IMG/VR virus record: IMGVR_UViG_3300009158_000001
Coordinates: 1 to 64,000 of that record
Origin: a virus
Reading direction: 5' to 3' (one strand)
Length of the DNA: 64,000 nucleotides
The translations under genes were made by a program, and so were the position numbers. Of this stretch, positions 1 through 64,000 are shown piece by piece. Numbering within the stretch: position 1 is the stretch's first letter; every line of letters begins with the position of its first letter. The notes beneath the pieces were generated by a model that saw only the letters and a program-made list of their open reading frames with translations, searched no databases and was not told the origin of the DNA.

Positions 1-264
1 GCAAAGCGCGGTGAGGCATATGAGGATACGATTATTGCCCCTAAGGAGAGCGGTCAGTTCCTTCTTGATATTAAGGAGGCACTTGTTGCTGAGTATGAAA
101 GCCAGACGGGCGGCTCAACGCGCTCGGCATCATCAGGTTCTAAGCCTGCTGCAGGTAAGCCAGCTGCGAAGAGCAGTGTTCCTGACGCATATCTTGCAAA
201 GAAGCCTGCTCCTGCAAAGGTCACAGCTAAGGCTAGCACCTCTGACGAGTGGGAAACCGACTAA
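1..264 (+). CDS. Partial gene (5' end outside window); SpoVG-like / single-stranded nucleic-acid-binding protein with acidic tail
   Basis: Frame 1 is open from base 1: AKRGEAYEDTIIAPKESGQFLLDIKEALVAEYESQTGG...KPAAKSS...STSDEWETD*, with TAA at 262-264. The 'G.Y.D...P......I..A.v.eY' pattern resembles the SpoVG C-terminal half. An Ala/Lys/Pro linker and acidic-aromatic tail are typical of SSBs. Missing from the ORF track because it has no start codon. Confidence 0.5.
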   Translation, partial: AKRGEAYEDTIIAPKESGQFLLDIKEALVAEYESQTGGSTRSASSGSKPAAGKPAAKSSVPDAYLAKKPAPAKVTAKASTSDEWETD

Positions 265-271
265 GGAGTAA

Positions 272-787
272 ATGATGGAAATAGATAAAGATAAAGTTGA
301 GTCTGCAAAGAAAAGCTGCGTAACTGATATCAACCTAGTCAATACTATTTCTTTCAACAAGAAGACTCTGACAGAATGGGCTGAGTATTATCGGATAACT
401 TTACCCGATGATATGACTGTTAAGGACGTCTATAAGCAATTTAGACGAATTGCAGACTTACTTAGTGATGTAAATCACAAGCATAGTCAAGCCGTTCTGG
501 CCAGAGATCTTCATCACTCCGCCATCAAGTCTCGTAAAGCTGCAAAGCTTTTAGAACTTAAGAAAGACAATCCTAAGTTTACTGTAGATCAGCTACAGGC
601 GAGTCTTGATGTAGAGTTCGATGATGATAATACGAAGGAAGTTTTACATAGCTTCCTAGTAGATTTTTTTGAAAGAATTCAGGGTCAACTTATAGGTATG
701 AGACGAGTTCTAGAAAGTGTTGCTTACTCAGTTAATAGTGAGTTAAAAGCATTTGGAAAAGGCTCTGAGGGCTTCGAGACTCAGTGA
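272..787 (+). CDS. Hypothetical helical protein, possibly a UvsY-like recombination mediator
   Basis: 171 aa, AAGGAG SD upstream, all-helical/coiled-coil look. The C-terminal pattern (L..efDdd....e....vDFfe.I...l) loosely resembles UvsY. Lies between the SSB-like gene and the nrdJ/recA genes. Confidence 0.35.
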   Translation: MMEIDKDKVESAKKSCVTDINLVNTISFNKKTLTEWAEYYRITLPDDMTVKDVYKQFRRIADLLSDVNHKHSQAVLARDLHHSAIKSRKAAKLLELKKDNPKFTVDQLQASLDVEFDDDNTKEVLHSFLVDFFERIQGQLIGMRRVLESVAYSVNSELKAFGKGSEGFETQ

Positions 788-838
788 TAAGATAATCCTT
801 ACCCCCTTCTATTTCTCATTATTTTAAGAGAGTTTAAA

Positions 839-2770
839 ATGACAGATATTAATAATTTTTCCCTACAAGACGTAGTGACACCCTGGAGTACTGTAGGCTA
901 TCTTACCTATAAGAGAACCTATGCAAGACGACTTAGTGAGTCTGATCTTAATGGTCCGACCGAGGAATGGACTGACACCGTAGAGCGTGTTCTCAATGCT
1001 AGCGATAAGCAGCTTAAGGTGGGCTTTACGTCTGATGAACGTGCACGGCTTAGGCAGTATATGCTTCAGCTTAAGGGTACCGTTGCTGGCCGCTTTCTGT
1101 GGCAGCTAGGCACTAGGACTGTTAAGGACCTAGGTCTTCCTAGTCTTCAGAACTGTGCCTTTACTGTTGTAGACGGACCTGTTCGTCCATTTACCTGGAC
1201 AATGGATATGCTTATGCTTGGTTGTGGTGTTGGCTATAACATCCAGCGTGAGCACATCAATAAGCTTCCTAAGGTTCGTAAGAACTTTAAGAGCCCAACC
1301 CGTAGAGATCAGGGGGACTCTGACTTCATTGTCTCCGATACAAGAGAAGGTTGGGTTGCACTATTAGCTAAGACTCTTAAGGCTGCATTCCTTGCGGACA
1401 AAAAGAATACATTTACATTTAGCACTCAGCTAATTCGTGGTAAAGGCGCGCCAATCAAAGGCTTTGGTGGCGTAGCTAGCGGTCCTGAGATTCTATGTGA
1501 AGGTATAGCTAATATTGGCAAGGTCCTAGAGAAACGCGCTGGTAAGCAATTACGTAGCGTTGATTGTCTAGACATCATGAATATTATAGGTAGCATTGTA
1601 GTAGCTGGTAACGTTCGACGTAGCGCACAGATTGCCATTGGCGACTGTGACGATATTGAGTTCTTACTTGCTAAACGTTGGGATTTAGGTACTATCCCAA
1701 GTTGGCGTGCAATGTCCAATAATAGTGTAGCTTGTGACGATATCAATGATCTTCCAGATATGTTCTGGGATGGTTACGAAGGCAAGGGAGAGCCTTATGG
1801 TCTAATCAACCTTAAGCTTTCACGTGCTATGGGTCGCCTTGGCGAAACAGAGTATCCTGATCCTGCTGTCATGGGTTACAACCCTTGCGCGGAACAGAGC
1901 CTTGCTAACTTTGAGACTTGCTGTCTTGCCGAAGTATTCCTTCCTAACATAACGAGTGCCGCTGAATTAGCTGACGTATGTAAATTACTTTATCGTATTA
2001 ACAAGCATAGCTTGGCTTTACATTGTCATCACTCAGAGACAGAAGAGATTGTTAATAAGCATATGCGTATGGGTATTGGTATCACTGGATATCTCCAAGC
2101 CACAGACGAGCAAAAGTCTTGGCTCAAAGATGTCTATGGTGAGCTTCGTGCTTACGATGTTGAGTATAGTGCAGCAAAGGGATTCCCTGTTAGCGTTAAG
2201 CTTACCACAGTAAAGCCTAGCGGTACACTTAGCTTACTTCCTGGTGTTACACCTGGTGCTCATCCTGCATATGCTAGACATCTTATTCGTCGTATTCGTA
2301 TTGCTGCTAATCATCCCTTGATTGAAGTAGTACGTTCACACAACTATAAGATTGAGTATCAGGAAAACTTTGATGGTAGTCTTGACTATTCGACTATGGT
2401 CGCTGAGTTTCCGTTTGCCTATCCTGAAGGAACACTTCTAGCTAGGGATATGACAGCTCTTGATCAACTTGCCGTTGTCAAAAAACTCCAACAAGATTGG
2501 TCAGACAATAGTGTATCTTGCACTATTTATTACAGAAAGGAAGAGCTTGATCAGGTTAAGGAATACCTTCGTGAGAACTATACCTTAAACCATAAGAGCC
2601 TTTCATTTTTATTACATTCTGAACATGGTTTCAAGCAAGCTCCTCTTGAAGAAATCACAGAAGATGTGTACAATGAACTGGTTAGAACAACTAAGTTAAT
2701 CAATGGTATTTCATTCGACGCAAGCGTTGATTCCAGCGATTGCGAAGGTGGATTTTGTCCTGTCAAGTAA
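839..2770 (+). CDS. nrdJ: Class II (adenosylcobalamin-dependent) ribonucleotide reductase, monomeric RTPR type
   Basis: Motifs YKRTYAR, AGRFLW, LQNCAF, VAGNVRRSAQIA, NPCAEQ (thiyl radical Cys), ETCCLAE, TTVKPSGT and a C-terminal redox pair CEGGFCPVK. No class I beta subunit nearby. Confidence 0.95.
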   Translation: MTDINNFSLQDVVTPWSTVGYLTYKRTYARRLSESDLNGPTEEWTDTVERVLNASDKQLKVGFTSDERARLRQYMLQLKGTVAGRFLWQLGTRTVKDLGLPSLQNCAFTVVDGPVRPFTWTMDMLMLGCGVGYNIQREHINKLPKVRKNFKSPTRRDQGDSDFIVSDTREGWVALLAKTLKAAFLADKKNTFTFSTQLIRGKGAPIKGFGGVASGPEILCEGIANIGKVLEKRAGKQLRSVDCLDIMNIIGSIVVAGNVRRSAQIAIGDCDDIEFLLAKRWDLGTIPSWRAMSNNSVACDDINDLPDMFWDGYEGKGEPYGLINLKLSRAMGRLGETEYPDPAVMGYNPCAEQSLANFETCCLAEVFLPNITSAAELADVCKLLYRINKHSLALHCHHSETEEIVNKHMRMGIGITGYLQATDEQKSWLKDVYGELRAYDVEYSAAKGFPVSVKLTTVKPSGTLSLLPGVTPGAHPAYARHLIRRIRIAANHPLIEVVRSHNYKIEYQENFDGSLDYSTMVAEFPFAYPEGTLLARDMTALDQLAVVKKLQQDWSDNSVSCTIYYRKEELDQVKEYLRENYTLNHKSLSFLLHSEHGFKQAPLEEITEDVYNELVRTTKLINGISFDASVDSSDCEGGFCPVK

Positions 2771-2777
2771 GGTACTT

Positions 2778-2975
2778 ATGGAAAATTTAGATCCTAAAGT
2801 CAAAACAGATTCTCAAGATCTTTTGCGACTTCTTAAAGATATTTTTGCATTAGAACTTACTGACACGCAGAAAGAAAAGCTTAGCCTATTTATGGCCGGA
2901 AAAGGAAGTCTTTCCTTGAATGGCCGTAAATATACCAAAGAAGACTTAAAAGATTTGTTCTATTCACAGGGCTAA
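2778..2975 (+). CDS. Small hypothetical protein (65 aa)
   Basis: ATG at 2778 after AAGG, in the frame of track ORF 2703..2975. Fills the nrdJ-recA gap. Confidence 0.6.
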   Translation: MENLDPKVKTDSQDLLRLLKDIFALELTDTQKEKLSLFMAGKGSLSLNGRKYTKEDLKDLFYSQG

Positions 2976-3001
2976 TTAAACAATACAACTATGAGGTTTA
3001 T

Positions 3002-4138
3002 ATGTCAGAAGAAATGAATGGAGTGAATGGCGACTGGGAACATGAAGATAATTTCAGTACTCCTGGAGCCAGCACATGGAATGCAAAAACATTTAATGCA
3101 TTCAAGATGAGTAAGCTAAAGCAATACGGCGAAGATCTTATTCTTGTCACTGGCAAGGATAGCCTCCCCGTCTTTAGCTTTGTTCCAACAGGTGATCCCT
3201 GTTTAGATAGTCTACTTGGTGGCTTTGGTGATAATGCCGGTTGGCCTCGTGGTACTTTCATTGAGATTGCTGGAGAAGAATCATCTGGCAAGACTACATT
3301 AATGTACGAAGCTCTAGCTAGTTTTGCTAGAACTTTCCCTGATCGTGGCATTGCTTTCATTGATATGGAAGGTAACTTTGACTCAGAGTATGCAAGACAC
3401 CTTGGTGTTCCTGTGGACGAAGAGCGCTTTGTTTATAGTCTTCCTCAGAATGGCAAGCAAGCTCTTACGTTGCTAGATCAGCTTGTTCGTAGTGGCATGT
3501 TTTCATGTGTTGCTCTAGATAGCTGGGCTGCTATTAGTCCTCCTGCTAGTGCTGATACTAATGCAGAAGCTGGCGATGGTGCAATCGGTTGGCATGCCTT
3601 GCTTAGCTCGAAGGTTTTAGGTCGTCTTGCTACTGCTTATAAGGCCTATGACTGTACGTTCATTACGAGTAATCAGATGAGAGTTAATATTACTCCAATG
3701 GGTGCCCGTGGTACTATCACTACAGGTGGTCGCGCTATTCGCTATTATGCTAGACTTCGTCTTAAGATTCTTCCTATCCCTGGTGATGGTAAAGAGAATC
3801 TTAGAAAGGTTCAGATCGTTAAGGCTCAGGGCGCAGCTCGTGCTGAGGATGAGGTAGAGATTAGTATTAAGTGGGGTATCGGTCTTGACCGAGTTGACTC
3901 CCTTATCACTATGGGTCTAGCTCAGAAGCATATTGTTGCAGCTGGTGCATGGCTACAGATTCCTGCAATTGGTCTTAAGGTTCAGGGTAGAAATAATCTT
4001 TCTGAGAATCTTAGAAGCGATGCAGGAGCAAGAGCTTCTCTTTGTGATCTATTAGGTGTCGCACATTTTGATGCTAGATATCCGTTGTCTCGTAAGCGTA
4101 AGATTTCTTTCGCTGAGGAAACACCGGACAAGGAGTAA
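3002..4138 (+). CDS. recA: RecA/UvsX recombinase
   Basis: PTGDPCLDSLLG, GWPRGTFIEIAGEESSGKTT (Walker A), AFIDME, ALDSWAA (Walker B), SNQMR, TTGGRAIRYYARLRL, VQGRNN. Confidence 0.95.
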   Translation: MSEEMNGVNGDWEHEDNFSTPGASTWNAKTFNAFKMSKLKQYGEDLILVTGKDSLPVFSFVPTGDPCLDSLLGGFGDNAGWPRGTFIEIAGEESSGKTTLMYEALASFARTFPDRGIAFIDMEGNFDSEYARHLGVPVDEERFVYSLPQNGKQALTLLDQLVRSGMFSCVALDSWAAISPPASADTNAEAGDGAIGWHALLSSKVLGRLATAYKAYDCTFITSNQMRVNITPMGARGTITTGGRAIRYYARLRLKILPIPGDGKENLRKVQIVKAQGAARAEDEVEISIKWGIGLDRVDSLITMGLAQKHIVAAGAWLQIPAIGLKVQGRNNLSENLRSDAGARASLCDLLGVAHFDARYPLSRKRKISFAEETPDKE

Positions 4139-4140
4139 AA

Positions 4141-5229
4141 ATGTCTACAATTAATAACAAGCAATTAGAGCTTGCTATTAGAATCTCCCTGGACGCAGAT
4201 ATCCCTGTCTGCGTCTGGGGAGCCAGTGGTATTGGTAAGAGTACAATCATTGAGCAGACTACTAGGAGCTTCTTTGCTGATATAAAAGCAGATGTTCCTA
4301 TGTTCTGTAACAGTGAGTTTGCTAGTGTTAAGATTGATAAGTTAGGTCCTCAGACCTTTTACGATCTTCGTCTTGCGCATACTGACACAGCTGACTGGGG
4401 TATTCCAGTTGTTGATCATCAGTATATGACTCATAGTAAGACGCGGCCATCTTGGATTCCTGCTAGTCTCAGTGGTATCTATGTCCTATTTGCTGACGAG
4501 TTAAACCGCGGCACGCAAGAAGGTATAAATGCAATGATGAGTATCACCGCAGAACGTCGCCTTGGAGAGTATAAACTACCTCCTGTTAGTCGTTTACTTT
4601 CTGCTTGTAACCCACCTACTGGAGAATTCAATACAGATACACTTGATAAAGCAATGAAAGCTAGATGGAGTCATGTCCATTACGCACTAGACACCAACTC
4701 CTTTCTTGAATCAAGACTAGGTCACATTGATCCAGCGTTTAGCTTTATACTTAATAATAGTACTGATCTAGTAGAAGGATTCCAGAATAACCAGCTAACT
4801 GGTAACTGGTCTGTTGAGAAAGAAGTTAGCCCATGTCCTCGTACTATTGAGATACTTGCTAGACTTGCGGCTTGGTGCATGTGGTGGAAGGTTAATAATA
4901 ATAATCAGAACATCACAGGCAACTTAAGAGAAGCAATTATTGCTCTTGCCAGTGGACTAGTCAAAGCAAACCTTGCTTTCAAGTGGTTCCAAATTCTCAA
5001 CGGGAAAGACTGGCTAGCAGATGCAAGCTTCTATAATGGTAAGCTTGAAGCCTGGTTAAAGACTCCAGATGTGACTAGGTCAGAACTAGTTGGCATCTAC
5101 TTTACATATAGAAATCTAATTCCTAATATGTCGCAAGAACAACTTGATCAAACTAAGTACCTAAGAGATTACGCTAAAAAGTTTGTCCCTGAATTCTATG
5201 AAATGATTAACCTTCATATAAAGAAATAA
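4141..5229 (+). CDS. MoxR-like AAA+ ATPase
   Basis: Walker A WGASGIGKS, YDLRL, Walker B LFADELNRG, SACNP, and Arg-finger region LDKAMKARW. Stop overlaps the next start (TAATG). Confidence 0.85.
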   Translation: MSTINNKQLELAIRISLDADIPVCVWGASGIGKSTIIEQTTRSFFADIKADVPMFCNSEFASVKIDKLGPQTFYDLRLAHTDTADWGIPVVDHQYMTHSKTRPSWIPASLSGIYVLFADELNRGTQEGINAMMSITAERRLGEYKLPPVSRLLSACNPPTGEFNTDTLDKAMKARWSHVHYALDTNSFLESRLGHIDPAFSFILNNSTDLVEGFQNNQLTGNWSVEKEVSPCPRTIEILARLAAWCMWWKVNNNNQNITGNLREAIIALASGLVKANLAFKWFQILNGKDWLADASFYNGKLEAWLKTPDVTRSELVGIYFTYRNLIPNMSQEQLDQTKYLRDYAKKFVPEFYEMINLHIKK

Positions 5230-6665
5230 TGGATGTTTTAAAGAAAGTTTATGCTGATAAGATTACTAACCTTTGTCGTTCTTTGATTGCTATCAAGGAA
5301 GGCAAAGATAGTCCTGTTACAGACTACAATTCATATGCAATTGCTTATACTTTTGTTGATCTAACTGAGTACTTGATTTGTTTAGACAGATACTTCTTAT
5401 CTAAAGAGGAAGCTGTAGCCGAAGGTTTTAATCCTGAGTTTATAGCTTGCATTGCCTGGACTCCTAGCACCAAAGAATATGCTTTATACTTTAACATAGA
5501 AAACATTAGCAGATTAAGTGATAAGACTTTTTACTTTATTCTGCTGCATGAGCTTAAGCATTTTGTTTATGCTCATCCTATTTCTATGTTTAAGATTCCA
5601 GCTGAAGATCGCTATCTTATGAATGTTGCTCAGGATATGAAAATTAATACTGAGTTACTTTATGAATATGTAGAATCTTTTACTAAGCTAGATGACCCTA
5701 GCGAATTTATAAACTATCCTCTCCAGAATGCCAAAGGCAAATTTTTCTTTAATGCTTTTCGTATTGACGAAGAAGCTGCCTTTGCTCATCCTGATTTGTC
5801 TGCTTATTACTTACACCCTAATAGTAAATTGTTCCATGCAGACCATGGCATAAGAAAAGGAATTTATAATGTCACAACTAATGAAATATTTAATTGGCTA
5901 AAAAATAGTCCCGATTATCAGGACTTTATAGAAAAACAAAAACAAAATGAAATAAATCAATTAAGTATGGACATGGTCCTTGACGACAGTGATATCTCCC
6001 AAGAGGAACAAGCTGAAAGAATTAGTTCAATTGAGAAGCAAATTGCAAAGATTGCAGAAGTAAACAAAACTCCTTTCTTATCAAATGATAAGCTAGACAA
6101 ATTTGATAGTAAGAATATTCAAGTAAAAACCTACGAAGGAGACGCTGTTCTTTTTCTAAAGAGTTTAACTAGACCTGGAAAAAGATACAAGACTGGAGTA
6201 TCATGGGCAAGCTATAACGTAGTTCTACCCAGAATCTTACCTGGTCCTAAGAAATCAGATAAGCCTCTAATTGCTTGTATTTTCGATACTTCTGGAAGTA
6301 TTGATACTCAGCTTGCTGAAAAGTTTGTATCTTATTTAAGGAAGCTAGCAAGTTCTGCTAGTGTTCATTATGTTATGAATGATAGTGAGGTGAGAGGAGA
6401 CATAGAGAAGGCAAGAAATAAAAACTTTGCAGAGACGATTGAATGGAAAGGCGGCGGCTGCACAGATTTAAATCCGGCGTTAAAAATAATTGGCAAATAC
6501 AACGGACGATATAAATACGATGCAGTGCTTTGCTTTACAGACGGCATAATTCCTGAAATACAAAAAGAACTTATTCCTGAAAACTTCTATCTAATACTGC
6601 CTAGTGATTACAAAAAATTTGCTAAATCTGAGTTTCTTGAGAGGTACAACAAACTACTTTTGTAA
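5229..6665 (+). CDS. Putative metallopeptidase (HExxH) + VWA-like domain protein (DUF2201-type)
   Basis: ILLHELKHF zinc motif followed by NVAQDMKIN. C-terminal MIDAS-type FDTSGSI ... GGGCTD ... FTDG. Confidence 0.85.
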   Translation: MDVLKKVYADKITNLCRSLIAIKEGKDSPVTDYNSYAIAYTFVDLTEYLICLDRYFLSKEEAVAEGFNPEFIACIAWTPSTKEYALYFNIENISRLSDKTFYFILLHELKHFVYAHPISMFKIPAEDRYLMNVAQDMKINTELLYEYVESFTKLDDPSEFINYPLQNAKGKFFFNAFRIDEEAAFAHPDLSAYYLHPNSKLFHADHGIRKGIYNVTTNEIFNWLKNSPDYQDFIEKQKQNEINQLSMDMVLDDSDISQEEQAERISSIEKQIAKIAEVNKTPFLSNDKLDKFDSKNIQVKTYEGDAVLFLKSLTRPGKRYKTGVSWASYNVVLPRILPGPKKSDKPLIACIFDTSGSIDTQLAEKFVSYLRKLASSASVHYVMNDSEVRGDIEKARNKNFAETIEWKGGGCTDLNPALKIIGKYNGRYKYDAVLCFTDGIIPEIQKELIPENFYLILPSDYKKFAKSEFLERYNKLLL

Positions 6666-6673
6666 GGAAGCCA

Positions 6674-7576
6674 ATGCAAGAACCAAAGGAAGTATTTCAT
6701 CCGACCATAATTGATGTAGAATATTCTGCAGACTTAGGTCCATTGTTCACGGATGACCCTGTTACTATTGATGATCTAGATTTTGATCCTTGGTTCGAAA
6801 TGTCAGCACCGCCAGTTAATAGCTATTGGTGCTTTAGACATGGTAGCTATAGCGCTCTTAAGAGATGGAACGGCGAAGCATTAGTCAACATTAATTTACC
6901 TACAGTTAAGAAGTTTGCTCCTAAAAATCTAGAGCAGAAATACTTACTCTCTGCATTGTATGATCAAAGTGTTCCAATGCTTACAGTCTTTGGCGGAGCT
7001 GGCTCTGGCAAGACCTATGTAACAATGGTTGCTGCGATTAATATGCTTGACGAGAAAAAGTTTGACAAAATTATCTTGACAAAGAGCAGAGCCCAAGCTA
7101 CCACCAGCAGTGGCGGTAGAATTGGCGATGTTCCAGGTACAATTATAGACAAGATGAGACCAGTATTCAGCTCCTATGAGCGTGCTCTTGCTAAGATCTG
7201 GGGTAAGACCTACCTAAAGATCTTTGAGCAGAAGCTTGAGGAAGGAAAGATTGAGTGCATTCCTTTGGAATATATGCGTGGCGAAGACTTTACAAATGCA
7301 TTAGTCATTTGCGATGAAGCACAGAACGTTGAGATCCATCAGTTTAAAACTCTAATCACTCGTTTAGGTGAGAAGAGTAAGTTAATACTTATGGCTGATA
7401 CAGATCAGATTGACGAAAAAGAAAATCGCAAGGGCAAACCTTGCCCAGTGCTTCAAACAATTGGACTTGACATCTATCAGCAGAGTCTTCTTACTAGCTT
7501 TATCGAACTTATCGAAATTGAGCGCAGTCCTTTGGCTGAACTCGGAATCCAGATTTGTAAGAAACTAGTAGATTAA
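6674..7576 (+). CDS. phoH: PhoH-family ATPase
   Basis: GGAGSGKT, IGDVPG, EYMRGEDF, ICDEAQN, ITRLGEKSK, ADTDQID, ERSPLAE. Confidence 0.9.
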   Translation: MQEPKEVFHPTIIDVEYSADLGPLFTDDPVTIDDLDFDPWFEMSAPPVNSYWCFRHGSYSALKRWNGEALVNINLPTVKKFAPKNLEQKYLLSALYDQSVPMLTVFGGAGSGKTYVTMVAAINMLDEKKFDKIILTKSRAQATTSSGGRIGDVPGTIIDKMRPVFSSYERALAKIWGKTYLKIFEQKLEEGKIECIPLEYMRGEDFTNALVICDEAQNVEIHQFKTLITRLGEKSKLILMADTDQIDEKENRKGKPCPVLQTIGLDIYQQSLLTSFIELIEIERSPLAELGIQICKKLVD

Positions 7577-7588
7577 TACTTTTTGCTA

Positions 7589-7617
7589 TTGCAAACCAAG
7601 TGGCGGCGGGCTATATT
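7589..7617 (+). promoter_or_regulatory. Sigma70-type promoter upstream of dnaE-N
   Basis: TTGCAA (7589-7594), 17 nt spacer, TATATT (7612-7617). The -10 hexamer and spacing match the tRNA promoter. Confidence 0.55.
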
Positions 7618-7641
7618 TAGCCTTGTCGCCTATTGGTGTTT
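7593..7641 (+). other. GC-rich imperfect inverted repeat (possible terminator or operator) overlapping that promoter
   Basis: ACCAA-GT-GGCGGCGGGCTA / loop TATT / TAGCCT-T-GTCGCC-TA-TTGGT, followed by GTTTATT. Confidence 0.6.
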
Positions 7642-7672
7642 ATTGATCTTTAAACTTAAACGAGAGAATAAT

Positions 7673-8956
7673 ATGGGAATGGTACATCTTCATGCGCATA
7701 GTTACTACTCATTACTTGATGGCTTACAGCCTGCAGATGAAATGGGTAAGACTGTAGCTGCCAGAGGAATGAATGCAGTTGCATTGACAGATCATGGATA
7801 TATGGGTGGCATCCCAGAATTCGTAAAAGGCTGCCGTGCAGCTAATGTAAAGCCTATCATTGGTAATGAAACATACCTTGCTTTTGGCGACGCCAAGACT
7901 AAGTCTGACTTTATGCCAGAGAATGGCGTAGCCGAGAAGGCTGTTAACAATGGCCACTTCCTATTACTTGCCAAGAACGAAGAAGGCTACAAGAACCTAA
8001 TGAAGCTTACTAAGTATTCATATGAAGATGGCTTTTATCGCTATCCTCGTATTGATCTAGATACTTTTAAGCAGCACGCCACAGGCTTGATTGCTACTAG
8101 TACTTGTATCAGTAGTCAATGCTTCAAGTATTGGCACTGGGGTGAGCATGCAAAGATAGATAGATGGTGTGATGAAGTCAGAGAGGCAGTCGGACACGAC
8201 AGCTTCTTTCTTGAGCTTCAGCATAATAACGTTGAAAAACAATATGGTTACAATCAATATCTAATTGATCTAAGCAAGAGGAAGAATATTCCTCTTGTAC
8301 TTACAGCTGATGCTCATCATCAGAATCAAGATCAGTATAAGCTACGTAGCTATGTTATGTGCGTAAGCATGCATAAGACTCCAGACACAATGCCATATGA
8401 AGTTCAAGATCATAATGCTTGGATGTATGATGCCGAGTTTGCAAAGACTCTTTGTGATGACTGGCAGTTACCACATGAGGCAATTACTAATACTCAGCAT
8501 GTAGCAGATCTCGTAGATGGTGACTACTTTGAGCGAGTAACCAAAGCGCCTAACCTTCAACTCGAAGGCATGACGCCCGAAGGGACAAGCTTAATGCTTC
8601 TTAAGAAAGCTAAGGCTGGACTTATCTCTCGTCTTGGCGTAAAGAGTTGGACTGATGTCCCTAAAGCCTACAAGGATAGAATTAGATATGAGTTCCAAGT
8701 CATTGACGAGGCACGCTATAGTTCTTATTTCCTTGTCGTTCAAGACTATGTTAGCCTGGCTAAGGGTATGGGTATACCTGTTGGCCCAGCTCGTGGTTCT
8801 GGTGGCGGATCTTTGATCTCATGGTCACTAGGGATCACAGCTAAGCATCTTGATCCTGTTAAGCATGGTCTATTGTTTGAACGCTTTCTCAATCCTGGTC
8901 GAGTAAGAATTACATTAGATTACTCAGAAGATATGAAAGAGCTTGAAAATGCCTAA
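7673..8956 (+). CDS. dnaE: DNA polymerase III alpha (DnaE-type), N-terminal part: PHP domain + first part of palm
   Basis: HLHAHSYYSLLDG, ALTDHG, GNETY, HFLLLAKNEEGYKNLMKL, GFYRYPRID, TADAH, SYFLVVQDYV, GPARGSGGGSLISWSLGIT, GLLFERFLNPGRV, then a stop 16 residues later. The ATG at 7673 is preferred over the track TTG at 7583. Confidence 0.93.
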   Translation: MGMVHLHAHSYYSLLDGLQPADEMGKTVAARGMNAVALTDHGYMGGIPEFVKGCRAANVKPIIGNETYLAFGDAKTKSDFMPENGVAEKAVNNGHFLLLAKNEEGYKNLMKLTKYSYEDGFYRYPRIDLDTFKQHATGLIATSTCISSQCFKYWHWGEHAKIDRWCDEVREAVGHDSFFLELQHNNVEKQYGYNQYLIDLSKRKNIPLVLTADAHHQNQDQYKLRSYVMCVSMHKTPDTMPYEVQDHNAWMYDAEFAKTLCDDWQLPHEAITNTQHVADLVDGDYFERVTKAPNLQLEGMTPEGTSLMLLKKAKAGLISRLGVKSWTDVPKAYKDRIRYEFQVIDEARYSSYFLVVQDYVSLAKGMGIPVGPARGSGGGSLISWSLGITAKHLDPVKHGLLFERFLNPGRVRITLDYSEDMKELENA

Positions 8957-9263
8957 TGAAAAGTCTATAGTGTATACACCAGAGACCTTATCTTATAGGA
9001 AAGTCTTCAAAGAGAAGTATCAGTGGAACTCAAAAACTGAGACTTTCTTACCTATTAAAAGTTTTCTACTAGATCATACTTGGAACTGGCACAGCCGACT
9101 TGGTTGGATATACACAGTTCCATTCTTTACTTTTTTATATTTATTTTTCCGTCACTATTGGACTAGCGACTCTGAGAAGAAAAAAGAGATTTTAAATCTT
9201 TACAGAGAAGTATTTCTTAAACACTGCCTACTGGATGGACATGATCAGCAAGAAAAATCTTAA
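8949..9263 (+). CDS. Hypothetical 104 aa aromatic-rich protein between the two dnaE parts
   Basis: ATG overlaps the end of dnaE-N (ATGCCTAA) and the 3' end overlaps the dnaE-C start. Contains a hydrophobic stretch WIYTVPFFTFLYLFF. Confidence 0.6.
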   Translation: MPNEKSIVYTPETLSYRKVFKEKYQWNSKTETFLPIKSFLLDHTWNWHSRLGWIYTVPFFTFLYLFFRHYWTSDSEKKKEILNLYREVFLKHCLLDGHDQQEKS

Positions 9264-11655
9264 TCAGCTCTATCTACAGGATAGGCTAAGTACAATAAAC
9301 AAAGATTATTTAGACTTTGAGACTCGTTATCTTACAGACGAAACAATTGATTTTATCAATAAGGCTTATGTCAGCAAGACAAAGCTTAGCAATAAAAGTA
9401 ACTCTGCTTTAATTTATGCTCTTGGTCTTTCAGATATTTATAATCCAGACGAACGCGTTACTTATCATGTTGACGGCGAAGGTCCAGACATTGACACTGA
9501 CTTCTGTAATGTTCGTGCTGATGATTTAATCAAAGCACTTCAAGTTAAGTATGGCCATGACCGTGTACTTCGTGTATCTACGTATAAGCCTTGGTCTCTT
9601 AAGACCAGCGTTAAAGCTTTTACTAAGTTACTTAAACATGCAGACGGTTCATATAGAACTATTGCCGACGCAGAGCGACTGGCAGATAGTTTACCAGAAA
9701 GTCATCGTGGCAAGTATGTAACTTATAAAGAACTAATCGAAGACAATAGCGAACACATAAAAAAGATTGTAGAAGCTAATCAAGATATCTTTAGCCTTTG
9801 CGGTCCAGTAGATGGTCAAGCAAAAGAAGTTAGTGTACATGCTAGCGCAGTTCTAATTGGTACAAGTCCAGTAGATCAGATGATACCTATTCGCAAGAGC
9901 AAGACTGAAGGCGCAGATTGGTTTAATCTTACCCAGTGGGAAGGTCCAACCTTAGAAAAGATGAACTTTATTAAGTTCGATATCCTCAGGATTGACTGTC
10001 TTACAATTAATGATCTTACCTGTAAGCGCATTGGCAAGTCTCTTAAGTGGCTAGAGGAAGAAGTTCCTACTGATGATCCAGCCGTGTTTGAATTAATCAA
10101 TAAGGGATTTACAGCTGGTCTATTCCAGATGGAAGAGACTTATCTTCTAAAGCTTGTAGCTGATCTTAAGCCGCAAAGCGTTCAAGATCTGGCAGTCTTC
10201 TCAGCTCTTAATCGTCCTGGTCCTCGTGACTCTGGTCTTCTTCAAGACTACATTGACTATAAGAAGACTCGTCAAACTCAGAATAAGTTGCATCCATTAC
10301 TTGATGATGTACTTGCCGAGACCGGCGGTGTCCTTATCTATCAGGAACAGATTATGGCTGCCTGTCAGATTCTTGCAGGTGTAACGCTTCAGGAAGCTGA
10401 TAAGATCAGAAAGGCTATGGGCAAGAAAGATGCTGCGCTAATGGCAGAGTATCGTACACTTTTTGTGGACGGCTGTGCACGTCTCCATAAGATTGATATG
10501 GGAGAGTCAACTCGTATTTGGAATGTTATTGCGGCATTTGCTGAGTATGGCTTCAATAAAAGCCATGCTCTCGCTTACGCATTTATTACTTACTTCAATG
10601 CCTATCTTAAGACTTACTATCCTACAGATTTTATGCTTACGCTAATGACTGTTAGAAGTGGTAAGCCTGAGAAGCTAGTCAGATATATCAACGAGTATCG
10701 CCAGATGGGTTACAACATTCTTCCACCTAGTATTAACAATAGTGATATTGGCTTTACTAAGTTGGATGACAATACTATTCTGTTTGGCCTTGGTATGATC
10801 AATGGCATTGGTAACAAAGCTAGTGACCTTATACTTAAGGCACGCGGTCGCAAGTCCTTTACAAGCATGGCTGACTTCTTCACTAGAATCAATCGTACAA
10901 AGATTAACTCTGGTGTTGTTAGTATACTTGCAAAGGTTGGCGCATTTGATAGCTTTGGCTATGATAGAGTCAAGCTTGTAGATAAGCTTCCTGATATCTT
11001 TGATTACTATACAAAGGTTGAGAACTATCAAACAAGAATAGTTCAGGCTTTTGAACGCAACAAGGAAGTAGATGCTTATCCTGCTTTGCTCGATGACTGG
11101 ACAACCAAACTAAAAGCTGGTGTAATTACAGTCCATCTAGATTCAGATAGTAAGAAAGTTTACTCAGAGCTGAGACCTAAGAAGCCATTAGTTCTTAAAG
11201 TTCCTGATCAGCCTACTTTTCCTGACTTAGAATCTATTAAGAAAGCATCTGACTATAGAGTCCCACTGCAAATTGTTAAGTGGGAATCAGAGTATTGTAA
11301 GTTCTTTATTAGTCGCCATCCACTATCTTATATTACTAAGACTCCACCAGGAATTCTTATTAATCAGATAGAAGACATCGATGAGACAAACAGCAATGAA
11401 GGCAATCTGCTCGTCGCGGTATCTCATATTAAAGAACAGCAAATTAAAAGTGGTAAATCAAAAGGAAAATTGATGGCAACATTGACAATCGAAGATTTAT
11501 CTTCTATATCAGAAGTCACGCTGTTCTCCGATCAATATGAAGAACTCAAAGATAAGCTTGACTATTGTTCCCTATTATTCTTCCCCTACAAAGCAACCAA
11601 GAAAGATGACTTCTTACGGATTCGCCCAGTGGGAAAAATTACTTTAATAAAGTAA
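9235..11655 (+). CDS. dnaE: DNA polymerase III alpha (DnaE-type), C-terminal part: catalytic palm, thumb, fingers, HhH, OB
   Basis: PDIDTDF, SVHASAV, IKFDIL, TAGLFQME, ALNRPGP, TGGVLIYQEQIM, ADKIRKAMGKK, FAEYGFNKSHALAY, ILPPSINNS, FGLGMINGIG, OB-fold KGKLMATLTIEDLS. The start may be 9241. Confidence 0.95.
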   Translation: MDMISKKNLNQLYLQDRLSTINKDYLDFETRYLTDETIDFINKAYVSKTKLSNKSNSALIYALGLSDIYNPDERVTYHVDGEGPDIDTDFCNVRADDLIKALQVKYGHDRVLRVSTYKPWSLKTSVKAFTKLLKHADGSYRTIADAERLADSLPESHRGKYVTYKELIEDNSEHIKKIVEANQDIFSLCGPVDGQAKEVSVHASAVLIGTSPVDQMIPIRKSKTEGADWFNLTQWEGPTLEKMNFIKFDILRIDCLTINDLTCKRIGKSLKWLEEEVPTDDPAVFELINKGFTAGLFQMEETYLLKLVADLKPQSVQDLAVFSALNRPGPRDSGLLQDYIDYKKTRQTQNKLHPLLDDVLAETGGVLIYQEQIMAACQILAGVTLQEADKIRKAMGKKDAALMAEYRTLFVDGCARLHKIDMGESTRIWNVIAAFAEYGFNKSHALAYAFITYFNAYLKTYYPTDFMLTLMTVRSGKPEKLVRYINEYRQMGYNILPPSINNSDIGFTKLDDNTILFGLGMINGIGNKASDLILKARGRKSFTSMADFFTRINRTKINSGVVSILAKVGAFDSFGYDRVKLVDKLPDIFDYYTKVENYQTRIVQAFERNKEVDAYPALLDDWTTKLKAGVITVHLDSDSKKVYSELRPKKPLVLKVPDQPTFPDLESIKKASDYRVPLQIVKWESEYCKFFISRHPLSYITKTPPGILINQIEDIDETNSNEGNLLVAVSHIKEQQIKSGKSKGKLMATLTIEDLSSISEVTLFSDQYEELKDKLDYCSLLFFPYKATKKDDFLRIRPVGKITLIK

Positions 11656-11664
11656 GGTTTCTAT

Positions 11665-12825
11665 ATGAATACAGTTATTTGGCAAAAAGAAGATCTTGAT
11701 ACTTGGATTCCCGGTACTTTACTATGCATTAAGTACAACATATCTAGGCATACACTAGAACGTTTAGCTAAGAGAGGCGCAATAGAAGTACAGAAGGGTG
11801 AGAATCCTAAAGCTACTTCTACCCTGAATAAGATTATTAATTACTACAAGATCCCAAGTAGTAAGAATATTAAGACTAAGAAGATTGGCCCGACTAAGCC
11901 AACTGTTATCCAAGCTCTAGCGAGCGCAGAAGACCCCAAAGATGTCACCAAGGACGTTGAGAAGGCAGGTAGTATACAAGCCTATCTCGACGCTGTTAAG
12001 GACGCCAAGGATAAGGTATTCCTGACTAAGAAGGCTAGCACTGCAGAAGCAGCAATTAAGATTCTAAGCCTAAGTGATATTCACTTTCCATTTCAGAACC
12101 AAGAAATAATTGATGAAGTCATTGAACTACATAAGGATGCAGACATTCTAGTCCTTAATGGTGATCTTCTAGATGGTTACGCCGCTAGTAGCTTTGCCAA
12201 GGATAAGAATATCCCAATGCATCTAGAGTACACAATGGCTTTAGAATTTGTTCGTAAGGTTGCTGGAATCTTTCCTCAGGTCTATATCGTACGTGGCAAC
12301 CACGAGCATAGGCTTGAAAAGTACTTTGCTAATAAGATTGATCCGACCATGCAGATGTTTGCATGCAAGGACACTCTATACTATCTAGCAAAGGGTTATA
12401 TCTTAGATGAAGATGGTGCACATATCGGCACCGTAGAACTACCAAACGTAATATATAATCCACAGGGCAACCCATGGATTCTTCAACTAAATAAAACCGT
12501 ATTTTTACATCCTAGTACTTATCTCAGTGCACCTCTAGGCACTGTAGTTAAAGCTTGCGATTATTTGCAAAACTTCCTAGAATGGGATAGTTACGATTGC
12601 GTTGTTATGGGACATACACATAAGCTAGGTAAACTTGTTTACAAGGGTAAGCTTGTAATGGAACAAGGTTGCTTAGTTAAGTTGATGGACTATCAGCGTA
12701 GTGCTAAGTTCACAAAGGAAGCAGTTACATTAGGATATGCAGTTATCTATCAGGATGAAGATGGCAATACACTGTTTAACGAGAGCGACGTTAAGTATTG
12801 CGGAACATTAAACTACTTAAAGTAA
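11665..12825 (+). CDS. Calcineurin-like metallophosphoesterase with N-terminal HTH-like region
   Basis: LSDIHFP, LNGDLLD, RGNHEHR, FLH, MGHTH. The N-terminus KYNISRHTLERLAKRGAI resembles a short winged HTH. Confidence 0.85.
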   Translation: MNTVIWQKEDLDTWIPGTLLCIKYNISRHTLERLAKRGAIEVQKGENPKATSTLNKIINYYKIPSSKNIKTKKIGPTKPTVIQALASAEDPKDVTKDVEKAGSIQAYLDAVKDAKDKVFLTKKASTAEAAIKILSLSDIHFPFQNQEIIDEVIELHKDADILVLNGDLLDGYAASSFAKDKNIPMHLEYTMALEFVRKVAGIFPQVYIVRGNHEHRLEKYFANKIDPTMQMFACKDTLYYLAKGYILDEDGAHIGTVELPNVIYNPQGNPWILQLNKTVFLHPSTYLSAPLGTVVKACDYLQNFLEWDSYDCVVMGHTHKLGKLVYKGKLVMEQGCLVKLMDYQRSAKFTKEAVTLGYAVIYQDEDGNTLFNESDVKYCGTLNYLK

Positions 12826-12835
12826 GAGGTATAGA

Positions 12836-13183
12836 ATGAATGAATTAGATCCATCAAAGATGAATGAAGAAGAAATGAGAGAATTTATGGCTGCTCAGCC
12901 TTCAAGAGAAGAAGTGAATAAATATATGAACAATATGTTTGCTTCTATTAACAATTCTTTTGGCGTATTCCAAGGGTATACAGTTGCTGCCTTGGGCATG
13001 ACAACTATTTCCTATCTTAACGATGCCGGTATAGAGGTTACCATTGAGGACTTTATGGCTAAATTCTTTGAGAATAACAAGTTAGTCATAGAGCAGGCCA
13101 GTGCTGCAATGAAGGCAGCTGCCGAAGCGAATCAAGCTGAGCAAGCCGAGCCTGCTAAAGAAGTAGATATCTCAATCTTTTAA
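12836..13183 (+). CDS. Hypothetical protein
   Basis: 115 aa ORF with GAGGT SD, collinear with the operon. Confidence 0.7.
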   Translation: MNELDPSKMNEEEMREFMAAQPSREEVNKYMNNMFASINNSFGVFQGYTVAALGMTTISYLNDAGIEVTIEDFMAKFFENNKLVIEQASAAMKAAAEANQAEQAEPAKEVDISIF

Positions 13184-13212
13184 TTGACATACTAAAATTA
13201 GCAGTATATATT
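13184..13212 (+). promoter_or_regulatory. Near-consensus sigma70 promoter driving tRNA-Asn and downstream genes
   Basis: TTGACA (13184-13189), 17 nt spacer, TATATT (13207-13212), 17 nt upstream of the tRNA. Confidence 0.8.
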
Positions 13213-13229
13213 ACTAATATTAATCATGA

Positions 13230-13302
13230 TCTGGCTTAGCTCAGCGGTAGAAGCGGGAAACTGTTAATTTCTAGGTCATAGGTTCAAATCCTATAGTCAG
13301 AG
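13230..13302 (+). tRNA. tRNA-Asn (GTT), CCA not encoded
   Basis: Acceptor TCTGGCT/AGTCAGA with discriminator G. D arm GCTCAGCGGTAGAAGC. Anticodon arm GGAAA-CT-GTT-AA-TTTCT. T arm ATAGG-TTCAAAT-CCTAT. Confidence 0.92.
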
Positions 13303-13342
13303 CTTGATTAAAATATTCTCTTATATTCGTACAGAGGCTAGT

Positions 13343-14530
13343 ATGGCAAAGAAAACTAGCAAGAAGAAAGATGTGGTACTGGCCAGTGAGCAGTACCCTT
13401 TTTCTTTTTGGCAAACATTAGATAGAAGCATTAGCAATCAGCCAAGTAGACTTCGTCCAGACATTAATCTTTATCCTAGTGAAGCTAGTGCAAAAATTAA
13501 GAATGAGCATAATGAAGATATAGTTATAGGTGGATGTGTTAGGAAGTCATGGTTTCGAGCCATGATTCAAAGAATGGAAGCCACTAACCTTAAACCTAAT
13601 CTTGATCATGTACTTTCTGCTGAGCCTTTTACCCCCAAAGAACTTTGGAAATTCTCATTAAGTAAGTATGCAGAAATAGCAATTACTGATGAAAGCAAAA
13701 GAGCTTGTGTATATGAAACGAACAGCTTTAGATTTAAATGGGAACTTCCATTCCCATTTAAGGCACTAAAGCCAGTAATTAGCGGTGAGTTAGATCTTGC
13801 AGTTGCAATACCTAATAAGGAAGACTATATACTTCCCACGTTTGATCGTGATGGTAATTCATCTATAGATCCTAAAGATATTAAGACAGATAACATTGTA
13901 GGGATTGAGATCAAGAGTATCTCAGGATACAAAGGACCTCGACAAGTCTTTGGTGTAAGAAGCAAAAAGGGCCATTGGCTAAGTATTCCTGAGCCAAAGC
14001 CTGAGCATTTATTACAGTCCATTCTCTATCATATGTATTTCTGTATACTCAAAAAGGAATATAAATACTGGAAACTCGCATATATAAATCGTGAGGATGG
14101 CGAACGCAAAGAGTTCGACATTGATCTTGTAAAAGAGAAAGTTGGAACTGGAAAGTTCTTACACAGAGTTTATGTAGATAAGCAACCATATAAATATGAC
14201 TTATATGCTGAGCATATACTTCAACGCTATCAAGAGCTTCATACTCACCTAGAGAATGAAACATTGCCGGCTAGAGACTTTGAACTCTATTATGACCAGA
14301 CTAAGATTGCTTTGCTAGCTGGTCGCAAAGAACTATCAAAGGCTGATACAGAGTTATTTACTAAAGGCAAGCCTGTTAGAAAAGGCGATTGGAACTGTAG
14401 CTATTGTCCGTTTAAGAACATATGCTATGAGACCAACGGAACTCCTAGAGAGTTAACCGAGCTGAATGCAAGTGAAATAGAACGTATATCTTTAGCAGGA
14501 GTTGAAAATGACGAACAAGAATCTGAGTAA
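13343..14530 (+). CDS. Cas4-like PD-(D/E)XK exonuclease with 4-Cys (Fe-S) motif
   Basis: YPSEAS...GGCVRKSWF (Cys1), ISGELDL, GIEIKS, HLLQSILY and C-terminal WNCSYCPFKNIC. ATG at 13343 with GAGG SD. Confidence 0.8.
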   Translation: MAKKTSKKKDVVLASEQYPFSFWQTLDRSISNQPSRLRPDINLYPSEASAKIKNEHNEDIVIGGCVRKSWFRAMIQRMEATNLKPNLDHVLSAEPFTPKELWKFSLSKYAEIAITDESKRACVYETNSFRFKWELPFPFKALKPVISGELDLAVAIPNKEDYILPTFDRDGNSSIDPKDIKTDNIVGIEIKSISGYKGPRQVFGVRSKKGHWLSIPEPKPEHLLQSILYHMYFCILKKEYKYWKLAYINREDGERKEFDIDLVKEKVGTGKFLHRVYVDKQPYKYDLYAEHILQRYQELHTHLENETLPARDFELYYDQTKIALLAGRKELSKADTELFTKGKPVRKGDWNCSYCPFKNICYETNGTPRELTELNASEIERISLAGVENDEQESE

Positions 14531-15617
14531 TTCTTCTCCGAAAGTCAAGATAGAAGTTTTAATGCCTGACCGGAAAAGAAAAGTTCCAATGGTGTATGAG
14601 CATCATGTTAAAAATGAAGCAACATCAGTTGTTTATGGGATGGAAAAAGATAGCATTACTTACTTAAGTGACTATATTAAAAACCATCCTCGAATGAAAG
14701 ATGCTGAAATGCACAGGCTTGCCTGTAAGTATTTCTACTTGAAACAACAGTTTTCAAATATGAATGAAAGACTTTCCAATGTTGAGGAAAAATTAACAAA
14801 AGAAAATGACGTTATTACTCATGGTCTACTTCTTGCAGAGCAAGATGAGCTTATATATCTAATAGGAATTATGCCTTATGCAGAGATTTTCAAAGAACTA
14901 CAAGAAACTCTTATTGCTCATAATCTTCGTCTTATCCTTAAGATTGCTAATAGCTACTCTGGTAAAGGTCTCTCTGTCGATGATCTCATTCAGGAGGGAG
15001 TATTTGGATTCCTATACGCCATTGATCGCTATGATCCTAACAAGAATGTAAAGCTAGGAACGTACGCTACTTGGTGGGTGAAACAAAAGATTACCCGCGC
15101 CTTGAGTAACAAGGCTAGATTAATTCGCTTGCCAGTTCATCTTACGATTGACATAACCAAAGTCTTAGGTGCAATAAGAAGACACAATGTCCCTTATAGC
15201 CATAAGACTGTTGCTGAACTTGCAAAGTTAACAAAGATGAAAGAATCCAGTGTCTCTCATGCTTTCGGGTTTATATATAGCTATACTCCATATAACCAGA
15301 TAGCTATGTATAACAGCGAACATGCGTTCGTTGAAGATCCAATGACTGACATTGTTGACAAAGAAAAGAAATACGAGCATTTGCAAATAGTAGATATGAA
15401 TCTTGATCATGCTACTTTTTGCTTGAGTTTTCTTAGTGTTTTAGATATTCTCTCTGCTCTTGAGAAGGAATACATATCTAGAAGATATGGACTACTTGGC
15501 TTTAAAGAACAAAATCCTATTGAGCTTAAAGAGTGGCTTAAGTCGACTGGAGTTAAACAACCAGTTTTATTTAGAAAAAATACATTAGCCAAAATAGCTA
15601 ACGAAATACTAAAATAG
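14508..15617 (+). CDS. RNA polymerase sigma factor (sigma70/RpoD-like region 2)
   Basis: LIAHNLRLILKIANSYSGKGLSVDDLIQEGVFGFLYAIDRYDPNKNVKLGTYATWWVKQKITRAL...RLIRLPVH. Region 4 is divergent (LSALEKEYISRRYGL). Confidence 0.92.
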   Translation: MTNKNLSNSSPKVKIEVLMPDRKRKVPMVYEHHVKNEATSVVYGMEKDSITYLSDYIKNHPRMKDAEMHRLACKYFYLKQQFSNMNERLSNVEEKLTKENDVITHGLLLAEQDELIYLIGIMPYAEIFKELQETLIAHNLRLILKIANSYSGKGLSVDDLIQEGVFGFLYAIDRYDPNKNVKLGTYATWWVKQKITRALSNKARLIRLPVHLTIDITKVLGAIRRHNVPYSHKTVAELAKLTKMKESSVSHAFGFIYSYTPYNQIAMYNSEHAFVEDPMTDIVDKEKKYEHLQIVDMNLDHATFCLSFLSVLDILSALEKEYISRRYGLLGFKEQNPIELKEWLKSTGVKQPVLFRKNTLAKIANEILK

Positions 15618-15625
15618 AGGAGTGC

Positions 15626-18175
15626 ATGATTACAAATCTGAGTGAGTTAGTAGAGACGATTGATAGAATTCCAGTCTCTCAATATCTAGAGAAGATTGGC
15701 ATTGAGGTTACGAAAAATAAAAAGGTTGTCTGTGTCAATCCAGACCATGATGACCATAATCCAAGTATGCATGTCTATGATGATCGTGGATATGTAAAAT
15801 GTTTTAGTTGCGGATTCTATGGCAGTTCCTTGAATGTTCATGCGATTAGAACGGGTCGCCAGCTTGCTGGTGATGAATTTGTTGATGTTGCTAAGGAAGT
15901 AGCAGATCTATTTGCTATTGACTATAACTTTGGCAAGCCAAGCCCAGAAGAGATTGAGCGTCAAAAGTATTTTCAAGTATATCATGAGGTCTCCTCATCT
16001 ATTACAAAGATTACTGATACTGCTCACCCAGATTTGTATAAGTATATTGCAGAGCGTTCATGGAACGCAGATAAGCTGCTTGAGATGGGAGTTGGCTATG
16101 TTGAGATCGGTGACGGTCTTACCGTACTAGATAAGCTAAGAGAAGAGCGTCCTGACCAGGGATTTGGCATCTATGACACAAGCATGTTTGCTGATCCTCA
16201 GAATAAGCTAGTAACCACATTCTATGACGAGAAAGGCAGAACCGTTGGTTTCGCAGCTCGTAAGATTACTTGGCAGAAGGGCGACAAGGATAAGTGGGTA
16301 AACACCAGTGGCATTGTCCCAATCTTTGATAAGAGCAACCTGCTTTACAATCATAAGATTGCTAAGCAAGCTATCAAGTCAGGTGCTGATACCCTCTATG
16401 TTTTTGAGGGCCAGAGCAGTGCAATTACCTGTTATCATAATGGCCTTAAGGCTACTGTGGCAGCAGGTGGTTCTAGCCTAACTCCCGGTCAGGCTAGACT
16501 ACTTAAGAACCTCAATCCTAGCAAGTATGTACTTTGCTTTGATCCTGATGATGCAGGTATTAAATGCACTATCAATGCAATCAGAGAACATGCTAGCACA
16601 CTAGGCGGCCATAAGCTTTACGTAAAAGATCTTCGTACCAACGGCGACCTTGACCCAGACGAGTTTATTCGCGCTAATGACATTGAAGTATTTAAGGGCA
16701 TTGAGAATATCCCTGCATTTGACTGGCTCTTTGGTGAACTAACCAGAGAGAATGGATCCCGCGAGGTTATGCTTGATCTCATTAAGCTTATCTCCAGCTT
16801 CCATAGTCCTCTAGAACGAGAAGATCTAGCTCGCAGTCTTAGCATGAAGACTGGTTACAGCTTCAATACTATCACTGAAGAGATTGACAATATTGTAAAT
16901 GAGAAAGAGCTTACTCAGAAGCAGAAGGTAAAGGACCTTACTGATCAGGCTATGCTTGATATTCGTAAGAATCCTACTAGCGCTATCTCAGTACTTGATG
17001 GTCTTAGGACCAGGATTGAAAGCATTCAAGCTGATACTAATACTAGTGTTAGCAGTGGTGACTTCTATCTTCAAGAGATGCTTCGTTTTCAAGATGAAGC
17101 AGAAGCGTTTGAAGCTGTATTCCCTGGTTTCCAAATGCCACTCATGCCCGGATTTGCCAGCGCATTTAACAATGACTGGTCAAGAGGTCGCATGATCTGC
17201 ATAGGTGGCGAAGAGAATGCAGGTAAGAGCTCATTCAGTAGCTTTACATGTTACAACCTAGCACTGCCAGAAGCTGACAACAATCTTCATGTTCTTTATA
17301 TGACTATTGACGATAGCGTTCCTGAGTTGTTTCCTAAGTTTGTAGCTATGGCTGGCCGTCATCGTACTCGTGGTTATCGCGGATACGCAGACGGCTTTCC
17401 TCTAGAGATCAATCATATTGTTCGTCCTAAGTACTGGGGTAAGATCCTTCGGGATATTGATCCTCAGTTAGAACAGGATATGCTTTATGCTTATAAGGTT
17501 GGCTATCAAGAGATTATGAAGATGGCCCGCGAAGAGCGTCTAGTTCTTTTTGGCATTCCACATGCCCAGAATCTAGAAGACTTTGAGCGTGCTATTGCTA
17601 GCTTCCGCAAGAAGTACCCTAGCGATAATATCTTTGCTTACTTGGATAATATCCATAAGCTTCCGCTTGGCAATGCCGATGCACGTCTTGCATTCAAGGA
17701 TATCTCTAATCGTGTTAAGATGGCTTCAGTCCGTCACAACATTGCTATTGGCGGTACCCTAGAATACAACAGCGACTCGAATAAGAGGCAGAAGGATCAA
17801 CGTCCTACCAACTCTAGCCTAGCAGAGTCTCGTGCCTTTAGATACGACGCTAGCGCCATTGTACACGTTTATAATCATAAGCATGTATTCGGCGATAAGA
17901 GTAACTGGTACCATGAGACTAAGAGTGTTAGCCGTCCTGGTGTAGTTCAGAAGTTCCCAGTCATCGAAGCAATTATTGGCAAGAACAAGATCTCAGGTGA
18001 TAAGGACACTCACTGTTTCCTATTTCATCCTACGAGTTCTTGGTTCGAAGAAGTTGACACCTATGAGATTGCTCAGGTTGTCAATGCCAGAGACCAGGCT
18101 GACGATAAAAATAACAAAGACTATGCCAAGAAAGAAGATGTTGACGTCTGGGCACTAGAGGATGACAATGCCTAG
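15626..18175 (+). CDS. DnaG-type primase fused to DnaB-like helicase
   Basis: Zn finger CVNPDHDDHNPS...KCFSCG, GRTVGFAAR, KWVNTS, TOPRIM VFEG...CFDPDDAG...DPDEF. Helicase Walker A GGEENAGKSS, YLDNIH, AESRAFRYDA, IGKNK. Confidence 0.92.
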   Translation: MITNLSELVETIDRIPVSQYLEKIGIEVTKNKKVVCVNPDHDDHNPSMHVYDDRGYVKCFSCGFYGSSLNVHAIRTGRQLAGDEFVDVAKEVADLFAIDYNFGKPSPEEIERQKYFQVYHEVSSSITKITDTAHPDLYKYIAERSWNADKLLEMGVGYVEIGDGLTVLDKLREERPDQGFGIYDTSMFADPQNKLVTTFYDEKGRTVGFAARKITWQKGDKDKWVNTSGIVPIFDKSNLLYNHKIAKQAIKSGADTLYVFEGQSSAITCYHNGLKATVAAGGSSLTPGQARLLKNLNPSKYVLCFDPDDAGIKCTINAIREHASTLGGHKLYVKDLRTNGDLDPDEFIRANDIEVFKGIENIPAFDWLFGELTRENGSREVMLDLIKLISSFHSPLEREDLARSLSMKTGYSFNTITEEIDNIVNEKELTQKQKVKDLTDQAMLDIRKNPTSAISVLDGLRTRIESIQADTNTSVSSGDFYLQEMLRFQDEAEAFEAVFPGFQMPLMPGFASAFNNDWSRGRMICIGGEENAGKSSFSSFTCYNLALPEADNNLHVLYMTIDDSVPELFPKFVAMAGRHRTRGYRGYADGFPLEINHIVRPKYWGKILRDIDPQLEQDMLYAYKVGYQEIMKMAREERLVLFGIPHAQNLEDFERAIASFRKKYPSDNIFAYLDNIHKLPLGNADARLAFKDISNRVKMASVRHNIAIGGTLEYNSDSNKRQKDQRPTNSSLAESRAFRYDASAIVHVYNHKHVFGDKSNWYHETKSVSRPGVVQKFPVIEAIIGKNKISGDKDTHCFLFHPTSSWFEEVDTYEIAQVVNARDQADDKNNKDYAKKEDVDVWALEDDNA

Positions 18176-18920
18176 AATCTCTGCACCAATCGATGACTTA
18201 ATTGATAGCAATGTTAGGCTCCGGGAGCTTAGCATTAATCAATTGATAAGCTTCATGAGGTGTGGAGAATACTTTAGGAATGAAATACTAGAACGAGTTC
18301 CTGCTTGGGACTTCTCAAAAGATCCATATAGCCTGTTACTGCATCATTTAATGGTGTATGTGACAAGCTATTATGGAAGGAAGCAAGTATTTCCATCTGA
18401 CAATGACATTATCTTGAGATTTTCTATAGCTCAAAACTTACTTAGAAAAGCAGGACATAGTTTTATTTTTCATAATAAGAATAACGACATTATATTTTCT
18501 ATATTTAAATGGCGTTCATACTTACAGGAAATAAATATTAAACATGTCAGCCATGTTGAGTTATTCACAAGCTCAGGAATCACAGTTAATTTTGCTATTC
18601 CTATAATTAGTGACAAAGCAATATATCTATTTAGCTATTTGCCACGCAAAGAGTTTATTAAAACAGCTCACTTCCACTTGCCTTTGTTAAAACATTGGAA
18701 TAAGAAAATATATATTGTATATCTAAGCGGATCTAATTATAATATAGAGAATTTCACAGACAAAGAAATTGATTTAAGAAAGCTAAATAGTGTATATGCA
18801 AGTGCACTTTTTGCTTATAAAAAGAATGTCTACTTGCCAATTTTTAATTGTAAATTACAAACATGTCCATTGTACTCTAAGTGCAATAGTATGTATTCAG
18901 ACAATAAGGATAATGAATGA
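18162..18920 (+). CDS. Hypothetical protein, probably a degenerate PD-(D/E)XK/Cas4-like fold
   Basis: N-terminal LSINQLISFMRCGEYF and C-terminal CKLQTCPLYSKC bracket the protein as in the PD-(D/E)XK_1/Cas4 families. No clear catalytic D..ExK. Confidence 0.45.
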   Translation: MTMPRISAPIDDLIDSNVRLRELSINQLISFMRCGEYFRNEILERVPAWDFSKDPYSLLLHHLMVYVTSYYGRKQVFPSDNDIILRFSIAQNLLRKAGHSFIFHNKNNDIIFSIFKWRSYLQEINIKHVSHVELFTSSGITVNFAIPIISDKAIYLFSYLPRKEFIKTAHFHLPLLKHWNKKIYIVYLSGSNYNIENFTDKEIDLRKLNSVYASALFAYKKNVYLPIFNCKLQTCPLYSKCNSMYSDNKDNE

Positions 18921-19294
18921 ACCCTATTGATGTTAATAACCCTACTGCTGACTTACAACAGCCTGCCCATGATCCTACAGGGCAAAGAATGGGTCGCATT
19001 TATGGAGACGCGGCGGAGACGCTTAGAATGCATAATGCTTATAGGCCTAACGTAGGAGGCAAGTACGATCTTAATCGTATTCGTCGAAAGAGAGGAGAAT
19101 ATGAATTCCGACAATTGCAAAGTGCAATGCAGAGAGAGCAGCAAAAGTATTGCGATGAGAACTCTCTTTCTGTCTTAGATTTTCAAGCTAAGTACGCAGA
19201 AGAGCCAGAGATTCTAGAACATATCTATGAGCGAGCTTTTAATAGCTTGCCCAAGCAATGCCGTACGATTCTTGGAGTTAATATTAATAAGTAG
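18917..19294 (+). CDS. Hypothetical protein
   Basis: 125 aa, ATGA overlap with the upstream stop. Confidence 0.7.
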   Translation: MNPIDVNNPTADLQQPAHDPTGQRMGRIYGDAAETLRMHNAYRPNVGGKYDLNRIRRKRGEYEFRQLQSAMQREQQKYCDENSLSVLDFQAKYAEEPEILEHIYERAFNSLPKQCRTILGVNINK

Positions 19295-19308
19295 TATTGG
19301 AGAAGTAT

Positions 19309-19869
19309 ATGAGTAACTTTATTTATGTTTTGCCCACTAGTTCCAGAGTAGCAGCTTTACTTTCTAATAAAGCTCAAAAGAATTATCAAGCTAAAACTTT
19401 AGATTTGTTTTTTGATATCCCTAAGGATATATTTCTTGTAGGTTCTCACAGCTCTGAAGATGCTTTAACTTATATGATGCCTCTTGGTTTTAAGACTTAC
19501 GCTCCTCCTGGAGCAGATATGTTTTTACTTCCAAGAAGCAGCTCAGGTAATTTGCGTAAGCTTAATCCTACAATTATGGATCCTCCGTACATTGAAAGAC
19601 TTAAAGCAGCTAACATTGACGTCTATGACACAGATGCACTTACATTAGCTAATACAGTTGGTTATATTGACTGGGATTATCGAAATGAATGGAAAGCTTT
19701 AGTCAGAACAGTTCGTGATATTACAATAGATAATGAGCGCGCTTATCTTCAGGCTATTCCACTTGAGCCAAGTAAGTTTCTATTTAAGATTGTAGATGAT
19801 ATTTCTCAAATTCCTGCAGAGTATCTTGATACTCAAAGAGGACAAAATGGATTTGGAAGCACAAACTAA
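19309..19869 (+). CDS. dut: Trimeric dUTPase (divergent)
   Basis: LPRSS (motif 2), NTVGYIDWDYRNE (motif 3), RGQNGFGST (motif 5). Confidence 0.85.
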   Translation: MSNFIYVLPTSSRVAALLSNKAQKNYQAKTLDLFFDIPKDIFLVGSHSSEDALTYMMPLGFKTYAPPGADMFLLPRSSSGNLRKLNPTIMDPPYIERLKAANIDVYDTDALTLANTVGYIDWDYRNEWKALVRTVRDITIDNERAYLQAIPLEPSKFLFKIVDDISQIPAEYLDTQRGQNGFGSTN

Positions 19870-20785
19870 AACTTACTTTGAGCTGTTTGCTGGAACCGGC
19901 ATAGGCGGTATGCCCTTTGATGCTCTTGGGTATACCTGCCTTGGCTATTCTGAATACAATAAGTATGCGGCTAGCAACTATGATGCTAATTTCCCCAGAC
20001 GTACTAACTATGGGGATATTACATTAATAGACGAAAAGACTTTACCAGACTTTGATGTCTTAATAGGTGGCAGTCCATGCACTGATATATCTAAAGCTAA
20101 TATGAATATTACTGGTCTTGCTGGAAATGAAAGTAAACTATTCTATGACTACATTAGAATCTTAGATCATAAACTTCCTAAGTACTTTGTATTTGAGAAT
20201 GTAAAAAATCTTTTATACTGCAATAAAGGTGCTGATCTTAAGATCGTACTTAATGAACTGCAGAAGAACTATAACATAGTCTATAAGCTTTTAAACACAG
20301 CAGATTATGGAATTCCACAAAGACGACTGCGTTTGTATATTATTGGACAGCGAAAAGATCTTGGAGATTTTCATTTTAACTTTCCTATGCCTTTCCATTT
20401 AGACACTAAAGCTCAAGATCTACTTGATGAACTTGTTGACGATAAGTATTACTTGTCACCTAAAGCACATGCATATGTGACATGCACTCATGTCAAGTAT
20501 GGTAGATCAATCAAGTGGAATCTTCCAGTTGCTGTAACTCTTTTAGCTTCTATGCATAAGAATAAAAGAGCTGGTATATGTAACTATTACGATATGCCAA
20601 CTGCTCCAGTAGGAAAAACAAAGTTAAGACGTCCTACTCCCAGGGAATGTGCCCGTCTTCAGGGCTTACCAGATACATATAAAATTGTAGTATCAGATAC
20701 ACAAGCTTATATGCTTATGGGTAATGCTATGAGTTTAAATGTTGTTACTTTATTGGCAAATGAAATAGACAGGATATGGAAGTAA
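19847..20785 (+). CDS. DNA (cytosine-5) methyltransferase
   Basis: ELFAGTG (I), GDI, GGSPC (IV), FENV (VI), PQRRLRLYIIG (VIII), RECARLQGLP (IX), GNAM (X). ATG at 19847 with GAGGA SD. Confidence 0.95.
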   Translation: MDLEAQTKTYFELFAGTGIGGMPFDALGYTCLGYSEYNKYAASNYDANFPRRTNYGDITLIDEKTLPDFDVLIGGSPCTDISKANMNITGLAGNESKLFYDYIRILDHKLPKYFVFENVKNLLYCNKGADLKIVLNELQKNYNIVYKLLNTADYGIPQRRLRLYIIGQRKDLGDFHFNFPMPFHLDTKAQDLLDELVDDKYYLSPKAHAYVTCTHVKYGRSIKWNLPVAVTLLASMHKNKRAGICNYYDMPTAPVGKTKLRRPTPRECARLQGLPDTYKIVVSDTQAYMLMGNAMSLNVVTLLANEIDRIWK

Positions 20786-20786
20786 A

Positions 20787-21092
20787 ATGGCAACCTTTAA
20801 TAAATACTTCGGTGGCCTTCAGGTAACTGACGGCAAACAATATGAATTGGATAATGCAATACCAGATGCAACTGGCAAAACAAGTGTTAGACATATTTGC
20901 ACTGTCAGCAAAGGATTCAGAACATTTGTTATGTTAAGAATTCGAAAAGGCCTAGAAGAGAAATGGTATTTAAATGAAACTACATCTGGTCAGCCAGAGA
21001 TGATTGAGAACGATGAAGAGTATCGTGAGATAGCTAAGTTTGTCGATGACTGGCTTGCTCAGATTAGTGGCATTAAATTCGGTCAGCAATGA
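20787..21092 (+). CDS. Hypothetical protein
   Basis: 101 aa ORF tightly packed between its neighbours. Confidence 0.7.
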   Translation: MATFNKYFGGLQVTDGKQYELDNAIPDATGKTSVRHICTVSKGFRTFVMLRIRKGLEEKWYLNETTSGQPEMIENDEEYREIAKFVDDWLAQISGIKFGQQ

Positions 21093-21649
21093 TTTATGCA
21101 CAGAATGCAAGTTCCTACCATCGCAAAATGGGAGAACTTCTTGAGCAGATGAACTTTGGTGGCTTAGGTATATATCAGGAACATATTGTAAAAGATATAT
21201 GTCCAGAACATCCAAGCCCTCTTGATCGTTTTGACTTTTATATTCCTAGTCTAAATCTAGTAATAGAAGTCCACGGAGAGCAACATTATAAAGCTGCAAC
21301 CTTTGGTGGTATATCTCAGCAAAAAGCTGATTTTAACTTTGCCAAAGGATCCCTCAGGGATACTGATAAAGCTTTATCGGCTAAGAAAGCAGGGCTTATT
21401 TATATAGCATTTAGTTATAAAGATAAGTTTACACAAGAAGTGTTTGACAACAAACATAAAGAAGCTATACTTGAACTAGAGAACAATGGTTTTCAACAAG
21501 TAATCCAAGAGCCAAATCAAACTATCCTTGATCATAGAAAACGTGTATCTTCTATAAATAAAGAATATGCACAACGCGTATATCAAGAGCAAAAAGAAAA
21601 TGGAAAATCTGAATTTAAATCACATACAGGTTTCTTCAAAAAGAAATAA
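21089..21649 (+). CDS. DUF559/Vsr-like PD-(D/E)XK endonuclease
   Basis: RFDFYIPSLNLVIEVHGEQHY ... RDTDK motif. Confidence 0.75.
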   Translation: MIYAQNASSYHRKMGELLEQMNFGGLGIYQEHIVKDICPEHPSPLDRFDFYIPSLNLVIEVHGEQHYKAATFGGISQQKADFNFAKGSLRDTDKALSAKKAGLIYIAFSYKDKFTQEVFDNKHKEAILELENNGFQQVIQEPNQTILDHRKRVSSINKEYAQRVYQEQKENGKSEFKSHTGFFKKK

Positions 21650-21657
21650 GGAATTGC

Positions 21658-22200
21658 TTGAGTCAAGTTAGCCTATTTAGAATTGTTATTGATGGCGAAC
21701 CTATTAGCAAAAGCAATGCTACTATGAGTAGGTTTAACTGGAAGACTAAGAAGAGTGAAGTGTATGTTCCAGAAAAGTTTCTAGACTATGAGAAACTTAT
21801 CACTCATCAGATTGACGAATACTTAAGTCAGTTCCCTGGCGTTGAGCGTCCGCTCTTTAAGGTTGGTCCAGTTCAAATGAACATACATTATTTCTTAGGT
21901 ACTAAGCGTCGCAAAGATTTACCTAATCTTCCTAAAACAACTTGTGATGCTTTAACTGGCCAGGTATACGGTGATGATTGTCAGATTGTTGCGATGAATT
22001 TGTTTAAGTACTATGACGCTCTTAATCCTAGAGTGGTAATAGAAGTCTTGCCTATTTTAGATGGTGTTGAGTATCCAATTCCAAACACACTACTGGCTAC
22101 TGAGGATCAGAAAAAGACTAGGCCAAAAAAGAAAACTACCGATGCAAAGCCCACAAAAAGTAAAAATACTCGTAAACCTAGAAAGAAATCTAACAAATAA
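21658..22200 (+). CDS. rusA: RusA-family Holliday junction resolvase
   Basis: GEPISKSN, RRKDLPNLPKTTCDAL, YGDDCQIV, PRVVIEV. Lys-rich C-tail. Confidence 0.8.
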   Translation: MSQVSLFRIVIDGEPISKSNATMSRFNWKTKKSEVYVPEKFLDYEKLITHQIDEYLSQFPGVERPLFKVGPVQMNIHYFLGTKRRKDLPNLPKTTCDALTGQVYGDDCQIVAMNLFKYYDALNPRVVIEVLPILDGVEYPIPNTLLATEDQKKTRPKKKTTDAKPTKSKNTRKPRKKSNK

Positions 22201-22366
22201 GTTAGATATTGTAAAAAAATATGATAAAATGCCGCTTACTCTTCGGTCATTTGTGAGATCTTACTTTTTAGGAATGACTCAAACTGAGATACAAAATACT
22301 ATGATTCTCACGGTTAGCGAGTACAAAGAACTAAAACAACAAATGATAGACACATTAAGTGATTAA
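22142..22366 (+). CDS. Small protein with sigma region-4-like HTH pattern
   Basis: YDKMPLTLRSFVRSYFLGMTQTEIQNTMILTVSEYKELKQQMIDTL fits an 'Lp...r.......GmtqtEI..' HTH pattern. The start is uncertain (22142 or 22229). Confidence 0.4.
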   Translation: MQSPQKVKILVNLERNLTNKLDIVKKYDKMPLTLRSFVRSYFLGMTQTEIQNTMILTVSEYKELKQQMIDTLSD

Positions 22367-22376
22367 AGGAGATAAA

Positions 22377-23096
22377 ATGGCTAAGGCAAAAGGAATGAGT
22401 CCAGTTGTAAGTGCAAAGCCAACTGGCGAAGAGTTGCTAACTGATGAACTAAGACGTGAGCTAGAAGACCAACCAGAGATTAAGAACATTATTGTTAACG
22501 CAACATCACAAACAGATATTGTCAACAAGATGAGAGAGTTTGCTCCTGTAAGCTCTAACATTCATGTATTTACAAATCCAGCATTAATGATACCCGGAGG
22601 AGAAGCCTTTCAAAAGCAAGAACTTCTAACTACCAGTATTCATACTGCTATCTGCTCATATGGCAATCTCACAGAACTTAGACTAGTGTGTGGTCCAAGT
22701 TACGATTATATTCCTGTTAAGCATGAAATTGCTAATCCAACCAAGATCAGTAAGCTAGAAGCTGCAGAGTTAATTAGTAAACTTGTATACACAAACCCTA
22801 AGGCTATAGGGTTTAGCTACCGTCAGGATTCCAAGGTTGTTGATGGTAATACTCGTTGGTTCTGGACCTTAGATGTTTTTGTTAGCAAGGACAAGACAAG
22901 AGCTGATCTTCTTGCTGATCATATATCTAAAGAGCCAGAGCTTAAAACTAAACTTGATAAGGAGTGGCTACTTCGCAAAGCAGAACTTGCTACGTTCGGT
23001 AATCCAGAAAAAGTTTATAATGCTTTAAAGAAAGATATTTACAAGAATATTGCATGGAACCCTGCATATTATGCAGTTGTTCTTCCCACTAATTAA
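22377..23096 (+). CDS. Hypothetical protein
   Basis: ATG at 22377 with AAGGAG SD; 239 aa. Confidence 0.75.
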   Translation: MAKAKGMSPVVSAKPTGEELLTDELRRELEDQPEIKNIIVNATSQTDIVNKMREFAPVSSNIHVFTNPALMIPGGEAFQKQELLTTSIHTAICSYGNLTELRLVCGPSYDYIPVKHEIANPTKISKLEAAELISKLVYTNPKAIGFSYRQDSKVVDGNTRWFWTLDVFVSKDKTRADLLADHISKEPELKTKLDKEWLLRKAELATFGNPEKVYNALKKDIYKNIAWNPAYYAVVLPTN

Positions 23097-23110
23097 AAAT
23101 GGAGATTAAA

Positions 23111-23662
23111 ATGAATAAGATTAAGTTTTCCCTAGTTTCGTTTCTTGCTACTCTACTTGTAGCTTCAACTGCCTATGCCACTGAGTGTGTCACAACGGCT
23201 GACTGTGCCACAGGCGAGACCTGCCAGGCTGTGGCCAGCGCTGAGTGTCCTCCCTGTGCTGAAGGTTCAGCCTGTGACTCCTGTGCTACAGAGATCCTTG
23301 CTTGTGTCCCCGAGGCAGTCCCTGCTCCTTGCGATACCGCTACTTCAGGTTCCGGTTCAGGTTCTGAGGGCTCAGCTGCCGTTGATCCTGATTGTGGATC
23401 TGGCGACCCTGCAGGTAGCGGTTCAGGTTCAGGTGAGGTTATTCCCGTAGACGGCAGTGGTTCTGGCGCTGGCGCTGACGCTGGCGCTGATACCGCTCTT
23501 CCCGAGACTGATGGTAGCGGCTCAGGAGCGGCCGTCTCTGCTGATAAAAGCAAAGAGGAAAGTGGGTGTTCAGTGGTTTCTAATACTGCTAGTGTCTTCG
23601 GTATTTTTGCTATGATTGGTACTATTCTATTTCTTCGTAGACGTAATACAATTTCCAAGTAA
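23111..23662 (+). CDS. Secreted Cys-rich surface protein with MYXO-CTERM-like sorting signal
   Basis: Sec signal MNKIKFSLVSFLATLLVASTAYA. Cys-rich head, acidic GSGSGS linker, then ESGCSV + hydrophobic helix (VFGIFAMIGTILFL) + RRR. Confidence 0.8.
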   Translation: MNKIKFSLVSFLATLLVASTAYATECVTTADCATGETCQAVASAECPPCAEGSACDSCATEILACVPEAVPAPCDTATSGSGSGSEGSAAVDPDCGSGDPAGSGSGSGEVIPVDGSGSGAGADAGADTALPETDGSGSGAAVSADKSKEESGCSVVSNTASVFGIFAMIGTILFLRRRNTISK

Positions 23663-23699
23663 TAGACTTTTATTTATTTTTACTTATTAAGGATAAGCA

Positions 23700-24239
23700 A
23701 TGGAAGCCGATATTAAATTAGTTGATCTTAGAAAAGAAACATTAGGTACAGTTAGAGAGGCAATTAAGGTTGCTGCTACACTTGGCCCTAATGGCTTCAA
23801 GTTCTTTGTGAATAAAAACTTTATTAAGAATGGTCTTATTATTACAAAGATTGTTCCTGTTACAGGAGACGAGCCACCTAAGACACAAGATATTCTAAAC
23901 TACATGGGTCTTAAGAATCTAAAGAAGACCCTAGAGTTTGCGAAGAAGGTTCTCGTTGAAGATGGCGAAGTGACTGTTGAAGAGAAGTTTGTTCCTGTTA
24001 TTCATGCAACTCAGACCATAGAAGAAAAGGTAGAAGATTCTTTACCTGAAACTCCTGAACAAGTAGTCACTGAAGAGCCAGAAATTGCTCTTGCCGAAGA
24101 GACACCTCTAGTCGAGGAGTTAGAGGCTGCTTTGCCTGCAGATAAATCAGATGAAGTTGAGCAGCCAAAGGAAGAAGTTCCTCTCTGGTACAGTAAGAAG
24201 CGTAAATCAAAGAAGACTTATACTGAGGAGTCTGAATAA
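23700..24239 (+). CDS. Hypothetical protein with acidic low-complexity C-half and basic tail
   Basis: 179 aa, AAGGA SD, stop overlaps the next ATG. Confidence 0.75.
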   Translation: MEADIKLVDLRKETLGTVREAIKVAATLGPNGFKFFVNKNFIKNGLIITKIVPVTGDEPPKTQDILNYMGLKNLKKTLEFAKKVLVEDGEVTVEEKFVPVIHATQTIEEKVEDSLPETPEQVVTEEPEIALAEETPLVEELEAALPADKSDEVEQPKEEVPLWYSKKRKSKKTYTEESE

Positions 24240-24676
24240 TGCCTGGTCTATCTTACAGTAAAAAAGATGGCAAGGAATTACAAACCTACTACTACAGCCC
24301 TGAACTTGGTATTTTTGAGTTTCCATTTGTTTTTGATACTATAGTCGAAGGCGAACCTGTTCCAGGTCCAGGGGACAGAACCCAAGCAACTCTAATCAAT
24401 TGCTCTGCTTTGTCCGCTGGTCGAACAAAGACTATAAGACTTATAGCATATGACCTTACTAACTCAAATGTTATGCTCAATTTATGGTTTGCAGAAACAA
24501 AAGAAGAAATTCAACAGGCAGTTGCCACAGGAAATCCTGCTCAGCTCCCAATGATGCAAGGTGCTATGGATATATCTCTTCCAGTCTCCTCAAGCTGGAT
24601 TGCTGTTGATTATGACAGTTCTTTGACTGGAACAATTTCTACTTCTAGTTTTAATCTGATACTTTTGATAGCTTAA
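24239..24676 (+). CDS. Hypothetical protein (paralog A)
   Basis: 145 aa. Shares AGR...I.L, NLWFA(E/D)...(Q/N)AVA..P and S..(I/M)A(V/I).YD with 24796..25224. Confidence 0.75.
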   Translation: MPGLSYSKKDGKELQTYYYSPELGIFEFPFVFDTIVEGEPVPGPGDRTQATLINCSALSAGRTKTIRLIAYDLTNSNVMLNLWFAETKEEIQQAVATGNPAQLPMMQGAMDISLPVSSSWIAVDYDSSLTGTISTSSFNLILLIA

Positions 24677-24693
24677 TTTAAGTATAGCAAAGG

Positions 24694-24728
24694 AAACCCA
24701 ACCATTAATTTGGTTGGGTTTTTTATTA
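24694..24728 (+). terminator. Intrinsic terminator
   Basis: AAACCCAACCA-TTAATT-TGGTTGGGTTT followed by a T-tract. Confidence 0.85.
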
Positions 24729-24795
24729 TGCTTACCACTTAGATTAACTAAGATAGAATAGGATAAGAAAATACTACTACAAAGGAGGTTGAATA

Positions 24796-25224
24796 ATGAA
24801 TTGGGTAAATAAAACAGATAAAAAAATTCAAGCTTTCCACTGGCATCCTCTTGCCGAAATTAGTGACCTTGATTTTATGAATGGCGCTGGAAGTATTGAG
24901 AGTACTAATGCTATTGATTTTCTTGAGCTTTCCGATTCTCGCCGCGCTGGTCGTTCAGCCATAAAATTACACATGAATACGCTGTATAGCGATGGCATGG
25001 ATAGAGTATCTGTTTATAATCTATGGTTTGCTGATTCACCTCAAGCTTTAGCTAATGCTGTTGCAAATGATCCTCCAACAGAAATTATATGCAGCTCTTG
25101 GCCATTTGGACTACCAGTTATAATGACATTTAATATATCTACTCGGTATATGGCTATTAATTATGATCCAAATAAGACAACCCACGATCCAAACTATACA
25201 TCAATTTCAATCTACGCTTACTAA
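24796..25224 (+). CDS. Hypothetical protein (paralog B)
   Basis: 142 aa with a perfect AAGGAGGT SD. Shares motifs with 24239..24676. Confidence 0.8.
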   Translation: MNWVNKTDKKIQAFHWHPLAEISDLDFMNGAGSIESTNAIDFLELSDSRRAGRSAIKLHMNTLYSDGMDRVSVYNLWFADSPQALANAVANDPPTEIICSSWPFGLPVIMTFNISTRYMAINYDPNKTTHDPNYTSISIYAY

Positions 25225-25236
25225 GTAGATTGAAGC

Positions 25237-25280
25237 AAAAGAAAACCCCAGTCATTAATTTGGCTGGGGTTTTTTACTTT
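25237..25280. terminator. Bidirectional intrinsic terminator where the two gene blocks converge
   Basis: AAAAGAAAACCCCAGTCA-TTAATT-TGGCTGGGGTTTTTT, with an A-tract before and a T-tract after. Confidence 0.88.
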
Positions 25281-25288
25281 TATCTATT

Positions 25289-25489
25289 CTACTTCTTTTC
25301 TAGTTTCTCAACCCTTGCAGTTAGGTCTGCCAGTTTACTATTCGAATCTTTCTGCTCCTGCTCAATTACTGCTTTGAGAGCACCTAGTTGTCTTAGCTTT
25401 GGGATATTCTCAATAATCTTTTGAAGATCATTAATACGTTTCTCAATTGCAGCAAGTCTTTCTAGTACATAATTATTATCTATGGCCAT
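25289..25489 (-). CDS. Small coiled-coil protein at end of lysis cassette
   Basis: 66 aa heptad pattern, GGAGGAG SD, no transmembrane segment or lipobox. Confidence 0.7.
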   Translation of the reverse strand: MAIDNNYVLERLAAIEKRINDLQKIIENIPKLRQLGALKAVIEQEQKDSNSKLADLTARVEKLEKK

Positions 25490-25789
25490 TTACTCCTCCG
25501 GCTTATCTTGTTTAACTTTAGTATCAGTGCCTTGTGTTCTATCTATAACATTAGCACCCATATATAATCCTACAAGTCCTACAAAAGCTGCAGTAAATAC
25601 ATCATCACTCATTAACTGAGGAATAATGTAAAGACCAGTAGCTTGTCCAATAGGACTCATAAGATATAAGAACGTTAACGTATGCAAGGCCCAGTATACA
25701 AGACCAAGCTTACGACTAATGTAATTGCTTTTGTCCCCAAGAAAAGCTCCACTAAATCTTCTAAAGAGTATAGCAGAGAGATTAAACAT
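25490..25789 (-). CDS. Putative holin
   Basis: 99 aa with SRKL followed by 2-3 hydrophobic helices (…AAFVGLVGLYMGANV) and a charged C-tail. Coupled to the endolysin. Confidence 0.65.
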   Translation of the reverse strand: MFNLSAILFRRFSGAFLGDKSNYISRKLGLVYWALHTLTFLYLMSPIGQATGLYIIPQLMSDDVFTAAFVGLVGLYMGANVIDRTQGTDTKVKQDKPEE

Positions 25790-26337
25790 TACTTCTTACC
25801 TAAGTAACGTACAAATCCTACAAGCTTAGGCTCATCAAGGCTACGTGAGCGATGATAAACGCCACCACCTTCGCGGCTACCAGCTTCATTCGTATTACCT
25901 TCAATGGTTCCAAACTTAACAGCGCTAAGCATATTACCTTCGCAAATACCGCAGTGACCAACATGAGCTTTAACTCTGCCAACTCGAACTTGATCTACTT
26001 TAGTAGGATCATTACATAGCACAAATAGATCGCCGGGTTCAATCTTATACTTGCCAGACTTTACATCAGCAGGTAAGAAACGAAGAAAGTCTTCACGGCT
26101 TGCATTGCGCGTCCAGAAGCCCATTACGGCCGAGCTTTGCTTGCCAGCAGGGTTAGCACCAGGATAGGCCTGCCCGAAGACCCAAGCCACAAAGGCAGCG
26201 CACCAGGCGGCACCTACAAGCCAAGCACCAACGTACTTCTGAAAGTCCTCTACACGAGGACCTCTATTGCTATTAATAGGAACTTCACGAACACCAACTT
26301 CCTTTAGCGCAATATCTACAAGATTTTGATTTGACAT
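25789..26337 (-). CDS. CHAP-domain endolysin
   Basis: ALKEVGVRE...NSNRGPRV, AWCAAFVAW (catalytic Cys), PGDLF, GHCGI (His), TIEGNTN...REGGGVY. Confidence 0.88.
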   Translation of the reverse strand: MSNQNLVDIALKEVGVREVPINSNRGPRVEDFQKYVGAWLVGAAWCAAFVAWVFGQAYPGANPAGKQSSAVMGFWTRNASREDFLRFLPADVKSGKYKIEPGDLFVLCNDPTKVDQVRVGRVKAHVGHCGICEGNMLSAVKFGTIEGNTNEAGSREGGGVYHRSRSLDEPKLVGFVRYLGKK

Positions 26338-26349
26338 TTTAAGTACCCC

Positions 26350-27921
26350 TTACTTTATTTTGTATACAGTTAATATAACACTTGGTATAGCAGGTCGTTC
26401 CTGACCAACAGTTGTAACTGCATCTGCATGTATTATTTCTATATGTACATCTTCGGTTGCCCAACATAGTTGCACATAGTCTCCTGCTGCAGCAGTAAAC
26501 ATAAGGTTCCAAGCCGCTACTGTCTTAGATGCAGAGGCACTACCTGTCATAGTAATTTTAGTATTAGTATTAGCAACGTTTGCAGCCCCAGTTGTACCAT
26601 TTTTTCTAAGCCAAATATTTACATCTTTATTCCCAGATCCTGAAACTCTATCAAGTTGAGCTGAGAACTGAAGATTATAAACTCCAGGATACTCAAAAGT
26701 AATCTTAGTGGGTTGTGGTGGACTTTGACTATCATTTACAACAGTGATTCCATATCCTTCCTCAAACGTATTAAAACGCATAGGATATGCTGTGTTTGCT
26801 ACAGCCGCCTCTTGATCTAGGTTGTCAGTATAAACACAGTAAACAGGACGAGAAGATACTATTGAACTATTAGCTATGTTGGGCCAAGTAGACACAGCTT
26901 GAACCCAAGAGCCAGGAGAGCTAGGGTTAGTACTTGCAAACACAGTATTTGTTGTATCAAATATATAAGGAGTGTCACCTCCTATTGCTTTATATAGATC
27001 AGTAGAATAGATATATGAGTTTGTAACTCTACAGGCATGGATAGAATCCGAAAGAGATATTAGGTTGTACATATAAGATGTACTTGTAAGATTGCAATTA
27101 TCTATAGATAGATCTATTTCATTATTTCCACCCTGCATAAATAAATATACACTATCTATTTTACAATTAGAGAAATTAACGTACCAAATGTCTCCTACTC
27201 CTTGTTCAAGTGCTTCCAAGTATGCATTGCCTTCGCCCGATCCCCATGTACTTTTAATTGTGCAATTATCAAAAGTATATTTAGTTCCATTTGCTCCAAG
27301 CAAAGTAAACATACAATAGTCATCATCTCCGCTATGGTATTTAGCATAAAAAACACAACTCTTAAAGAAAACAGCAAGACCTTCGTAAGCGGCATTTGAA
27401 CTAGTGCAATTGAAAAACCTAGCACCAAATGTTACATTTGAATCTAAAGCAAGAAACTTGCAGTTCTCAAAAGTATAAGTACTTGTAAGAGTATTACTTC
27501 CAGTAAAGGTAATAATATCTGAATCCCCAACTGACTTAGGAAAGAATATTATATTTTTAACATTAAACTCTCCCAGACTTTCGTCAAAAGTATGTGTTCC
27601 TTGTACAAAGACTCCATAATTTTGAGAAACATCTGTTGGATCGTATGAAACATTATCTAATGTACTAGGTACTTCAGTGCCAACTACAGCTACACCAGGT
27701 TTAAAACTTAAGTTTTCTAAATATAAGCCTGGCTTTACATAAACTACTTGTGCACTATCACTACTACTAGCTAATGTATATGCATCATTAATGGCTGTTT
27801 GTATACTTGTATAGGGCGCTTTTCCTGCTACTCCAACAACAAACTGTGTTGCACTATAACCATAAATAGTAACAATACTATTGCTGTTATGATCTGAAAC
27901 TGTAAATGGTTTAGTGCTCAT
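26350..27921 (-). CDS. Tail spike/fibre-like protein with right-handed beta-helix (pectin-lyase-like) region
   Basis: PYTSIQTAINDA...VYVKPGLYLENL cap motif, repeated F.NC.(F/I) strands, and a C-terminal beta-sandwich (ITFEYPGVYNLQFSAQL). Confidence 0.65.
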   Translation of the reverse strand: MSTKPFTVSDHNSNSIVTIYGYSATQFVVGVAGKAPYTSIQTAINDAYTLASSSDSAQVVYVKPGLYLENLSFKPGVAVVGTEVPSTLDNVSYDPTDVSQNYGVFVQGTHTFDESLGEFNVKNIIFFPKSVGDSDIITFTGSNTLTSTYTFENCKFLALDSNVTFGARFFNCTSSNAAYEGLAVFFKSCVFYAKYHSGDDDYCMFTLLGANGTKYTFDNCTIKSTWGSGEGNAYLEALEQGVGDIWYVNFSNCKIDSVYLFMQGGNNEIDLSIDNCNLTSTSYMYNLISLSDSIHACRVTNSYIYSTDLYKAIGGDTPYIFDTTNTVFASTNPSSPGSWVQAVSTWPNIANSSIVSSRPVYCVYTDNLDQEAAVANTAYPMRFNTFEEGYGITVVNDSQSPPQPTKITFEYPGVYNLQFSAQLDRVSGSGNKDVNIWLRKNGTTGAANVANTNTKITMTGSASASKTVAAWNLMFTAAAGDYVQLCWATEDVHIEIIHADAVTTVGQERPAIPSVILTVYKIK

Positions 27922-27929
27922 AATTCCTC

Positions 27930-30290
27930 CTAACTGCAGGTGCCAATTTCAGTAACAAATGTAGAAACATGTAAATACCCACCATCTAGATTAGCTATTG
28001 ATAAAATAGTCATTCCGTCTACAACAGTAGTAGACAATGTAAATAATGGGTCATCAGTATATACGGCTCCATATACTATGTGATTAACAGTATCACTAAG
28101 TTTTTTTCTGATTACCAATACTTCACAGCTATGTGTTCTCCAAGAACTTCCATTATCGTATTCTGCTTGAAGAATTACTTTTGCCGTAGATATATATTCA
28201 TTACCTGTCCAGGCTACTCCTGTTTCAGTGTCACCTATTACAAGGCTACCATTTGCCTTGTTGAAGGACTGGGAGTTTTGAGAACCCGGAAAGTTTAATT
28301 TTTTATTATTATCAAAATTCCAAGTATAGTCACCATTTGTAATCTTAATGGCTCCGGCTGTGGCTCCAGTACCAGCTTCAAGTTCTACGTCTCCGCCTAT
28401 ACCGCTGTTTGAATTTGCACCTTTAATCCAGACTTTACCACCGTCACCGGTTGAATTTGCGTAACCTCCTTTAATATTAACATATCCACCAGCTCCAACT
28501 CCTTGGGCACGGCCACCTTCAATATTGATATGTCCTCCAGCTCCACTTCCCTGAGCCCAACCACCTTCAATATTCACATATCCTGCATCTGCAATACCAT
28601 ATGAATAGCCACCTCGAACCTTCGCGTCACCGCCAGGGCCTGCTTCTGTTAGGGGATCTGCAAGATCATCATTACCACAGCCTGCCCAAAGATAAACATC
28701 TCCACCTTCACCTTGTGCGTAACCTTGTTGGCCTTGAATTATAAAACGTTCAGCATTTGGAGTTACACTATTAGGAGTTGGACCAGTAATAATGGTTTCA
28801 CTTCCAGCCGCGCCTAATTGCAAAGTACTTCCTGATAACGTATAACCAGCGTAATACCCAGGCATAGTTTTTGTAGGAAGAGAAATTCTTCCATCATTGT
28901 TGAATGTCCAGTTATATGACGTGGTTGCATTATCAAAAGTATTAATACTAACATGATGATCTTCATTGTAACTATTGTCTTGGTCTCGAACAGTTACATT
29001 TGCTTTTTCTCCGCCAAGAATAAGTATTGCTGCAGCCTCATCAATAGGGCCACCAGCTCTTATATGGATATGGCTAGGCGCTGTAGGATCAATAATTAAA
29101 TATTGCCCTGCATCTCCATATCCAGAGTTAGGGCTTATACTATACAAATCCACATCTGGTACTAATTCAATCGTACCTCTTTCAAGACCATCTCCGCTAC
29201 CAGTACCAGACCCAAGAATCCTTATACCCTCGAAGCTTATATCTCCTGTGTAAGTTGCACTTGTATTTAATGTATTAGCAATGTTTTGAATTGCCAATCC
29301 CCCAGTTAAATAGCTAGGTCTATTTTCTATAGTGCAGTCTACTAGCGTAACAAACATTTCCTTATTTAGAGCTTTGAATATAGGCGTATCAAATCCTTCA
29401 ACATCCCTGTTAATAAAATAACTAGAAATTGCACTGATATTTGTCTGTCCTCCACCTTCACTATTGTCTCTGAATATTTCTCCAAGCCCAGCAATTTTAC
29501 TATCTTCTATTCGAATATCACAATCACTGTTTGTACTATCTATAGTAAATAAAGTTGTAGTGTAGAAATTGCAATCAATTAAAGTTAAATTAGCATCTGT
29601 AATATAAAGACCACTAAGAGCTCCTTCTCCTCCATTAAAAAACATAGAATTTTTAAATATAAAACTATTGCTATGCCTAGACTCTCCTATCCCACTTTCT
29701 AAGATAAACATACTAGGAGTAGCCATAAAGATAGTACAGTCTTCAAGTTCACATTGAAGTCCTCCGAACATTGTTGTAGCAGGGCAATTTATTACTTCAT
29801 AATCACTAGGAGCCCCTACTTCAAACTGAGAAAGTGTACAATTTTTAAACTTAAAAACTGAACCATAAACTTCTTCAACAGGAGAAACATCCAAATTGTG
29901 AAAATAAATTATTGGAGCATCTACATTATTAGATTCAAACCTAATATTCTTTAAAGTAATAATATGGGGATTAATATTATAGGAGACAATATGATTACCT
30001 TTAATAATTGTTTCGGCAGTATCTGGACTATCTGGCATTAAATCTCCGCCACCTTCACCGTAGTTAATAGTTGTAGTAGGAGTACTAAGGCTTACAAGAG
30101 ATACATTGTAAGCAAATGCAAGATCTTCCTCATAGATGCCAGGACCAATAAGCACCATTTGCGGCCCATCCAATTCTGAGGCCGCAGTGATAGCTGCAGT
30201 AATAGTTTGATATGTGCCACGCCCATCTGCTCTAACAATAAAGTCAGAGTACTTAGGACTGAATGAAGATGTACGTAAAATGCTAGACAT
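27930..30290 (-). CDS. Tail spike/fibre-like protein: beta-helix N-part + Gly-rich repeat shaft
   Basis: VRADGRGTYQTITAAI...VLIGPGIYEEDL cap, F.NC/L.DC strands, and GG-x-V-x-I-x-GG repeats. Confidence 0.7.
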   Translation of the reverse strand: MSSILRTSSFSPKYSDFIVRADGRGTYQTITAAITAASELDGPQMVLIGPGIYEEDLAFAYNVSLVSLSTPTTTINYGEGGGDLMPDSPDTAETIIKGNHIVSYNINPHIITLKNIRFESNNVDAPIIYFHNLDVSPVEEVYGSVFKFKNCTLSQFEVGAPSDYEVINCPATTMFGGLQCELEDCTIFMATPSMFILESGIGESRHSNSFIFKNSMFFNGGEGALSGLYITDANLTLIDCNFYTTTLFTIDSTNSDCDIRIEDSKIAGLGEIFRDNSEGGGQTNISAISSYFINRDVEGFDTPIFKALNKEMFVTLVDCTIENRPSYLTGGLAIQNIANTLNTSATYTGDISFEGIRILGSGTGSGDGLERGTIELVPDVDLYSISPNSGYGDAGQYLIIDPTAPSHIHIRAGGPIDEAAAILILGGEKANVTVRDQDNSYNEDHHVSINTFDNATTSYNWTFNNDGRISLPTKTMPGYYAGYTLSGSTLQLGAAGSETIITGPTPNSVTPNAERFIIQGQQGYAQGEGGDVYLWAGCGNDDLADPLTEAGPGGDAKVRGGYSYGIADAGYVNIEGGWAQGSGAGGHINIEGGRAQGVGAGGYVNIKGGYANSTGDGGKVWIKGANSNSGIGGDVELEAGTGATAGAIKITNGDYTWNFDNNKKLNFPGSQNSQSFNKANGSLVIGDTETGVAWTGNEYISTAKVILQAEYDNGSSWRTHSCEVLVIRKKLSDTVNHIVYGAVYTDDPLFTLSTTVVDGMTILSIANLDGGYLHVSTFVTEIGTCS
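28345..28735 (-). repeat. Protein-level ~16-aa Gly-rich tandem repeat (about 8 units)
   Basis: GGDVYLWAG, GGDAKVRGG, AGYVNIEGG, GGHINIEGG, GGYVNIKGG, GGKVWIKGA, GGDVELEAG, AGAIKIT. Confidence 0.8.
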
Positions 30291-30293
30291 TAT

Positions 30294-31595
30294 TTATCTC
30301 CCGTAAAGAATAAGCCAGGAATCTTGGCTATCAATCCATTTAAACCCAACTGTTCCATAATCTGTATTAATTACAACTGGCAAGCCACCCCCGACCCCAA
30401 TAATCTGATGGCCTGTTGCAGGGTAAATATTTATGTTATTGCTACTTGCAGTTCCACTTATATCTGCGACAATAACTTCAACTGATATTGCTGAGGTTGC
30501 TGTTGACGGTAATGTATATATAACAGGACCGTCAGCATCAAGAAGAACAGTTAGCTTATTCTTTCCAAGAATATCTACAATAGTATCTTCATCAATGTCA
30601 TCTGGAGCTAAAGTATATGGACCAGACCCTGTTAGAGAAAGTTCAATAATACGCTCTGCATAGCCAGAGCCCCCGCTTCCGCCTGTTCCGATTGGAACGT
30701 CATCCCCATCACTTTTAACAACATGCAACGTGTCATCAAAACCAGAATAATATATTTTAACTTGGTTTGCTGAAGGTAAAGATCCAGGATAAGCTGACAA
30801 TACAGGCATACAATAAGAACTGTTAAAGATAATTTTATCTGCTGTAAAGTTTATATCTTCACTGGCTGTCTCAACTGCAAATCCATCTGTATCGTATACA
30901 AATAAGCCCCCACTAGGACCACCAAGTAATTCAAAATTACTACTTAGTACTTTGAATGTATCGTCGCCTACTAGAATACCAGTACCATCACCATTAAGTA
31001 AAGCTGGATATGTTACTGAGTTATAACCATATCCTGTAAGCTTCCAAGTTGACAAAGAAAACTCATCGTTCTCAACTGTGACAATTGTCCCATTATCTGC
31101 TCCAGCACCTGCTGCACTTAAGAATGCCTCAAGGCTTGATGTTAGACTAAGTAATGGATTAAGATTTACACTGACTTGTGTGTCAACATAATTTTTCATA
31201 TTCAAGAATGATTCATAGATTGTGGCTGGGCGTTTTTCTCCATTAAATGTAAGCCCGTCTTCTGTGACATTTTCTATGATAAATAAAGTATCTTTATTGA
31301 GAAAACTTACTGTAGAGTTTAAGTTTGAAGCGTAAGTGTAAATACTTGTTCCATCTAAACCCATTGCGGAATCTTTAATCCCAGTAAGATTACCTATTGC
31401 AGTATTTGTGCTCCAACCCCACCTAGACACAAGATCTGTTTCCGAGACAGGACGCAGATCCCCATAATTAAAAACCTCAGCTAGAAAATTAATACCTTGA
31501 GCAAGTTCAGAGTATGATTGCACAAGGCTTCTAGTTAAGGTATTTGGATTAGTAGAAACCCCAGCTACTAAACTTGGTGCTCTTGTAATGGGCAT
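30294..31595 (-). CDS. Virion/tail-fibre-associated protein
   Basis: The C-terminal 'YTLPS...VIVADISGTASSNNINIYP..G..I...VINTDYGTVGF.W' pattern is typical of phage tail-fibre/baseplate beta modules. Confidence 0.55.
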   Translation of the reverse strand: MPITRAPSLVAGVSTNPNTLTRSLVQSYSELAQGINFLAEVFNYGDLRPVSETDLVSRWGWSTNTAIGNLTGIKDSAMGLDGTSIYTYASNLNSTVSFLNKDTLFIIENVTEDGLTFNGEKRPATIYESFLNMKNYVDTQVSVNLNPLLSLTSSLEAFLSAAGAGADNGTIVTVENDEFSLSTWKLTGYGYNSVTYPALLNGDGTGILVGDDTFKVLSSNFELLGGPSGGLFVYDTDGFAVETASEDINFTADKIIFNSSYCMPVLSAYPGSLPSANQVKIYYSGFDDTLHVVKSDGDDVPIGTGGSGGSGYAERIIELSLTGSGPYTLAPDDIDEDTIVDILGKNKLTVLLDADGPVIYTLPSTATSAISVEVIVADISGTASSNNINIYPATGHQIIGVGGGLPVVINTDYGTVGFKWIDSQDSWLILYGR

Positions 31596-31596
31596 A

Positions 31597-33546
31597 TTAT
31601 TCTCCTATCTTGATTTTAAAACTTGATAAAATTGGAGTGCTTGATGGATCTGATGTCTTTAATGTTGCCATTAAACCTACTAGAACTGTTTCACTCCGCT
31701 TTTTGTAGTGTTCAATGTAACAATTTTTTGCATCAATTTCTTTATTAAGAATAACACAAAAACCGTCTTTTGTAATTGAATCTTTAACATTGTTATATCT
31801 AAGTAAATAGTATTCTTTATTAGATATACTTGAGATATTATTAGTATTCATTAACTTTGTTTGAGCTCTTCGTGTAAATCCTCCATAAGGATTTATTTTT
31901 AAGTTTGTACCTTCTACTAAATACTTAGCATTGTATGGAAATAAAGGATCTAAATCTTTTAGTTCTTCTAACGAAGAAAACTCTGATCCAACAGAATAAT
32001 AGGAGTTTGCTGGAATCTTAATCTTAAACCATCCAGTCTTATTAAAATAAATTACATTACTTGTAATGTCAAAGTTAAAAACATCAGAAAGATCAGAAGT
32101 AGGAACAAATCCCTCAACCGCAACTCCGCTATTGCCAAAGTCTATTTTCTTTTCTTCACTCTTATCAACGTATACCCAAGTGTAATAGTATTTACCAATC
32201 TTCTCTACAAGATCTGGACTATTACTTCTTTCGCTTGAGTAATTGATAAAGATATTAGCAGACTGTAATCCATTCTGACTTGCATCTATTAGATAGTTAA
32301 CAACTTTATATTGATTATCAAAGCTATACAAAGTAGACACGTCTTTAATATCTACCAAAGAAACCGTATTTACTGTATCAACTAGCGGGTTTATATTCTG
32401 TATGTTATTGACGATTTGCGTATTAAATAGCTTTAAACCGTATGGTGCACTTCCAGGCATTTTATTTATTGGATTAATAGGGTATAAACTAAAATCTTTA
32501 TCATCTCCAATAGCTAACTGGTAATCGATACCATTTACATTTGGTTCTACAAAGTCACATACTTCAAGAGCAAGCTGATTTACATTTTGTAAAGCATAAA
32601 ACTTACTAAAATATAAACCACTTTTTTCAAAGTCTTTCTGCTTTTTATTTACTATAAGCTTTTTAATATTAAAAATATATCTGTATGCTGTATTGCCGTC
32701 TACAATTTCATCATATGCATTTTTTGTCAAAAGAACTTGGATAGCTTTAACTTTCCTGTTAATGTAAATAACATTTGAGTTAATAGCATCAGCATTCTCT
32801 AAAATAATGTACGATGTATCCATATCGTCAGTAACAACAGCACTAATTTTACTTTTTACACTAGAATCTGTAATGCCAATATACATTTCTCCGACTTCAG
32901 TTGGAGAATTGAAAATAATATTGAATGTCAAGCCAACGGAATGTGGAGTCAAAGTAGAAACTACACCAGTCCATCCATTCGTTGTTGTGTCATCGGCTAA
33001 TAAAGCAATAGAACTTCCTGGAACAGTAGCAACTCTTTCTGTTCCTGTCTCTGGTGTCCTAGAAACTTCTACACTGTAACTGCTAGTAGGAATTCTACGA
33101 TAACTTTCAAGAACTTCATTGTTTGTGAAAAGCTTTGTATTTGCGTTTGCAAGCCTAACACAGTGATTCACTATGTCTATTTCTACATTTTCTGGAGCAA
33201 GAAGAGGTTCAGTCTCTTGGCCATGAAAGTCGTAATAGATACTCTTATAAAATCCATCAGTATCTGATCTAAGAAATAACCTATCATTAATAATTGTTTC
33301 GCAGTTTGTAAGATTATTGTTTATTTCTTTTTCTTGTATATTCCACTCTACAATATCCATCTCTAACTTTTTAAGTTTTTCATATAAGTCTTTTTGAACT
33401 TCTAGGATTCTTAGTCTTAATTCATTTAATTTACCAGCAGTGAGTCCTTGTTCGCTATAGAAGTTAGGTGAAAGTGCAATCGTGCCCTCAGGCATTCCAT
33501 CTACTATGCTCCCATTAAACAATTTATTTTCATAGTTAATATTCAT
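31597..33546 (-). CDS. Virion structural protein (putative baseplate)
   Basis: 649 aa with an N-terminal coiled coil and a C-terminal 'ATLKTSDPSSTPILSSFKIK' end motif common in baseplate proteins. Structural context. Confidence 0.55.
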   Translation of the reverse strand: MNINYENKLFNGSIVDGMPEGTIALSPNFYSEQGLTAGKLNELRLRILEVQKDLYEKLKKLEMDIVEWNIQEKEINNNLTNCETIINDRLFLRSDTDGFYKSIYYDFHGQETEPLLAPENVEIDIVNHCVRLANANTKLFTNNEVLESYRRIPTSSYSVEVSRTPETGTERVATVPGSSIALLADDTTTNGWTGVVSTLTPHSVGLTFNIIFNSPTEVGEMYIGITDSSVKSKISAVVTDDMDTSYIILENADAINSNVIYINRKVKAIQVLLTKNAYDEIVDGNTAYRYIFNIKKLIVNKKQKDFEKSGLYFSKFYALQNVNQLALEVCDFVEPNVNGIDYQLAIGDDKDFSLYPINPINKMPGSAPYGLKLFNTQIVNNIQNINPLVDTVNTVSLVDIKDVSTLYSFDNQYKVVNYLIDASQNGLQSANIFINYSSERSNSPDLVEKIGKYYYTWVYVDKSEEKKIDFGNSGVAVEGFVPTSDLSDVFNFDITSNVIYFNKTGWFKIKIPANSYYSVGSEFSSLEELKDLDPLFPYNAKYLVEGTNLKINPYGGFTRRAQTKLMNTNNISSISNKEYYLLRYNNVKDSITKDGFCVILNKEIDAKNCYIEHYKKRSETVLVGLMATLKTSDPSSTPILSSFKIKIGE

Positions 33547-33547
33547 T

Positions 33548-36097
33548 TTATCCTATTACTCCCAAAGCAACAGATTCAATAACTGGACTATAGTAGGGCA
33601 ATAAAGACCCTATATCTTTTATATTAGAAGGAAATACAAAGTATTCATTTGTATTTAAAAATTCTTTTTTTGGAATTTCTTTCTCCAATGTAAAGTCTAT
33701 TACTTTTATGCAACTATAATCAAACGAAATAGGTGTTTGTCCAACTGTTGCAGTTTCACCAGTCTCAAACCAATTCAAACTATTGAATAGCTTTACATAT
33801 ATACGGTTAGTAGAGTAGTCAACAGAGAATACATTTAGACTTTCAGATGTTGTAGCTTTTACTCCAACCGTAAGGCTATGATTTTGGCTTAACTTTAGAT
33901 ATAAATTACTCTCATCAAAATAATAATCACCTTCATTGATAAGAACATTATCCGTAACTCGACGATCAAAAGCAAAGTCTTCTATACTCAAAGACTTTGC
34001 AAAAAAATCAGCAAGATTTAAGCTAGTATTTCTTGCTTGATAAGTTACAATTCCATCTACTTTGCTTTTATAATCAAAGTATTCTGTACTATCTGATAAA
34101 GTTGATAGCTCTTGTTGTCCATTAATATATGAAACTTCTTTTTTATTACTAATACGAACACTTCCATAGTGCAATGATATTGACTTTGGCAATTGTATTG
34201 TTCTTAAATCTATACTCATTTTGGGAAAATCTAATACCTTATCCATCAAACTAAATATTCGGAAGTTTGAGTTGAATAATCCCTCAAGAGCACCTACATA
34301 GTTAAAAGTCAAAATATTATCTGGACAATTAATGGTTTTATTCTCTGTATCTGTTTTACCTGAAACTTGTTCCGTCTCCAGGTAGTACACATCCAAAGAT
34401 CCTATTGCAGATAGACTTTGATTTAGGTAAATAATACCTTCTACTCTATCCAGAGAGTACTCATACGCTTCATAAGTTTCTTTCCTGTCAACAAGTCTCC
34501 AAGATACCTCTGATCCATCTAGCCATTTAAATATTATTTTTTGAATATACTTTTTACCTAAAATAATTTGGTCACCAGAATAAGTTGGAGACATTGACGC
34601 TATATTCAATTCTTTAGCATATTCTAGGCCTATGCTTGAGCCTAGACCATTATGCGGTATAGAGATCTGCTGCCCATATACGTAAGTAGGTATTGTGCTT
34701 AAATACAGGTCAACAGGAGTCCCAACACTTAAACTACTAAAGTAGAATGTATATCCTTCTCCTGTATACTCAGAAAAGTAATATCCATTAGCTAAGTCTC
34801 TACCCGGACTTCTAGTTTGCTTTTCGCCATTCACAGTTACTTTGAAATAGTCTTCAAGATTTGCAAACGGCAGGCTTAAAAATACTCGGTTAGAGTTTTC
34901 AACAATGTGAATAATTGTCTGTTTGTTTTCGCTTAGTAACTCTTCCACTACTTTATACTCAGCATTTTTAAATAGATATTCAGTAGGTAATCTTTTTGAT
35001 TTCTCAAATTTAGTCTTCTCTAAGTAATCAAGAGCTAATTTTAGATTTGAAATGCTACATTCAATATAAAATTCTGGATCTTTAATTGGTCCAGACAGCT
35101 TTGTATCTTTTCCTTCTAGCTTTTCAGTATTTGCTAGGATCTTAAAATCAAGAAAAGACTTTTGGCGGTTATCCAACAGAGTGTAGTCTTTGAAGAAAAG
35201 ATATTTATTGCTGAATATAGGCATACGAATAGTCTTAGCCTTTAGTTCATTCTTGTATTTTACTTTCAAAAAGCTAATCTTTTTAATATCGAATTGATTT
35301 ACTTGCTTTGGCGAAACTTTTATTTCTATATATAAAGAATCAGTTAACGCTGGTTTAGCAAGTTGTACCCAATAATCTTTAACTGACCCGTTATAAAGAA
35401 TATCTTGGTTCTGTGTATTTCTTACAAAAAGATTCACGTCTTGCCCAGCATTCTTTATATACTCAAATTCCATCTCATTTATAATTTCATTCTTGCTAAA
35501 AATAACATTTAAGCAAAGTTTTAAAGTAGCGTCATCATCTCTGAAAAAAGAAAATAAATCATTTTGATTATTGTTCCAGAGAGCTTCAATCTTTGAATTT
35601 TGAAAAGGATTACTTTCAGCGCCAATTTTTATATTAGAGTCAGATAGAATTGTTACTTTAGTCGGAATAAAACTAGTTGTCTCCAAGGCTGGAAACCAAA
35701 TTCCACTCTCATCCATCCCATATTTACTATCAGGAATAAACATATTTTTATCATTCAGAGAAAGAACAGAAATGTTGTCTTCATTAAGAAATGAGTTTAA
35801 TACTTTTTTTCTAAGAGCTAAAACGTCATAGCGATCTCTTAGAGCCTGCATTTGCGTTTCTTTTGTGTTGTAAAACTGATTAATTAAAAGTGAGACATCA
35901 TTCATATATAAAATAGAATCATTTATTTCTCTCATCATTTCACCAAATGGCGTAGAGAAATCACTAGTAATTGAACTGTATCTTTTGATAGAAGGACTTT
36001 TTAGGCTACTATCTAAAGTGTCTACGACTATATCTTGCACATCAGAAGATAGTTTTGATTCGATGTCCAGGATTTTATTTTGAATTTCTTTTAACAT
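33548..36097 (-). CDS. Virion structural protein (putative baseplate)
   Basis: 849 aa with an N-terminal coiled coil and YSLDRVEGIIY / FSVDYSTNRIY beta motifs. Ends in YYSPVIESVAL. Confidence 0.55.
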   Translation of the reverse strand: MLKEIQNKILDIESKLSSDVQDIVVDTLDSSLKSPSIKRYSSITSDFSTPFGEMMREINDSILYMNDVSLLINQFYNTKETQMQALRDRYDVLALRKKVLNSFLNEDNISVLSLNDKNMFIPDSKYGMDESGIWFPALETTSFIPTKVTILSDSNIKIGAESNPFQNSKIEALWNNNQNDLFSFFRDDDATLKLCLNVIFSKNEIINEMEFEYIKNAGQDVNLFVRNTQNQDILYNGSVKDYWVQLAKPALTDSLYIEIKVSPKQVNQFDIKKISFLKVKYKNELKAKTIRMPIFSNKYLFFKDYTLLDNRQKSFLDFKILANTEKLEGKDTKLSGPIKDPEFYIECSISNLKLALDYLEKTKFEKSKRLPTEYLFKNAEYKVVEELLSENKQTIIHIVENSNRVFLSLPFANLEDYFKVTVNGEKQTRSPGRDLANGYYFSEYTGEGYTFYFSSLSVGTPVDLYLSTIPTYVYGQQISIPHNGLGSSIGLEYAKELNIASMSPTYSGDQIILGKKYIQKIIFKWLDGSEVSWRLVDRKETYEAYEYSLDRVEGIIYLNQSLSAIGSLDVYYLETEQVSGKTDTENKTINCPDNILTFNYVGALEGLFNSNFRIFSLMDKVLDFPKMSIDLRTIQLPKSISLHYGSVRISNKKEVSYINGQQELSTLSDSTEYFDYKSKVDGIVTYQARNTSLNLADFFAKSLSIEDFAFDRRVTDNVLINEGDYYFDESNLYLKLSQNHSLTVGVKATTSESLNVFSVDYSTNRIYVKLFNSLNWFETGETATVGQTPISFDYSCIKVIDFTLEKEIPKKEFLNTNEYFVFPSNIKDIGSLLPYYSPVIESVALGVIG

Positions 36098-37494
36098 TAA
36101 TTAACACCGAGTCTTGCGATAGGTAAAAAGGAAGCATAGACACTCATACTTCCTATAAAATTTACTTTTCCTTTGAGTTGAAAATCACTAGTAGGAGTTT
36201 TTAATGAGACCCCAGTTCCATTGAACATTATTTCGCCATCCTCGGAGACAGGCCATGCACAATTGATATTCTTTTTTAAAGTATATGTCATGTAAGCATT
36301 GCTTTGTAATGTATCTAGTTTAACATAAAGATACTTTGGAGTTGTACTATACTCTGTAGAATAATAGAAATTACTCTCATTTGCAGATGATTCAATCTCT
36401 TCAATCCTAAACCAATTATTTTTATTAGTGCTTATTTTAAAATCTTTAATATTGAAGTTAGAGTTTCCTAAAGCAGAACTTAAAGAGATTGAATTAAGTG
36501 CTATGCTGCCTTCAATTTCAACTGGGTAAGGGCATTTAAAAATGCTATAAGTCTGCTGTCTTTCAACAAGCTCTAACTTAGATAAAGCTAAATATCTAGA
36601 TGTCTCTGAGATAAAAGAAGGAATTTGAATGCTGTAACTTTTATTATTTATCTTAGTAGACCCTTCAAAGAAAGAAGGATTAGGAGAATCTAAAGTTAAC
36701 GAATTTACATTAAATGTACTATTATAAAAAGCTTCTTTACTTGAGGTAATAGAGATATCTTTTTTATAAATTTTAAACTCAGCATTTAAATAGTAAGATT
36801 TTCCAATCTTATTATTTTTGATAACTATTTTAAATTCATTACTTTCTTCAAAGTATATTGAGTCTTGCTCGAAGTCTATGCTAAAGAAACATTTATCAGA
36901 AGGAGAAATGTTTTCTCTTAAAGAATCTGATGAAAAAATATCAACCCAAGTTCCTATAGGACTTCTCACTTTTATATATACAACATCATTTATCTTTTTG
37001 TTTATAACTAGCAGAGATCCTTTTTGGCTATTTGGAACTTTAAAATAAATCTCTGAGAAATAAGATTTTTTTTGAAATGATGAGTAAACTTTATTGTTCT
37101 CTAAGCGTGCATTTGTTGGCATCTCAATAAAAGAAAGATTCTTATTTAAACCCTTCACCTCAAAACCATCTATCTCAAGTGATGGACTCTCTTTTGAGAA
37201 AAAAGAAATAGAATCCATAGTTGGTAATGCATTGCTGTTATATATAGCTAATTTTGAGTAGTATTCTGTGAGGAATAAATCTTCTACCAAAGCTTTTACT
37301 TCTATTGATTCTTTTTCTTGCCTATCAAGTAAGACATTATGTTTAGTTTGTAGAGTTTGAGATTCTTTTTCAAAACTTTCGACAACACTTTGAACTTGAA
37401 AAAGCCTTGAAATAAGATCAAAACTGCCATTGCCTGCTGTTCCTAAGGACATAGAAGGCATTGGTAAATTCTTATTTACAAATGTTGTTTTCAT
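36097..37494 (-). CDS. Virion structural protein (putative)
   Basis: 465 aa, stop/start overlap with the next gene, N-terminal coiled coil. Confidence 0.5.
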   Translation of the reverse strand: MKTTFVNKNLPMPSMSLGTAGNGSFDLISRLFQVQSVVESFEKESQTLQTKHNVLLDRQEKESIEVKALVEDLFLTEYYSKLAIYNSNALPTMDSISFFSKESPSLEIDGFEVKGLNKNLSFIEMPTNARLENNKVYSSFQKKSYFSEIYFKVPNSQKGSLLVINKKINDVVYIKVRSPIGTWVDIFSSDSLRENISPSDKCFFSIDFEQDSIYFEESNEFKIVIKNNKIGKSYYLNAEFKIYKKDISITSSKEAFYNSTFNVNSLTLDSPNPSFFEGSTKINNKSYSIQIPSFISETSRYLALSKLELVERQQTYSIFKCPYPVEIEGSIALNSISLSSALGNSNFNIKDFKISTNKNNWFRIEEIESSANESNFYYSTEYSTTPKYLYVKLDTLQSNAYMTYTLKKNINCAWPVSEDGEIMFNGTGVSLKTPTSDFQLKGKVNFIGSMSVYASFLPIARLGVN

Positions 37495-37501
37495 TTTTTC
37501 C

Positions 37502-37882
37502 TTAAAGGGCAGAGTCTAACTCTGGATCTATTGTAAAACTTATTTTATTTCTTTTTGTATCAACAAGAATCTTCTTATTTATTTTACTAAATAATAGTCC
37601 TTTGCTTCTGATAACTGGAAAAATATAAGTGATTTGATTTTCAGTATATATACCCAAAAATTGGGCATCTAATGAAAAACTTTCAATTGTTATTTTATAA
37701 ACTTCTTTTGAGCCAGCTGGCGTAATTAGTTTTCTTTTTTTTAATGAATAGATTCCATGAATTCCAATTTCATATTGTTGTTCATTTATATATAAATCTA
37801 ATCCAGTTAACTCTTGTTTAACTAGAAGATTACTTTTTAAATCTAAGAAATAATAATTTGTTTTATCTTTCCATTCCACCAT
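37502..37882 (-). CDS. Hypothetical protein
   Basis: 126 aa, TAATG coupling. Confidence 0.65.
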   Translation of the reverse strand: MVEWKDKTNYYFLDLKSNLLVKQELTGLDLYINEQQYEIGIHGIYSLKKRKLITPAGSKEVYKITIESFSLDAQFLGIYTENQITYIFPVIRSKGLLFSKINKKILVDTKRNKISFTIDPELDSAL

Positions 37883-38508
37883 TAGTTTGCCTCATATAAT
37901 GCTGACTCTCCATTTGCATGAGCAACTAGTTGAAAATCTACATCCAAGCTTGTACCAGGAGGAGTACGTAAGAATATTTTTACTTTAAGTAGCCCTCTTT
38001 GTTCTGCGTATTCATTAGGCTCCCACTGGGTTGAGTACAATCGAAATGTATTAGTTAAATCATAGCCAGGAGAACCAATTATATTACCTTGTCCATTAAA
38101 GATTAACGCCCGGTCAAGTGGAATCTTATTCAAAATATTTGAGCCTTGCTCCCAGTTGACTTGGAATTTCAACATGTTTTGTGTACTAAGAGTTCCAAAA
38201 TCATCTATATATGAGTTGGTATTACCACCACCTTGATAGTGTCCGAACACAATAAATAGCCCATAAGGCTTACCGTCACCATCTGATTGATTTCCTAAAG
38301 ATAGAATCTTATTTAGATCATCTAACTTTTTAGATGAAGTATAAAATCCAAAACCCATAAGGTTAACTGCTGAACTACCATCCATAGTTCCATTATTTCT
38401 TACCCATAACTCTTTCTCTTGTGCAGCTGAATTTAAGACTGTCTTGTTTAAAACAACTAAGTCAGCTGTTGCAGCCGTAGGATTTGAGCCAAACCATGTT
38501 AAGTTCAT
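37882..38508 (-). CDS. Hypothetical (putative virion) protein
   Basis: 208 aa, within the structural operon. Confidence 0.65.
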   Translation of the reverse strand: MNLTWFGSNPTAATADLVVLNKTVLNSAAQEKELWVRNNGTMDGSSAVNLMGFGFYTSSKKLDDLNKILSLGNQSDGDGKPYGLFIVFGHYQGGGNTNSYIDDFGTLSTQNMLKFQVNWEQGSNILNKIPLDRALIFNGQGNIIGSPGYDLTNTFRLYSTQWEPNEYAEQRGLLKVKIFLRTPPGTSLDVDFQLVAHANGESALYEAN

Positions 38509-38516
38509 ATTGTCAC

Positions 38517-41024
38517 CTAATCTTGTGAATTATAAAAAGCAATCATTGGAGAATTTGCAGATTGTAAATTACTACTTGAGTTTCTCCATCTACAATACAT
38601 ATAATTTTTATTTGGAACATCAGCTTCATAGACAAAATTATCTAATTGAAATTTTACAATATCATTTATAATTTCACCATCTTCTATATTAAAAGATACT
38701 AAAAGATTACGACTTTCATCTGTGCGCATTGAACCTTTCCATGAATTTTTAGATGGATCAGGAAAAGAATCGTCAACAAGTGAACTAAATACATCTAGTC
38801 TATCAAATAGAGAACTTTTATATTTAACATCAATAGTTAACTTGCTTTTAAGTACCATCAATTTTTTAACATCTGGACAATCCATATATTTTACATTTGG
38901 ATAGGAACCCATATTCTTATTCTTTATTATCTCTTCTTCTAGGTTTACATAGCTGTCAGCGTAGTCTTCTTGCTTTTGTATGGCGTTAATGCCAACTACG
39001 CTAGCAATAGACTCAATTGCTCCTTCTGCGTCTACTGTTGCTATTGTTATGAGTAAATCATTAATGCCATCAATACCACCAAGCTCAGATCCCAAGATAA
39101 GCAAGTCTTCTCCTATAGTGTATCCTTGCCCTGGATATATAACTACAACATCATTTATTGAATATGATCTTTTAAATTGACTAGTTGTAACTTTAATTTT
39201 TACAAGACAACCTGTCCCAGTTGTTTCTGCGTAGGTACTTGTAGGACTTATATTTAAGTATTCAATATATCCTTTTTCTGTTCTTTTTGCATTTAGATTA
39301 ACATCAAACAAAGGCAACTCTGTTCTATCCACATAGATTGCAAGATGATTCCTTGAACAAATGTCTACTTCATTACTAGGATTAAGGATACGGCTAAATA
39401 GAAAATCTTTTCCTCTCTTGATCAAATCCAAATCATTTTTAAGTCCAGCATATACACGTAAATCTTTATGTTTCACTCCATTAATATATTTTTCTTTTTT
39501 AAATGAAACAGAGCAAAACAAAACAAAATTAGCAGAGTAGTCTGCATTTACTGTATTCTTAAAAGGATTTACTACGCAGTACTCGTCAACAAAATCTAAT
39601 AGACTTAGTCCTGTTAGAGTTGTTTGTAGAATAGAAGAGTAAAAAATTATGTCTTTATATGTTTTAATTATAGGATCATAAACTTTTTTTGTTTTTAACC
39701 AATGTATTTTTGTTTTTTCAGCTCCAGTTCCAGGAGCAAGGAAGAAATACATATCTCCTTCAAGTAACCATCTTTCATTGACAGGATTTACATTATAGAA
39801 TTCTCTACTATTGTTTTCATCATCAACAATGTACTCAGCATATATAACATCGTTTTTCTGTAAAGGAATTCCATTACTATAAGTTACAACGCCAAGTGAA
39901 TAGTCAAGGCCTCCAGTAAAACTTTCATAAAGAACAATGTTTCTATCTAAGTAAGAACCTGACAAAAGCTTACCTAGTAATTCATCTTTGGTTGTTTGCC
40001 CAAAAACTGGTACTCCATTCCTCCAGACTGTAAAGGTAAATTGTAAGTTTTTGCTTGGATCAAGAAGAATATTCTTATCAGGAACAGCAAAACAAAACTC
40101 ATTAATATATTTGCCTTCTTTCTTTTGTGTCAAGAAGGGACTATAAGGAAAGTACATTTGATCTGAATAAGTAGCAATGCCGTTTAAAGAAACTTTCCAA
40201 GTTGTTTCATCGTCCCGTGTAATAGTAAATCCTTTGCCATCAAGAAGAAGTGGCCATGGTTTTCTAATTTCTAAACCTTCAGAAATAAAAGGTTTGACTT
40301 TTGTTTTGGCATGCTCTTTATAGTAAATAGTTTGACCAGCTACATATGGGAAATCAAATCTCCACAGATTGCCTTCTTTGCTTTTTCTGTAGAAAGGCTT
40401 TTTAACTCCATAAGATTCTTCTTCAGACAAGTAGTCATAGATAGTCTCTTCCTTAAAGAGTGGTTCCTCTTTGAATACCTGACTAACTAGCACAGAACTT
40501 TCAGCAGTCCCTTGTAAATAAGTTACAAAAGATGCTCGATACACTCCATTCTTGATATCTAATTCATTCTTGACGTTACTAGCAATAAAACTATAGTCTT
40601 TGTCATAGATAAAGAGATTAGAATCTGTTACTTTATTCCAAAGAAAAAACGAAGGTCTCGTATCTGGAACAACTGATGTAAGTCTATGTCCAAAAAACAT
40701 AGGTATAAAAAAAGAATTCTCATTCTTTACTATAGTTGTAAAAATTAAGTTTTCCTTTTCACTATAGATTGTCGAGTTATTACTAACATAGACCGTGTCA
40801 GAAACTGGCTCAATGTAGTTTTCAATGAAATTATTAATTTCAATAGCTTGTTCTGAGTATATCTTTTCTGTTTCTAAATAGGCAACCTGTATATCATCTG
40901 CTTGTACAGTTTGCCGCCACATAATAGCATTCCTTTCTGGCCGACTGCAGACAAAAACAGAATAACTATTTTCTATATTTTTATTTGATATAGATATTTT
41001 AAAAGGAATTGAAGACATAAGCAA
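38517..41024 (-). CDS. Large virion structural protein containing one copy of the GS-LGG/NDL module
   Basis: 835 aa ORF; module at about 38991-39266. Confidence 0.6.
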   Translation of the reverse strand: MLMSSIPFKISISNKNIENSYSVFVCSRPERNAIMWRQTVQADDIQVAYLETEKIYSEQAIEINNFIENYIEPVSDTVYVSNNSTIYSEKENLIFTTIVKNENSFFIPMFFGHRLTSVVPDTRPSFFLWNKVTDSNLFIYDKDYSFIASNVKNELDIKNGVYRASFVTYLQGTAESSVLVSQVFKEEPLFKEETIYDYLSEEESYGVKKPFYRKSKEGNLWRFDFPYVAGQTIYYKEHAKTKVKPFISEGLEIRKPWPLLLDGKGFTITRDDETTWKVSLNGIATYSDQMYFPYSPFLTQKKEGKYINEFCFAVPDKNILLDPSKNLQFTFTVWRNGVPVFGQTTKDELLGKLLSGSYLDRNIVLYESFTGGLDYSLGVVTYSNGIPLQKNDVIYAEYIVDDENNSREFYNVNPVNERWLLEGDMYFFLAPGTGAEKTKIHWLKTKKVYDPIIKTYKDIIFYSSILQTTLTGLSLLDFVDEYCVVNPFKNTVNADYSANFVLFCSVSFKKEKYINGVKHKDLRVYAGLKNDLDLIKRGKDFLFSRILNPSNEVDICSRNHLAIYVDRTELPLFDVNLNAKRTEKGYIEYLNISPTSTYAETTGTGCLVKIKVTTSQFKRSYSINDVVVIYPGQGYTIGEDLLILGSELGGIDGINDLLITIATVDAEGAIESIASVVGINAIQKQEDYADSYVNLEEEIIKNKNMGSYPNVKYMDCPDVKKLMVLKSKLTIDVKYKSSLFDRLDVFSSLVDDSFPDPSKNSWKGSMRTDESRNLLVSFNIEDGEIINDIVKFQLDNFVYEADVPNKNYMYCRWRNSSSNLQSANSPMIAFYNSQD

Positions 41025-41031
41025 TTAGTCC

Positions 41032-44000
41032 TTAATAGGCAATTCCACTTGTGGAAATATTTGGAGCTGGATCTCTTTCAAGAGCTGTTATTGTTTTTAA
41101 TGTCAGCCTGCCTTTAAATTCAACCCAAACATATGTATGTATCCCCTCATCTATGCTTCCTCCGATAATGGAAGCTCGACCTTGACTTGTTCCTGGCTGG
41201 ATAACATGGCCTGTTAAGACTTCTCCTCCAGCACCAATGGAATCAATATAAAACCTAACGTTGTTAGTTGTATCTCTTCCTTGCAACAGGCTACCAGGAA
41301 TAAGAACGTAATCATTAACATCATACCCACTTCCTCCATTAACAATGTTAATGGAAATATTTCCAGATACAGGATCATCATTATAAGGACCACTTGGCCC
41401 AACTGGAAGAGTAATATCTAACTCTAAACCTTTGTTATCTGTGAAGCTTGTAATAAACTCTGCAGGTTCATTTCCATACTGATCTGTTAAAAATACCCTA
41501 TATGGAACAGGAGAATTTGGCCAATTATCCATTTTTTTGTCAAAATGCAAAAGCAAACAAAACATTTTATTTTGCATATATCCTGCATATTTTGACTTAA
41601 ATAAAGGAAATCTATTATAGTAACTATCGTGATTGTGTAACATCTCGCAAACACCAATTGCTGCATCATATCCAACTGCTCCACCAAGTGGCGAAGTGTG
41701 AAAAAGATATCCGCCTGCTGGGTAACTTTGGTCAACTCCAGTTGATGGAATACTTCCACTTGATTTCATTAAAACAGGAATTTTTTGATGAATGTCTTCG
41801 ATACCCATATCAAGACTGCCTTTTGCTTTGTAAGACTCAACCATAAATACATTACCTGCAAGAACCTGCCTGTAATCACGGTTAAAGGGACTATCACCTA
41901 AATTTTGTTCTGCCTCATCATAGGCTGGGCTCGGACTATCGGCGTCGCCAGTTGTTCGACCATTTGGCGCAATAAGCCTTTGGCCAATAAAATATTCTAA
42001 GTCTACTTTAAGCGATTGCAAACTAATTGGAAAAGTATCAAATAAATTTATATGATCCCCAGAACGCGCAAGAAGCATATCTTCTGAGCCACGAATCAAT
42101 TGATCAACAAATATACTAGGAGCCATTAGCCGAGAACCAAAGAAACCAGGACTAGTTGGATTAGAACCTGGCGCACACAGAATATAACCATCTCCATTCT
42201 GACCGCCCACCCAGTTTGGTACGTCTTGAGAATCATTCTGATACATTGGATAAACTTGTTCAGTTGACATTACAAATGTTTTATGTGCCAAATAATTTTC
42301 TATTCGCATAGGAAAGCTGGTCGCGTTCTCCTGTATAAGGTCTCCCATATAATGTCTAACTTTAAATGGAACAACATACTCAGCTGTATAGGGCTGATAA
42401 GGATCATTTCTAAATCCTGCAAAAGCTTCTACGAAAGAAGCTTGACGAATTGCTGAGCCATAGTCTTCTGCTCTATGCGAACCTAAAGAAATTCTTCTGC
42501 TATTCTGCCAAGGAGCAGGATCGCTACTAGATGCTAATCCTGATCCACTATCTCTTAGAATTTTGCCATCCATAGATCTAATTGAATCCCATGGCTTAAC
42601 AAGACCCCATCTATAAAAACCTTTTCCAAAGTTATATAGAAGATTAATATTTCCACCAGACGTATTTGTATATGAGTTTACATTTAAGCCAGCCTCAAAC
42701 TGAGGCTCTACATCTGTTACTTTACCCCAAAATCTAAATTCTCTGTGGATAAACTGATTATTATCAATTGCAGTTAAAATAGGAGATTCTGGTCCCCAAT
42801 TTTGACTTTCAGCTTTAAGACCTAATCCAACCTTAAAATCAGGATGAAGATTATCTAATTGCCCAGATAGACAAAAATTAATTCCATATGTTCCACGAAA
42901 AAACGGACGACCATATACCCACCCAAGAATATGCGAGTCTGATGCTTTGCCAATTTTGCCTTTAACTAACGTATTAGACCTATTACGATCTGGGGCTAAG
43001 CTAAATATATCTAGAATAGGACCTGGTCCATAGTCTAACTCATCATCATTGGCATCATATACTCCACCTGTACTTCCATTAAGTGCAGGATAGTTAATAG
43101 CATTTGAACTCCATAATGAAGCAAGGTGATGGCTTGTATAGTCCTTAGACCAAGGAGCAAGAAAAACATTATTATCTCTGTCAACAACTGGTCCAGGAGA
43201 AGAAAGAATACCAGCACCAGATGCAATAACATTTCCTTTTGTATCTGCTGAATCTAAGGTCTTTAAAGCAAAGGTTCCTTTGTCACTTATTGCTTCGGGA
43301 TAACTAACTTCCAAGGCAAATGTTCCAGGGATACCAGTCGATGTTTTTCCTCTCGTTGCTGGATTGACAGAAGACTCAGACTTTCCTTCTCCTCCGACAC
43401 TAAGCCAGATATTAGAACCTTTAATAGCTTTTACTGCAAAGCCATCTCTATACTGATAATCAGTTTTTGCTGGACTATTTGTATTTGTCCCAGCTTTTGA
43501 ATTTGCAGTAGTGACAATATTAAACTCACCAGCTCTCCAATAGGCACTTGCTTCTGTATTAAAATATGGATCAATAACTGCAAGACGACCATTAAAGATA
43601 TCTTCTCTATATCCAAAGTATAGATTACCCCATCCAATATTTAATCCACCAATATTGGATGTGTCAGAATTCCCTAGACGAATAGCACCTGTTTCATCTC
43701 CTGGTATAAACCCATGCTTTGACAAAGAAGAAAGATTATTTTGCTGATCAAATTTATTAGGAGCTATAAAAGGATAAGGTTCGTAATAAAGTTTTACTGC
43801 TCCATGAGTATTTGGATAACTTTTATTCTGGAATGGCGCAACTTTGTCTGAATTCAAAACAAGATGAAGGTCCAAACCTGTTACATCTCCCCCACTTTCT
43901 GCAACCACTCTTAAAGTAAGATCATTATCTGGGGTTATTCCTCCAACTAGACTACCTGGAATTTTAATAATATTGCCAACAGCATAACCAGATCCATTAT

Positions 44001-45798
44001 TCAGGATAGCATTTACAAAATCACCAACAGGATAATCATTGTAAATTACAAGTTGGTTTGCTGGAATTTTTATCTGGAGCTGAAGACCAGTCCCAGACCC
44101 CAGAATAGTAGTAGGAGTAACAACATAATAAGAATAGCTATTCTCAGAGGAAATATCTGGATTTCCAAATACAAAAGAATGGCTTCTTAGCTGTGAGTAA
44201 TCAGAAATATCACTAGACAAACTCCAAGTTATTTTTTCTTGACGATTTCCAGAATTCAAACCCGTAGTTTGCGTGCTGTATTGATATGTCTTAGGTGTTG
44301 ACTCTATTGGAAAAAAAGCAAAATCTCCGAAGAACATATTCTTATTTAAATTAGAATCATATGCGCTGTTCTTGTCGTAGAATCCTTGAGATCCACCAAA
44401 CTTATATCCTAGTCTACTGAGGTACTGAGGATGGACATCGTTAGGGATCTCAGAATCAGTAAGAAATCTTGAATACCCAAAGAAATTCAAACCACCACTT
44501 TCTCCTGCAAGTTTATCTCCAATTGGAATAGCTGGCATATCTAAGTGAGTATGAACTAAATCTCTATGTGAAATTCTTTTGCTATTTATTCCATCATGAT
44601 CATGTTGCGAAAAGTTAATAGCATTTTGTGCAATACTTCCAGTTAAAGATGTTCCAACTGTAAACAAGAAGAAATCTTTTGAATTATAATTTGATCCGCT
44701 AGCACTTAAGAGATTGCCAGAGTCATCAAGCCATACATTTTTTAGGGATGCCGGTGTTGTAAAGTTATAAACAATTTCACTACTAGTTCTTATTAGTGTT
44801 ACAGGATAAGACTCTCCAGTCCGGCTATCAAATAACAAAGTAATATTATCTTGTAGTGTGCTGCCAGCAAAAACATCATTTCCTCCAACTGAGACATTTG
44901 GAAGAACATAGTTTTTAATTCCACCAATAGCTTTTCCTACTGGCTCAAACCCAGCTGCAACTTTCTGAAGAGCTTCGCCATTGCCATAACTTAGTAGACT
45001 TTCTTTTACAGAAATAACTTCTGGAAGTCTCATCTTCCAAAGCGCAGTGTCATTTTGCGAGGATACGTACTCTATCTTTAGGCAACCATACTCATCACTT
45101 AATGAATCAACTAAGCTATTTCTTGTTTCTAGACTAAGACTAAGAATTGAAAGATCTGGAATACAGTTATATCCTGCTCCAATATAAGACTCTGTGTTAG
45201 GAACATATAGGTCGTACTTTAAAGATTCACCATGGTTAAAATAGCAATTGCTATATAGAGTTGCTGATGCCACATCCACATAATAAGCTGGACTGATAGA
45301 GGTATAGACTTGATCTTTTAATGTTTTACGTGAAAACGCAACACCAGCAACTACCAATGTATACGAGATCGGTCCAGTAGCTTTTCCTGGAGGAAAAGGA
45401 AGTTGTTGTTCAAGAGTGTCTCGCTTTAAAGGCCAACCTGCAGTCTGAGTTTCTTTTAGGTGATAAGAACCCGGAATGTATCGAAGATTCAAAAGAGAAT
45501 GTGCTCCGATAATTCTTGCAAGATTAAATGTATTCGTAATAGAGTTAGAAGCTGCAGCAAGCAAAGTAGATCTATTTGTACTATTCATTTTTGAATAATA
45601 AGTAGATGTACTTGTTATGTAATCCTTAGATTCAATACTTGCGCCTTTTCTGACAAGGGGCCCAAGTAAATTATTTAATAGACTAAACCCAGATCGAACA
45701 GATTCATATAGTTTATTGAATACAATAGCTTCAGGTAAAGCTCCGGTCGTAAAATTAAAACTAGGAACATTTAAGCCTTTTTTTAAGCTATCACTCAT
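41032..45798 (-). CDS. Very large virion structural protein (putative fibre/baseplate) with two GS-LGG/NDL modules
   Basis: 1588 aa. HDHDG...ISHRDL and DVHPQYL motifs typical of fibre proteins. Modules at about 41201-41440 and 43867-44130. Confidence 0.6.
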   Translation of the reverse strand: MSDSLKKGLNVPSFNFTTGALPEAIVFNKLYESVRSGFSLLNNLLGPLVRKGASIESKDYITSTSTYYSKMNSTNRSTLLAAASNSITNTFNLARIIGAHSLLNLRYIPGSYHLKETQTAGWPLKRDTLEQQLPFPPGKATGPISYTLVVAGVAFSRKTLKDQVYTSISPAYYVDVASATLYSNCYFNHGESLKYDLYVPNTESYIGAGYNCIPDLSILSLSLETRNSLVDSLSDEYGCLKIEYVSSQNDTALWKMRLPEVISVKESLLSYGNGEALQKVAAGFEPVGKAIGGIKNYVLPNVSVGGNDVFAGSTLQDNITLLFDSRTGESYPVTLIRTSSEIVYNFTTPASLKNVWLDDSGNLLSASGSNYNSKDFFLFTVGTSLTGSIAQNAINFSQHDHDGINSKRISHRDLVHTHLDMPAIPIGDKLAGESGGLNFFGYSRFLTDSEIPNDVHPQYLSRLGYKFGGSQGFYDKNSAYDSNLNKNMFFGDFAFFPIESTPKTYQYSTQTTGLNSGNRQEKITWSLSSDISDYSQLRSHSFVFGNPDISSENSYSYYVVTPTTILGSGTGLQLQIKIPANQLVIYNDYPVGDFVNAILNNGSGYAVGNIIKIPGSLVGGITPDNDLTLRVVAESGGDVTGLDLHLVLNSDKVAPFQNKSYPNTHGAVKLYYEPYPFIAPNKFDQQNNLSSLSKHGFIPGDETGAIRLGNSDTSNIGGLNIGWGNLYFGYREDIFNGRLAVIDPYFNTEASAYWRAGEFNIVTTANSKAGTNTNSPAKTDYQYRDGFAVKAIKGSNIWLSVGGEGKSESSVNPATRGKTSTGIPGTFALEVSYPEAISDKGTFALKTLDSADTKGNVIASGAGILSSPGPVVDRDNNVFLAPWSKDYTSHHLASLWSSNAINYPALNGSTGGVYDANDDELDYGPGPILDIFSLAPDRNRSNTLVKGKIGKASDSHILGWVYGRPFFRGTYGINFCLSGQLDNLHPDFKVGLGLKAESQNWGPESPILTAIDNNQFIHREFRFWGKVTDVEPQFEAGLNVNSYTNTSGGNINLLYNFGKGFYRWGLVKPWDSIRSMDGKILRDSGSGLASSSDPAPWQNSRRISLGSHRAEDYGSAIRQASFVEAFAGFRNDPYQPYTAEYVVPFKVRHYMGDLIQENATSFPMRIENYLAHKTFVMSTEQVYPMYQNDSQDVPNWVGGQNGDGYILCAPGSNPTSPGFFGSRLMAPSIFVDQLIRGSEDMLLARSGDHINLFDTFPISLQSLKVDLEYFIGQRLIAPNGRTTGDADSPSPAYDEAEQNLGDSPFNRDYRQVLAGNVFMVESYKAKGSLDMGIEDIHQKIPVLMKSSGSIPSTGVDQSYPAGGYLFHTSPLGGAVGYDAAIGVCEMLHNHDSYYNRFPLFKSKYAGYMQNKMFCLLLHFDKKMDNWPNSPVPYRVFLTDQYGNEPAEFITSFTDNKGLELDITLPVGPSGPYNDDPVSGNISINIVNGGSGYDVNDYVLIPGSLLQGRDTTNNVRFYIDSIGAGGEVLTGHVIQPGTSQGRASIIGGSIDEGIHTYVWVEFKGRLTLKTITALERDPAPNISTSGIAY

Positions 45799-45831
45799 TT
45801 GTTAATCCTTTTAAATTCTTAAAAATTTAAA

Positions 45832-48800
45832 TTATAGTTTTATATTAAAGCTAATCTCTGAAGAGCCATTCTCGTAAACTCCAAGATGATTACTTAAGTA
45901 ATTTATACCATTGGAGTTTACATAGGAAACATATGGCATAGTAGGCCCAACCTTTGAACTTGCAGCTATATTATTTATCGTAAAAAAGGTATTTACCCCT
46001 ATAGTAGATGCGTCTTGGCTACCAGAGCCAGGCAATCTCCACCCATAGGGTATTTTGACCGTTTTTAGTAAATTCTCGACAACACCTTTGTCAAGGTTAT
46101 TAAGTTCTATTTCAAACTCAACGCTATTCGAATAGATAACATTATCATTATCACCATAGGTTGACGCCATAATATTAGCTTTTGTTTCTGGAATTAAAGC
46201 ATATCCAGCAATAGCATTATTCGGATCGGTCTCATTTGGCAAAGGTAAGATTTCACTTACTAAAAACTTTCGACCTCCTGAACTATAAGACGAAGTCATT
46301 ACAGGACCATATACGTTCTGAAATGGGTTTGGACTAGACAAAGAATCAGCATCATAAGAAGGGTGCTTCCATTCCGTAGGAGATGCTGAAGTTGACTTTA
46401 GTCTTGCAAGAACTGATTTTTTACCGTTCATTTTTGCAGGATGAAATGCTTTATCATCTGGTCTAAGCATTCTAAATGAAGTAACTTTATGATCTGCAAC
46501 ATTACCAGAGTAACTAGTTGTAAAATTTACGACTGCTCCTCCTGGGAAAAAATTAGATGTTACCTGATCTATAGTTAGATATAAATCATGCGTTACATTT
46601 GTACCATTTAAAAGACTTCCCTGTACTTTTATTACATCACCTTCAAAAAAATTAGTCCCATGAGTTTCAATGCTAACAGTAGTATTTGTTCCGTATTGGT
46701 ATGCAACTCCTGCTATTGGTGTAGCTATCTGGATATTAAGTGTTGGCATAGTCTTGCCATTCGGATAAGCTGAAGAAACTAATACAGTAGGAACATTTGC
46801 ATAAGTTTTTATCTTTGCCACAAAAGGAGTTTCTGAATCTGCTATTATTGCAAATGTAGTGTTAGTCTCTCTTGGCGCATAAAAAATAGACGAAGCCCAA
46901 GCCTCTGGAATTTCTACAATATCCTTTATTTTGTAAACATCATTGTGCTCTATGCCTTCTATTGAGAGAACCATTTTCCCACCAATATAAGTACTAGCAC
47001 TTTCTTTGTTTATCCAATCGTAGAAAATTAATCCTTTATCATATCCATTGTTACTGTTATCAACTCCCCAAGAAGAATTACTATTTCTAAGTTTTAAGAT
47101 TCTAGTAGAAATGCTAGAAGGATTAACAAATACGCCAACTTTTTCATCTATGCTAAGACCTTGCGTATTTGGTATTACGTACTTTATTCCAGTAGTGCCA
47201 ATAGATCCATCATCCTTAGTAATCATATAAAGAATGTTTGTTTGAGTAGCGTCGCCTGAAACAGGCAACTCATAACTATCTGGAATACTTAAAAAGGTAT
47301 TAGCACCTAACGCAACAACATCAGCAGCTTTAAATGTAATCCAATTAAACTCACTATCACCCGGAGAATAAGTTGCATAGAAGATTCCCAGATCATTTGT
47401 AATTACACTAGTAGATAATGCTCCGTTTATTAATCCTTTGCCTTCTTGTATAAAGACAGTTACTTCTTGATTAACTATTGGATCGTTACTCTCTGATAAG
47501 ACTTGTCCTTCGAGATAGACAATTTCATTCTGATTGCTCAGAGGTCCATATACAAAAGTACTTGTTCGCTCCCCGCGCCTCAAGTAATTTATTCCTACTG
47601 CCTTTAGTGTAATCTTATAAGGATATTTTTTATTCTTACCAAGCACTGCGATGGTTTTTTGATTAGCCCAAAGCCAAGGATCAAGAGTCTTCTCTATATG
47701 CTGTTGCGGTCCTAATCCATTAGCTGTTGATAGACCAACACAAGGAGCATAATAGGCATATACTTCTTCATTACTATCTACTGTTGATAGATAAGAATAG
47801 GGAGAAATAATACAATTTGCTGGAAAATTTTGTATTGTTTTAATTAAGATTTTGTTTTTACTTAGTTTCCAAAAGGGAACAACCACTGGTGCGTTTGGCG
47901 CATGATATATAGTTATATAACCATTATCATCGAATGCATCTGTATTAAGATGTAAATAAACATTTCCGAATTCAGGAGAATTATCTCCTGCTTGTGCACC
48001 TATTGGTTTTGTATATACAAATTGTGTAGAGCTTGATAACGTCTTTTTGCAAAAAGAAATCTTACCAGTATATCTATCGAAATAACAAGCATTGCCATCT
48101 TCATTATTTTTTGCTTCAAGCTCAGCTTCTAGATAGGAATTATAAGTCTTGTATATTGTTATAGCCCCTGTATTTTTGTTTCTACTAAGGATTGTAGTGC
48201 GACCAGCCTCAAATGGGGTAGTAGCATACCCTTCACTTGCCGGAGAGTATTTAAGCCTAAATGTGGAGTTATAGCCAGACTCTTTTCCTTTACCAAGATA
48301 CTCACAGAAAGCTTTAAAGCTTCCATCTGCCAAACTTGCATTTCGATCTTCTAATGATAGATCGCTGAATGAAGTATTGTCTCTTAACCCACTTGAAAAG
48401 TCATCAGACTTTTGCAAGTAGTTATTAACTAGTAACCCATCTAACGCTTCATTAAAGGCATATCCCATATAGGGCAGGCTAGTATAACTATCGATCTCAT
48501 TGGGCACCGCAAATAATGTGTAATCGCCTTTGTTAACTTTATAAACATTACTAGATATAAAATTAATTTGCGCTGCTTTGCGCCTTATATCAGTTTCCTC
48601 TTCCTGTTCTCTTGACCAGAAACTATCTAAAGAAATAGTAGACCCAGAAGATGAAAGCGTTGCTACTTCTATAGAGCTTCTAGGCTGAATATAAGCTGTT
48701 AGTCCGCCAATCTGAGTCTCTCCAGAAGAAACATAAAGCTTATTGTCTCTTGTGAAAGACATAAGACTTTTCTCGTGTAAGATTCCATTTCGATAATATT

Positions 48801-48993
48801 CTTTACCAATCTCTTTTGGATTCTTAGAAAAACTCCAATACTTTTCAGTAGGAGTTACTGCACCAAATCTACTAAGTGCAGTTAGTCCAGTAACTACATT
48901 GTAATTTATTTTTGACTCTCGTACATTTAGTACAGATGTGTAGACAGAAATAGAATAAGTTAAAGATACTTTATTTATCATAATAAGTCCCAT
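45832..48993 (-). CDS. Large virion structural protein with Ig-like (Big-1-type) domain and one GS-LGG/NDL module
   Basis: 1053 aa. LEGQVLSESNDPIVNQEVTVF...VITNDLGIFYATY is Ig-like. Module at about 46504-46803. Confidence 0.6.
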   Translation of the reverse strand: MGLIMINKVSLTYSISVYTSVLNVRESKINYNVVTGLTALSRFGAVTPTEKYWSFSKNPKEIGKEYYRNGILHEKSLMSFTRDNKLYVSSGETQIGGLTAYIQPRSSIEVATLSSSGSTISLDSFWSREQEEETDIRRKAAQINFISSNVYKVNKGDYTLFAVPNEIDSYTSLPYMGYAFNEALDGLLVNNYLQKSDDFSSGLRDNTSFSDLSLEDRNASLADGSFKAFCEYLGKGKESGYNSTFRLKYSPASEGYATTPFEAGRTTILSRNKNTGAITIYKTYNSYLEAELEAKNNEDGNACYFDRYTGKISFCKKTLSSSTQFVYTKPIGAQAGDNSPEFGNVYLHLNTDAFDDNGYITIYHAPNAPVVVPFWKLSKNKILIKTIQNFPANCIISPYSYLSTVDSNEEVYAYYAPCVGLSTANGLGPQQHIEKTLDPWLWANQKTIAVLGKNKKYPYKITLKAVGINYLRRGERTSTFVYGPLSNQNEIVYLEGQVLSESNDPIVNQEVTVFIQEGKGLINGALSTSVITNDLGIFYATYSPGDSEFNWITFKAADVVALGANTFLSIPDSYELPVSGDATQTNILYMITKDDGSIGTTGIKYVIPNTQGLSIDEKVGVFVNPSSISTRILKLRNSNSSWGVDNSNNGYDKGLIFYDWINKESASTYIGGKMVLSIEGIEHNDVYKIKDIVEIPEAWASSIFYAPRETNTTFAIIADSETPFVAKIKTYANVPTVLVSSAYPNGKTMPTLNIQIATPIAGVAYQYGTNTTVSIETHGTNFFEGDVIKVQGSLLNGTNVTHDLYLTIDQVTSNFFPGGAVVNFTTSYSGNVADHKVTSFRMLRPDDKAFHPAKMNGKKSVLARLKSTSASPTEWKHPSYDADSLSSPNPFQNVYGPVMTSSYSSGGRKFLVSEILPLPNETDPNNAIAGYALIPETKANIMASTYGDNDNVIYSNSVEFEIELNNLDKGVVENLLKTVKIPYGWRLPGSGSQDASTIGVNTFFTINNIAASSKVGPTMPYVSYVNSNGINYLSNHLGVYENGSSEISFNIKL

Positions 48994-49891
48994 TTACTGC
49001 AACTGCACTAGTCTCATTAGCTTTCCATCCTGCATTAACCAGCTTTGAAAAGAAAGCTAAATCTAATATCTCTGGATTCTCAGATCCAACAAATGCATCA
49101 GGTGCCAAGTTATTATAATCGATCAATGCGTTTGAGCTAGCAATAATTGGAGATATTCTATAAGACATTACTGGACAATACACTAGTGGTAGATATTTAT
49201 GATAATAACTGTAAATCACTGTCATAAGTTCTCTATCATCATTGTCAAATAGATGGAAACTTCTTGTTACTTCATCATAGTAAAAATCACCAATTTCTAA
49301 TACTTCTTCTGGTGTATTGACTTTGTTCTTTAAAAAGCTTCCCTTGCCTCTTATACTGTCAGGTAAGACAACTAAATCTAAGGTTCCAGGCATTATATAG
49401 TTACCACCTAGAAGACTTTTCTTTGCAGTCCCAAAGTTTACAAATGGCATTAGAAAACATAAATCTTTTGTAAGATATTTTTCTTCATCTATCACTACTT
49501 CATTATTGGCACTTAATGCTTCAAAGTCATTCTTGAATGTTTCAATAGTTTTGTGATCAGTTATTTTGTAAGACAACAGCAACTCACGTTCACCTTCTAT
49601 GCTGTTTGCCCAGTAAACATTTAACTCATACCCATTGAAGTAGATTCTTAGCTCAGGATCTATTTTAATATATCCAATATCTTTAGGAGGATGACCTAGT
49701 GCTCTTCCATGTCCACTACTTTGTCCTGAGTTACTAATGCTAGAAGGATAAGTTGAGGCTGACAAACATCTATATTTAAAGTCAACTAAAGATTCATTTT
49801 GATTTCTATAAACTCCAAACTTTTGCCCAATGTAATCTATGCTTGTTACATTGGACTCTTTCCCTAGATAATTGAAATCTTTAATACTCAT
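48971..49891 (-). CDS. Putative baseplate wedge protein
   Basis: IDYIGQKFGVYRNQNESLVDFKYR fits the 'LD..g..fG..R...Es...yr.R' wedge motif. Confidence 0.55.
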   Translation of the reverse strand: MSIKDFNYLGKESNVTSIDYIGQKFGVYRNQNESLVDFKYRCLSASTYPSSISNSGQSSGHGRALGHPPKDIGYIKIDPELRIYFNGYELNVYWANSIEGERELLLSYKITDHKTIETFKNDFEALSANNEVVIDEEKYLTKDLCFLMPFVNFGTAKKSLLGGNYIMPGTLDLVVLPDSIRGKGSFLKNKVNTPEEVLEIGDFYYDEVTRSFHLFDNDDRELMTVIYSYYHKYLPLVYCPVMSYRISPIIASSNALIDYNNLAPDAFVGSENPEILDLAFFSKLVNAGWKANETSAVAVNGTYYDK

Positions 49892-49892
49892 T

Positions 49893-51590
49893 TTAATACT
49901 CTACTAGAAGTTTAGAAGATTCTACGTTTGTCCAGATTTGCCCAGAATTTCTATCAAAGTAATACCCATCTTTATAGAAAGACAAGACATTCTTGACAAT
50001 CCCATTAGAGAATTCTAAGTTTGCATTACTATCAGATCCAAACTTCCACCCATAGTAATTTGTCTTGAGATCAAAAACCTTCCAAGGAACTTTATATTTT
50101 ACAGTTAGAATTTTAGCACCAGCTTCTACCACAGTACTTCCACCTCTCTCGTTGGTATGCATCAGAGCCTCGCATATAACTTTATATGAGCCAATATTAT
50201 CAAGATAAAGATCCCACCTTAACTGTTGGTCTCCAAGCCCAATCCAAGCTTCATCTTCGTTAACTACTTCGCCTTCTGCATTAATATAGTACTCTATTGG
50301 CTCTCCTGTTATTTCATCGGAGTTTTCTGAGTTTTTAATTTTCAATCTAAGACGAGTTGTATGAATATCACTTGGCAGAGAAGTAACTCTAGTCTCAATG
50401 GTAACTTTTTCGATATGCTCTTCATCTTTTGCTACAAAAGGAATATCTTCGCAGACAAGATCTAGGAAATGATTATTATTGTTTTCATAGATAAACTTAT
50501 TACCAGTAAGATACAAATCGTATAGATATAATTTTGTTGTGTCTAAGGACTCAGCATTATCTGGATGCTTAACGGTATATAAAAGTTTACCTACTGAAAC
50601 CCAGTCATCAACTACCTGTATAGTATCCTGTTCGTTTAGCAAAGTATAAGCATCATGAACAATTTGCTCATAGTCCGAAAGAGCGTTTACTGCTTTTAAA
50701 AGCAAATACTCATTGTCCGAACCATTGTCTGTCTTTTCGATAACCCACATTGTATTTTCATATTCAGTTCTTAATGAATCAAAGTTTTGGATAGCTCCAA
50801 AGATCTTTTTCTTTTTATCTTTATCAAAAAAGTTATTTTCAATAATTTCAATATCAAAGTTATCTAATTGCGAATCTTCTAAAAGAGAAAATTTTAATGT
50901 ATATATTCCAGGCAAAAATTCTTGATTGAAAGAAAAAGCTTCATCTGCTAGCATGAGAACATCAGATATTGGAATTCCATTTTGCCCAAGTATTTGAGCA
51001 AAACTAAAACTATAAAATGAAGAATCCTCTCTCATAAATTTATAATAGAAATCACTATTTTTATAAGTAGTTCCATTCTTTGGAGTTAATTGAAATCCTA
51101 TAAAACAAGGATTTTTTACTCTTAATAGATATTCTTTTCTTTCAACTACATCAAGTACCTCAATACTAGTAGAAACTTCTTTCTTACCTTTAAAAAGTAA
51201 GGGAAGCCTATAAGTCAAGTCTGTCTTCTCCATGTTTGGAATTGTAATTAGATCACAGTTTGACTCTCCATCAAATTGGTAAACACTTACATTCTTTGGA
51301 ATTTTATATATAAAGTCTAGATCAGAAATTATTTTCTCTGGCTCAGGTGATGCATATAAAAAAAACTCAGTACTGTCATCTGTTTCAGCTTGATTTAGTC
51401 GCATACTTGATACTTCAACAAAGGAAGCTTGACCAAATTGAAAAATAGGAACAGCAAGATCATTTAAGATATTTTGATAGTTACTATTCTTGTCCGTCCT
51501 TGCTTTTGCAAATGAAGGCAATGTGTTTAGTTGCTCTTGTACTTTGTAATTATAAAGAGGCTGAGTAATTAATTCTTGATATTTATTCAT
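49893..51590 (-). CDS. Putative baseplate protein
   Basis: 565 aa, directly downstream of the baseplate J-like gene. Confidence 0.5.
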   Translation of the reverse strand: MNKYQELITQPLYNYKVQEQLNTLPSFAKARTDKNSNYQNILNDLAVPIFQFGQASFVEVSSMRLNQAETDDSTEFFLYASPEPEKIISDLDFIYKIPKNVSVYQFDGESNCDLITIPNMEKTDLTYRLPLLFKGKKEVSTSIEVLDVVERKEYLLRVKNPCFIGFQLTPKNGTTYKNSDFYYKFMREDSSFYSFSFAQILGQNGIPISDVLMLADEAFSFNQEFLPGIYTLKFSLLEDSQLDNFDIEIIENNFFDKDKKKKIFGAIQNFDSLRTEYENTMWVIEKTDNGSDNEYLLLKAVNALSDYEQIVHDAYTLLNEQDTIQVVDDWVSVGKLLYTVKHPDNAESLDTTKLYLYDLYLTGNKFIYENNNNHFLDLVCEDIPFVAKDEEHIEKVTIETRVTSLPSDIHTTRLRLKIKNSENSDEITGEPIEYYINAEGEVVNEDEAWIGLGDQQLRWDLYLDNIGSYKVICEALMHTNERGGSTVVEAGAKILTVKYKVPWKVFDLKTNYYGWKFGSDSNANLEFSNGIVKNVLSFYKDGYYFDRNSGQIWTNVESSKLLVEY

Positions 51591-52746
51591 TGGACACGCT
51601 AAATGTAAGAGTACCTACTGTTCCAATTTGATTTGGCTCTAGTATTATTTCATTCTGTAAAGTAGCATCATAACTAAAATATATACTTCCATCTTGAACT
51701 TGATATGTTACTTTTTTAAAATCTCCACTTGTTTTTGCAAGTAACTTTACACCAGGTATGCCCCCAATCAAACTCTTAATACTGTCTAGGCTAACAGACT
51801 GTCCACCTTGAATGGCATTAAAGTAATTCAGAATTATAGATTGAATTTGATCTTGGACTTGACCTGCATCTACATTTTGCTTTACAATAGCAGTTACTTC
51901 AAAACTAAAAGGAACTGCAATAAAGTTATTTACTCTTACAGATTGGTTAGGTCCAGCAAAAGAGTTTAATTCATTAGATATATTTGATAGATATCTTTCT
52001 TCATAGAAGACGCCACTTGTTGGCTGAACATAAACATAGATTCCGCTTGAACCACCGTTACCTCCTGCGACATAACTTTTTCCAATATCTGGTATTACTT
52101 GATTTAAATAATAATTCAGTGAACTAATATTTTTTTGGTTAGATTCTATTTTTGTAAAGATTCTAACTCTTAGCGCGCCATCTCCTTCTTGATCTTGTCC
52201 ATTCCTTATTGCTGCAGTATTAGTAACTCTCAATCTAGGAAAGTTTTTAACAAATCTATTTAGAGATCCTTTCTCAACATTGTAATTTGAGCCAGATGCG
52301 TTTGCTATTGCACCTACATATACGCTTTTACTACTACTCGAAATAGAATCAACTTGCTGAACAATAAATCTTTTTGTATCATTGAAGTCACAAATTTGTA
52401 ACCCATTCAAATTAATATTGTAGTCAAGAAGAACATCAAGAAGATTTTCATTAAAACTAGTAGAAATTATAATGTTACGATCAGTACTGAGTACTCTCGC
52501 CGCTGTATCCATTTTTCTACTTATGCCAAAGTCATTAGCAATCTTGTCAAGACCTCTTGAGGTTGCACTTGAAACAAAAGAATCTCTTAGGTTTGCTCTA
52601 TAGTCAAGTTCTGAGCCCACTATAAGCTGAGCAACATCGCTTGCTAAGCTATCAAGCATTGATCCTGGATAGAAATAATTCGCATGTTTTCTACCAAGTG
52701 AATTCCCAAAAATTAAATTTTTAATATCAATTGTACTTCTTGGCAC
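51583..52746 (-). CDS. Baseplate J-like wedge protein
   Basis: SATSRGLDKIANDFGISRK, ASGSNYNV, VTNTAAIRNGQDQEGDGALRVRI, GGQSVSLDSI...IPGV. Confidence 0.85.
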   Translation of the reverse strand: MPRSTIDIKNLIFGNSLGRKHANYFYPGSMLDSLASDVAQLIVGSELDYRANLRDSFVSSATSRGLDKIANDFGISRKMDTAARVLSTDRNIIISTSFNENLLDVLLDYNINLNGLQICDFNDTKRFIVQQVDSISSSSKSVYVGAIANASGSNYNVEKGSLNRFVKNFPRLRVTNTAAIRNGQDQEGDGALRVRIFTKIESNQKNISSLNYYLNQVIPDIGKSYVAGGNGGSSGIYVYVQPTSGVFYEERYLSNISNELNSFAGPNQSVRVNNFIAVPFSFEVTAIVKQNVDAGQVQDQIQSIILNYFNAIQGGQSVSLDSIKSLIGGIPGVKLLAKTSGDFKKVTYQVQDGSIYFSYDATLQNEIILEPNQIGTVGTLTFSVSNE

Positions 52747-52747
52747 T

Positions 52748-53230
52748 TTAACCTCCGAAAGCTTTATAGACAGTTTTTAATTCTTGTGTACTATGATTAA
52801 AAACAGCTTTAACTTCTATCATATTTGCATTAATATTAATAAGAGATAGAAACATTGTTACTTTTACCCCTATTGTATCTTTTGTAATAGGAAAAACCAC
52901 GACATCAATTGGGTAATCTTTCTGATTAAAAAAACTATTATTTAGATGTATTTGAATATAACTTCTTATATCTGAAAGAGCTTGAGCTGTCATTATTAGA
53001 TTTTTATATCTCTTTGGAGAAGCTCCAAATTCCATATTCTTAAGATACTCATTTCTTTTTGTTTGTAAACACATTTTAAGAATTTGAAGCATTGTCTCTG
53101 TTGGGTCATTCTTCCCTGTAAGAGATACTTTATTATGACTTGGTGTTGATTCAATAACTATATCCCAGTCATTTGTAATCTTAATATCTCGCAATCCAAT
53201 TGGATCTTGATGTGTTTTTACTATTGCCAT
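52748..53230 (-). CDS. gp25/gpW-like baseplate wedge (sheath initiator)
   Basis: DIKIT.DWDIVI...QILKMCLQTKRNEY...EFGAS pattern, immediately upstream of baseplate J. Confidence 0.65.
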   Translation of the reverse strand: MAIVKTHQDPIGLRDIKITNDWDIVIESTPSHNKVSLTGKNDPTETMLQILKMCLQTKRNEYLKNMEFGASPKRYKNLIMTAQALSDIRSYIQIHLNNSFFNQKDYPIDVVVFPITKDTIGVKVTMFLSLININANMIEVKAVFNHSTQELKTVYKAFGG

Positions 53231-53553
53231 TATATTCCTACTATACTAGTAGCACCTGCTATAATTGCTGAATTTATTGCAACATTAGCAAATGCATTAA
53301 TTATAGTTTCCGAGAAAAAATATGTAGGAGTAAAGGGTAAAGCTCCGGCAACTGGAGTTATATTAGAAAGTAGCCCATGAAAAGTCATTTTATCTGGACT
53401 CATTTGAAAGTTTACACTTTGTGCACTTGCATTTATAACTGACTTATCAAGAATTATAAAGTTATCTGGGCCTGCCCCTATTCTCACATAGTCTTTTCCA
53501 ATTTCAATATAGGCATCACCATCGGGAATTTTAATAATCTTTGCAGCGCTCAT
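53230..53553 (-). CDS. Putative baseplate spike beta-strand protein
   Basis: Short alternating beta strands (AYIEIGKDYVRIGAGPDNFIILDKSVINASAQSVNF). Lies between the hub and the gp25-like gene. Confidence 0.4.
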   Translation of the reverse strand: MSAAKIIKIPDGDAYIEIGKDYVRIGAGPDNFIILDKSVINASAQSVNFQMSPDKMTFHGLLSNITPVAGALPFTPTYFFSETIINAFANVAINSAIIAGATSIVGI

Positions 53554-53561
53554 TTTAATCC

Positions 53562-54008
53562 TTAAAATCCAGCAGCCCTAGTATTGGCTGAAAGTCCTGC
53601 TATTACTCCTCCAAAGGAGCTAGCTTTATTCTTTTGATAATTAATAATTGTATTATCCTGCATATTATCGCACATCAACCAAGCTAATCCCTTTTTCCAG
53701 TTAACGCCTTTCCATACATATTTAACTCTTAGTTTTTTAAGAATAATTGCCTCTCTATTGCCTATAGAACTAAGCATAGCTTCAGGTGTTTCTCCCATTA
53801 AACGAAATGGAGTTTCATCACTGGGATAAGTGTCCCAAGCAACTTTAACATAGATGCTTGGACTGTTAGGTGTTGGATAGATAATATCAACTATAGTTCC
53901 ATAAATTGGATTTTGCTCTGTGTGTAAACTTGGGCTGCCTCTTTCGATATGGTCTTTATGTTTAAAGTAAGTAACACCTATATTAGTCTTAGGAACTACG
54001 CCTGACAT
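53562..54008 (-). CDS. Hypothetical baseplate protein (possible OB-fold of central spike)
   Basis: YGTIVDII...IYVKVAW pattern, positioned after the hub. Confidence 0.35.
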   Translation of the reverse strand: MSGVVPKTNIGVTYFKHKDHIERGSPSLHTEQNPIYGTIVDIIYPTPNSPSIYVKVAWDTYPSDETPFRLMGETPEAMLSSIGNREAIILKKLRVKYVWKGVNWKKGLAWLMCDNMQDNTIINYQKNKASSFGGVIAGLSANTRAAGF

Positions 54009-54041
54009 TTTTTTCCTTATTTTTATAAATGTAATACAAAA

Positions 54042-56378
54042 CTATTTAGTTCCACCAGTTGTAACAGGAGCCAATACTTTTTCATAGGTTGAACTACCAC
54101 CAGAAGCAATGTCTGGCGATTGCGGTGACTCATCAAAGTATTCTTGGACTTCCGTATACTCAACTAAAGAATCTCCTATCTTTGCATTCTTTGCAGGATC
54201 TATTGCTGCGATAGCTCCTGCCATCTCGCCCATCTTTGCTCCAAAGTTCATGAAAGTTAGATCCCAGTGATCTTTGAAAGTTTCAAGGCTTTTTTCCATC
54301 ATTAACCACCATGAAAGATTAGCACCATATTTAGCTCTAATTTCACTATTTTCCATTAGCTGGTCAATTTCTTTTGTGGCTAAACCCATACCGCCATCCA
54401 TAAAATATTGCTTCATGTACTGTAGTGGAGTTTTATAAATACCACTGCCAAATCCAATATTGATTCCAGCAACCATAGGAACACCTTCTTTCATCAGAGG
54501 AATAATAAAATAAGCTCTACTATCTGCTACAAAGTTCATAACAAAACTTTGGAATTGCGAACCAAATTTTGAAAATGCATAACCGCCAATTCCAATGCTT
54601 GTTATTAGACTAAAAGTAAGACCACCTTTCCAACCAGAACCAGTAAGCAAAGTCCCAATCTTAGGTATGCTTCGAATTAAATTTATACCTGCCAGACCAT
54701 TAGCAGCCAATGCTAGGCCAGCAGCTCCGCCACTAAGTGCCCCTGCAGCAAACCTAAGATCTCCCGTCCAGCTATCGTTATCCCATAGCTTACTTACTAT
54801 ATCCATTTCATATTTAATTTTTTCCACCTGCTGGTCATAACTATTAAATAGTTTTTTAAGTTGTCTTGCTGCAACACTATTGCTTACTAAACCATCTGTG
54901 TCTCCGTATACTGGTCTTTGAGCCATAGCATTACTAGCATATAGTTCTGTTTTCATCCATGCTTCATTGTATAAACCATTATGTAACATATACGGAGTAA
55001 CATCATCATTTACAACAAGAGTGTCTGGGTAAATATGAGTTATAAATCCAGTGTCAGCGCCAAACATGTGATGTACTTCTTCTACTTCAATTGGGCCACA
55101 AATATTACTGTATGTATCGTTTACCATAATTACATCATATGGGCGAATATGTGGATTTCCCATAATCAAAAGAGAACCCTTGTACATCTCTTTGGCTTGT
55201 TTAGCTAATAGAGATCTTGCATATCTCTTAGCCATTGCTTCTCTTTTTATATTAACAAACTGATAATGAGTACTACGTAAGTAAGCAGGAGATAGATCTA
55301 TACATGCATTTCTTGTAACAATATTATCGTCATTCCAACTTACAAAAATATTTGGATTTTCTGTTCCAGCAGAAGATTTGTTGAATGAGTCCGTTGCTAC
55401 ATCATCAGTTATGCTAGTTCCACCAAACTGAACGCTAACTTGAGTAAACCAGCCGTCTGCTGTTGCTTCTATTGTGTTGTTAATAATATCTGTATAGGAG
55501 TTTACATTGTGCCATCTTCTAAAAGGACGAAATCTATTTCTTACAGTTTTGATAAACTTACTTGCTAGATTTGCATTTACAACAAGATTGAATCCTTTGC
55601 CATTTGTTTGCTCTAGCATTTTGTAAACTGATAAAGATATTGATTTACTAGCACCTTCAAGGCTTGGACTTGATCTTATACCTTGTAGAGTAACACCTTT
55701 TTCTCCTGCCATCTGTCTAACATTTTCAGTCTCAGAAAAACTACTATTTGGAACCTCAACATTTCGTTTATCCACAACCTTTGACATCATAGCCATTTCT
55801 AAGAAAAGCCTATTTGCTTCAAAAATACTTGAAGGATCTCCCATAGATTCCCACATGTCCTGATCTGGAAATCCAAAAAACATAGTCATTCTATTTGACC
55901 TATAATATATTCTTGGATGCTTTACATATCCAGGATGTCTATAGGTCATCTCCTCAAATACTTCCCAGATTGTAGAGTAGTAAGTTGTGTATTTAAGATC
56001 TTCAACCGTCCAAGCTTCTGTCCAATGCTGATCACTTGTTATTAATTTTCTAGCTTTTGATGTTGGTCCATCCAAAGCAACAGGAACATTTCCAGGTTCA
56101 GGCGTCGCCGCAGGTGGCGGAGTTGCGCTTTGGCCCGGCACTGGATTAACAGCTAGAGGAGCCGAAGAGGAAGGTGCAGTCGAACCTTCGGCTTTGTATT
56201 CTCCCTCGTACTGGCCACTTGTTGGATTCCATCTCCGTGCTCCTCTGCTCCCATCAGCTCGATAAGGACCGAGAGCAGGATCATCACCTCTTTTCATAAT
56301 CTGCCAACCCATCGTCTCATCTTTTTTTTGCGCTTCAGTTGGTTCGTTTGGTTTTGTTTCTGGTGCTGGTCCTGCCAT
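54042..56378 (-). CDS. Baseplate hub-like protein, C-terminal part, with Gly/Ala-rich hydrophobic segments
   Basis: TIWEVFEEMTYRHPG; MYKGSLLIMGNPHIRPYDVIMVND...GPIEVEEVHHMFG..GFITHI (gpD/gp44/gp27-type C-terminal barrel). Pro-rich N-terminus. Confidence 0.65.
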   Translation of the reverse strand: MAGPAPETKPNEPTEAQKKDETMGWQIMKRGDDPALGPYRADGSRGARRWNPTSGQYEGEYKAEGSTAPSSSAPLAVNPVPGQSATPPPAATPEPGNVPVALDGPTSKARKLITSDQHWTEAWTVEDLKYTTYYSTIWEVFEEMTYRHPGYVKHPRIYYRSNRMTMFFGFPDQDMWESMGDPSSIFEANRLFLEMAMMSKVVDKRNVEVPNSSFSETENVRQMAGEKGVTLQGIRSSPSLEGASKSISLSVYKMLEQTNGKGFNLVVNANLASKFIKTVRNRFRPFRRWHNVNSYTDIINNTIEATADGWFTQVSVQFGGTSITDDVATDSFNKSSAGTENPNIFVSWNDDNIVTRNACIDLSPAYLRSTHYQFVNIKREAMAKRYARSLLAKQAKEMYKGSLLIMGNPHIRPYDVIMVNDTYSNICGPIEVEEVHHMFGADTGFITHIYPDTLVVNDDVTPYMLHNGLYNEAWMKTELYASNAMAQRPVYGDTDGLVSNSVAARQLKKLFNSYDQQVEKIKYEMDIVSKLWDNDSWTGDLRFAAGALSGGAAGLALAANGLAGINLIRSIPKIGTLLTGSGWKGGLTFSLITSIGIGGYAFSKFGSQFQSFVMNFVADSRAYFIIPLMKEGVPMVAGINIGFGSGIYKTPLQYMKQYFMDGGMGLATKEIDQLMENSEIRAKYGANLSWWLMMEKSLETFKDHWDLTFMNFGAKMGEMAGAIAAIDPAKNAKIGDSLVEYTEVQEYFDESPQSPDIASGGSSTYEKVLAPVTTGGTK

Positions 56379-56512
56379 AATAATCCTTATAGCTCTATAC
56401 TATTAATAATTTAATTATCCTTTAATGATAAAATTCATACTTAAAACTATAATAAAGATTAATTTAAAATTTTATTCTAATTAGTTTACGGGCCTGGTCT
56501 TCTTTAGGAAAT

Positions 56513-59500
56513 CTAAGGCGTACCGGGCGCAGGTGCAGGAGCAGGAGCAGGTGCAGGAGCAGGCGGCATAACTACTTGCTGCTCTAATTGTGCTTGCGCA
56601 GCTGATGTTGCGGCAAACTCATCAAATACTACACCTGGAATATACTCATTGTCATATACTGCAGCACTTTTAAAGTATGCTGCATCATCTGTGACTTGAA
56701 CATTGCCAAATACACCACTTACCCATCTTCCTGCTGAATCTGACCACATCATAATTTGACTTGCATTAGGATTAGGAGCAAAAATATTATCATCTTGGGG
56801 TCCCTCTAAAGGAGATATTCCTTTTTGTCTTGCCGCTGCTGTCATTCCACCAGTTGCATTCCAACCTGCACTATCTGCCATAGTTGAGTCTGACATTCGC
56901 CCAATCCAACCAACGCTGCCTCCTTTTCTTCCACTATTATAAAGAGCTCCTAGATTTACTGTCTCCTTGTATTGTTGCATATGTTTTTCTAAACTTTGGT
57001 CTTCACCAAACATAACAATATCATCAAGTCTTCTTTTGCCAAAATGCACAACCTCACTTGAGAACATTAGACTTGCAAGAGTTGAGAAAGTTGTATCAAA
57101 GCTTAATGGCTCGCTTGCGCTACCCCATTCACTTTTTGCTCCTTTAATTTGAGCAACCAATTCAGCTCCATAGGACTGAGCAGTAATACTCATACGGGAT
57201 GACATTCCTTCCATCTGGACATCTGTAATTTCTCCCAGAAATACTTCTTCTAGTTTATTTGAATCATTACTAAATCCAAGGCAAACTTTTATTTTCAACC
57301 CAGGTGCAATACTAAAGTTATATTCATTTTGTTCAAGAACTGTATCTGCTGTTATAGGATTTCTATCTTCTTGCCCAAAAAGACTTGCTTCGTCAACAGA
57401 AGGTTGCGCTGAAGATGATGCCTTATTAAACTGATTAAAACCACTTAATAGACCGTTAACATCGCTAAAAGTAATAGTACAAATAGCAGCTGGTCTTTTT
57501 CTGCTGTCAGATATGTTTAAAGATTCAATCTTTGAATAGGAAAATACCTCATCAAAAGACAACCATTGCTTTGAGAAGATCTCGTCTTCCTCAAAGAAAA
57601 ATACCTTAACAACAGGAAAAGCTCTTCTTGCTGCTAATTTAGGTCGATTAATACTTTTTAAAGCATTAGCAACTTTTATTTTCATAGGTGTTCTAAATTG
57701 TGCAGTTTGAGCATATGCTCCTGCTCCTCCTGCTGCAAGACTTGTCTGACTACTTCCTGTGTAGTCAAAAACAAGAGGTTCCCAAACTAACATGCCCGCT
57801 TTTATTTTTGCTCTTATTTCATCAATCTTGGCAAGAGTATCGGATGAAGGCATTTTATCATCTTTATTTTTCCCTGTTGCATCTGTTAGATTGTTTCCAT
57901 CTTTATCTGTGCCAAGATTGCCCGCACGAGGTCTTAGAAGTTTTTCGGGCTTGAAACCTGCGGTTACGTCTTCAGTAGCTTCCTGGTTTTGCCTTAGTAG
58001 GAAATTAGATCTAACCATATTTAAGTAATATTCTGTACCAAGCGAATCGTATTGTTGATAACTATAATTCAATACTTTATTACCAAAAATAGGATCTTTT
58101 GGATTTAGCCCACCAGCAAGAGGACTAAGTAAATCAAGATTATCACCAAACATAAGACTTAAATCATTCCAAGAAACAACGTTAGGCGAAGCTATACTTT
58201 CAACACCATCGCCATCAGCTGCGACTGCACCAGCGCTGGCTATTGGTACTCTTGTTTTTCCATCTGATGACATTTTATGCGAGCTTGCGGCATTAAATCT
58301 TGAAAGGTATTCACTGCAAACATTTCTTCGACTACTTGTAAAGGCATTCTCATCTTCTTCAGTTCTGGACATTGCTGTAATATTTGGATTATTAATAGTA
58401 GTAAACGAGGCCCCTTCTGCTTGAAATTTCCTTTGTTTGAAAATTCTTCTTGGGCTTGTCTCTACTGTTGCAAGACCTTGCATTTCTCCTAGGCATTTTT
58501 CAAAATTGACATCTATAAATAGATTTCGAAATTCGCTCATGGAAACCCCAGGAACAAATACTCTATTGTCACCTTCGTAACCTTTACCTAAAGCCTCCCC
58601 TACCTTTTGTCCTGCAACTGGCTTTTGTGTTCCTTCTGGGAGATTATCTGGGTTTACAGCTTCAACAGCTACAACATAATCAGACATATCAGGGCCGACT
58701 TCCTCTCCTCCGAAATAATCAATACCTGGATTAGCTAGATAGAAGTCCGGATCTGTAAAACTTGATCCTCTTAACTTATTAGATAAACCATTAGCGCCAA
58801 GTGCATTCCAATAAGGATGATGAGGTAATTCTAAGTCATCATATGATGGAGCAGTCAAATCTGCAGAAACTTTAGATAATAGTTTCTTGGTCTCTGGGAA
58901 CCAATCGGTATATCTAACAACTCTTTGAATGTCAGAAAATCTTAATACATTATTAAGATATGGAATAGCCAATGCCTCCCAAATATAATCTATAAAGTCT
59001 TGGCCAATTAAAGATGCTTGGCCAGCCTCTACATGTAGTTTCTTAAACAATGGAGTACTTTGTTGAGCTGGTCCAACACCACCAAAAAATCCAGTACTTA
59101 ATTGCTCAACAGTGCCTGAGTCTAAGTCAAAACTATCTGATTCAACTTCAGTAAATAAACCATTAATTCCAGTTACTTCACTTGGAAGTTTATCTTGACT
59201 TAGTCTTCCACCTTTGGGCAATTTGTCTAAGGCTTTTAAGAAATTCTCATATCCATTTGATAAGCTAACGCTGTATAGCGTCATATTGTCAATGTCAATT
59301 ATCTCTTGTTCTTTTTCATATTCAAATTTAAAGGTTTCCTGATATATTAATTTTCCATTTGCTCTACTATCTAAAATATCTTCACCCCAAGGTCTTCTAC
59401 CTTGTTTAGTTTGGTCAAATACATAAAAATAATCATAAAAAGGAGCATGCTGCTCAGTATTTCTTTCGGCCTCAATTCTTTCCATTATGCTAGTAAAACT

Positions 59501-62500
59501 AGTAAAACCCGCCGTACCAGCTATTGCAAGTTTAGTACCTATACGTGCAGCTTTAGCCCATCCACTAGCACTAGCCTGTAAAGCACTCGCATTTTTGCGA
59601 TGCCACCAGTACCGACCTAAAAAGCCCTTTTTTGCTGCTTCTTCTGCAGAAGCACGAAGACCTTCTCTAAGGGCAGCTGATTTTTGATAAGCTTTGACTG
59701 CTTTTGCTGCTCGGGCTTCTTTTACTGCTAGGTTTCCAACTTTTTCAAGTGCGGCGGCACCTTTAACAAGTTTTGCAATTTCTGCAGCGCGAGCCGCACT
59801 ATTTGCAGCCTTGGCGACTAGAATCGGAGTTGCAAGTCCAACAGTTGCGGCTTCAAGAGCATAAAGTCCTATGTAGGTAACAGCCTCTTGAAGAAGAAAA
59901 ACTCCAATTGCTTTTCCTGCATCTGATGTCAGAAACCACTTAAAATCTTTTAATGCTTCTCGAATATCGCCATTAATTGTCTTATTAGCATTGTCATTCT
60001 TGATAATTAAAGATATATCATAGAATCTTCGTATTGCTCTTGTGTTCTGAGCCAAAGCCAAAACATTTCTATGTGCCATAAGATATGGATAAAAGGTTCC
60101 TGGAATATGACAACTTTCACCTAATCCCTCAATTTGTACAAGCCCTGCGGCTGCAGCAGCACCTTCAGCTTGTTTGCTATCAGTTTTAGCAAGCCCAGCT
60201 AGTTGCGTAAGCCATGTACCGTAAGCTCTTTGATAGGATCCTGTTCCATCTTTCCAGTTAATAAAAGCAAATGGACGGAGAACCGTATCTGTTAAATCAT
60301 TATTTAACATTGTTCCTGGACGCTCAAGCATCCAATCCCAAGCAGGAGGGGCAACTCTTCCTAGGAATGGATTACTTTCTATAACAAAACTTACATAGTC
60401 AACAGTAGCGTTTGGAATCAATGAGATATAAGCGTGCTCTGGGTAAGACTTATAATAGAACATCATTGAGCTATCCATATAAGCTGCATCTCTTGCTTTT
60501 GTTGGCTGAAGCCAAGGAGCATACAAATTTGTTATTCGCTTATCAGGAATATATGTAATAAAACCCTCATCAGTGAAAATATATCTCTCTCTTAGTTTGA
60601 TTTGGTCAATGTCCTCTTGGGTAACACCATTAACGCCAACTTCAATAGCGGCTAGTTCTGTGTTTGCATCTTGATAATAACTATCTTTTGGAAATAAATT
60701 ATTTACCATGTTTATATGAGCAAGTACCTCTAAGAGATATTTGTTACTGCTTAAATAGACGTCTGTCTGTTTATTTGCAGGAGTTAAATCAACATTTAAA
60801 GTTAAAATGTATTGCTCTTCATTGTCGATTATAGCCTTTTTTCTTTCAATGTAAGGTAATCCTTTTTTCTTTCTTTCTTGTTGGTAGTTCTGCGCAACAA
60901 CAAGAGTTGCTTCATAAGCGTCCTCTTGCTCTTTTGTTCTAGCAGTACCAGGTGGAAAAAGACCGTCTGGATTATAGTCTGATCCTCCTAGGAATTCTTT
61001 AAGGAAAGATTCTTTAATTTCTTGGTTTCCGACTACTGATTCTTTCTTTAATACTTGCTGTTTTATACTAATATCATTTGCAGTCAAACGCATTTCGCAT
61101 GCATATACATTTGGTTGCTCAGGTACAGCTGCCATCTCAATGCCATTTATAACAAAGTAAACATTTCCAAAAGCATTAATAAAATTATTCTCAACTCTTA
61201 AAGAGTAAGCTTCTGGGATATGTTTAAACATTACCCCTTGCTTCCTTAACGTATCTCTTATTACCTCTAACTGTTTAATAGAATTTAAACCAAATCCTTT
61301 CATTGACAAAAGAAAAGTATCATCTTGGCTTCCAAGAAACTGAGCAGTTGGGGCCATAATTCCCTGAACATTCAACATCTTGAAATTATTACTTGAAGTT
61401 GCAGATATAAAATCACAGATTAAAGGATCTTGCATTTGCCTTGACTCTGCATCATTGCCAGAAACAAGTTCAAGAATATGTTCTCTGTAGAATAAATCAA
61501 AATTTGTCAAGTCACCTTCATACAAGTACCAACCGGCTTGCTCCAAAGTCCGGACCTGAAGCCCATAGAATTCCCAAGGATGTAAATCTCTATTCTTCGT
61601 TATTTCTTCTTCATTTGCTGTTAGATACTCATCGTATGATTCGTATGGTTTATCAGTGTTAGAGTTAGTCAGCTTTCTCCAGTTACTATTTGCGCCATTT
61701 TCTAATGCAAACTTAACAGCTGATTTTATAATGCCTTCAGTATTGCCAGGTTTGCCTTTTAAGTTTTTACCTCTTAAATCATTTAGAAGTTCATAGGTAG
61801 CTTCTTCTTCTGGAAGCCCGTGCCTATTTTCTGGCTTTAATTTATAGTATGCATTAATAATATCTTTTGGAGGTTTTGAAGTTGCATTCTTTAGAAGAGG
61901 AGTAATGTCAATGCGGTCATATAAAGATCCATGCCCAGTATCTTCGCCGCCAAGTTCAACATGCAAGTGAGGACTACTTTCATCAACAGCCGTTCCTCCT
62001 AAAAAAGCACCTATCCACTGTCCTGCTTCTAGTACTGCGCCTGGACCAAAATTTTTCGTCCATGTGTCTATAAATGTTTCAAAAATTGGATTTGTACGGC
62101 TAACCCCTTCAGGAGCCATAGCGGCTAAATGCCAAAATCGAATTTTCTTTCCCCTGAAAGGTCCGTCTAATATTTCGCCTATAATGCTATTGCCTTTAGA
62201 GCCACTAAGACCTTTATGATTTTCGTTAGAAAATCTATATACTTCAAATCTATACTTGTACGCATCGAGCTCCCAAGCAATAGCCTGTGTACTATAAATC
62301 ACTCTTTTCCAAGTCTTTTTTCCTCTGATTACAACTTGTTTCTCTGGAGAATAACCTCCATTATAGATTGCAACATCATAAGCTATTTCAGAAAAGCACG
62401 TATTCTCAGTAATACGTATTTTAAAAGGTGTAAAAATTGGAACTGTAACATCTCTATTATTTGCTGGGTACGAAGGCATAATGTCTATGCCTTTATGGAA

Positions 62501-63898
62501 ATAATAACCGTGATCAGCCAAATTACTGCCATCAGGCTTTTTAGCTATAATTTCCTTACCAGTAAATTCTGTTCGATCAGTCGCATCTCTTATCTCAGCA
62601 AACATACTACTATTTATTGGTACAAAATAATCTCCAAAGAAATTAATTTTACCAGCTCCATCTATAGCATCATTGCCTCCAGATGACGACTTCCCAGCCC
62701 CTAATGTTTCGGATTTTTTTAAAGCATCATTCTCTTCTTGAGTCATATTAGATGGAAATAAAACATTTTTAAATAATCTTAATTTAAAATTCTTAAGTCT
62801 AAGTCGAATTCCATTTCTTATACCTTCTGCGACAACCGGATCAACAGTAATATTTTTAAACTCATTCCATCTTAAATAGACCCGATCTCCAAGATTTTGC
62901 TCAGTAGAGTTATAAGGTGAAATTTGAGTACAATCAAAAACTTCTCCATTGCCTATATTTTTTTGTTTATGCCGGGAATAAAGCCAATCTATATAGGCTT
63001 TATATGGCTCCGACTCTCTTGCAAATTGAGTTCTTTCAGGATTAAGCATAAAGTTAATATCTAACTTATGTAAACTTTCTGCCGTTTGATAGGCAGGATC
63101 AACCATATAGACAGCATCGCCTGGAGGTTCATTGCCTGCAAGTAAGGCAGCATTTATACCCGCGATATAAGTTGAATCATCACGTGTGTTCATAAACCAT
63201 CTTTCTAGGTTGTCTAAGACAAATGCTTTCTTGTTTTCTTCTGTTAGATAAGGATTCCTGTTAGGAAGATTAATTTCATTTACATCTTCAAAGCTTTGTC
63301 CACCTTTACTAATCCAATTTTTTTTGTAATGCCAAAAGTCGCTATAACAAGCATAACTCATTGGAGTAAAAGTTAGTGTTCCTAGGATTGTATCTGGTTC
63401 GCCTGGAGAAGTTGTTAAAGCTAGATTGTGCATGCAAAATACCATATTATGGAAAATAGGTATTTTTAACTTTGTTCTTAGGGTTGCATTCTCAATAACA
63501 GAAAACGGGGTATTTTTAAACTGAAGAATAAGATCTAATATTCCGCCGCGTTTCCCGCTATTATTGCCAGAAGTGTGGTCGTCTCTTGAGTCAATATTTC
63601 TAATTGAACTTTTTCCTGGCAAAGTAAAACTAACAGAAAAGATTTCGTTTGCAATACCAACAGGAAGTTTGTCACTATTTCTTGAGCGAACTGACTGAAC
63701 AGTCATATAGTTATTTTCTTCTGTAGAAGAAATTTTCTCAGGAGGAATAATAAATTGTAAATCATTAATAAAAAATGCATGATTAATATGGGAGTACTCA
63801 GTCCCATAATCACTCCAAGTAACTAAATTACCCTTATCATTTTTAAATGATAACTGTAGAATATCAAAATCTTCTAATTTCCAATTGTCATTAGCCAT
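56513..63898 (-). CDS. Giant tail/baseplate protein with M23 peptidase domain and hub N-terminal barrel
   Basis: 2461 aa. M23 motifs HKGID, FWHL, GQWIG, PHLHVE (about 61950-62500). LKIKVCLGFSND...VFLGEITDV...ITAQSYGAEL hub pattern. Ends in a PAPAPAPAP repeat. Confidence 0.75.
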   Translation of the reverse strand: MANDNWKLEDFDILQLSFKNDKGNLVTWSDYGTEYSHINHAFFINDLQFIIPPEKISSTEENNYMTVQSVRSRNSDKLPVGIANEIFSVSFTLPGKSSIRNIDSRDDHTSGNNSGKRGGILDLILQFKNTPFSVIENATLRTKLKIPIFHNMVFCMHNLALTTSPGEPDTILGTLTFTPMSYACYSDFWHYKKNWISKGGQSFEDVNEINLPNRNPYLTEENKKAFVLDNLERWFMNTRDDSTYIAGINAALLAGNEPPGDAVYMVDPAYQTAESLHKLDINFMLNPERTQFARESEPYKAYIDWLYSRHKQKNIGNGEVFDCTQISPYNSTEQNLGDRVYLRWNEFKNITVDPVVAEGIRNGIRLRLKNFKLRLFKNVLFPSNMTQEENDALKKSETLGAGKSSSGGNDAIDGAGKINFFGDYFVPINSSMFAEIRDATDRTEFTGKEIIAKKPDGSNLADHGYYFHKGIDIMPSYPANNRDVTVPIFTPFKIRITENTCFSEIAYDVAIYNGGYSPEKQVVIRGKKTWKRVIYSTQAIAWELDAYKYRFEVYRFSNENHKGLSGSKGNSIIGEILDGPFRGKKIRFWHLAAMAPEGVSRTNPIFETFIDTWTKNFGPGAVLEAGQWIGAFLGGTAVDESSPHLHVELGGEDTGHGSLYDRIDITPLLKNATSKPPKDIINAYYKLKPENRHGLPEEEATYELLNDLRGKNLKGKPGNTEGIIKSAVKFALENGANSNWRKLTNSNTDKPYESYDEYLTANEEEITKNRDLHPWEFYGLQVRTLEQAGWYLYEGDLTNFDLFYREHILELVSGNDAESRQMQDPLICDFISATSSNNFKMLNVQGIMAPTAQFLGSQDDTFLLSMKGFGLNSIKQLEVIRDTLRKQGVMFKHIPEAYSLRVENNFINAFGNVYFVINGIEMAAVPEQPNVYACEMRLTANDISIKQQVLKKESVVGNQEIKESFLKEFLGGSDYNPDGLFPPGTARTKEQEDAYEATLVVAQNYQQERKKKGLPYIERKKAIIDNEEQYILTLNVDLTPANKQTDVYLSSNKYLLEVLAHINMVNNLFPKDSYYQDANTELAAIEVGVNGVTQEDIDQIKLRERYIFTDEGFITYIPDKRITNLYAPWLQPTKARDAAYMDSSMMFYYKSYPEHAYISLIPNATVDYVSFVIESNPFLGRVAPPAWDWMLERPGTMLNNDLTDTVLRPFAFINWKDGTGSYQRAYGTWLTQLAGLAKTDSKQAEGAAAAAGLVQIEGLGESCHIPGTFYPYLMAHRNVLALAQNTRAIRRFYDISLIIKNDNANKTINGDIREALKDFKWFLTSDAGKAIGVFLLQEAVTYIGLYALEAATVGLATPILVAKAANSAARAAEIAKLVKGAAALEKVGNLAVKEARAAKAVKAYQKSAALREGLRASAEEAAKKGFLGRYWWHRKNASALQASASGWAKAARIGTKLAIAGTAGFTSFTSIMERIEAERNTEQHAPFYDYFYVFDQTKQGRRPWGEDILDSRANGKLIYQETFKFEYEKEQEIIDIDNMTLYSVSLSNGYENFLKALDKLPKGGRLSQDKLPSEVTGINGLFTEVESDSFDLDSGTVEQLSTGFFGGVGPAQQSTPLFKKLHVEAGQASLIGQDFIDYIWEALAIPYLNNVLRFSDIQRVVRYTDWFPETKKLLSKVSADLTAPSYDDLELPHHPYWNALGANGLSNKLRGSSFTDPDFYLANPGIDYFGGEEVGPDMSDYVVAVEAVNPDNLPEGTQKPVAGQKVGEALGKGYEGDNRVFVPGVSMSEFRNLFIDVNFEKCLGEMQGLATVETSPRRIFKQRKFQAEGASFTTINNPNITAMSRTEEDENAFTSSRRNVCSEYLSRFNAASSHKMSSDGKTRVPIASAGAVAADGDGVESIASPNVVSWNDLSLMFGDNLDLLSPLAGGLNPKDPIFGNKVLNYSYQQYDSLGTEYYLNMVRSNFLLRQNQEATEDVTAGFKPEKLLRPRAGNLGTDKDGNNLTDATGKNKDDKMPSSDTLAKIDEIRAKIKAGMLVWEPLVFDYTGSSQTSLAAGGAGAYAQTAQFRTPMKIKVANALKSINRPKLAARRAFPVVKVFFFEEDEIFSKQWLSFDEVFSYSKIESLNISDSRKRPAAICTITFSDVNGLLSGFNQFNKASSSAQPSVDEASLFGQEDRNPITADTVLEQNEYNFSIAPGLKIKVCLGFSNDSNKLEEVFLGEITDVQMEGMSSRMSITAQSYGAELVAQIKGAKSEWGSASEPLSFDTTFSTLASLMFSSEVVHFGKRRLDDIVMFGEDQSLEKHMQQYKETVNLGALYNSGRKGGSVGWIGRMSDSTMADSAGWNATGGMTAAARQKGISPLEGPQDDNIFAPNPNASQIMMWSDSAGRWVSGVFGNVQVTDDAAYFKSAAVYDNEYIPGVVFDEFAATSAAQAQLEQQVVMPPAPAPAPAPAPAPGTP
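56521..56567 (-). repeat. Hexanucleotide repeat encoding a Pro-Ala tail
   Basis: (GCAGGW)n on the + strand = PAPAPAPAPAPAP. Confidence 0.85.
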
Positions 63899-63999
63899 TA
63901 TAGTTTCCGCTCCATGTCAGAAGGTACACTGTATGTAGTGTTTATGTTTAGTCCAATACTTGAACCCGGAATTGCTTGGCGTAAAGACCTAGCATATTC
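63898..63999 (-). CDS. 3' end of upstream gene (partial; possibly tape measure by position)
   Basis: Open frame ...EYARSLRQAIPGSSIGLNINTTYSVPSDMERKL*, whose TAA overlaps the ATG of the 2461 aa gene. Confidence 0.55.
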   Translation of the reverse strand, partial: EYARSLRQAIPGSSIGLNINTTYSVPSDMERKL

Positions 64000-64000
64000 T

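Follow-up and report, generated by a model that had tools for sequence, protein, structure and literature searches.

A bacterial-type DnaE polymerase divided between two genes inside its active site in a clade of uncultured phages

Introduction

The dnaE-type (bacterial family C) DNA polymerase of a complete 174-kb uncultured phage is encoded by two separate genes, with the cut placed inside the active site, which raises the question of how a working enzyme might be formed from the two products. Work on family C polymerases has dealt almost exclusively with single-chain catalytic subunits; here, the dNTP-binding and metal-binding residues lie on separate chains throughout a clade. The locus is a natural system for asking how a Pol-beta-like active site assembles from fragments and which elements hold the fragments together. 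It also bears on how an essential gene can persist when it is broken at a hot spot of mobile elements: in relatives, an intein sits at this site or an intron just downstream. There is a practical side too, because such halves are readily annotated as truncated genes or pseudogenes. We analysed the locus within a 64,000-nt stretch of the phage (the window; positions 1 to 64,000 of IMG/VR record IMGVR_UViG_3300009158_000001), starting from a preliminary description of its sequence.

Results

The first gene, dnaE-N (7673..8956, + strand), encodes 427 aa comprising a PHP exonuclease domain (Pfam PHP, 9e-41) and the first, dNTP-binding portion of the palm (positions 4–100 of Pfam DNA_pol3_alpha, 1e-29). 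Its motif stretches GPARGSGGGSLISWSLGIT and GLLFERFLNPGRV are followed by a 16-aa tail, RITLDYSEDMKELENA. It matches phrog_405 together with two families that contain only N-halves (phrog_7513 and phrog_13169), and the N-halves of relatives are 396–440 aa long, mostly 405–431. The second gene, dnaE-C (9235..11655, + strand), encodes 806 aa: after a leader come the catalytic portion of the palm, the thumb, the fingers, HhH and, at the C-terminus, an OB-like region. It covers positions 100–259 of DNA_pol3_alpha, placing the break at position 100. FERFLNPGRV ends at 8905, 16 aa before the C-terminus of dnaE-N, and PDIDTDF starts at 9484 in dnaE-C, 578 nt further on. This confirms the preliminary description, which had located the break between the FERF motif and PDIDTDF with about 580 nt separating them. 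The cut between FERFLNPGR and PDIDTDF divides the NTP-binding from the Mg-binding subdomain. All hallmarks of family C are present (PHP, a Pol-beta-like palm with the GS motif and three catalytic Asp residues, finger and HhH); the catalytic core, usually a single polypeptide in DnaE, is spread over two ORFs in different frames. dnaE-N, a middle ORF and dnaE-C are each read in a frame of their own, and stop and start codons overlap (ATGCCTAA). Pfam models for PolA, PolB and the clamp had no match in the complete genome, and the DnaE pair is apparently the only recognisable DNA polymerase of the phage.

The same three-gene layout was found in six independent IMG/VR assemblies (96–98% identity). 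The preliminary description had proposed looking for other genomes with the same break point, and these were found: the split is kept by a clade of uncultured phages that comprises at least 75 clusters (50% identity), in which identity falls to 27% for C-halves and 36% for N-halves. Strong purifying selection acts on both halves. Because the layout recurs in the six assemblies and in far more distant relatives, an assembly or frameshift artefact is ruled out for the split.

Splicing, trans-splicing or translational bypass might still yield a single chain, or the break might reflect a sequencing error or a pseudogene, and in some relatives this site, or its vicinity, does hold an intein or an intron. 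Two of them (L012 and L009) carry a split intein as well as a putative endonuclease ORF, with the L012 break at the same Pfam position, and a third (L021) has a group I intron just downstream of the break site. As positive controls, the L012 Hint domain was detected at 8e-9 and the L021 intron as RF00028 with 61 bits. In contrast, Pfam detected no Hint or intein domain in the halves from the window; Hint halves with Cys/Ser1, TxxH and a terminal HN followed by Ser/Thr/Cys were absent, and the junction lacked both a conserved nucleophile (Cys, Ser or Thr) and a terminal Asn. No Rfam model matched the gap even at E-values up to 10, no group I or II ribozyme core lay between the exons, the RNA of the gap folded no better than shuffled sequences (z -0.78), and there was no terminator-like site between the halves. 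The absence of an intein from both junctions, which had been noted at the outset, is thus borne out and extends to introns and RNA folds. Also against these readings are the three frames with coupled starts, the recurrence of the layout in many independent assemblies with very different gap content, and the strong selection on both halves, and we consider all of them very improbable.

The middle ORF (8949..9263, + strand, ATG at 8949) encodes 104 aa with one hydrophobic helix and matches no Pfam or PHROG family, hence no nuclease family. It is kept but highly divergent in relatives whose halves are 96–98% identical, and comparison with middle ORFs from relatives revealed no similarity. Elsewhere in the clade, non-similar ORFs of 110–185 aa take its place or it is absent, and the gap consists of 14 nt without an ORF (P0006 contig), of ORFs of 96–185 aa, or of 2.5 kb with four ORFs, and in one relative the N-half is not adjacent to the C-half. 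Judged by these comparisons, the middle ORF is fast-evolving and dispensable for the split, and the inter-gene gap probably serves as a landing site for small variable ORFs without a part in the enzyme.

The residues expected at the active site are retained, distributed over both halves. In dnaE-N, the PHP domain (aa 5–184; 7685..8224, + strand; Pfam and alignment) keeps its metal-ligand residues, with H5, H7, D16, H41, E66, H95, C145, D213 and H215 invariant or nearly so in alignment A5. The palm segment of dnaE-N (aa 310–411; 8600..8905, + strand; Pfam and motifs) contains RGS at 8792–8800 and FERFLNPGRV at 8876–8905, and R374, G375, S376, R404, F405, N407 and R410 were invariant (n = 51 sequences); RGS and RF.N..R (ERF.N.GR) are as strictly kept as in full-length DnaE. 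In dnaE-C, the catalytic strand PDIDTDF (9484..9504, + strand) carries D85 and D87, with P84, D85, D87 and D89 invariant in alignment A4, and K247-F-D249 (9973..9981, + strand) supplies the third catalytic aspartate, with K247 and D249 invariant. All three catalytic aspartates of the DxD and KxD motifs (D85, D87 and D249) are thus invariant. The proposal that the split parts triphosphate-binding residues from catalytic aspartates is borne out, both sets being invariant. With the dNTP-binding motifs (RGS, RF.N..R) fixed on one chain and the aspartate motifs (DxD, KxD) on the other, assembly of the active site most likely happens in trans.

The halves might instead act separately, dnaE-N as a free PHP proofreading exonuclease and dnaE-C as a polymerase that works alone, its leader replacing the missing palm segment. 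The conserved PHP metal ligands agree with this, as does the finding that the halves can be unlinked in the genome, and some alignments of the structure comparison place the leader within the stretch that corresponds to the canonical palm region. However, those alignments superpose badly, and the leader lacks both RGS and the FERFLNPxR arginine, which are nonetheless invariant in dnaE-N; this invariance is hard to explain unless dNTP is still bound there beside the aspartates. We therefore regard separate action of the halves as improbable.

The leader (9235..9483, + strand) is an 83-aa conserved helical extension without RGS and FERF, characterised by conservation, an AF2 model and hhalign. 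The AF2 model contains helices only (pLDDT 91–97), the C-terminal end has G-x-G, and 17 relatives all share F28, E29, N53, N56, S57 and G81. When 1.84 billion representatives were searched, the leader profile matched 75 clusters (50% identity), always at the N-terminus of a C-half except for an internal match in one protein (P0309). Against PDB sequences, the profile gave a chance match only, and the leader gave weak ESM Atlas features (0.89–0.90, one viral DNA_pol3_alpha cluster). Neither blastn with the region nor tblastn with the leader region found a match in 50,697 GenBank phage records, so no cultured phage in that set has this leader.

The preliminary description had read the leader as a decayed copy of the end of part 1. 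A modest but real likeness was found: hhalign aligned the leader with the palm segment at P 0.0035, and in a scan of 49 windows the best match was the expected palm segment (P 4e-4), with a second, colinear match at P 0.012. MAFFT and BLASTP independently aligned leader and tail to the canonical DnaE flanks, the leader helix taking two alternative registers in BLASTP. Leader and palm segment share the same helix-helix-loop-helix order, and positions of about 30–71 in phrog_21652 match both halves. With this moderate sequence support, the leader probably represents a copy of the GS-motif helix region (the preceding palm segment) that has diverged. What did not stand was the word ‘decayed’, since the leader, as judged from its invariant residues, is under purifying selection rather than decaying.

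The dnaE-N tail (8906..8953, + strand) is conserved in 21 N-halves, with the clade consensus V.I.LDFs.DL and no conserved nucleophile. In BLASTP its ITLDYSEDMKE pairs with IDIDFDERRRD of one contiguous phage DnaE, and in MAFFT alignments it falls on the DxDF columns. We read the tail as a probable copy, now degenerate, of the catalytic strand PDIDxDF, which would make the overlap of the halves reciprocal. As a separate matter, the idea that tail and leader are an intein remnant was rejected, as they add up to only 99 aa, the leader is all-alpha, and neither a conserved nucleophile nor a terminal Asn is present.

A different origin of these extensions, which would still leave a two-chain DnaE, is that leader and tail are foreign or new sequence brought by a mobile-element insertion at a hot spot and later selected as interaction tails. 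This site has been hit by the split intein with its putative endonuclease ORF (L012 and L009), with the intron of L021 lying just downstream, and the same origin has been proposed for Aeh1 NrdA-a/b (PMC3045599). Structure comparison is also compatible with it, since alignments of two AF2 models that include the leader had an rmsd of about 11 Å (VIA-align; good superpositions were confined to residues 81–260), and the P-values for sequence similarity are modest. In opposition, the best of the 49 windows was the expected palm segment and the second match was colinear; two independent methods placed leader and tail on the canonical flanks; the order of helices and loop agrees; and an all-helical leader does not fit a Hint remnant. 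A foreign origin is thus possible, and we consider it the less likely explanation of the extensions.

Discussion

These data make it probable that this DnaE consists of two non-covalently associated chains with an active site assembled in trans and degenerated overlaps. Such a two-subunit replicase had been suggested from the start and is still the best reading, with the split clade-wide and no other polymerase found. The replicase would be made as two independently translated proteins, without RNA or protein splicing between them. dnaE-N would provide the PHP exonuclease and the palm helices (RGS, FERFLNPxR) that grip the triphosphate of the incoming dNTP, and dnaE-C the aspartates that bind metal (PDxDxD, KxD) along with the thumb, the fingers and the DNA-binding domains, with the active site forming at the interface of the two. 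We infer that tail and leader are most likely reciprocally degenerated copies from a partial duplication at fission and that their present function is probably docking or stabilisation, comparable to the split NrdA tails of Aeh1. A more elaborate version appears unlikely: a partial tandem duplication over the active-site helix-loop-helix and catalytic strand, with reciprocal motif loss, would have left the leader as a pseudo-palm placeholder that shields the exposed catalytic sheet in dnaE-C until dnaE-N either takes its place or docks on it. If true, polymerase activity would be switched on by subunit assembly, or the proofreading/dNTP-binding module would be exchangeable.

The theme of genes in pieces is already known from split Pol III alpha modules, gp43 and NrdA, and is not a new principle. 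In group 2.2 (T4-like) jumbo phages, a ‘minimal’ Pol III alpha is split into two stand-alone proteins, the NTP-binding and the Mg2+-/template-binding subdomain, which are presumed to reassemble (Iyer et al. 2021, PMC7824862). The subdomain boundary is the same as in the window. However, the jumbo-phage version lacks other Pol III domains, occurs beside a family B polymerase and has its genes far apart (PMC7824862), whereas the enzyme studied here is full-size (PHP, palm, thumb, fingers and HhH), is the sole polymerase found, without PolB in the genome, and has adjacent genes with an overlap on each half. This precedent, the tail as a strand copy, the variable middle ORF and the intein and intron of relatives were all missing from the preliminary description.

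In Aeromonas phage Aeh1, the essential enzyme NrdA is split by mobE in the active-site region into NrdA-a and NrdA-b, which are not spliced and whose unique C- and N-terminal tails are essential for activity (Crona et al. 2011, PMC3045599). The window shares the break in the catalytic region and conserved unique tails on both fragments (16 aa and 83 aa). It differs in that Aeh1 has an HNH endonuclease gene between the halves, in place of a middle ORF without a nuclease family that is absent from the P0006 contig, and in that the Aeh1 tails are oppositely charged, whereas tail and leader are both acidic and look like copies of flanking segments. According to the summary of Petrov et al. (2010) in PMC2988022, the family B polymerase of the T4-related Aeromonas phages 25 and 44RR is encoded by two genes (gp43A and gp43B) with an untranslated spacer or an endonuclease gene between them, and the products co-purify and are active. 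On that account, it resembles the window as a replicative phage polymerase in two genes, but belongs to family B, with an unrelated fold and another break point.

Cyanobacterial dnaE also lies in two genes, but there the products are joined covalently by an intein (Ssp/Npu DnaE), and the system is cellular, not viral. The cyanobacterial split lies far downstream of the catalytic aspartates. The difference from this split-intein DnaE, which had been anticipated, is supported. Fractured dnaE genes with split inteins and a free-standing endonuclease are also known (Dassa et al. 2009, PMC2677866), and their split site differs from the cyanobacterial one (PMC2677866). These environmental loci, like L012 and L009, have two genes with ORFs between them and Hint halves (Cys1 ... 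His-Asn|Ser) that are trans-spliced, none of which Hint features occur in the window.

Contiguous relatives bear on the history of the break. The closest (P0314) occupies the same gene slot and has a canonical junction. In the ML tree it is nested inside the split clade, which, if right, implies re-fusion or two separate fissions; in the AU test, a single fission was not rejected (p 0.10). P0309, the exception in the leader search, is a naturally occurring fusion in which tail and leader are both retained. MAFFT placed all C-half leaders on the canonical palm segment, not on the internal leader of P0309 itself, which made that alignment unsuitable. With tail and leader present in a fusion, the insert could predate the split.

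A DnaE polymerase encoded by two genes

The window covers the first 64 kb of a complete viral genome of 174,107 bp with direct terminal repeats. Its plus strand carries a replication module encoding RNR, RecA, a DUF2201/vWA-like protein, PhoH, the polymerase, a Metallophos nuclease, a sigma factor and a primase-helicase. Beyond this module comes a group of ORFs of very large size on the minus strand, which are presumably virion genes. A tRNA-Asn (GTT) gene (13230-13303) lies downstream of the replication genes. ORF calls, Pfam matches and motif positions agreed with the preliminary description of a split DnaE in all coordinates and motifs. The first gene, dnaE-N (7673-8956, plus strand, 427 aa), encodes the PHP domain and DNA_pol3_alpha positions 4-100, and the second, dnaE-C (9235-11655, plus strand, 806 aa), encodes positions 100-259, the finger domain and HHH_6. 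The end of NPGRV in dnaE-N (8905) and the start of PDIDTDF in dnaE-C (9484) are separated by 578 nt. A middle ORF (plus strand, ATG at 8949 to 9263, 104 aa) overlaps both the dnaE-N stop (ATGCCTAA) and the dnaE-C start, and the three ORFs occupy three different frames.

In Pol III alpha structures, the GS motif and the FLNPER arginine keep the dNTP triphosphate beside three aspartates; 2HNH, 2HPI and 3E0D were among our structure-comparison matches. R374, G375, S376, R404, F405, N407 and R410 of dnaE-N are invariant among its relatives, including full-length DnaEs; conservation also extends to the nine metal ligands of the PHP domain. P84, D85, D87, D89, K247 and D249 are invariant in dnaE-C and its relatives. 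No PolA, PolB or beta sliding clamp was recognisable in the complete 174-kb genome; if the phage DnaE works with a clamp, this would have to come from the host or be one that escaped recognition. Since the sole essential polymerase has complementary invariant active-site residues on two chains, these sequences are best explained by non-covalent assembly of dnaE-N and dnaE-C. The initial interpretation, a two-subunit enzyme with an active site formed in trans, is thus largely right, with the assembly itself deduced from the residues.

The break lacks an intein or intron

The same layout was found in six independent IMG/VR assemblies (96-98% identity), and therefore the split is no artefact. Pfam identified no Hint or intein domain, an Rfam search of 8500-9900 gave no match even with E up to 10, and the 578-nt gap folded no better than shuffled sequences (z -0.78), which bears out the original reading of an intein-free split and speaks against splicing. 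No terminator-like site was found between dnaE-N and dnaE-C.

Relatives provided positive controls for both negatives. Two contigs of 388 kb and 149 kb (L012:5329-11389 and L009:1247-7307) carry a fractured dnaE with a true split intein (Hint match 8e-9) at the same Pfam position as the break in the window, with junctions NPSRD|CLTDD... and ...LVHN|SPPDIDIDF. These halves are separated by ORFs of 105 aa and 353 aa (DUF7487), an organisation that matches the 'fractured gene' described by Dassa et al. (PMC2677866). On both contigs, an RNase_T (DnaQ-like) exonuclease is also fused to the N-terminal side of PHP in dnaE-N. In an NCBI contig (GCA_013565735.1; L021:800-1123), a group I intron (RF00028, 61 bits, E 8.5e-15) interrupts a leader-bearing dnaE-C directly after GGSPPD. 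Databases contain many 80-125-aa 'leader-only' proteins that stop at this intron point (PPDC[IKN], PPDK...), which suggests that an insertion is polymorphic there. Because both a split intein and a group I intron occur here, we consider the break region a mobile-element hot spot; the window's own break region has neither.

The split is conserved in an uncultured clade

When the same break was sought elsewhere, the split proved to be conserved. C-halves of 802-856 aa, which lack PHP and carry the leader (the 83 aa ahead of PDIDTDF), were found down to 27% identity, and N-halves of 396-440 aa, stopping shortly after FERFLNPGR, down to 36%. A leader-only profile matched 75 clusters among 1.84 billion representatives, at the extreme protein N-terminus in all cases but one. 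Relatives keep the order DUF2201 - PhoH - N - gap - C - Metallophos ... sigma70 - primase, and PHROGs already includes N-only and C-only DnaE families (phrog_7513, phrog_13169 and phrog_12219). In one relative, no N-half was present within 4 kb upstream of the C-half. Searches of 50,697 GenBank phage records, by blastn with the region and by tblastn with the leader region, gave no match, and the clade is so far uncultured.

The gap itself is variable. Its ORFs encode 96, 104, 110, 146 or 185 aa across the window and relatives, and the two relatives' gap ORFs that were compared with the middle ORF showed no similarity to it. The shortest gap, in one relative, is 14 nt and ORF-free. In the second subclade, the locus L025:243-6526 has a gap of 2.5 kb with four ORFs that lack annotation: one of 132 aa on the opposite strand, followed by ORFs of 109, 264 and 323 aa. 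The middle ORF protein (pI 9.0, a single hydrophobic helix) changes much more rapidly than the genes beside it: although the polymerase halves are 96-98% identical, it is visibly different in L001/L002 and, at 96 aa, almost unrecognisable in L003-L005. Because gap content varies so widely, the middle ORF, which encodes this fast-evolving small protein, is not a component of the enzyme.

Relationship of the leader and tail to the palm

The leader had been regarded as a decayed copy of the end of dnaE-N. It is not decayed, with F28, E29, N53, N56, S57 and G81 invariant. AF2 modelled it with pLDDT 91-97 as helices at 9-12, 15-18, 23-31, 35-47 and 58-62, then a looser linker. That it is a copy fared better. 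hhalign aligned the leader colinearly with the N-half C-terminus (P 0.0035). In a leader-profile scan (55 sequences, 49 windows covering both halves), N-half 301-420 provided the two best windows, with leader 64-80 on N 380-395 (the GSLxxWxLGIT helix; P 4e-4) and a second, colinear match of leader 8-42 on N 308-345 (P 0.012). BLASTP against a contiguous Streptomyces phage DnaE paired SNSALIYALGLSDI--YNPDERV with AGSLAAYALGITD..FLNPERV, and also returned a second, alternative register for the leader helix. In MAFFT alignments all leaders fell spontaneously on the canonical palm columns, and phrog_21652 positions about 30-71 matched both dnaE-N and dnaE-C. Good superpositions on Pol III alpha covered residues 81-260 only (rmsd 2-3.5 A); those taking in the leader gave about 11 A. 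On balance, we favour, with some reserve, an origin of the leader by duplication of the palm segment before the break. The 16-aa tail ending dnaE-N is likewise conserved (V.I.LDFs.DL) and can be aligned to the catalytic strand, with ITLDYSEDMKE matched to IDIDFDERRRD. It therefore appears that either half retains a crippled copy of the other half's motif.

Split polymerases and reductases are already known. Iyer et al. (PMC7824862) described group 2.2 jumbo phages in which a minimal Pol III alpha is divided between an NTP-binding and a Mg-binding protein; the two genes lie far apart, and these phages also have a family-B polymerase. In Aeh1 NrdA, split by mobE, the tails at the break are essential (Crona et al., PMC3045599), and gp43A/gp43B of T4-related phages co-purify and are active (PMC2988022). 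The same logic applies here, but to a full-size DnaE that is the sole replicase. The present case adds overlapping tails, which appear self-derived by sequence.

Fission and fusion

The closest contiguous relative, P0314 (1121 aa, 45% identity to dnaE-N), has a canonical junction (FERFLNKERNDFPDIDLDF) and is encoded in the same PhoH-flanked slot. In trees built from the C-terminal core, the split forms and P0314 fell into one well-supported clade, in which P0314 was the sister of the window's subclade; an AU test did not reject the alternative of a single fission that leaves P0314 outside (p 0.10). Another single-chain DnaE, the very AT-rich and very divergent P0309 (L020:1162-5358, 1398 aa), has, between FERF and PDIDFE, one segment that resembles the tail (GQFNLFIDGYSFDS) and another that resembles the leader (residues 694-758). 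Judging from these segments, it is a naturally occurring single-chain version of the two halves. Because P0309 holds both segments internally, the duplicated insert may have arisen in one chain before fission; alternatively, P0309, which sits on a long branch, may be a re-fusion.

Follow-up and report, generated by a model that had tools for sequence, protein, structure and literature searches.

A cysteine-rich phage protein with a candidate Cys-type C-terminal sorting tag that most resembles the MYXO-CTERM class

A short gene in the genome of a large phage raises the question of whether a virus can use a C-terminal sorting pathway of its bacterial host to install a protein of its own in the envelope. 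It is only in recent work that Cys-type C-terminal tags have been tied to their proteases, and such tags are portrayed as housekeeping signals that belong to cellular lineages. The gene lies in a window of 64,000 nucleotides (the whole stretch of DNA analyzed here), which covers positions 1 to 64,000 of the IMG/VR record IMGVR_UViG_3300009158_000001. This record is a virus of 174,107 bp with direct terminal repeats, an estimated completeness of 100%, and a GC content of 40.0%; it carries genes for ribonucleotide reductase (RNR), DnaE, primase, RusA, endolysin, and baseplate proteins. The view of the first-pass annotation that the protein is phage-encoded is borne out by the terminal repeats and by the replication, endolysin, and baseplate genes. 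From its sequence, the product appears to be a new, phage-restricted substrate of Cys-type C-terminal sorting. The specific reading favored here, to which we assign an even chance, is that the phage makes an envelope protein that would use a host sorting pathway of the MYXO-CTERM class.

The gene is real and under purifying selection. The ORF list and the sequence agree on the boundaries 23111–23662 given by the first-pass annotation. Relatives of the 174-kb genome are IMGVR_UViG_3300032309_001546, 3300042868_005761, and 3300009152_000030. Measured against three related IMG/VR phages, the Cys-rich gene as a whole has a dN/dS of 0.15–0.2; the value is about 0.05 for the head and 0.2–0.5 for the tag, which is the fastest-evolving part of the protein (dN of 0.12–0.31 in the tag vs. 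0.03–0.07 in the head). An alternative in-frame ATG lies upstream at 23099 and would give a protein of 187 residues. Position 23111 is the likely start, rather than 23099, because it follows a GGAG motif (Table 1) and because all homologs begin with MNKIKF; residue numbers below refer to the 183-residue form unless the 187-residue numbering is indicated. An antisense ORF of 161 codons (23173–23658, minus strand) was considered and rejected as the true gene because the signal peptide, the helix, the conserved cysteines, and the low dN/dS all belong to the sense frame. The antisense frame is open only through composition.

Table 1. Coordinates of the Cys-rich gene, its encoded segments, and neighboring signals (window positions).
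Feature	Position	Strand	Basis
CDS of exported Cys-rich protein, 183 aa, stop included	23111..23662	+	ORF list, sequence, 20 homologs, dN/dS
Shine-Dalgarno GGAG, 5 nt 5' of ATG 23111	23102..23105	+	Read from sequence
Sec-type signal peptide, residues 1–23, predicted cut after A-Y-A	23111..23179	+	Sequence rules; A-x-A conserved in homologs
Head domain, residues 24–75, eight invariant Cys	23180..23335	+	Alignment A1; dN/dS about 0.05
First Cys unit, E-C-x3-A-D-C-x2-G-E-x-C, TIGR04201-like	23183..23230	+	Six-frame HMM search
Acidic Gly/Ser/Ala/Asp low-complexity stalk, residues 76–150	23336..23560	+	Composition; predicted disordered
Tag signature Gly152-Cys153-Ser154 (within E-E-S-G-C-S), invariant	23564..23572	+	16 aligned members
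Tag spacer and hydrophobic TM helix, residues 155–175	23573..23635	+	Hydropathy; predicted helix
Arg176–Arg178 cluster (cytoplasmic side), then five residues and stop	23636..23644	+	Alignment
Intrinsic-terminator-like hairpin, first strong one downstream	24691..24724	+	Terminator scan; none between gene and hairpin

The predicted protein combines an export signal, a Cys-rich head, an acidic stalk, and a C-terminal tag, and all of these parts, as described by the first-pass annotation, were recovered. The signal peptide, judged by rule, begins with MNKIK as its n-region, continues with a hydrophobic core of 14 residues, and ends at a predicted cut between AYA and TE that obeys the -3/-1 rule; the A-x-A motif is conserved in homologs. 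No lipobox is present, as Cys26 is preceded by Glu or Asp in all members of alignment A1. The head cysteines (positions 26, 32, 38, 46, 49, 55, 58, and 65) reproduce exactly the spacing C-x5-C-x5-C-x7-CPPC-x5-C-x2-C-x6-CVP that had been read before. Outside this octet, Cys74 at the head-stalk junction and Cys95 in the stalk are also invariant. The stalk contains the acidic GSGSGS stretch noted earlier and varies in length through indels between homologs, and the mature ectodomain has a pI of 4.05 (22 acidic vs. 2 basic residues). The expected G-C-S motif, helix, and RRR follow at the C-terminus. The tag helix has a mean Kyte-Doolittle value of 1.82, with no charged residue or Pro inside, and AlphaFold places it at residues 162–186 (187-residue numbering). 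The first Arg of the cluster is invariant in alignment A1, and the next two are conserved in at least 90% of members. The signatures GG, PEP, and LPXTG are absent before the helix. All 11 cysteines and the G-C-S motif are invariant in the homologs (20 found; alignment A1 has 16 members). Because 11 is an odd number and ten cysteines can pair, the tag Cys is probably the one left unpaired.

AlphaFold modeled the full-length protein poorly (pLDDT of 50.6), and the stalk, with pLDDT below 50, is predicted to be disordered. Modeled by itself, the head reaches a pLDDT of 64.2, with about 80 over the first 20 residues, and is drawn with low confidence as a knot containing a two-strand hairpin. A Foldseek comparison of the head with the PDB gave no significant fold match, only hits to generic small disulfide domains at E > 2. 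A PDB sequence search found no relative of the head, and a language-model atlas search with the head alone returned nothing.

The first-pass annotation had also remarked on a GC-rich core. The rise is real, with a GC fraction of 0.52 for the gene and 0.58–0.60 for its core vs. 0.34–0.43 for the neighbors. As a sign of a GC-rich donor, it does not hold. The GC fraction is 0.58 and 0.63 at codon positions 1 and 2, respectively, and 0.35 at position 3 (GC3), a value like that of the neighbors. Since the surplus is found at the first two codon positions and GC3 is ordinary, the composition of the core reflects its content of Ala, Gly, Cys, and Pro codons rather than foreign codon usage, and a foreign origin from a GC-rich donor was rejected.

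The genomic context suggests when the protein is made. The Cys-rich gene is the last of a long plus-strand block of replication and recombination genes, which encode ribonucleotide reductase, a DnaE-type polymerase, a primase-helicase, a methyltransferase, a homing endonuclease, and RusA, and its start lies 14 nt past the point where the ORF upstream terminates. The downstream hairpin listed in Table 1 is the probable end of its transcription unit. Tail and lysis genes lie on the opposite strand, including a small membrane protein at 25490–25789 and a CHAP-like endolysin at 25789–26337. Synteny around the gene is kept in the relatives. Given its place in the replication block, the position of the terminator, the opposite strand of the tail and lysis genes, and the conserved synteny, the gene is probably expressed with the middle (replication) genes, and its product is probably not part of the virion. 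A crude scan of the 807 ORFs in the 174-kb genome for a C-terminal helix plus basic cluster found this gene as the sole gene-like ORF and no second tagged protein; the 11 further raw matches are short (mostly 41–104 aa), spurious-looking, and devoid of the Cys motif.

The protein belongs to a small family whose members all appear to derive from a single clade of phages with large genomes and low GC. The 20 homologs, at 47–87% identity and several of them on contigs of 125–176 kb, were recovered from 5.8 billion proteins by a word-indexed search. When a profile was run against 1.84 billion representatives, the hits were confined to the cluster of the family itself and a single outlier, P0023, a singleton cluster and the sole homolog outside the clade. 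The alignment of P0023 spans the signal peptide as well as the head and matches all eight cysteines (hhalign probability of 97%, E of 3e-11), and P0023 carries a second TraA-repeat-like unit after the head; it was not found in metagenome or viral collections. The family has no homolog among GenBank phages or PLSDB plasmids, and the profile of alignment A1 found none in 185,579 species genomes. Pfam, PHROGs, PADLOC, and PDB sequences gave no meaningful match for the protein; a Pfam Nodulin_late hit (E of 0.014) was rejected as noise from a signal peptide plus cysteines.

Comparison within the family bears on whether the tag is more than an anchor. Two tag types occur. Type A follows the pattern G-C-S-[VTA]...F-G-x-F-A-M-I-G-T-L-L-F-L-R-R-R, and type B the pattern G-C-S-[TA]-A-G-S-L-x-G-G-L-G-I-x-A-G-x-A-T-x-M-Y-M-R-R-R-K. 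Alignment indicates that the two types have been swapped between lineages. For example, the head of P0012 is identical to that of P0002 at 49 of 52 positions, whereas its tag matches that of P0020 at 26 of 30 positions; the heads of P0012 and P0020 are identical at only 30 of 51. The G-C-S motif and the Arg cluster stay constant across this turnover. Because two types are exchanged between lineages while these two elements persist, the tag behaves as would be expected of a recognized signal rather than a passive anchor.

The known signal class closest to this design is MYXO-CTERM, which is defined by a tripartite arrangement of Cys motif, helix, and Arg cluster (PMC11980579; Haft preprint) and has been reported only in Myxococcota and Bradymonadales (Haft preprint). 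In all 16 aligned members of the phage family, the same arrangement was found (G152-C153-S154, helix 155–175, and R176–R178, with five residues to the end), and the signal peptide required of MYXO-CTERM proteins is present by rule. Family models point in the same direction, with sub-threshold scores. The four commonest NCBIfam matches among the 16 members are all myxobacterial, namely the MXAN_5453 family (12 members), TIGR04201 (10), the myxosortase-dependent phytase (9), and TIGR03901.2 (6, counted at E ≤ 1), and every one is below its curated cut-off, which is 20 bits for TIGR03901.2 and 25 bits for TIGR04201. The older GC_trans_RRR model adds three more matches. The best TIGR03901.2 scores are 17.0 bits for P0020, whose alignment places G-C on the signature positions, and 15.7 bits for the copy in the relative G003. 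The window protein itself has no TIGR03901.2 match at E ≤ 10, and this holds for the complete sequence, for its isolated tail, and for a six-frame search of the genome. According to the Haft preprint, the single TIGR03901.2 model is less sensitive in divergent lineages. The MYXO-CTERM-like tail proposed by the first-pass annotation is thus upheld in its tripartite design and in the myxobacterial character of its nearest models, but falls short on the model itself, with a best family score of 17.0 bits against a cut-off of 20 and a window copy that does not match. GlyGly-CTERM, the other model named there, is absent from the NCBIfam matches of the window protein, its tail, and the family; the GG signature is missing.

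Other comparisons bear on the same resemblance. The window protein matches NF045638 (a phytase-like phosphatase, E of 0.0017) and NF045523 (MXAN_5453, E of 0.015) through its C-terminal linker and tag only, with the last 70–110 profile positions aligned to residues 79–183 (187-residue numbering). The catalytic or globular parts of these proteins are missing from the phage protein, and the scores are 17 and 14 bits vs. cut-offs of 440 and 500. Low-complexity linkers may inflate such scores. In a language-model look-up, which serves as a lead only, the nearest clusters were Myxococcota MYXO-CTERM proteins (score of 0.84). The language-model atlas also suggested PF28081 (MXAN_6627_5). Sub-threshold matches to TIGR03901 or TIGR04201 have to be read against their occurrence in seven to eight of 14 control genomes without a myxobacterium (eight for TIGR04201).

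Like the phage protein, MYXO-CTERM proteins, which are processed by the myxosortases MrtX, MrtC, and MrtP, have a signal peptide, a Gly-Cys motif, a helix free of charge and Pro, an Arg cluster, and an acidic low-complexity spacer. In contrast to their frequent GCGC, the phage tag has a single Cys, and the family scores 15.7–17.0 bits vs. a cut-off of 20. The phage gene resides in a 40%-GC genome and has no cellular ortholog in the 185,579 species genomes, and its family, small as it is, has two interchangeable tag types. Genomes with MYXO-CTERM encode a myxosortase (NF040914 core) and many tagged proteins, whereas the phage genome has neither. A search for PF02517 found no CPBP/Rce1-like gene in the phage genome, and a phage-encoded sortase was therefore rejected. 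Any processing of the tag would consequently be carried out by the host. Taken together, the sequence comparisons indicate that the protein is built like the MYXO-CTERM class and resembles it most, with scores that stay below the threshold for membership.

The head offers a possible second, independent link to myxobacteria. TIGR04201, whose unit of about 22 residues has three invariant cysteines, was derived from the Cys repeats of TraA (PMC3325183). In the six-frame search it matched the window at 23183–23230 with 14.9 bits (E of 0.009 per genome), the only such site in the phage, and the best score in the family is 21.4 bits (E of 1.9e-4), with the spacing C-x5-C-x5-C and both A/D-D-C and G-E-x-C present. 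The Myxococcus xanthus receptor TraA (MXAN_6895), which acts in kin recognition and outer-membrane exchange, has the same order of parts, that is, a signal peptide, TIGR04201-type Cys repeats, and a MYXO-CTERM-type tail (PMC3325183). The differences are considerable. The phage protein lacks the PA14 domain and has one or two degenerate repeat units instead of nine, and a disordered acidic stalk takes the place of the long Cys-rich stalk. The phage also lacks a TraB/OmpA-like partner. Searches of the 174-kb genome for PF07691 (PA14) and PF00691 (OmpA) were empty at E ≤ 1, so that a TraA head or TraB partner encoded elsewhere in the phage was rejected. The 183-residue protein is at most a headless mini-TraA, a homology that rests on sub-threshold scores.

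What we infer of the processing steps and surface location of this protein follows the export and sorting of TraA (PMC11980579; Haft preprint), for which Cys-dependent myxosortase cleavage and surface display that depends on type II secretion (T2SS) are experimental findings (PMC11980579). The gene would be transcribed together with the plus-strand replication and recombination genes, and the precursor would be exported by Sec and cut by signal peptidase I after AYA. In the periplasm, ten cysteines could form five disulfides, shaping the small head and pinning the stalk, while the C-terminal helix would anchor the protein transiently in the inner membrane, leaving RRR on the cytoplasmic side. 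The eleventh, unpaired Cys (Cys153 of G-C-S) may be lipidated, the helix and Arg tail would be removed by a host intramembrane protease of the CPBP family and myxosortase type, and T2SS-dependent delivery to the cell surface would follow. There, the acidic stalk would present the TraA-repeat-like head, which would most likely mask a receptor or contact site. Such masking may lead to superinfection exclusion and spare progeny from adsorbing to doomed cells.

The proposed function draws on known viral precedents. T5 Llp and Cor are phage lipoproteins that mask receptors, and SasX is an LPXTG protein of a Staphylococcus prophage. Each is a small viral protein expressed early or in lysogeny that is installed in the envelope by the host and alters the cell surface. 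These proteins use N-terminal lipoboxes or LPXTG and sortase, whereas the phage protein has a C-terminal Cys-type signal. By analogy with Llp and Cor, its likeliest role is to mask the surface or to exclude superinfecting phages. A possible interference with TraA-type contact has weak support. In its most specific form, which we regard as improbable, a clade of large phages of uncultured, Myxococcota-like social or predatory bacteria would plant a headless mini-TraA, lipid-anchored by way of the host myxosortase and T2SS, as a decoy that disturbs kin recognition or outer-membrane exchange. If this were true, the infected cell could be cut off from toxin or rescue traffic, or a surface receptor could be blocked; the phage would be the first virus known to manipulate bacterial self-recognition; and the swappable tag modules would track the sortase specificities of different hosts.

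The foremost competing explanation is that no sorting takes place and that the protein simply spans the inner membrane once, as a bitopic protein of type I. The helix would then be a permanent anchor, RRR would follow the positive-inside rule, the G-C-S motif would be structural or engaged in a disulfide, and the ectodomain would stay in the periplasm, for example as a block to DNA entry like Imm, Sp, or SieA. Small membrane-anchored periplasmic proteins are a common exclusion device of phages. Several results accord with this explanation. The tail of the window protein alone matches generic models, namely LPXTG_anchor (14.5 bits, cut-off of 15.9, E of 0.042) and PEP_CTERM (12.6 bits, cut-off of 16, E of 0.2), and not TIGR03901.2; these two matches are generic helix-plus-Arg similarity. 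Moreover, every myxobacterial match is sub-threshold, the phage has no sortase gene, and no host with a sorting system emerged from the 185,579 species genomes. A passive anchor, however, would not readily account for a G-C-S motif that never varies at the edge of the membrane even though the helix is swapped wholesale between tag types, nor for an odd Cys count that leaves precisely the tag Cys unpaired. Sorted surface proteins typically have, as this protein does, a long, acidic, disordered spacer ahead of the tag, and the sub-threshold TIGR04201 match arises independently at the opposite end of the protein. On balance, a permanent anchor is unlikely, while deserving serious weight.

The protein could also be sorted by a different route, as a substrate of another or undescribed Cys-type system in a freshwater Gram-negative host outside Myxococcota with a CPBP or other protease of its own, in which case the MYXO-CTERM likeness would be family-level or convergent. 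Four distinct Cys-containing tripartite signals are known from lineages that are not related to one another; a separate CPBP enzyme goes with each, and divergence is lineage-specific (Haft preprint). The sub-cut-off TIGR03901.2 scores, the phage GC of 40%, and the absence of the family from the species genomes are all in keeping with such a system. Against it, the hallmarks of the other three signals (DP in JDVT-CTERM, Pro within the helix in Synerg-CTERM, and C-G-P in CGP-CTERM) are absent from alignment A1, their models give no NCBIfam match at E ≤ 1, and, in NCBIfam release 20, none of the remaining *-CTERM models outscores the myxobacterial ones. The N-terminal unit, in addition, points on its own toward a myxobacterial TraA repeat. 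This alternative is therefore judged quite unlikely. A role in lysis, for example as a unimolecular spanin bridging the inner and outer membranes, is highly improbable, for although the C-terminal helix and exported N-terminal part recall u-spanins of the T1 gp11 type and the lysis cassette lies about 2 kb away, the protein has no lipobox (with Glu or Asp before the first Cys in all members), its gene is on the other strand in the replication unit with two strong terminators between it and the endolysin, and a disordered acidic stalk with five putative disulfides is unlike known spanins.

Returning to sorting by a MYXO-CTERM-class pathway, a virus-borne substrate would, if confirmed, imply that phages exploit the Cys-tag route to remodel the host surface, a C-terminal counterpart of Llp and Cor in Gram-negative hosts. 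A literature search found no paper on a phage-encoded protein with MYXO-CTERM or another C-terminal Cys-type signal. The tag could also serve as a sequence marker for predicting the hosts of uncultured large phages, since such a host needs both a T2SS and a sortase that fits the tag. Furthermore, the protein would be a minimal natural substrate of 183 residues, in which one passenger comes with either of two tag variants, for studying how myxosortases recognize their tags. If the head derives from TraA repeats, the question of viral tampering with bacterial kin recognition arises.

The identity of the host bears directly on these readings. The host from Myxococcota or a related deltaproteobacterial group put forward by the first-pass annotation is at best a candidate, given a family without homologs in the species genomes and a phage GC of 40%; cultured Myxococcota and Bradymonadales are GC-rich, unlike the phage. 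A host from Myxococcota or Bradymonadia is held just below an even chance. A host from another lineage with an undescribed Cys-tag system is possible but on balance unlikely, and the absence of any sorting is unlikely. The phage has no relatives among GenBank phages, and its DnaE and primase have only remote matches (below 32% identity) in phages of unrelated hosts. A genome scan with the Mx8 terminase yielded only Desulfovibrionales and other MAGs, and no paper on jumbo phages of Myxococcota was found. Shine-Dalgarno-like motifs precede 47–60% of the phage ORFs, against a background of 8%, a frequency that presumably argues against a Bacteroidota host. The phage encodes seven tRNAs; among them, Arg-TCT, Lys-TTT, Pro-TGG, and Thr-TGT serve codons with a final A, of which it makes heavy use. 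An island of early genes at 115–131 kb has a GC3 of about 0.6 vs. 0.22–0.34 elsewhere. Both the tRNA set and the high GC3 of the early genes hint that codon usage in the host is richer in GC.

The sixteen family members aligned in A1 end in C-terminal tags of two types, one carried by the homologs P0012, P0018 and P0020 and the other by the remaining members. The two types have only the G-C-S motif and the Arg cluster in common. Homolog P0012 combines elements of both lineages: its head, the N-terminal eight-Cys domain, belongs to the type-A lineage (49/52 identical to that of P0002), whereas its tag is of type B (26/30 identical to that of P0020). As judged from the alignment, this combination indicates that tag types have been swapped between family lineages by recombination.

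Outside the phage clade, the only homolog of the head is P0023, a 179-aa protein from a 1545-bp contig of a JGI metagenome, in which two units resembling the Cys repeats of TraA precede a C-terminal third rich in Pro, Ala, Thr and Arg. This third looks like GC-rich DNA read out of frame. The real C-terminus of P0023 may differ from the given sequence, and its true end possibly bears a sorting tag.

The antisense reading frame lying over the 183-aa gene is likewise open in the related phage L002. It was rejected as a gene: that it is open is best explained by the sense strand being rich in GC and low in complexity.

An early-gene island outside the window (genome 115,269-131,000), which includes a 3763-aa ORF, has a GC3 of approximately 0.6, reaching 0.77; GC3 is 0.22-0.34 in the phage genome beyond it. 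Codons ending in A are served by several tRNAs that the phage itself encodes (Arg-TCT, Lys-TTT, Pro-TGG and Thr-TGT). Taken together, the island GC3 and these tRNAs hint at a host whose codon usage is GC-richer.

Features of the window around the 183-aa gene
Feature	Position	Strand	Remarks
Homing-endonuclease-like gene	21089-21649	+	PHROG 9084/559
161-aa antisense ORF	23173-23658	-	Overlaps whole 183-aa gene
C-terminal tag region	23561-23659		Alignment A1
145-aa gene	24239-24676	+	Unknown function
Strong hairpin terminator	24691-24724		ATTAATTT loop; follows 145-aa gene
142-aa gene	24796-25224	+	Unknown function
Strong hairpin terminator	25240-25275		ATTAATTT loop; follows 142-aa gene
Genes for 99-aa protein with hydrophobic helices and 66-aa coiled-coil protein	25289-25789	-	
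CHAP-like endolysin	25789-26337		

The adjacent 145- and 142-aa genes are distantly related paralogs, with 24% identity (E 6e-07) and an NLWFA motif in common, and the hairpin terminators that follow them are nearly identical. The genes for the 99- and 66-aa proteins adjoin the endolysin gene; their products are candidate holin or spanin components of the lysis cassette. The homing-endonuclease-like gene is flanked by DNA methyltransferase and RusA resolvase genes, and L002 carries such a gene at the equivalent position.
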